A stretch of DNA of 24,669 nt from a virus (IMGVR_UViG_3300033143_001674:1-24669); one strand, 5' to 3'; counted from the first letter of the stretch, positions 1 through 24,669 are shown. Program-made: numbers and translations. The notes: generated by a model not told the origin, from the letters alone.

Positions 1-110
1 CGCCTCCATCTCGTACATGAAGTGTGCGAACTCGTGTAGGAATGTTGACAGATCCGCCGACTCCATCAAACGAATGACGCTGTTAGCGGGGTCGTAGTAC
101 CCCCGTGCTT
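1..110 (-). other. Zincin-like metallopeptidase (MPTase) domain start within the polyvalent protein
   Basis: Translation ARGYYDPANSVIRLMESADLSTFLHEFAHFMYEME with an intact HExxH at 22-36; the rest of the domain lies outside the window. Confidence 0.85.
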
Positions 111-3100
111 CCCCAGTATCAGGTTGCTTTTGTTTGAAACTTTTGGACGTACCAAATGTGTGGCCCGCGTCGGCCATCGACTTCCCATTCGAGAATACAT
201 CTATCGTCCGAATCTCAGCGGCGTTAAGCATGTTAGCCACGTTAGTCTCCGCGCCTACCATGTCGCCGGTATTGAGGATGGCCGCAGTCGCGTTGGTCTG
301 CTCCACCGCGCTAAGTACGTGGGCAAGCCTGCCACTGCGAAGCTCCGCACCATCTGCTGCGAAGTCGAACGGCAAGAAGCCGACGGGCCGGTGCCGATTG
401 TCTAGTAAAACAATACCGTGTTCGCCACCGGATATGTCCTCTACCACGGACGTTGCGGTTGCCGGGCTTGTGATCACCGGTGTGTCTTCTGGCGGGACGG
501 ACTCCAGCGTACGCTCCACCAGCTCTACTCTGTTCGTAACAGCAGGAACCTCCATCAGATCCGTCTTGCCGGCACCCTCGTGGGTGAAGTAGTCAGGGGT
601 GACCGCCATGATGCCGTGGTACTCGACCCCCGAGCCATCTAGTAAGTTTCTCAACTCACTTGACACGCCAAGGTCTGCGCCGCTCAGCTCAGTATTCCCC
701 GACGGGTGGTTGTGTGATAACCAGACGTTTGCAGCGCCCGGCACATTCACGGCCCACCCTGCAATCACCCCAAAATCAACCATCGCGGCATCTTTCTTGC
801 CCATAGTGTGATTCAGTATCTCAAGAGGTCTGCCACTTTCATCGGTGGCAATTACCCAAAGTTTCTCTTGCGCCGACTTGGTTAGCGTCGCAGTAGCCCT
901 CGCAACCTTGTCAGGACTATCAAGGGACTCAAACCCGGTGTCAATCTGTTTAACAACCTCACGACCCACGACCGACGCTTGGCGTTGTACGGTGGTGGCG
1001 GGCTGTAAGTCCCCTTGTGGGCTGATGTAATCCCCCTCGTCGTCAAGTGTGCTCCCACCTAAGTTCTCCTGTGCGTATACGTCGGGGTCGTTAGTGCTAA
1101 ACCCCCCTCGATTCTCCACTGATTTGATGTTGGTTTTACCGCTGTCAAAGATGTGAACGTGGGCTGTCCCGTCAACAATATTCATGGTAGAGAAGCGCTG
1201 CTCCGCGTTCCGCAGGATTATCGAGTCAAAACCCATCTCCTCGATAATTTCAGCAATCAATTGCGAGCCCATAAGCGCCCCTGTCTCGGGGTCTTCAGCG
1301 TAGCGTATTTCTTCATTACCACGGATTAACGCTTCAATGGTCTCAGGGGTGGCACTTTCACCGAGGTCATACACTTCACCGGCTAACTCTGACGCTGCAA
1401 CTCCATTGCGATCCGCAACCGTTTGGATCGCTTCGATCAACGGGTGCTCTTGTTCTTCCTGAATTTCCCATCGTACTTCATCAATCTGGCCTTCGTATTC
1501 TTCAAGGTTTTCACTCACCTCTTCGACTGTGGTGTCGTTATCCTCAGCAACACGGTCAATGGCTAACGACTGAACTTCGGCATCATCAACAAACTCAATC
1601 CACCCAGCGTCCTCCCCAATGACAAATGGGTTGTCCACTCGCACATACAGCCCCATCGTCTGATCTTGTCCACCCGATAACTCAGCCCTGGCCACCGCTT
1701 GAGCAATGTCACTAGCGTCTTCGAGGTATTGATCTACACCAGGCACATACTGCTCAGCGGCGGCGTCTAAACTTTCATTATCAATAACGTCTTGAATCTC
1801 ATCCTCAAGCTGTTCAGCGCGTCGGTCGATTCGACTAGTCAGGTCAGGGCCTTCTCCCGCGTAGTTATCATGAGCATCGGATTCTGAGCTGGTGAAATAG
1901 TTTATGGCGCCGAACTGTCCTTCGAGACTCCCCCTCTCTGCGTCAAACACGCTAAACTCGTGGGTAGTGCCGTGAAACACTTTAACAACGGTAGGGGTGT
2001 CCGCTTTGAACTCGTGGTCATTGATGTCATGCGACTCAACCACCTCTGCGTTGCCTGACCAGCTCCGAAACTCTTCAGTATCAGTTTGATCTTCAACCGG
2101 TGTTTGCGTGAACCGCTGATGGGGTTCACGATGGAATGATTCACTGATTTCGAAGTCTCTGTTTTTGCCTTTGTTCTCAACGAAACCAAATTGTTTATAG
2201 AAAGATTTCAGACGCGGAACTGACCCGCCAAAATCTTTACTTGGCGATAACGCCACTGTCTTGCCGTTCTGGTCAGCCCAGTCGATGACGCGCTGCATCA
2301 CCTGTGAACCCGTGCCTTGCCCGCGCTGTTCCTCAGGTATGATTATTTTACTCAGAGTTACGTTGTCGCCCTCGCCCATGATCGATAACTTCAGGCCGTC
2401 GAACTCCTCGGTCAATGAAGACTGGATTTCACGTGCCGTCAACTGGTGCGCGTCCTGCGTCAACACCTGCTCGCCTTCGAGTCGAGCATTTTCCCCTGTC
2501 TGTGGGCCTTCTACGGACAGCCCCGCGTCGGCATACACTTGTTGCACCGTTTTGCCACTACGCTTGGCCCGTGCAGTCGCCCACGCAGGCACCACCTGTG
2601 CCATGATTGACGCGTTAGCATCACTCACCGCGCCCGTGTCAACTAGCTGGTCACGCACCTTGGTGTAGATCTCCTGTGCTTCAACGTACTCAGATACATT
2701 CTCTTGGGCTTCGGCCATCAAGGTCTCAACATACGCTTCCGTCTCGACCCTATGCTGTTCTTGGTGGAATGGCGAAACGGCCTCCTCACTCATCGTCATG
2801 TGTTCGCGAAGCTCTGTGTGGGCATCAGTGCCCACGACATCCCCCATGAACTCATCCACCGGTATGGCGACATCTGCGCCGGTTGCGCGGGACTCTCCCA
2901 CCGCGACGCTAAGTGCTTTCAGCGCCGGATCTGCTTCGATCTCTTCTGGAGTTTTGCCCTGCAAATACAACGAAGTCTGCACACCGTCGATAAACACGTG
3001 GGTGTTGTTGTCCCCATCCGCTTCGCGCACAAACTGCTTGAACGACTCAACGTCATGTGCCCTCAGTTTCGACTTAGCCGCGTCCGCGCTCAGCTTGTCC

Positions 3101-4266
3101 AGATTGCGCTGTTCAGCCTCACCCTGCGTCTCTTTCACTTGCTCTGTCTGCGTGAGTTTGTTGATTGCCTTGTTCACTGTGGTTGCCGCCGTTATCTGCG
3201 TACCGCCCGCCACCACAGTGGCGATCGCGGTGACCGCTTGGCGACGTAGCTGAATGTTAATAATTTCTTCGGCAGATTGCGCGTTTTCGAGTTCTTTATC
3301 TAAGCCAAACATGTACGAGTTGACCGTCTGCAACGCAGTAGCGAGTTGTTCGGTGCCCATCTCCTGCACTACGAACTTCAACGCGTCTTTTTTCAAACCG
3401 GTACTTTTACCGGTAAGCACCCGCTCAATGGTGCCTGTAGGCAATAGTTCAGTGCCGACCTCAATGGCCGCGTCAATTCCGGCAAACCACCGCGCTTCCT
3501 CGGGGGTCAACCCTTCTGCGCGGCCTTCTGCGAACGAACCTGTGAACGTCTGCACACCTATCGCGGTGAGCAGTGGGTTTGGGTTCCGTGCGAGTACAGT
3601 CAGTACAAGCCCCGGCACCATGTTTGCGATGGACTCGACCCCTGCGCGGACACCTTCCTGTACGACGTTAAGGTCTTCGGGGGTCAACGTCTGGCGTTCT
3701 TTTTGCAGCTCTTGGATCTCACCGATTAGCCTTTCAGACGCTTCGCCTGTTGCTTTGGTGAATTGTTGCTCCAGTTCTTCGTCGGAAACATTGGCATTGG
3801 CCTTGCCCAACTGCTGCATCTTGAACTCTAGCCCCAGAGGGGACACGCTCATCGGTAGCCCTGATTCTAGCCGCAGTAACTCAAGCCCTTTGGCCTGCAT
3901 CTCGAACCCTGTAGCGATGGAGCCGCCCACCCCCTCGAAAGTCCGCTCGATACCCGCGAGCAGCCCACTGGTGACATCCTCCTGCGCGATGACCGAGTTG
4001 TTCATGTCAGTGGCGAGGAACTGTGAAGTTTTAGGGGAACGCTGCGCCATTCCTTCGAGGTCAATCTGGTCGAGCTTAAGCCTCTGCTCCACCCGTTCGG
4101 GGCCAGACTGCACCGCGAACGCGGGAACGCCTGACTGCTTGCTCAGGTCTAGGGTCTTCGCGTGTTGTGCGGGGTCAATCTTCACCGCCTCACTCATGTT
4201 GGCGCTTAGCGCGTCGTCGTTTACCCCAAAACTACCAAGGTCGATTTTTTCAAGATCTAATGCCAT
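1..4266 (-). CDS. Large polyvalent internal virion (ejection) protein, partial (>=1422 aa, 3' end outside window): LPD22-like + GNAT + ART-PolyVal + JAB/RadC + degenerate JAB + HExxH metallopeptidase
   Basis: Not in the ORF track. The ATG at 4266 overlaps the upstream TAA (TAATG), and I found no stop in this frame from 4266 to 1. Starts MALDLEKIDLGSFGVNDDALSANMSEAVKIDPAQHAK. Motifs: QRGQGTG (2308-2328), VFHGT (1966-1980), HNHPSG (697-714), HEFAH (22-36). It sits after the other internal virion genes, in the slot of the largest ejection protein. Confidence 0.93.
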   Translation of the reverse strand, partial: MALDLEKIDLGSFGVNDDALSANMSEAVKIDPAQHAKTLDLSKQSGVPAFAVQSGPERVEQRLKLDQIDLEGMAQRSPKTSQFLATDMNNSVIAQEDVTSGLLAGIERTFEGVGGSIATGFEMQAKGLELLRLESGLPMSVSPLGLEFKMQQLGKANANVSDEELEQQFTKATGEASERLIGEIQELQKERQTLTPEDLNVVQEGVRAGVESIANMVPGLVLTVLARNPNPLLTAIGVQTFTGSFAEGRAEGLTPEEARWFAGIDAAIEVGTELLPTGTIERVLTGKSTGLKKDALKFVVQEMGTEQLATALQTVNSYMFGLDKELENAQSAEEIINIQLRRQAVTAIATVVAGGTQITAATTVNKAINKLTQTEQVKETQGEAEQRNLDKLSADAAKSKLRAHDVESFKQFVREADGDNNTHVFIDGVQTSLYLQGKTPEEIEADPALKALSVAVGESRATGADVAIPVDEFMGDVVGTDAHTELREHMTMSEEAVSPFHQEQHRVETEAYVETLMAEAQENVSEYVEAQEIYTKVRDQLVDTGAVSDANASIMAQVVPAWATARAKRSGKTVQQVYADAGLSVEGPQTGENARLEGEQVLTQDAHQLTAREIQSSLTEEFDGLKLSIMGEGDNVTLSKIIIPEEQRGQGTGSQVMQRVIDWADQNGKTVALSPSKDFGGSVPRLKSFYKQFGFVENKGKNRDFEISESFHREPHQRFTQTPVEDQTDTEEFRSWSGNAEVVESHDINDHEFKADTPTVVKVFHGTTHEFSVFDAERGSLEGQFGAINYFTSSESDAHDNYAGEGPDLTSRIDRRAEQLEDEIQDVIDNESLDAAAEQYVPGVDQYLEDASDIAQAVARAELSGGQDQTMGLYVRVDNPFVIGEDAGWIEFVDDAEVQSLAIDRVAEDNDTTVEEVSENLEEYEGQIDEVRWEIQEEQEHPLIEAIQTVADRNGVAASELAGEVYDLGESATPETIEALIRGNEEIRYAEDPETGALMGSQLIAEIIEEMGFDSIILRNAEQRFSTMNIVDGTAHVHIFDSGKTNIKSVENRGGFSTNDPDVYAQENLGGSTLDDEGDYISPQGDLQPATTVQRQASVVGREVVKQIDTGFESLDSPDKVARATATLTKSAQEKLWVIATDESGRPLEILNHTMGKKDAAMVDFGVIAGWAVNVPGAANVWLSHNHPSGNTELSGADLGVSSELRNLLDGSGVEYHGIMAVTPDYFTHEGAGKTDLMEVPAVTNRVELVERTLESVPPEDTPVITSPATATSVVEDISGGEHGIVLLDNRHRPVGFLPFDFAADGAELRSGRLAHVLSAVEQTNATAAILNTGDMVGAETNVANMLNAAEIRTIDVFSNGKSMADAGHTFGTSKSFKQKQPDTGEARGYYDPANSVIRLMESADLSTFLHEFAHFMYEMEA
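600..930 (-). other. JAB/RadC-like domain within the polyvalent protein
   Basis: LDSPDKVA...AQEKLWVIATD...VWLSHNHPSGNTELSGAD: the E...HxHPSG-x4-S-x2-D signature of RadC-type JAB domains is complete. Confidence 0.88.
1070..2090 (-). other. ART-PolyVal-like ADP-ribosyltransferase domain with acidic insertions
   Basis: Ordered motifs TEEFRSWSGNAEVV, VFHGTTHEFSVFD, FGAINYFTSSESDAHDNY, MGLYVRVDNPF, GFDSII, IFDSGKTNIKSVENRGGFSTNDPDV match the pattern I recall for this family. Confidence 0.82.
2115..2420 (-). other. GNAT acetyltransferase domain within the polyvalent protein
   Basis: VTLSKIIIPEEQRGQGTGSQVMQRVIDWADQNGKTVAL (acetyl-CoA-binding motif A) and RLKSFYKQFGF (motif B). Confidence 0.88.
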
Positions 4267-5897
4267 TATTCCGCCGCCTGTCGTTGAGCTTTCGCAAGAT
4301 TGTCCGCCGTCACCGGAACACCGTTACTGCGCAGGAACTTACTCAAGGCCCTCAAGTCCGCTGGTGGTATGTCGGTGACGCTCAGTGTTGCATCGGGTAC
4401 TAGAAAGTCAACACCAAATGCACTGCGCCCAATGGTAACCTCTCGCGTCAGATCCGACAACACGTCAGTGAACTCTTCCGAGGTCAATGTCCCCCCTTTT
4501 TCACTCTCGCGGAACTTCACTTCGCCGTCTAGCAGGTCATAGAATGCGTTAGCTTGCTCGCGCTTCTCGTCACTCCACTTGGTCTTCTTGCCCAACACCT
4601 GCTCTACCGCCGAGGTGGTCTGCGAGCTGCGCGTACGACCTACTTGGTGGTCGATCCTGTCCGACGAGGAGCCAGTGCCCCCCGCGCTCTTGACGGCACT
4701 GATAAGCTTACTGCGTTCGCCCGGCGCGAGTTCGTGGAAATGCTCTGTCGGGTTGATTTTGGCTAACTGACCCTTGGGTAACGTCATCAACTCCGAGTAA
4801 GTGTTCCAGTCGGTGATGGTGGCCTTGCCTGCCGATATACTGCCTCGCTGCTTAGCGGTTAGCCGCTGCCAACCTTCGGGGTCTTCCGCTTGGTATGTTT
4901 CCGCTGAACCACCCTCGATGACGTGAGACTCCGCCCGTTCAAACGAGGCCGCCCGCGCCTCACTCTCACCCTGCTTCTTGAGGTTAAACTGGCGCATCGA
5001 CTCGGACATAGTTTTCTTACGAAGCTCAGGGTCTTTGATCTTGTTGACCTCACTACGAACTTCCTCACGACTGTCGTATCTGTCAACCAACTGATTGCCT
5101 GCGACAATGGCCTGTCGGGAGTCCTCCTGTAGTTTCTCCGCTTTGGCTTTGGCTACGATGCTTTTTTCAAGTTTAATCTTGTCGGGGCCTTCGAGTTGGC
5201 CGCCGTGTTTCTCAAACAGCGTGGCCCCTTCGCTGGCACTGCTGCCCACCGCCGCTGTAATCGCGTTTTTGATGAACGATGAGTCGTATGTTTGCAGCCG
5301 CTCGTTCGTTGCCTCAGCACCAATTCCCTCTAGCTCCGCTGAGTCAATGACCGCTTGTCGACCTAGCGCATTCTGTACAGCTAGGCGGTCAGGCTGATTC
5401 CAGTACAACGACGCGTTCTCGACTGTGTTCTCCACTTGTGACCTGATGGTGGCGACTTCCCACGCTTGCAACCCCTTGGATGAGTGCCTTGCGATGTCGG
5501 CCTGCGCCCTTGTGATGTGCGTGCCTGCCGACTTGTCAAACATGGACTTTGAGTTTTGGTTCAGGGCTTCACCATATTGCTTCTTCAGCTTATCCAGCGC
5601 CCCCGTCGTCGCCTCTGCACTATCAAAGGCATTCTTGCCCTGAGTATTGAAGTACCCGCTTTCTGGGTTAAAGAATAACTCGTTCTTGTCCCGCTCAAAC
5701 ATCACTAACGCTTCTTCAGCGGAAGTAGTGTCTATGCGCTGCTTAACCTGCACCCCTGCTTGTACCAGCGACTCGGCCCCCTGCGCGGCGCGTATGTTCG
5801 ACTGGAACACGGCACTGCCTGCCGACGCGTCTGCGCGGGGCTGGCGTGTTACCTCGGTGAGAACCTGTTGGCCCCCGTACTGCGCGACTTTTGGCAC
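4266..5897 (-). CDS. Internal virion (ejection) protein, 543 aa
   Basis: Helical Ala/Gln/Glu-rich protein starting MPKV, with a GYFNTQGKNA segment typical of epsilon15/BPP-1-like core proteins; lies between the small and the giant ejection genes. Confidence 0.75.
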   Translation of the reverse strand: MPKVAQYGGQQVLTEVTRQPRADASAGSAVFQSNIRAAQGAESLVQAGVQVKQRIDTTSAEEALVMFERDKNELFFNPESGYFNTQGKNAFDSAEATTGALDKLKKQYGEALNQNSKSMFDKSAGTHITRAQADIARHSSKGLQAWEVATIRSQVENTVENASLYWNQPDRLAVQNALGRQAVIDSAELEGIGAEATNERLQTYDSSFIKNAITAAVGSSASEGATLFEKHGGQLEGPDKIKLEKSIVAKAKAEKLQEDSRQAIVAGNQLVDRYDSREEVRSEVNKIKDPELRKKTMSESMRQFNLKKQGESEARAASFERAESHVIEGGSAETYQAEDPEGWQRLTAKQRGSISAGKATITDWNTYSELMTLPKGQLAKINPTEHFHELAPGERSKLISAVKSAGGTGSSSDRIDHQVGRTRSSQTTSAVEQVLGKKTKWSDEKREQANAFYDLLDGEVKFRESEKGGTLTSEEFTDVLSDLTREVTIGRSAFGVDFLVPDATLSVTDIPPADLRALSKFLRSNGVPVTADNLAKAQRQAAE

Positions 5898-6406
5898 TAG
5901 GTCACCCCTTGAGTGGCGGCGCTACTTGGCGTGAACCACTTGTCCGCAACCCCCGAACCCAGCGCTTTGCCCGCGCCAGCCAGTAGAGTGCCTACTGCGG
6001 CACTATTGCCTGCGGACTCCTCGAACTCACCCTGTTGCGTTGTCAACGCCGCGCCGGTATCCAACGCGCCTGCGCGACCTTCGAAGTTACTGCGGATGCG
6101 AAGCGCGTCTGCTTCGCCGAGTGTTTGGGTGTCTTCCTGTAGTTGGAGTGCGGAACCTGACGTGAGTTCGACCCCTGACGCGCCCAGTTGCGCCCGTTGC
6201 TTTGATAGCAGTTCCGCAGTTTTGCGGCGTTGCAGGTTCTCACGCTCTACCCCGACGTTGCGTGTCTGCTCGGCCTCGTTCTCTGCGACTCGTGCGTTGT
6301 AGTCGGCAACGCCTTTCCGGAATTTACCCTGCTGGCGCTGTTGATTCGCTTGGTAGCCTGCCGATACTACGGTGGTTATCACCGCAATTGTTGCTGGATC
6401 GCACAT
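5897..6406 (-). CDS. Small internal virion protein (T7 gp14-like), 169 aa
   Basis: MCDP start, hydrophobic N-terminus, QRAQLGASGVELTSGSAL motif, Gly/Ala-rich hydrophobic C-terminus; RBS GAGGGG; syntenic position. Confidence 0.8.
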   Translation of the reverse strand: MCDPATIAVITTVVSAGYQANQQRQQGKFRKGVADYNARVAENEAEQTRNVGVERENLQRRKTAELLSKQRAQLGASGVELTSGSALQLQEDTQTLGEADALRIRSNFEGRAGALDTGAALTTQQGEFEESAGNSAAVGTLLAGAGKALGSGVADKWFTPSSAATQGVT

Positions 6407-6866
6407 CTTGATACCCCTCTAAGTGAAATAGGTGGAACAGCTCACCCAGCGGGCCATGGGTCACAGGGCCTTCTACTGTGAACCCTAGCCATTTCAGCCA
6501 CCGGATGCTGCTAGTGTTCTTATTATGCACCATGTTACACAGGCGTGGGCATATAGTCAGCATCTCTGCGATAACAGGGGGCGTTTGTTTTAAGAGTTCT
6601 CTCTTGTGGTCGCGCACGGTATCCGCCCCTAGCATCCACAAGGTGCCTGTGCCTGTCAGTATGTCCCTCTTGACTAACCCGAACATCACGAGGGGTTCAC
6701 CGTCCCAGCACGCTACTGTCGCGAAGTCTGACACCCCCCACCCGTCCACCAACGACTCTAGGGGCGTGCGCATGCCGGATGCCCATACCTCCGCTGCGTC
6801 GGCGGGGCGCATGGCTGCCGCAAGGCGTTCTACCATCCACCTCTCCGGCTTCACAAACTCGATCAT
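6324..6866 (-). CDS. GNAT-fold virion assembly protein (T7 gp13/DUF2833-like), 180 aa
   Basis: MRPADAAEVWA, LWMLG and LCNMVHNKNTSSIRWLKWLGFT motifs; directly follows the nozzle gene as in T7-like and epsilon15-like phages. Confidence 0.85.
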   Translation of the reverse strand: MIEFVKPERWMVERLAAAMRPADAAEVWASGMRTPLESLVDGWGVSDFATVACWDGEPLVMFGLVKRDILTGTGTLWMLGADTVRDHKRELLKQTPPVIAEMLTICPRLCNMVHNKNTSSIRWLKWLGFTVEGPVTHGPLGELFHLFHLEGYQDVRSSNNCGDNHRSIGRLPSESTAPAG

Positions 6867-9184
6867 CAGTTACCGCCCACGTCAACCTGTGGGATCACCG
6901 ATAATATTGACAGAGGCAGGGGTGACCGCTGTTCAATCCTCACGCCGCCGCCCTTCGACCACTGAGGCTCAATGTATATTTCTTGCTTGTAAGTCTTCAG
7001 CGCGATAGGGTCGTATTCATCGGTGTAGTCCCTCGGTTTAATCTCCAACATGTCAACCACCGACCCATCGTCGTTTATCGGCCCCACAAAACCCCCTCGT
7101 GACCGCTCAACCTCGATGGTAACCTTGGACACCGACACCGACTGTGCTTTCAACGTCTGACCCGGCGCGGGGGTGTCGAGGTCTAGTGTTTCTATGGCCG
7201 GAAGGTAGCTCAGCCCCACATGCACGGTGGATGCTGCACGGGCCAGTGTTATCTGGCCGCCGGTTACTGCCTGTGCGGGAACCGTGTAGCCGTCCGCCAG
7301 GATCGTCACGGACTCGCCTTCGAGGTGGCCTAGCCCAGTTATCACAGTGGCAGGTGCGCCCGAGTAAGTAAGCCCCGAGTCGACGTAGAAACAGTCGGCG
7401 GGGGTGGTGGACTCTCGCGGTTCTAGGCGCTCGACGTACCTGACATCGACCCCCTCTATGTTTCGCTTGACGATCGCGTACACCGCGTCACGTCCGTCCT
7501 CTGATATTGAAGCCACTGACTCGAACGCCCCTTGTGTGCTGTGCTGATGCCACCCCCACACTTGGTGTTCGCGCTGGTACGTTAGCCCCAGCAGCACCCC
7601 GTCATCTCTGACGCACCAAACGATCCCGTACGGCTCGGCGGAATACGCCATCGACAATACCTGTTTGCCCTCAAATAGGTGCTCCGACATCAATGACAGG
7701 TCGTTACCGGTGTACTTGTCGCTACTAAACTCGTACCCGAGGTCGCGCAACCTCGCACCCTTCTCTTGTAAGTACAGCGCTGTGCTGTTAATCACTACCG
7801 GGGGTACGACTGAGCACCCATTGTACGACTGAATCCGTACGCCCACTGTGCCAGGGGTGAGTACTCTATCCTGCCCCTCTGTCAGTATCCACTCGCCCCC
7901 TGACGTTAGCAGGACTAGTGAGTCTAGCGGCAGTAGGTGCCTTATCTCGTTCACCTGCTGCGCTGCTATCGTGAACGTCACCGCGTCGTCATCTCTCGCA
8001 GGGGTCGACGTTCGCATCGAGTTAAAGTTGTTTGTTTGAGTGGTATACGCCGCTTGTGGCTCGTTGCCTGTGTTAGCGAACACCTGCCGCTGTTGGTAGT
8101 ACGTCACCGCGCTGGGCTTGTTGTTGCTGCCGTTAAACGGCTGCCTGTCTTGCGGCGGTGCGTCAGACGTGACCGGCGCAATGTTGTAGTCGTCGAAACT
8201 CAGTGTGTTAGTGTCCCCTACCCAGCCGTACACTTCCGTGCCGCTCGACGGGTCTTTGTACACCCTGTAGTGATCCGCCCCTGCCACTGCGCCCCATCCC
8301 AGCCTCACACCGCCTGTCTGCGATAGCGACTTAGCTGTGACCGAGGCGGGCGACGACGCTAGTGACTCGACCCCCTCACCGTCTACCGCTGTGACGACGT
8401 AAGTGTAGCCTTTACTGTAAGACCCGAACCCACTGCCTACTGTGGTGGCACTGTTAGCCCGCGTCGCGGTTCCTCCAGATACATATGCGGTGTACGCGGT
8501 GGAGTCTTCATCCTGTAGCTCGAACGTGTCAGCGGTCAGCACCGTTACTTTGAATGATCTGTTGTTGAGTTCAGTCATCCCCGCGACATCTGTAATCACG
8601 ATGGTGTTGCCTGTGACGAAGGTGTGCCCCACCGCCGTGACGACCGCTGGGTTTGCCTGTGTCACCGCCGTCACACTCTTGACGGTTGACCCAGAGAACG
8701 TGGGTGGGGTGACAGTGGGCGCGTAGTCGATCATCGTCAGTGTCCAGTTATCGTCTGCTAACCGATTGAGGTTAGCAGGATCGTGGTCGGGGTGTACCAA
8801 CGTCATCACATCCGCGTTCTGAGTAAACCCGAGTCGCGGCAATTGCGCCTCGGTGTAAGGGGTTACTAGCTCGAATATGGAAGGCCCCCCGCCCGCCAGC
8901 ACGAAACCCCCCTCTTTGATGACTCTGACTTTCAAATGTTCAAACACCAACATGTAGGTCTGTTCGGTGTTAAAGCTGAAGGGTATCAACCTGCCCACGC
9001 GGGTCGAGTCGTCTAGCGCCCCTGAGAAGCGGAACCCTGGTCGTGTGTAAGCACCGCCCTGTGGCTTTACAAAAAAGTTTTCGCACAAGCCCAGCCCCGT
9101 TGCGTATTTACTTAAGTCCGCCCTCGACCGCAATGCCGGTGCGATCTCGCCGGAAGTGAAACTGCGTTGTGTGGTCTGCGGCAT
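6866..9184 (-). CDS. Tail nozzle (tail tubular protein B), 772 aa, with an inserted E1-FCCH-like beta domain
   Basis: SFTSGEIAPALRSRADL, RLIPFSFNTEQTYMLVF, PSAVTYYQQR, DLSLMSEHLF, WGWHQH, FYVDSGL and C-terminal QRSPLPLSILS motifs; follows the adaptor gene. Confidence 0.9.
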   Translation of the reverse strand: MPQTTQRSFTSGEIAPALRSRADLSKYATGLGLCENFFVKPQGGAYTRPGFRFSGALDDSTRVGRLIPFSFNTEQTYMLVFEHLKVRVIKEGGFVLAGGGPSIFELVTPYTEAQLPRLGFTQNADVMTLVHPDHDPANLNRLADDNWTLTMIDYAPTVTPPTFSGSTVKSVTAVTQANPAVVTAVGHTFVTGNTIVITDVAGMTELNNRSFKVTVLTADTFELQDEDSTAYTAYVSGGTATRANSATTVGSGFGSYSKGYTYVVTAVDGEGVESLASSPASVTAKSLSQTGGVRLGWGAVAGADHYRVYKDPSSGTEVYGWVGDTNTLSFDDYNIAPVTSDAPPQDRQPFNGSNNKPSAVTYYQQRQVFANTGNEPQAAYTTQTNNFNSMRTSTPARDDDAVTFTIAAQQVNEIRHLLPLDSLVLLTSGGEWILTEGQDRVLTPGTVGVRIQSYNGCSVVPPVVINSTALYLQEKGARLRDLGYEFSSDKYTGNDLSLMSEHLFEGKQVLSMAYSAEPYGIVWCVRDDGVLLGLTYQREHQVWGWHQHSTQGAFESVASISEDGRDAVYAIVKRNIEGVDVRYVERLEPRESTTPADCFYVDSGLTYSGAPATVITGLGHLEGESVTILADGYTVPAQAVTGGQITLARAASTVHVGLSYLPAIETLDLDTPAPGQTLKAQSVSVSKVTIEVERSRGGFVGPINDDGSVVDMLEIKPRDYTDEYDPIALKTYKQEIYIEPQWSKGGGVRIEQRSPLPLSILSVIPQVDVGGN

Positions 9185-9187
9185 CGG

Positions 9188-9844
9188 TTAACTCCTAACT
9201 GTGACAAAATCGCTCTCTCCGGGCGTGAAATATTGGTCGTTTTGATCGCTGGCGATAGCAGCGTCAAAGTACTGCCGGTACAGTTGCAACGAGTCGTTGC
9301 GTAGCGCACGGCCCAGCTCCGCGCCGACGATAGGCACCGCGATCTCTGAGGCCAACAGGTGCGACAACGCCAGTATGAAGTCATCACTGTACAGTGTCGG
9401 GTCGTCAACCTTGGCGGCGAAGTCCGCGCGCAGATCCGGTTGATCCGATCCGATCGTTTTACTGCCATCGAAGTTAAAGATCTCGTATGGTATCTGCCTG
9501 CGCGCATCCTTCAGCGATATAACCTGACTATCGAGTGCGCGAGACACCACGCCTGAGCTGCCCGCCGGTATACCTTCGTATGACCCCACCAGACGGTTGA
9601 TCTTCAGGCAGTCAACTGGGTATTGGTACGCATACGCCCAGTTGAATACGTCGACCGTCACCGGCGCTAGTGCCCTGATTTTACGGTTGAACTGCCAGGG
9701 TATCTCTCTCAAACATCTATCCCGCAAAATCGGGTATTTAAGCCTACAGGCATTAGCGGGTAAACTCAGTTCCGCTAAGGAACCAATGCTGCCTCCGCGA
9801 ACGTTAGCCAGCGCCATGTTGCATATGTCAACTTCTGAAGTCAT
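9188..9844 (-). CDS. Head-tail adaptor (tail tubular protein A), 218 aa
   Basis: SEVDICNMAL, WQFN, WAYAYQYPVDCL and FILALSHLLASEIA motifs; position before the nozzle. Confidence 0.88.
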   Translation of the reverse strand: MTSEVDICNMALANVRGGSIGSLAELSLPANACRLKYPILRDRCLREIPWQFNRKIRALAPVTVDVFNWAYAYQYPVDCLKINRLVGSYEGIPAGSSGVVSRALDSQVISLKDARRQIPYEIFNFDGSKTIGSDQPDLRADFAAKVDDPTLYSDDFILALSHLLASEIAVPIVGAELGRALRNDSLQLYRQYFDAAIASDQNDQYFTPGESDFVTVRS

Positions 9845-9853
9845 TGATCCCCC

Positions 9854-10168
9854 CTATTGTGCGTCGGGGCCGTAGAGCTGTTCTGCTCGGTCGCCCGTTT
9901 CACGTCGCAATTCTAACACGGTGAGTTGCACCGTGAGGTTCTTGTCAGAGCTACCTACCGTGCTGTGCTCAGACTTGTGGTCTACGAAGGCGAAGCCCCG
10001 AACCTCAACGACATCGCCCACCACTAAATTCTCAATACCTAACTCGCCCAGAAGCTCTCCACCAAAACTCAAGCTAGTGCCGTAGGGATAGTGCGCGCCA
10101 TCAGAACAACACGTCATGTCCCCGTCACCATCTGGTTGTTTACTAATCTTTACTTGATCTTCTGGCAT
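9854..10168 (-). CDS. Capsid staple/decoration protein (epsilon15 gp10-like), 104 aa
   Basis: YPYGTSLSF...LGI...VGDVVEV...V...LTVQLT...LY pattern resembles epsilon15 gp10 as I recall it; same slot just before the adaptor. Confidence 0.7.
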   Translation of the reverse strand: MPEDQVKISKQPDGDGDMTCCSDGAHYPYGTSLSFGGELLGELGIENLVVGDVVEVRGFAFVDHKSEHSTVGSSDKNLTVQLTVLELRRETGDRAEQLYGPDAQ

Positions 10169-10177
10169 GATGCGCCC

Positions 10178-10468
10178 CTATAGTGTTTCGACAGTGGACG
10201 GCGCACCCAAGAACGATGCGCCTGCAATTTCTTTCTGGTCGTCATCCGCTTTCTTTTTGGCGGCGGCGGTCGACCGGCCCTCCGCCGACTTGCGTGCCTT
10301 CGCTTGCGCGGGGGTTTCGGCCACCGCTGCTTTGAGCCAAGAAGGGACTTGCTCTTTCTTGTTTTTCATGGGGAAAGGGCCTTCGGTGTACAGGACGCGA
10401 CGCTTCCCGTCAGGGTCGTACGCTTTGCCGTCATAAAAACCTTTTCTTAATACTTCATATTTACGCAT
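10178..10468 (-). CDS. Hypothetical Lys/Ala-rich virion-module protein, 96 aa
   Basis: Start re-assigned to ATG 10468 (MRKYEVLRKGFY) because the track start at 10513 lies in the hairpin after the cement gene; GGGA upstream. Confidence 0.7.
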   Translation of the reverse strand: MRKYEVLRKGFYDGKAYDPDGKRRVLYTEGPFPMKNKKEQVPSWLKAAVAETPAQAKARKSAEGRSTAAAKKKADDDQKEIAGASFLGAPSTVETL

Positions 10469-10490
10469 GTTGATATCCCGTGTGGTTGGT

Positions 10491-10512
10491 GAAATGGGGG
10501 CCGAAGCCCCCA
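10491..10512 (-). terminator. Probable leaky intrinsic terminator after the capsid/cement genes
   Basis: Minus strand TGGGGGC-TTCG-GCCCCCA-TTTC: 7-bp stem, C(UUCG)G loop, short U tract. Confidence 0.7.
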
Positions 10513-10518
10513 CGTTGA

Positions 10519-10950
10519 CTACGCCCCTGTGACGTTGGTCTGGTTGCCCATCGTAATACCGGCGGTTATTCTACCGGTGGTTGGGGCGGTGCCGACCACC
10601 ACGTACTCGATACCTAAGTACCTTTCGTTGATTTCATTCGGCAATACTTCCACGGGGAACTGATAGCCAACCAGCAAGTCGGCCAGCAAGACTACCTTGC
10701 TAATGACCGTCGTACCCAGCGCTGTCGTAGCGCCTGTCGAGATTTTAATCTCCAAGCTGGTCAGGTTGTCAAACCCCTCGGTAACCTGTATCAAGATCGG
10801 AACCTTGTTACCTTTACCCTTGCCGTTGTTCAGCGCTGCCGCAGCCCCGTATGGAGTGCCCGCGACCCCCAGGTCGATGACGTTAGTGGAGTCCGCAGAG
10901 GCAGTGATTGCTTGCTCGTCCGAGAAGATTTGTTGTGCAGATAAGATCAT
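10519..10950 (-). CDS. Capsid cement protein (Bbp16-like), 143 aa
   Basis: MILSAQQIFSDEQAITASADSTNVIDL, ERYLGIEYVV and TTGRITAGI motifs; immediately after the MCP. Confidence 0.88.
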   Translation of the reverse strand: MILSAQQIFSDEQAITASADSTNVIDLGVAGTPYGAAAALNNGKGKGNKVPILIQVTEGFDNLTSLEIKISTGATTALGTTVISKVVLLADLLVGYQFPVEVLPNEINERYLGIEYVVVGTAPTTGRITAGITMGNQTNVTGA

Positions 10951-10988
10951 AGTAATTATCCCAAATTTATTTAAGTAAACGAGCGGTG

Positions 10989-11987
10989 TTAAACCACACG
11001 TGCTTCAGTGTTAAGCAACGCATCACTTTCACGGATAGGAATGCCACGGTATGTAGTGACCTCCTGGCCCTCAATCTCTATCGTTTTCAAGCGAATGAAG
11101 CTGTCTGTCGCACCTGCGTTCGTTGCCAATGCGTCCAGCGCCTCGAGAACGTCGCGGTTGCAGTAGATAGCCATCTTGCCACCCGCCACACGGCGATTTT
11201 GCAACTTGTAATATGCTTTGCGCATGAAGTCATACAGAGCAACTGTTCCACCGGCCATGTCACTGACATCAATGTTAGCAACGCGGGAAACGTAGCGCCA
11301 ATCTTTGACCGCCATACCTACGTGCCAAGTGAACTTCTCCTCTTTGGCGTAGTAAGGATTGCCGCTGCCGTCGAGCACACGCTGTTCGCCCATGTCTTCG
11401 CGCTGCACACCGGCCTGCGTACCCTTCGGATAGAGCAAGTTACATTGGTTATCGCCCCATGTGACGAACCAGATAGACGTATTGTCCGCACCAACGCCGC
11501 CTGCGTCGATGATCTGGCCACCATTGGATGCGCCAAGGTCGTTGAAGCGAGGCGCAAGCCCCATGAACTCTTCAGGATCTGAGGCAGAGTTGCCATAGAA
11601 CACTTTAGTGCCCACTTCGTTCGACATCGCTTCGAGGAACGCCTGCGCTTCCGACAAACGTACCGCACCTTCATTGGTGGATAGCTCAAGCAGTCGCTTA
11701 TCAACGGTGCTAAGACCCTCAACAAAGCCGGTGGTGTCTTCGACTTGCGCCGTCCCCCCCTTGCTATTGGGCACACCTTGGTACAAGCGGCCCCAAGTCA
11801 CTGCCGGCAGCCCTGTACGGACTGTGTGCAAGTGGGTGGTGCCCTTGTTACATTCAACCGCGATCGCATCTTCGAGGATCGGGTTCATTTCCATTAGCAT
11901 CTCGATGACAGGGTTGAACTGCCCCCGACCATCTTGCAGTTTATAGATGTCGATTAAGTCGACAAAGCTGTTGCCTAAAGTAGCCAT
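10989..11987 (-). CDS. Major capsid protein (HK97 fold; epsilon15 gp7/Bbp17-like), 332 aa
   Basis: VRTGLP, FYGNSASDPEEFMGLAPRF, TSIWFVTWG, VKDWRYVSRVANID and GIPIRESDALLNTEARVV motifs; RBS GAGG. Confidence 0.95.
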   Translation of the reverse strand: MATLGNSFVDLIDIYKLQDGRGQFNPVIEMLMEMNPILEDAIAVECNKGTTHLHTVRTGLPAVTWGRLYQGVPNSKGGTAQVEDTTGFVEGLSTVDKRLLELSTNEGAVRLSEAQAFLEAMSNEVGTKVFYGNSASDPEEFMGLAPRFNDLGASNGGQIIDAGGVGADNTSIWFVTWGDNQCNLLYPKGTQAGVQREDMGEQRVLDGSGNPYYAKEEKFTWHVGMAVKDWRYVSRVANIDVSDMAGGTVALYDFMRKAYYKLQNRRVAGGKMAIYCNRDVLEALDALATNAGATDSFIRLKTIEIEGQEVTTYRGIPIRESDALLNTEARVV

Positions 11988-11998
11988 TTTTAACCTCG

Positions 11999-12685
11999 TT
12001 AGTTAGTATTTTTATCATTCGGATACAGGAGGGATACACGGTCTTGTGCTTTGGATGTCGGGGCAACTGCTCCCCCTGGTACGTCCTCGGCGGTCAACCT
12101 TCCTACCTTCACCATAAACCGGATAACTTCGGGATGGTTGCCCACACCGTGTTCTTCCAGCAATTGTTTTAACTCTGGCGTACCAAACTTATCTATGGCA
12201 GATCGCGCAACACCGACACTTTCTTCAAACTTGTCGCCGCCAAACTCCTTGTCGTTCCTAGATTGGTCTTGCCAGTCATTCATCATTTGGTTAAAAGCAT
12301 CGACCTGGCCCTGCGAACCCGCCTGGACTTGTTTTGCTTGGAAGTCAACTAGCTTCTGCGCTTGTTCCTGACTCAACCCCAACTCTTTGAAAATTGGAGA
12401 TGCTTCAGCTAACAGTGCGGAATCTACGTCAACCCCCTCGGGCATAACAAAGTCGGCATAGGTGCCGGGGGCGGTCGGACTACCTTCGCCCTCCTGTTCG
12501 GCGGCAGGGATGCCACCGGTATCGTCCGCAACTGCTGCTGCGTCAAAACTCGTCGACACTGCTGGGTTACCAGTGTCCTCTATAATGTCGGTCTCAGTCT
12601 GTACGCCTGTGGTGCCTGCTGCGTCGCCATCGGCACCCGCTTGCTCACGGTACACTCTTCCCATCCAATTGTTTTTAGTTTTCAT
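11999..12685 (-). CDS. Capsid scaffolding/assembly protein, 228 aa
   Basis: Acidic low-complexity N-terminus, KELGLSQEQAQKLVD, GNHPEVIRFMVKVG, C-terminal LLYP; directly upstream of the MCP. Confidence 0.82.
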   Translation of the reverse strand: MKTKNNWMGRVYREQAGADGDAAGTTGVQTETDIIEDTGNPAVSTSFDAAAVADDTGGIPAAEQEGEGSPTAPGTYADFVMPEGVDVDSALLAEASPIFKELGLSQEQAQKLVDFQAKQVQAGSQGQVDAFNQMMNDWQDQSRNDKEFGGDKFEESVGVARSAIDKFGTPELKQLLEEHGVGNHPEVIRFMVKVGRLTAEDVPGGAVAPTSKAQDRVSLLYPNDKNTN

Positions 12686-12689
12686 CTCG

Positions 12690-12941
12690 TCACCTATTCT
12701 CTTTTAGCATTTTAAAATAACTGTCGGGGGCAGCTTCCCTCAACTCCGCGTCGAGCCACAACCCGTGACCCCTTAGACCGGCGTTATATGAGTGCTGCAC
12801 CGTGTCCTTGTTGAATATGTTCTCAAAAGTGCAGCAATTCTGCAAGCATCGCCACATAAACTCTCGGCCCGTTGGGGTTGCCATCACGTTGCGCGTCGCA
12901 AGTAGCTCCAGTTCGCGTGCTCCTTCCGTATCGCCAGCCAT
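12690..12941 (-). CDS. Bbp19-like small phage protein, 83 aa
   Basis: VMATPTGREFMWRCL...YNAGLRGHGLWL pattern; sits between portal and scaffold. Confidence 0.75.
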   Translation of the reverse strand: MAGDTEGARELELLATRNVMATPTGREFMWRCLQNCCTFENIFNKDTVQHSYNAGLRGHGLWLDAELREAAPDSYFKMLKENR

Positions 12942-14614
12942 CAGCCAATCCCAGCTCGCTGCATCACAGCGCCTAGCGCGTTGTTCTCGCTCACTTCCGT
13001 CTCTGATGCAGTCTTAGCCATATCAGCCCCTTGTTGCGCCATCGCCATCGCACGCGCTTGTGTGGCCTGCTGCGCCTCCGCTTGTGCCATCGCTTCGACC
13101 TCACTATCGCTTCGAACAATCGACGGGTCAACGCCTAGTGACTCCGCGTACTCATCAATCGCGCGGCCGGCATCGACCTTGTGACGCGCCTCCGGCCACA
13201 CCTGCGCGACTTGACTTGTGAACCCTACTAAGCGGTCAACTGCGCCGGTAGCGACTAGCCGCTGCGCTTGTGCAAGCACTGACACGTATTCCACGTTCAG
13301 TTCCCTGTCTTGCAGTTCAGGGGGCGGTGGCGGTAACACACCATTCTGCTGCAAAATGCTGAACGTTCGGTCGATCAGCGGGTCAAGCAACTCGGTGTGT
13401 AGTCGTTCAAGTACAGGGCCTAGCATGAGTAATTTCTCTTCGTGCTTCTCCGCAACCTCGCGGGCTGTTATCTGGCGACGGTCTGTCTGCGCCAGCATTA
13501 AAAATAGATCTTCGTAAAAAGCCCGTTGCACCCGCTGTTCGACGGTGTGTATTTCCTCTCGAATAACATTAACATCAGGGCGGTAGTTGCCGTAGATGCT
13601 CGATAGGCCCACGCTGGTCTGGTCGTGCCACACAATGTCATTAGGCCCTACAACGCCCCCATTGATCTTGTTCCGAAGGGCTGACGGGCCTTGTAACGGC
13701 GGGTTCACCAGCTTATCAATTGCTTGATATTTACGACGTTCAGCCAGTTGCAGCGCCTTAGTGTCCCCTAGCGCGGTGATGCCGGGGCAATCTGTCGCGT
13801 AAACGTCCTCGGCGGTTACGTCCCACCGGGGTGCTACGATAGGGAACCCATCAAACCCTGATTGCCGCAGGAACTTCTCGTCCCCATCACGCGCACCCTT
13901 GTTCGCTTCGTAATAAACACTTCGCCACGGCTTCTGGCTTGCAAGGGGGCTATTGCCATCCCTCTCGTCGTTCGGCTCAACTGCGTGGACGATCTTCACC
14001 CACGCCTCACTGTTCCCCTTCTCCCACTGCTCCTTGACGGATTGACTGACACTATCGATGCCAAACTGCTTGACGCACTGGCCCACGCTCACTTCATACT
14101 CCCGGTAGAACGTATCGCTGACATTCCGGCTGTTCAGGCCAATCATGTAGCTGCCGACGGTGTAGGGTTTGCACCAAATAACATTATCGAAATCTTGGTA
14201 TATCCCCATCGCGGCGGTGCCAAATGTCCCCAGTTCTGAGTAAAGTTGGTGCAATGCGTTGTACGCATTCGACTGCGAGAACACCTTGTACATCAACTGT
14301 TGGACTTGATGCAGCCAATGTTTCACCGCTGAACTGTCGTCCAGGTCACTGTCACCCGATGATAGCCGAAACCAGGGTCTCGCTGGCGATGTGATGCCTG
14401 ACATCATCCCTGACGCGAGCGTCCTATTCGCGAGACGCGACGTGTTGTTGATTTGTTTGGTGTTGCGCTTGTAGCCCTTGTTACGATCTGATGTCAGAAA
14501 TCTGCCTCTATGTGCGAGGTGATAGTCTGATAGCTCACGGTACAGTGGTATGAACGACGATCGCTCAGATCGCAGCGCTTCTAATCTCTTATTGTAGCTT
14601 ATGATAGTAGTCAT
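12941..14614 (-). CDS. Portal protein (head-tail connector), 557 aa
   Basis: LASGMMSGITSPARPWF, PRWDV, ALGDTKALQ, AFYEDLF and ITAREVAEKHEEKLLMLGPVLERL motifs of T7/BPP-1-type portals. Confidence 0.95.
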   Translation of the reverse strand: MTTIISYNKRLEALRSERSSFIPLYRELSDYHLAHRGRFLTSDRNKGYKRNTKQINNTSRLANRTLASGMMSGITSPARPWFRLSSGDSDLDDSSAVKHWLHQVQQLMYKVFSQSNAYNALHQLYSELGTFGTAAMGIYQDFDNVIWCKPYTVGSYMIGLNSRNVSDTFYREYEVSVGQCVKQFGIDSVSQSVKEQWEKGNSEAWVKIVHAVEPNDERDGNSPLASQKPWRSVYYEANKGARDGDEKFLRQSGFDGFPIVAPRWDVTAEDVYATDCPGITALGDTKALQLAERRKYQAIDKLVNPPLQGPSALRNKINGGVVGPNDIVWHDQTSVGLSSIYGNYRPDVNVIREEIHTVEQRVQRAFYEDLFLMLAQTDRRQITAREVAEKHEEKLLMLGPVLERLHTELLDPLIDRTFSILQQNGVLPPPPPELQDRELNVEYVSVLAQAQRLVATGAVDRLVGFTSQVAQVWPEARHKVDAGRAIDEYAESLGVDPSIVRSDSEVEAMAQAEAQQATQARAMAMAQQGADMAKTASETEVSENNALGAVMQRAGIG

Positions 14615-16062
14615 TAGTGAAACTCCACGAGGTCGATAGATGCAGTAAATGTCCCGTTTACAGGGCCGCCGGGGTCTATTTCTACCACGAGATCCTCCCC
14701 TGGGCGTATGCGTATGGATTGGTCTTTGACGTTCTCCAGCAATGTTGCCCCTGCTTTTAGGACTCTGGCTCGCCCTCGCTTGCCGCCGGTGACTGTCCCG
14801 CCCTTGGCGATCTCTAGGACGCTGTTGTCTGTGTCAACATCGACGAACGCCCCGCCGCCTGCAACCGTGCCCCCCACAGATCCGTACACTACAACATCCT
14901 TATTGCCGTTGTTAACTAAGTCAATGACCGCCATGCCTGCCAGTGTGTGGTTGTTCTTGCCTCGGTATATGCTCTTACTTCTGATGACAAACATCACGGT
15001 TCTGGCTGCGGACACTAACTCCTGCTCGAGGTTAGTGATGCTGAACCACCGGTCGCTGACTGAGGCCTCCCCGCCGCCCGTCACAACCCCAGCGCGCCAA
15101 CTCCCTGTCAGTATGCGAAGATCCGCGCCCACCCCTGTAGTCCTCTCGATTTTCACAGCGACAGGCAGTGACGGGTTGTCAAGGTGGGTGTCCACTGCCT
15201 CATTGATGAACTTAAACTTATGACACGGCAGCACGTGGCCCTCCTCTGACGTAATCTCTAGCGTAAGGTTCTTGATTCCGTGCCACACATATTTCAGTTC
15301 AGGAACTTGACCCGTTTGGAGATCCATGTCGTATGAGGACTCGCCGCTGCCGTCCATCACGTCGATGTTCCAGTCTACTTGTGCAACAAACGAGACTGCT
15401 CCCCCTTTTATGAACCACAGCCCTGAGTCTAGCCCCTGATACCCGAGGGCGAACCCGTCGAGGTCGTTAAGAAACCCTGCGTACTGGTTCACGTTAACTT
15501 CTGGCTCCGCGAACACTACGGACGGCATACAATACGATTCTCTGCCCGATCTATACCTGACCGCATCGAGCGATTCCAGCATAGCGCTGCCCACGCCCGT
15601 CCCTGTCGACACGGCGACCATCGAGCCTACTTGCCCGACCGCTCCCGTGCCCGTGACATCGTTCACGTCTCTAACATCGAAACTGCTTACGCCATATTGG
15701 AAATTTATACTAACGTCGTCCCGCCGCTCACCCACGAGCATTTCACCCGCTTGACTGACCGCCACCCGCCTGCCGGAAGAGTCGCTCATCACAGCCTGCT
15801 CGAACGGGTACTCTGTGAGGGTGAGTGCCGACCTGTCAGTCATGGCTAACACCCACACAGATTCCCTCGTGAAGGGTATAGGGAGCATCGTTTCCCGCCC
15901 CGCGCCCCCTAGTTCGTGGAACGCCACGTTCGTCCTGGTGGGCTTCGCGTTACTAATCGCGATGCGCACCGTGTCGCGGTGAGACTGCAACAGCATCGCA
16001 GTACCGCCGTCACTCACCCGTGTATACTGAGTCGTGTCAAGGTTTGCGACGCTAGTTGTCAC
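14614..16062 (-). CDS. Uncharacterised beta-rich protein, 482 aa (possible lectin-like virion accessory protein)
   Basis: Fills the gap exactly (GTG just after the upstream stop; TAATG overlap with the portal). Gly/Val/Ser-rich with RYRSG, QVDWNIDVMDGSGES, YVWHG and NPSLPV motifs. Confidence 0.75.
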   Translation of the reverse strand: MTTSVANLDTTQYTRVSDGGTAMLLQSHRDTVRIAISNAKPTRTNVAFHELGGAGRETMLPIPFTRESVWVLAMTDRSALTLTEYPFEQAVMSDSSGRRVAVSQAGEMLVGERRDDVSINFQYGVSSFDVRDVNDVTGTGAVGQVGSMVAVSTGTGVGSAMLESLDAVRYRSGRESYCMPSVVFAEPEVNVNQYAGFLNDLDGFALGYQGLDSGLWFIKGGAVSFVAQVDWNIDVMDGSGESSYDMDLQTGQVPELKYVWHGIKNLTLEITSEEGHVLPCHKFKFINEAVDTHLDNPSLPVAVKIERTTGVGADLRILTGSWRAGVVTGGGEASVSDRWFSITNLEQELVSAARTVMFVIRSKSIYRGKNNHTLAGMAVIDLVNNGNKDVVVYGSVGGTVAGGGAFVDVDTDNSVLEIAKGGTVTGGKRGRARVLKAGATLLENVKDQSIRIRPGEDLVVEIDPGGPVNGTFTASIDLVEFH

Positions 16063-16065
16063 GTG

Positions 16066-16284
16066 CTATTGCCCCAACAATGTCTTCGCTGCCGTAGCAC
16101 CTGCTGTTTGCACGCCACGTGCGCTTGTCAGGATAGTGCTTCTGCCAGTTTCACCGCCCGATGCTGCGGCGCGACGACGCTTGTCACGTGCCCCTGACGA
16201 CTCCCCTGCGGCTTCGTCTGGCGCTCGTGGAGCTTCTGGAACTGCTGGTGGTGGTGGTGGTGCTGATGATCCGCCTCCGCACAT
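16066..16284 (-). CDS. Small Pro-rich virion assembly protein (T7 gp7.3-like slot), 72 aa
   Basis: MCGGG-SAPPPPP...STILTSARGV...KTLLGQ, a pattern typical of the small gene upstream of podovirus portals; RBS AGGGG. Confidence 0.8.
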   Translation of the reverse strand: MCGGGSSAPPPPPAVPEAPRAPDEAAGESSGARDKRRRAAASGGETGRSTILTSARGVQTAGATAAKTLLGQ

Positions 16285-16300
16285 GATATTTCCCCTGGTC

Positions 16301-16318
16301 GTGTGTGTGTGTGTGTGT
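16301..16318. repeat. (GT)9 / (AC)9 dinucleotide tract
   Basis: gtgtgtgtgtgtgtgtgt read directly, in the intergenic gap between terL and the 72-aa gene. Confidence 0.97.
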
Positions 16319-16325
16319 ACCCGCG

Positions 16326-16354
16326 ACTATATCTTAATCGTCGTAAGAATCCAA
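16326..16354 (-). promoter_or_regulatory. Candidate sigma70-type promoter for the head-tail operon
   Basis: Minus strand TTGGAT-N17-TATAGT overlapping the terL stop. Confidence 0.4.
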
Positions 16355-17848
16355 GCTATCCATTGGATTATAATCAACCTGTGTTTTGCCCCTCATGTAT
16401 GGGTTGTGGTCTAAGTGGCCCCTCGGCACCTCGCGCTTGGGCACAGGCTCCGCGAAGGTCAAGTACAGCGCGTCTGCCCAGTCGGGTGACACGCCCAGCC
16501 GCTTCTTCATGTCTTTCTTGCGCTCAAGCACCAGTTGATCCTTGTCGTTATGTCCGAACTCGCGTGATGTCAGCTCAACCTCAAGCTGTGGGTCGTTGGG
16601 TATTGCACCCCCGTCGAGTAGCCACTGCCTGCAATGTGACCCCATCTCTGCTGTACGCATCTTAAAGTGTTTGACATCCGCCGCGTTATCACCGAAACCC
16701 ACATCAATGACGTGATAGCCGAGCTGCCGGAGTCTATCGGCCACCGGGCCGCCCATCGACCCTTTGTCCATGAACGTGACATCGGGCTTGTGCCGGTCGA
16801 GTATCATGGTTAGCAGCGACACTACTTTCATCGAGTCACGTGATTTCTCGCCCGGTATCCGGTAAACCTTCTCAGATTTTGCGTCTTTGCCCCGTCTAAA
16901 CTGGAGCATGCAGTTATCGTCGCCGCCCCGCGCCATGTCAATGCCGCATATCAGCGGATCATCGCCCAGATATGCGCCTGGCCCTCTTCTCATCGCGTCA
17001 TACACCACATCAGACGGGATGAACTGCATGTCACCGCCCTTAGGGAATAGACCTCGCACACGCACACGCGCCCTGTCGCTATCCTCGCCAAAATCCTCGA
17101 TGATCCGGTTCAGATACGACTTGTTAGCAATCTTAGTGTCACGACTGTCAATCTGTCGCGTTATCCACCGGTGACTGTTCTTTCTGAAACATTCGTAAAA
17201 TGAGCCACTGTTACGCGTGGGATTGCCGAAGCAGAAGTGCATCGGCTCGCCATCCGTGAGTCCGCCTGACGACACTTCCCAGATCTTCTCAGGGATCGCG
17301 CTGGCTTCATCGAAAATGTAGTAAGGGGTTGATGTTGCGGCGTGTAGCCCCGCGAAGGCTTCTGAGTTCTCTTCCCTGCACGTTATCGCGTCCAGCCGCC
17401 ACTTATCCGGGTACGCACGGTGTTGGACGCTCATCGCGTTCACAATGAACCAGTGTCCGGTTATCGATAGACTGTTCCATTTGCTAATCTCGGCCATCGT
17501 CACAGTTCGCACCTGATCGCCTGTGTTCGCCGTCAGTCGCCCCTTGCTGAAGGGTCGCGTTGACATAATCCAGTTGACAAGCCACGCGGTGAACGCACTC
17601 TTCCCGATGCCGTGACCGCTTGCCCACGCCATTAGTATTGGATCAACCGCGTTGAATCCGTCGAATTTATTCCTCCGCACTTCGCGTCCGATCGCTTCTA
17701 GGCCGTCCCGCTGCCACTTGTCTGGGCCGTCGAAACCCTCAAGGAGTGTACCGGGTTCACCCCACTCGTACGCAAACATGACAAACCCCAGTGGGTCGTC
17801 GTAGTATTTAAGTACTTCGTCTGCTAACGCTATGTCAACGTCGCTCAT
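16334..17848 (-). CDS. terL: Terminase large subunit, 504 aa
   Basis: Walker A ASGHGIGKS, Walker B YYIFDEAS, coupling motif FGNPT, nuclease motifs CGIDMARGGDD and SPDWADAL. Confidence 0.96.
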   Translation of the reverse strand: MSDVDIALADEVLKYYDDPLGFVMFAYEWGEPGTLLEGFDGPDKWQRDGLEAIGREVRRNKFDGFNAVDPILMAWASGHGIGKSAFTAWLVNWIMSTRPFSKGRLTANTGDQVRTVTMAEISKWNSLSITGHWFIVNAMSVQHRAYPDKWRLDAITCREENSEAFAGLHAATSTPYYIFDEASAIPEKIWEVSSGGLTDGEPMHFCFGNPTRNSGSFYECFRKNSHRWITRQIDSRDTKIANKSYLNRIIEDFGEDSDRARVRVRGLFPKGGDMQFIPSDVVYDAMRRGPGAYLGDDPLICGIDMARGGDDNCMLQFRRGKDAKSEKVYRIPGEKSRDSMKVVSLLTMILDRHKPDVTFMDKGSMGGPVADRLRQLGYHVIDVGFGDNAADVKHFKMRTAEMGSHCRQWLLDGGAIPNDPQLEVELTSREFGHNDKDQLVLERKKDMKKRLGVSPDWADALYLTFAEPVPKREVPRGHLDHNPYMRGKTQVDYNPMDSLDSYDD

Positions 17849-17877
17849 GTGTCACCATTGTCGTCACCATTGAGTAG

Positions 17878-17943
17878 AAATTCCCAGCGACGAGGCCGCG
17901 ACACGGTGACGGATGCCGCACCCTTGTGTGCCGCTGGGAATTT
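17878..17943 (-). other. Long intergenic hairpin between terS and terL
   Basis: Perfect 12-bp inverted repeat AAATTCCCAGCG (17878-17889) / CGCTGGGAATTT (17932-17943), plus an inner stem that pairs via G-U on the minus strand. Confidence 0.75.
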
Positions 17944-17955
17944 TTCGTTAGGTTA

Positions 17956-18387
17956 TCACAAAAACGTAGGCTCGTCAGGCTTCCTCAGCCGCCGCCTAGC
18001 GGACACTAACCGCTCCATGACATCAGCGTCAGTGCTAACCTTGATTTTGTCAGCAGCGAACGCGTCAACGCGCTTATGCTTGCCTACCATGTTCAGTGCG
18101 GTGTTACTCGCTGCGATGTTGCCCTGTTGTCTCGCGATTCTGTGATTATCCACCATCTCGTACAGCAACCAGTCAGTGTCAATCATGGTCTCCTCTAGCC
18201 GTCGCTGTAGTATATTCTCAATCGCAGCACCCACGTCCGCCTCACCGAGCAGCTTGTACCCGTGATCCGCCGAGTGGCCCGATGCTTCCGCCGCACGACG
18301 TGTCGCGAAATCCTTCAAATATTCAATGACAAAGGTGGCCTTTTTTGGTGTCAACTGAATCATGTCTGCAAGCGTAATCCTTTTCAT
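17956..18387 (-). CDS. terS: Terminase small subunit, ~143 aa
   Basis: LTPKKATFVIEYLKDFATRRAAEASGHS HTH and ALNMVGKH motif of Terminase_2-type proteins; upstream of terL. Start re-assigned to ATG 18387 (start uncertain). Confidence 0.88.
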   Translation of the reverse strand: MKRITLADMIQLTPKKATFVIEYLKDFATRRAAEASGHSADHGYKLLGEADVGAAIENILQRRLEETMIDTDWLLYEMVDNHRIARQQGNIAASNTALNMVGKHKRVDAFAADKIKVSTDADVMERLVSARRRLRKPDEPTFL

Positions 18388-18725
18388 GGGAAGCTCGCCC
18401 CCTTTGTTACTCAACGCGATCGTCGCGTCCTCGATACCCGCATAGTACCTTAAAACCCCTTTGTTGTAATTGACATCGACGAAATGCCCCGTAACGACTG
18501 CCAAAACCTGCGCCCTCACTGCGGCAGAATATGGCCCCCGTTTTGGCCTGTTTTCACCGGATGAAATCTATGTGACGGAAATTTCGGGATTTGAATCCGT
18601 GACGCCGTGACAGCAAAATATAGCCCCAAATTCCAATTGTGAACATGTGTCGAAAAATTTTCCCTTGGAGTTCAAACGCCGTCATGGATTCAATATTAGT
18701 AATAAAAGAGTAAAAAGAGTAAGTA

Positions 18726-18881
18726 AATCAGTAACTTAGACCCCATGACGGAGGAAAAACAGTGTTTCTTCAATTTTCCATTTAAACCTTATGAATCAAC
18801 GACTTAATCCGTGACAGCCCGTGACGGAGGAAAACGCTCGAATTCGGGATTTCCATTTAAACCTTATGAATCAACAACTTA
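18726..18881 (+). promoter_or_regulatory. Three IHF-consensus sites
   Basis: WATCARNNNNTTR matches: AATCAGTAACTTA (18726-18738), AATCAACGACTTA (18794-18806), AATCAACAACTTA (18869-18881). Confidence 0.7.
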
Positions 18882-19012
18882 AAAACCCAATTTCCGTCAT
18901 ATCCGTGACGGAGGAAATCGCCTCTGTCACGGGATTTCCATTTGTTGGTCAAACTTTGTACAGCATATGACGGAAATTCCCCCTAAAGTGTGATTTCCCA
19001 CGCTACGGAAAC

Positions 19013-19040
19013 TTGACATTCATGGCGGTTTCCGTACAAT
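19013..19040 (+). promoter_or_regulatory. Sigma70-type promoter of the solo winged-helix gene, overlapped by inverted repeats
   Basis: TTGACA (19013-19018)-N16-TACAAT (19035-19040). Inverted repeats TACGGAAAC/GTTTCCGTA (19004-19012/19028-19036) and TTCCGT/ACGGAA (19040-19055). Confidence 0.7.
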
Positions 19041-19078
19041 TCCGTGACGACGGAAATTTTTCAAAAGAGGAGAAAATC

Positions 19079-19438
19079 ATGGATTTAGAGCGCATTTCAC
19101 GCAGTTTGGGGGTTACGCCAAACCTACTAATTTTGCTCAACGAGCTGCCCCAAATCGACTGGGTGAGCCACCTGTGCGACCCCGATTTCCGCGCCAAACT
19201 TGCGCAGGAATTGGCCATCACACAATGCCCCAAGTTTATTCGCGAGGTCAAGTTCAACGCATGGTGTGACACGGCAGACCCTGAGGGTATGAGTTCGGAC
19301 GAGATAGGGGCCGCTGTGGGTGGTTACACCAATAGGCAGGAGGTGTCGCGGCTGATGAGGGCGTCAGGGTACGAGGTCAGGCAGGCGTATTTTGATGGTA
19401 AGCAGGGCAGGCGGTGGTTCCGTGCAACCTTCCTATAG
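19079..19438 (+). CDS. Putative winged-helix DNA-binding protein, 119 aa
   Basis: RBS AGGAG at 19068-19072, ATG 19079, own promoter and terminator. C-terminal MSSDEIG...QEVSRLMRASGYEVRQAYFDGKQGRRWFR fits the helix-helix-wing pattern seen at the C-termini of VapE/SF3 helicases. Confidence 0.78.
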   Translation: MDLERISRSLGVTPNLLILLNELPQIDWVSHLCDPDFRAKLAQELAITQCPKFIREVKFNAWCDTADPEGMSSDEIGAAVGGYTNRQEVSRLMRASGYEVRQAYFDGKQGRRWFRATFL

Positions 19439-19439
19439 C

Positions 19440-19470
19440 AAAAAGCCCCGATTAAGGGGCTTTCTTCTTT
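19440..19470. terminator. Bidirectional intrinsic terminator
   Basis: AAAGCCCC-GATTAA-GGGGCTTT with an A run on the left and a T-rich run on the right, between convergent stops at 19438 and 19469. Confidence 0.85.
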
Positions 19471-19588
19471 AGTCTAACCACAGGTGCCACACCCCTCGCC
19501 GGAGCAGGCACCGCCTGACCACCCCATGTACGCGCAGTGCATGTTGGATCGCGACACCAAGGCTGCTTGATTTAATTAGTTTCGACAT
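19469..19588 (-). CDS. Small basic hypothetical protein, 39 aa (below the track cut-off)
   Basis: AGGAGG then ATG 19588; MSKLIKSSSLGVAIQHALRVHGVVRRCLLRRGVWHLWLD; the stop abuts the terminator. Confidence 0.55.
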   Translation of the reverse strand: MSKLIKSSSLGVAIQHALRVHGVVRRCLLRRGVWHLWLD

Positions 19589-19844
19589 GTAACCTCCTAG
19601 CTTTTATCAGATCGAGCAGTCTACTCACTGCATGACCACTTTTTACCCCGTTCTCAGACACGACTATCACGCACCAGTCGGTGGGAGGGGTTTTACCTCC
19701 GTTCCTATCGCCGATAACCAGCCCCAGTCTAATTTTGGGGAGGGCGATGTCCATCCTGAACCGGCAAGGCAGCCTGTAGGGTTTGACGTACCCTTTAACA
19801 CCCTTAAGGTCGAGTTGCCGCGTTAGCTCTCTACGTATCCACAT
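19572..19844 (-). CDS. Degenerate Vsr/DUF559-like nuclease-fold protein, 90 aa
   Basis: YRL..RFRMDIALPKIRLGLVIGD...W.VI.VS...VKSGHA resembles the RxDFAxPxxKxAVExxG...GWxVxRF...VKSGxA pattern but is shortened. Confidence 0.55.
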   Translation of the reverse strand: MWIRRELTRQLDLKGVKGYVKPYRLPCRFRMDIALPKIRLGLVIGDRNGGKTPPTDWCVIVVSENGVKSGHAVSRLLDLIKARRLHVETN

Positions 19845-19845
19845 G

Positions 19846-20253
19846 TCAGGCCCCGTCGACCGCGTGGACTGCTTGGAGGGTCGCGATAATTTGCGGAATG
19901 GTAAGCGCGTCTACTTTTTCAATAAACTCTTTAAATTTGGTTCTTAACGGGTCATTGCCTAGCAGCACCAGCACGTTCTCGTCGTATTGAATCGCTTCGC
20001 GCATTGTCCAGCCGAATGCGCGGGCCTCTAGCTCGATATCTGAATTGAAAGCGTGACCGTTATATGCCTGGCATATTGCTTTAAATTCACCACTTTCAAA
20101 TTCAGGCAATAAATGTTTGGTTAAAACATCGTAGCGATGGATCAGTTGGTTGATTGAAAAATTGTAATTTGGCTCGCTGTGGTTAGGGCTAATTTGTTGC
20201 ACTAACTCGTCTGAGCGCTGATTAAATCGGATTGTTTTTTGTGTTTGTGCCAT
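19846..20253 (-). CDS. Hypothetical protein with ribbon-helix-helix-like N-terminus, 135 aa
   Basis: QKTIRFNQRSDELVQQI...NFSINQLIHRY (beta strand with alternating hydrophobics, then two helices); tightly packed with its neighbours. Confidence 0.7.
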   Translation of the reverse strand: MAQTQKTIRFNQRSDELVQQISPNHSEPNYNFSINQLIHRYDVLTKHLLPEFESGEFKAICQAYNGHAFNSDIELEARAFGWTMREAIQYDENVLVLLGNDPLRTKFKEFIEKVDALTIPQIIATLQAVHAVDGA

Positions 20254-20255
20254 GG

Positions 20256-20486
20256 TTATGTATCCACCGTTTCAAATTCAAATTCAAATATTACAGGGTT
20301 GCCGCTGCGCGTCTCACTGCTTGAAATCTCAATATAAGCATCAATATCTTCAGTACCTATGTCGTTACTAACATTGTTGATTATGTATGATTCAAACGCT
20401 TTAACGTCGGTTGCCTTGTAAGCGTCTTTAACGAGATCGTTATGCAGCGCCATTAGTTCTTCAAAGGTTGTGTTTAATAATGTCAT
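20256..20486 (-). CDS. Small acidic hypothetical protein, 76 aa
   Basis: RBS GGAG upstream of ATG; 16 D/E versus 4 K/R by my count. Confidence 0.8.
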   Translation of the reverse strand: MTLLNTTFEELMALHNDLVKDAYKATDVKAFESYIINNVSNDIGTEDIDAYIEISSSETRSGNPVIFEFEFETVDT

Positions 20487-20500
20487 GATTGTTTTGCTCC

Positions 20501-20525
20501 AAAAAGTTAAGCCCCCGAAGGGGCT
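20501..20525 (-). terminator. Hairpin / weak terminator inside the accessory cassette
   Basis: Minus strand AGCCCC-TTCG-GGGGCT followed by TAACTTTTT. Confidence 0.6.
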
Positions 20526-20532
20526 ATGGTTG

Positions 20533-20973
20533 TTAAAACTCTTTAATTAAATGTGATTGCTGATAACTACCGCTGTAGCCGCACTTTACTATGTAGCCAC
20601 TTTTTATTTGCGCAGTGCTATATGCTTTGTTTTTCCACCCCTTAGTCTTCAGCGCGTTCATTACTCTTACGCCATCTTTCTTTATTTTTCCGGTTTTTAT
20701 GGCGTGGTAATATTCATCTAATAAGCCTTCGTGTTCCCATTTTGCGATTAAGTCCAAGTCTCTTTGGGATTTCAAGTTAGGCTTATATATCGTTACGTAA
20801 GCTTCGTATTGGAAAAATGAGTGGCCAGATGAGAGGCCGGCTGACGCGGTCGAAAAAAACCAACCCCTCTTCTCCATCTTTGCGACGTATCGCTCTATTG
20901 ATGCGTCTACTCTTGCCTCATTTGACCCATCGCTTTTGTTTACTACTGTCAATCTTTTTCTTAAACTTCTCAT
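20533..20973 (-). CDS. Basic hypothetical protein, 146 aa
   Basis: RBS GGAG upstream, AT-rich, first gene behind the 21049-21076 promoter; no motif recognised. Confidence 0.8.
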   Translation of the reverse strand: MRSLRKRLTVVNKSDGSNEARVDASIERYVAKMEKRGWFFSTASAGLSSGHSFFQYEAYVTIYKPNLKSQRDLDLIAKWEHEGLLDEYYHAIKTGKIKKDGVRVMNALKTKGWKNKAYSTAQIKSGYIVKCGYSGSYQQSHLIKEF

Positions 20974-21048
20974 TTTATATCTCCGTTTAGCATCTCATTG
21001 AGTGCGGTTCTAGTTAATAAATAAAGCTTCTTTGTTAAGCTTGCAAAC

Positions 21049-21076
21049 AGTATAGCATCTAGTCGGAGGCTGTCTA
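21049..21076 (-). promoter_or_regulatory. Sigma70-type promoter with extended -10 driving the accessory cassette
   Basis: Minus strand TAGACA-N16-TATACT with TG-n before the -10 and an A/T-rich segment upstream. Confidence 0.65.
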
Positions 21077-21093
21077 GTTATTTCTCGATTATT

Positions 21094-21348
21094 TTACGGA
21101 TCAGCTTTCAGCACGACGCTGATGCCTTCGACGAGCGTGGGCATCACTAACCCCAAGCTCTCCACGTTCTCTTTCGCCATTTGATACTGTGCGAGGAACT
21201 GAACGGCCCACCCATCAACGTTCTCTGTCACAAACGATGAGATCAGCTTATGCCCGCTCTCGTCAAATTTATCATCCCACATTCTTGACATCTCAATAAA
21301 TGTCGTGTCTACCATTTCTTGTGTAATTGTTTCAGTCACTTTAGTCAC
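21094..21348 (-). CDS. Hypothetical protein, 84 aa
   Basis: GTG-start ORF filling the gap, co-oriented with its neighbours; no motif recognised. Confidence 0.6.
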   Translation of the reverse strand: MTKVTETITQEMVDTTFIEMSRMWDDKFDESGHKLISSFVTENVDGWAVQFLAQYQMAKENVESLGLVMPTLVEGISVVLKADP

Positions 21349-21360
21349 CCCATATAGTTG

Positions 21361-21521
21361 TTACCTAGTTGATTTAACCAAGGGTTGCTGTTTAGGTTTC
21401 AGCAACCACGGTACTTCTTTCATGCAATCGGTACTTCTTTCATGCAATTGGTGCATTTCTTTATCTTCAAGCTGCTCAGGCGCACCATGGGCCCCCCACA
21501 CTCAGGGCAGTGTGTCTTCAT
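21361..21521 (-). pseudogene. Small C4 zinc-ribbon gene frameshifted by a 20-bp tandem duplication
   Basis: ATG 21521 overlaps the primase TGA. As written it gives MKTHCPECGGPMVRLSSLKIKKCTNCMKEVPIA* (stop 21420). Removing one repeat unit gives a 46-aa protein ending ...KEVPWLLKPKQQPLVKSTR* (stop 21361). Confidence 0.72.
21409..21448. repeat. Perfect 20-bp tandem duplication
   Basis: CGGTACTTCTTTCATGCAAT at 21409-21428 and 21429-21448. Confidence 0.97.
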
Positions 21522-24142
21522 GTCACTAGCGACAGCACGGTGCCGGCACGCGCGGTGCACATCTGGCGCTCGTACTCTTGATATAGCTGCACGGTGGACA
21601 TCCCCGCATATAGGTCAACGTCACGGATCACCCACAGCCTCGCACCGCTGCACCTCACCTGCTTGTGTATACCGAGGCCCCTCAGCATGAGGCCCACTTT
21701 TTGCACAGTGAAATATGACGGTTCGGTCATCATATCAGAAGGAGTCATCCCGCCCGCCCGTAGTGTCTCGCTCATATCCTGTGTAGTGAGCATGTCGCAG
21801 GCGAACGCCCCGTGCTTCTTCTCGATGAATCGTTCTAACGTCTGCAACATCGCAGATTTAGATGACTCTTTTATCTCACGCAGGAACTCGGTCATGGGGG
21901 GCGCTTCATCGGGGTTGAAATCTGACAGATCGACATCGTTTATCAGATAGTGCGCAACTGCTTTCCACCCACCTCCTTTCATCCAGTTCCACCTGTCTTC
22001 CCAATAGTCAAGCCACTCACGCTTCATATTATCCTCACTGTCGCGCGGGTTGAGTTCTGACCAGATCGCGTAGAATCTGCGACTCGGGCCGTTGAGACGC
22101 AGAGGCATGACACTGTTAGTCGTCATAGTAGCGTTGACTATGTTGCGGATTTTGATGGGCTTGATCCCTTTCTGATTAACTCTCAAGGTATCAGGTGGCG
22201 CGGCAGCGAGGGGCTTCAGCTTGTTACTAACCGCCATCGCTTCTCGTCGGTCGCCGAGTTCGGCTTCATTGATGTGTAGGTATTTAGTTGATAGCAAGAA
22301 CTCTCTAAAATCAGACAGTAGATCCTCGCCCTCAATAGTAGTGTGATTGTCACCCATCGCTTTGACGAGCGGGTACAGCAAGAAATCTTTTCCGCAACCC
22401 TCGCCGCTGCCTAGCAACAGCATGTGATTGATTTTCCGATCGGGGTGACGCAACGTGAACGCCATCCATTTCTCTATGTGGCCCCTATGTTCGCCCCAGC
22501 CCAGCGCGTCGAAGTGCTGCACCCAACGGGACGGGTCACCAGGTGCGCCCACCGATTGTGACGACTCACACCAAGTATTCGCGTAACGACAGCCTTTCTC
22601 AGTGAACACACGGGGCTGTTTCGGTGCGTAGTCGAGCCGGTCTACTTTCTGCACACGCCCATCCTGTAGCGCGATTTTACGGGCCTCCGCGTCCTCGTGA
22701 CTGAACGAGTTCTGGAACGCCTCGGTGCTAAAAAATATGCTAGATTCCCAGTCGTAGAACTGATTCAACTCTTTGACGAACACCACATTGTCGTAGAACT
22801 CAGCCTTGCTAACTTTATCGCCATACCAAGAATTGCGCAGGTCGGCGATGATGTCTTTAAAATCCGCTTTACTCCACCGCATGATGTCAATGACAACGCC
22901 GTGCCAGTGTTTTTGCTCCATTTTGGGCAGGTCATCCGTGAATTTCAACGCCTGGGCCGCCGCACCACGCTGTTCCTCGGTGCCGGGTAGCTGACGACGT
23001 AGGTTATCGCACAACAGTTGCAGCGCAGGCGCATCCCCCACTGCGCCGGTAGGGGTGGACGCGCCCGCCAGCGCAGCGGAGTACCTGCGCCCCTCTGTTC
23101 TAGGGTGAAGGAACTCGACATCCCCCGTCGACATGAAGCTGACCTCGGGGGTCTGCACACGAACAACCGGCGCTAAAAAAGATACGGGGTCAATCACTAG
23201 ATCAAGCTCGCGCATAACCTGCCAGTTTTTTAGTTTCGAGCTGAACCCAGGCGACTGCCCCTCGATGTAACGTAGTAGGTTGGCCCCCGTGCGGCTATCA
23301 CACGAACCGTGGTGACATTTGAAACCTATTGAGCCGTCACTATTAGTGAACACCGCGCTGCCAGAGTCGTCCTGTCCTGTGTGCCCATCCACCCACGGGC
23401 ATGTGATGTCGAATCGACCATCACTGCGAACTTCTTTAATGCTGACAAGCTCGGGGATGTTAATCAGCGGGTGATCTGACACCGCTGACGCACCGTCCAC
23501 ACGTTGCTCACGTCTAACCCTCGACAGGTCGATGTCGAAAGGGGCCGCAAGAGCTTCGAGGGTGACGCGGCGGGATGGCTCCCATTTGCGCATGACACAT
23601 TTGAATGGCTGGCCGCCCACAAGTTTACTGGCCTTGTTGTTAGAACCCTCTGGAGTTCGGACGTATCGGGTCGTGCCACGTTGACCGGGGTCTTTGCCAC
23701 TCGGTGCAAGCTCGCTGGCGATAAGACCGTCATTCAGATTGTCTATTTTAGCCGCGTCAGTACACGGCACGTCGAGTATGTACCCCCACTGAAACGAGCC
23801 TGTGGAGGTTTCTAGTATCCAAGATGGCGGGGGCAAGCGTTGGGCGGCTTCCTCGCTCAGTTTCTCCCGAACATCGTCGAGAACGAGGCAGTGTGTCTGT
23901 CGGTATAGCTCCTTCCTACGTCGCGCCTGCTGCTCATCGTCGCAGTAGAACGTGCTGATAGTGAAATACTGGTTAGTACCCTCGGTGAAGTTGTACCGGC
24001 TGTGGTAGTCACCCTTCCAAGCTATACGGTGCTTGTCTTTAGGTATATTAACAGGATCGTAGGGGAAATCGGTGACGTGGCAAAACGGCGCATCATCACC
24101 AAAAATGGCGGATAGGAACTCTTCATTAGTAACATTTATCAT
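21518..24142 (-). CDS. Primase-helicase: RepB-type AEP primase + Zn finger + SF3 (DUF5906/D5-like) helicase + C-terminal winged helix, ~874 aa
   Basis: LVLDDV and WILETSTGSFQWGYIL (AEP); CPWVDGH...CHHGSC (Zn); LLLGSGEGCGKD (Walker A), LHINE (Walker B), MTTN (motif C), RRFYAI. Start re-assigned to ATG 24142 (AGGT upstream); 24244 is the alternative. Confidence 0.9.
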   Translation of the reverse strand: MINVTNEEFLSAIFGDDAPFCHVTDFPYDPVNIPKDKHRIAWKGDYHSRYNFTEGTNQYFTISTFYCDDEQQARRRKELYRQTHCLVLDDVREKLSEEAAQRLPPPSWILETSTGSFQWGYILDVPCTDAAKIDNLNDGLIASELAPSGKDPGQRGTTRYVRTPEGSNNKASKLVGGQPFKCVMRKWEPSRRVTLEALAAPFDIDLSRVRREQRVDGASAVSDHPLINIPELVSIKEVRSDGRFDITCPWVDGHTGQDDSGSAVFTNSDGSIGFKCHHGSCDSRTGANLLRYIEGQSPGFSSKLKNWQVMRELDLVIDPVSFLAPVVRVQTPEVSFMSTGDVEFLHPRTEGRRYSAALAGASTPTGAVGDAPALQLLCDNLRRQLPGTEEQRGAAAQALKFTDDLPKMEQKHWHGVVIDIMRWSKADFKDIIADLRNSWYGDKVSKAEFYDNVVFVKELNQFYDWESSIFFSTEAFQNSFSHEDAEARKIALQDGRVQKVDRLDYAPKQPRVFTEKGCRYANTWCESSQSVGAPGDPSRWVQHFDALGWGEHRGHIEKWMAFTLRHPDRKINHMLLLGSGEGCGKDFLLYPLVKAMGDNHTTIEGEDLLSDFREFLLSTKYLHINEAELGDRREAMAVSNKLKPLAAAPPDTLRVNQKGIKPIKIRNIVNATMTTNSVMPLRLNGPSRRFYAIWSELNPRDSEDNMKREWLDYWEDRWNWMKGGGWKAVAHYLINDVDLSDFNPDEAPPMTEFLREIKESSKSAMLQTLERFIEKKHGAFACDMLTTQDMSETLRAGGMTPSDMMTEPSYFTVQKVGLMLRGLGIHKQVRCSGARLWVIRDVDLYAGMSTVQLYQEYERQMCTARAGTVLSLVT

Positions 24143-24261
24143 TCTCGACCTATGTGAAGTTATTGACCAGAAAAAGTGCGGCAACTTGGTCAAAGCTGTC
24201 TCCGAGGTGGCGAACCCAGATAAGCCGCGTTGGTATTTAAGCATTGCTGCATTTGAAAATC

Positions 24262-24290
24262 AATTTACAGACTCAGTGTCACTTTGTCAA
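24262..24290 (-). promoter_or_regulatory. Leftward sigma70 promoter for the primase-helicase operon
   Basis: Minus strand TTGACA (24285-24290)-N17-TAAATT (24262-24267). Confidence 0.7.
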
Positions 24291-24299
24291 ACAATTCAG

Positions 24300-24329
24300 T
24301 TGACTTGTGCAGATTTGTGCCACTATAAT
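24300..24329 (+). promoter_or_regulatory. Rightward sigma70 promoter
   Basis: TTGACT (24300-24305)-N18-TATAAT (24324-24329); RBS GAGG before ATG 24366. Confidence 0.72.
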
Positions 24330-24365
24330 GCCTACGGTGACACAACGAACTGAGGAAAAATCACT

Positions 24366-24581
24366 ATGTCAGACGAAGAAAACGAAACTCTTGACGGTGA
24401 CTTGCGTCTTCGCATATCCCTGAAAGAACTTGAAATATTTCAGAAGAAATCTAAGCGGGTGACGGGTAAGCCGTACCAACTTATGCTCCGTGAAATGATA
24501 ACGGCATTCAACGACGGCCGATTACGGATCGTCTCAACTGAAGAACAAAAAACCCAACTTGGAGAACTATATGTCAATTGA
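24366..24581 (+). CDS. Ribbon-helix-helix (Arc/CopG-like) transcriptional regulator, 71 aa
   Basis: LRLRISLKELEIFQKKS...PYQLMLREMITAF fits the RHH beta-alpha-alpha pattern; first gene behind the divergent promoter. Confidence 0.72.
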   Translation: MSDEENETLDGDLRLRISLKELEIFQKKSKRVTGKPYQLMLREMITAFNDGRLRIVSTEEQKTQLGELYVN

Positions 24582-24669
24582 AAAAGACCTAAAACGCAGC
24601 GCCGACGCTCAAGAAATGATCGCGGCTAAACTAAGCGAGCTGTGCAATATGATAGAGAGCCAGTTTGCT
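24571..24669 (+). CDS. Hypothetical phage protein, 5' part only
   Basis: RBS GGAG at 24561, ATG 24571, MSIEKDLKRSADAQEMIAAKLSELCNMIESQFA open to the window end. Confidence 0.7.
   Translation, partial: MSIEKDLKRSADAQEMIAAKLSELCNMIESQFA

Follow-up and report, generated by a model that had tools for sequence, protein, structure and literature searches.

[FLY]-x-Q tags at the module joints of a Bbp10-type phage ejection protein: candidate cleavage sites for its in-cis HExxH peptidase

A polyvalent ejection protein and its motifs

Do the short motifs that recur at the edges of successive enzyme domains in one phage virion protein mark the places where these enzymes are cut free? This question is raised by a minus-strand ORF in the window (that is, the whole stretch of DNA analysed, a podophage fragment of 24.7 kb). 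Four motifs, LTQ, FTQ, YAQ and FKQ, had been picked out by the initial annotation at the boundaries of the cargo, and all four were found there, in this one ORF (Table 1). Portal, capsid, tail, gp14-like and terminase genes located upstream place the ORF in a phage virion context. It is the fourth and largest gene of an internal virion protein (IVP) block and is homologous to Bbp10 of Bordetella phage BPP-1, which is given as IVP-D in Table 2 of Hardies 2016 (PMC4819975). Its N-terminal 599 aa matched 16 cultured phage records, including six Vibrio phages (66–71%) and Bbp10 (25%); synteny and Bbp10 homology suggest that the protein is packaged and injected. With GNAT, ART-PolyVal, JAB and LPD22 all recognized by Pfam, at least two unrelated domains share one chain, as in polyvalent proteins. 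Pfam sees the first JAB only (595–921), and the second is devoid of the SHNHPSG motif.

Table 1. Features of the ejection protein ORF and adjoining IVP genes in the window
Feature	Position	Strand	Basis or remark
Large internal virion (ejection) protein, BPP-1 Bbp10/IVP-D type polyvalent protein	1..4266	-	1422 aa visible; ORF open at 3′ end, passes window edge
LPD22 domain, aa 22–114	3925..4203	-	Pfam PF18834, E 4e-11
YLQ, aa 434–436, conserved scaffold copy away from cargo joints	2959..2967	-	Relatives alignment
Conserved helix + strand (QVYADAG-LSVEGP) directly before cargo array	2491..2589	-	Alignment
Tag A, LTQ, aa 602–604, scaffold's own tag, start of cargo array	2455..2463	-	34/35 close relatives
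GNAT module, aa 605–721, about 13 kDa, with FTQ (aa 719–721; 2104–2112) at end	2104..2454	-	Pfam GNAT, aa 632–697
ART-PolyVal module, aa 722–1066, about 38 kDa, with YAQ (aa 1064–1066; 1069–1077) at end	1069..2103	-	Pfam from aa 761
Two-JAB module, aa 1067–1379, about 33 kDa, with FKQ (aa 1377–1379; 130–138) at end	130..1068	-	Pfam RadC-like JAB, aa 1116–1224
Start of zincin-like metallopeptidase, HEFAH aa 1411–1415 (22–36)	1..114	-	Third-ligand helix outside window
IVP-C-like ejection protein, 543 aa	4266..5897	-	Homologues
IVP-B, T7 gp14 family	5897..6406	-	PF24072, E 2.7e-9
IVP-A-like internal virion protein	6324..6866	-	phrog_308, E 4.5e-35

One further locus (L069) is identical (100%) to the last 114 nt of the window and extends with one tagged insert and HEQFARGFE; it is likely the continuation of the window protein and, as such, would provide both the third-ligand helix and a further tagged insert. 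Among the IVP-C homologues in the matches listed (16 of 75), tagged cassettes were absent as judged by eye. Elsewhere in the window, a 482-aa gene (14614–16062) flanked by the terminase and portal genes has matches to PHROGs of virion structural type; Vibrio phage 1.185.O has a shorter gene (879 nt) in its place and, at L277:28101–28318, four annotated CRISPR spacers that overlap a coding gene.

By number, the motif is unexceptional: the window protein harbours 11 copies of [FLY]xQ, compared with 9.9 ± 2.8 in 2000 shuffles, and aa 591–1422 harbour five, compared with 4.6, the fifth being a YKQ (2191–2199) inside the GNAT. The count being at chance, the case rests on position, which was examined in relatives.

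Position of the tag among relatives

Homology breakpoints were located without use of the motif, which was then scored within 15 aa of each (background 10.8%). The motif was carried by 32/32 scaffold-to-cargo breakpoints, 30/30 cargo-to-peptidase breakpoints and 28/47 interior breakpoints, the last counted if seen with at least two partners and some of them being divergence points within a module; among the best-supported interior joints, 15/19 were tagged and 4/19 were not. Both interior joints of the window protein (719 and 1068) were recovered in this motif-blind way. Raw BLAST ends had been tried as joint markers and were noisy (26% versus 11%) until within-module breakpoints were filtered.

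Across 33 viral loci and five cultured phages, the stretch between scaffold and peptidase ranges from 8 to about 1300 aa and the order of modules varies. The scaffold ends in [FLY]xQ in 34/35 close relatives, and the last cargo does so in 33/33. The tag also precedes the peptidase in 55/55 additional viral loci whose upstream sequence is present (M-x-Q in one of them) and in 72/78 prophages, compared with a background of 21.6%. Pooled and dereplicated, it precedes the HExxH peptidase in 151/159 members (background 20.8%), whichever cargo comes last, while six control motifs ([FLY]x followed by E, N, K, S, R or D) in the same window reached only 16–35/159. Chance placement of a common short motif, of which the initial annotation had itself warned, is in keeping with the shuffled counts of the window protein; for position it is refuted by these controls and by the motif-blind breakpoints, and we give it essentially no probability.

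Unrelated cargos end in the tag, namely GNAT, ART, JAB, PBECR5, GGDEF and an LPD23-peptidase, and a nucleotidyltransferase is a further cargo type between scaffold and peptidase. Modules of the window's own types are followed by it in 8/10 relatives (GNAT), 11/11 (ART) and 3/3 (two-JAB block). The latter is tag-free inside. A second cargo slot lies within the peptidase, in the stretch that separates the HExxH helix from the third-ligand helix; long inserts there are tagged at both ends in 18/18 cases, a count that omits four rows in which the pattern had matched a cargo peptidase. Vibrio phage MZH0603 has zero cargo and one tag, as do at least six other members; cargo-free members with a single tag include L037, L079, L245, L252, L260, L262 and L269. 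In Bbp10 itself, FDQ and FYQ flank the cargo. The tag is retained at 25–30% scaffold identity and recurs in hosts from many bacterial groups. Together, the breakpoints and module ends of relatives strongly support the view that the motif marks the joints at which cargo is swapped.

Some loci show unusual arrangements. In L022 (aa 845–857) two tags lie a few residues apart (LAQ-APAAP-LEQ), and in L018 (aa 705–840) a PBECR5 module is internally shortened with its tags retained, both being signs of module loss by deletion. A third insertion slot lies about 270 aa past the peptidase start (L069:1201–1749; also L003, L012, L024 and L035) and is occupied by one related helical insert, which is untagged and has no Pfam match.

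The tag before the peptidase is missing in 8/159 members with an intact HExxH, including the cargo-bearing L166, L214 and L243. Rhodospirillales-type prophage members (L214, L220, L229 and L258) have a divergent peptidase (DYDLSTALHELGH) and miss the last tag, several reading LEER. In Xylella phage Usme (L281:2153–9504), whose record splits the homologous gene into two annotated parts, the peptidase loop holds an ART-like insert that is short and untagged; phage CP2 is without it.

Conversely, the motif is conserved at places inside the scaffold that would be expected to remain uncut. YLQ, which the initial annotation had missed, is a deeply conserved seventh-type copy that reads [FLY]xQ in 157/215 aligned relatives and persists in L189, a member with a dead peptidase; it may be structural, a docking element or an extra site. 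Other scaffold copies include an FKQ (112/208) and three sites in the C-terminal part (21–23/24 each). As the motif is conserved inside scaffold regions, access must matter, and [FLY]xQ alone is insufficient to define a site.

Tag register, codons and peptidase lineage

The tie between tag and peptidase was seen in two sets of ART ends. In the first (the best 120 of 304 longer ART-PolyVal proteins, 101 with a C-terminal anchor), x[FLY]xQ closes 14/14 ARTs in eight proteins with a Bbp10-type peptidase versus 2/178 in the other 93; in the second, retrieved with a non-Q query, [FLY]xQ closes 5/5 versus 0/71, giving 19/19 versus 2/249 for both sets. Elsewhere the same position reads IRYS, IRFS, ITKA, ITES, ILED and others. 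Agreement of ART tags is 0.63–0.64 within one protein versus 0.11–0.21 between proteins. In the second set, FGHEMTH peptidases pair with IRFS (28/28, many of them near relatives) and WHExxHPV peptidases with IQx (6/6), which makes IRFS and IQx candidate cleavage codes of other lineages. Both pairs are seen in giant polyvalent proteins of 3000–5800 aa (L294–L356, L285, L319, L320, L332 and L335).

For 22 of the 51 Q-tagged ARTs, the nearest relative carries a different tag, several at 54–66% identity. On a FastTree phylogeny of 170 ARTs, 51 of them Q-tagged, 31 label changes were counted (43.9 ± 2.3 in shuffles); Q-tagged ARTs are clustered, yet far from one clade. This scatter, together with differently tagged relatives at such identities, indicates that the tag is rewritten on transfer, and the tag appears to belong to the receiving chain rather than to the cargo. 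However, distant Q-tagged proteins share the C-terminal scaffold as well; since peptidase, scaffold and tag are co-inherited, the lineage tie cannot single out the peptidase as the reader of the tag.

The place of the predicted cut can be read from stand-alone ARTs. Among 110 relatives of near ART length, 67 with the anchor, the shortest and commonest C-terminus lies 9 residues past the anchor, just before the Gln position (10/67, counted without a filter for contig-end truncation), and two annotated phage genes (JA13 and pT24) stop at the same residue. In several small ARTs this register reads I-x-E followed by S or A. For comparison, T4 gp21 recognizes L/I-X-E and cleaves after Glu, as described in PMC9026906. 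Small stand-alone ARTs whose C-termini resemble T4 gp21 sites, with I/V/F-x-E and a short tail (P0170, P0182, P0196, P0204, P0210 and P0224), may be head-packaged internal proteins. As stand-alone ARTs mostly stop right before the Gln position, a cut at the tag would probably fall N-terminal to Gln and restore the natural enzyme end. Two general points would fit a cut before Gln: zincins often select on the residue that follows the scissile bond, and in bacteria F, L and Y act as N-degrons whereas Gln does not. In two cultured phages whose hosts are harmless, the predicted cut points are aa 587 and 791 of Caulobacter phage JessA and aa 669 and 970 of gp16 of Pseudomonas phage AF.

At the DNA level, the Gln codon before the peptidase is biased to CAA (30/33; in a further count 34/48, with 17–23 expected), a bias that is not explained by a purely protein-level signal. 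An origin of Gln as a fossil stop codon (TAA to CAA) after gene fusion, with the bulky residue as a structural domain end and neither having a present function, would account for this excess and for the coincidence of Gln with the exact stop position of stand-alone ARTs. No CAA excess is present, however, at tag A (16 CAA, 18 CAG), interior joints (7 and 8) or ART ends (25 and 29); where other lineages have a Ser tag, the Ser is encoded by TCA/TCG in 6/28, as in the background; fusions in other lineages yield other residues; and cargo-free members, as well as proteins of low scaffold identity, retain the tag. A fossil stop may explain the origin of the tag, not its upkeep, and as a full account it has a very small probability.

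The same codon bias at one joint, and a two-copy 18-nt similarity (D5) near two of the window's tags, could also be read as signs of DNA recombination sites at the joints (integron-like or based on microhomology), with the amino-acid motif as a by-product. Against this, no repeat family covering the four window tags and no integron-like repeated site at each joint was found, and the codons at all three tag positions vary both synonymously and non-synonymously, which renders this explanation extremely improbable.

The peptidase and the predicted release of cargo

The HExxH and the downstream third-ligand Glu (in HEQFARGFE) are invariant in 38/38 members. The HExxH type was the only peptidase candidate in the chain; a chymotrypsin-fold cysteine protease was not found. 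The strands were not built in either AlphaFold model of the peptidase (pLDDT 70 and 84), and no clear fold match was obtained (best Z 5.8); by profile, the strand-HExxH part matched cargo peptidases with 94% probability, and matches to M3 peptidases were weak (E 0.4–0.9). As reported for the CLCA_X family, the peptidase region of Bbp10 (residues 700–1000) served as a seed, and CLCA_X is sister to the self-cleaving CLCA proteases (Lenart 2013, PMC3650047). In the account of phi24B, the peptidase is assigned to peptidoglycan. The portions consulted of a review of ejection proteins (PMC8954989) make no mention of peptidases, and those of the virion accounts of BPP-1 (PMC3863775) and phiXacm4-11 (bioRxiv 10.64898/2026.02.16.706137) give no size for the IVP-D-type protein.

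In alignments of cargo-free members, the single tag follows the conserved helix-strand and is itself followed by the RG-x-F strand that precedes HExxH, a place that corresponds to the strand 1–2 loop of cargo peptidases; hence the first array, too, may loop out of the peptidase fold. The helix-strand preceding the cargo is possibly the first helix and strand of that fold: the hhalign match is weak (E 0.009, probability 4%), and Pfam DUF6782 spans the helix-strand in the cargo-free L037 (E 0.005).

Natural controls are provided by two independent peptidase-defective cases only. In L189, RESAH replaces HExxH (the first His being lost), no cargo is recognizable and the array site is tagless; L176/L177 are without the peptidase, recognizable cargo or an array-site tag. 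When further members with a dead peptidase were sought, the only matches were the contigs of the queries themselves. L291 was rejected as a peptidase-dead member with tags, an HExxxH variant being present, and L215 was a pattern miss.

The reading that we favour, and hold to be somewhat more probable than all others together, is that the tags are recognition and cleavage sites for the in-cis HExxH zincin of the Bbp10-type ejection protein. In this model, the scaffold strand and almost all cargo modules end in an [FLY]-x-Q tag; the zinc peptidase would cut just before Gln at the tags, acting within its own chain or across the few copies present per virion, and would free the GNAT, ART and JAB enzymes, probably once they are inside the host cell. 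Modules could be gained, lost or reordered usefully only with a resident tag at their end, a constraint that would account for the acquisition of the tag by incoming domains. The observed basis comprises the position of the tag, modular swapping, intact zinc ligands and the tie of tag to peptidase lineage. That the motifs are processing sites of the HExxH domain, as originally proposed, is supported indirectly, also by the shared register and by the tagless peptidase-defective members; the cut probably lies before, not after, Gln. From this basis we infer that cutting occurs, that the zincin performs it, which bond is broken and when. Cargo occupies two places, the array before the HExxH strands and the loop between the HExxH and third-ligand helices, and its excision would therefore leave a nicked peptidase. 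That an inner-loop cut would nick the enzyme itself counts against cleavage, as does the N4 virion RNAP, which bears such a domain and is packaged unprocessed according to Iyer 2017 (PMC5512222). The motif copies within the scaffold and the untagged joints likewise call for caution.

The main alternative is a tag that stays uncut and serves for docking or pausing. Each module would use it to bind the scaffold, the exit channel or the zincin fold while the protein is packed, unfolded or ejected, and the cargo would work in its tethered state. The tag does follow the scaffold as well as the peptidase, and conserved copies lie within the scaffold, one of them in the peptidase-dead L189. The packaging of the N4 RNAP as a whole agrees with docking, and so does Hardies 2016 (PMC4819975), in the part consulted, where passengers are treated as integrated domains and where no processing of the protease-less IVP-D of phiRIO-1 was found. 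On the other hand, the catalytic Glu is invariant, the position of the tag coincides with the natural stop of stand-alone ARTs and with the bond that T4 gp21 cuts in I-x-E tails, three residues with free flanks make a thin binding epitope, and the array-site tag is lost in L189 and L176. Docking without cleavage is accordingly judged unlikely.

Cleavage of the tags by another protease, either a host enzyme or a phage protein, is quite improbable. A phage candidate is the 228-aa gene between portal and capsid (window 11999–12685), which matches phrog_458, labelled protease (E 2.5e-51), and other lineages appear to use prohead-protease-type tails. Yet this gene has neither an NCBIfam match nor a solved relative, its sequence resembles that of an acidic helical scaffolding protein, and its protease label is probably inherited; the capsid proteins of BPP-1 are uncleaved by the account in PMC3863775; and Vibrio phage 1.185.O is, by annotation, without any protease gene. 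Occurrence of the same tag across hosts of many bacterial groups makes a single host enzyme unlikely.

Cleavage by the resident zincin could be one instance of a general code, in which each lineage's peptidase has its own tag of three to four residues, effectors are re-tagged on arrival and, in the present lineage, cargo arrays are looped out of the peptidase fold and excised on injection. [FLY]xQ here, IRFS with FGHEMTH, IQx with WHExxHPV and I-x-E with prohead proteases would be its entries; this extension is tentative, and we consider it rather less probable than not.

Relation to known systems

The hypothesis that phage polyvalent proteins process themselves dates from 2017; mapped sites for it were not found in the literature searched, and the tag supplies exact predicted cut points in cultured phages. 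Cleavage at the tags, if true, would explain how a varying set of anti-host enzymes is delivered by podophages through the ejection tube, would allow cargo domains of unknown kind to be parsed from sequence by rule and the released proteins to be predicted, and would offer a natural cassette slot for protein delivery into bacteria. Should the tags stay uncut, their rewriting in lineage-specific form whenever a domain moves still represents a new constraint on domain shuffling.

Polyvalent proteins were defined by Iyer 2017 (PMC5512222), where autoproteolytic release by the HExxH domain was proposed and where, as here, GNAT, ART-PolyVal, JAB, PBECR, GGDEF and LPD domains share one virion protein with HExxH. 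In the main text of that paper, as far as consulted, a junction motif, a cleavage site, a tag-peptidase pairing and cargo inside the peptidase were not found. Likewise, searches of the open full-text literature gave no description of the tag, its register or its pairing with a peptidase. Both the class of protein and the proposal of autoprocessing are thus already known; for the tag, the register and the pairing, no earlier account was found.

BPP-1 Bbp10 and the IVP-D proteins of the epsilon15 group share with the window the gene order IVP-A, B, C, D, and Bbp10 has 25% identity to the window protein over the N-terminal 599 aa; unlike here, they are described with integrated passengers, and a processing signal is unmentioned in the part of PMC4819975 consulted. 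T4 gp21 sites likewise provide a three-residue signal on packaged, injected proteins, and the I-x-E tails of small ARTs share the register of the Gln tag (PMC9026906); however, gp21 is a separate serine protease that acts in head maturation and cuts after Glu, whereas the enzyme here would be an internal metallopeptidase, with Gln probably following the cut. The CLCA and CLCA_X zincins are related through the Bbp10 seed, and CLCAs self-cleave at a conserved site, yet with one cut per chain, compared with several tags here; for CLCA_X, a site is not given in the part of PMC3650047 consulted.

As in self-processing polyproteins, a recurring motif stands at the domain joints of the window protein. 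RNA-virus polyproteins are cut after Gln by 3C or 3C-like cysteine proteases of chymotrypsin fold, and their gene order is fixed. They resemble the present protein in having one chain with several enzymes, Gln-containing joints and a protease in cis, and differ from it in that the protease here is a zinc peptidase, the cargo is swappable and the chain is packaged in the virion.
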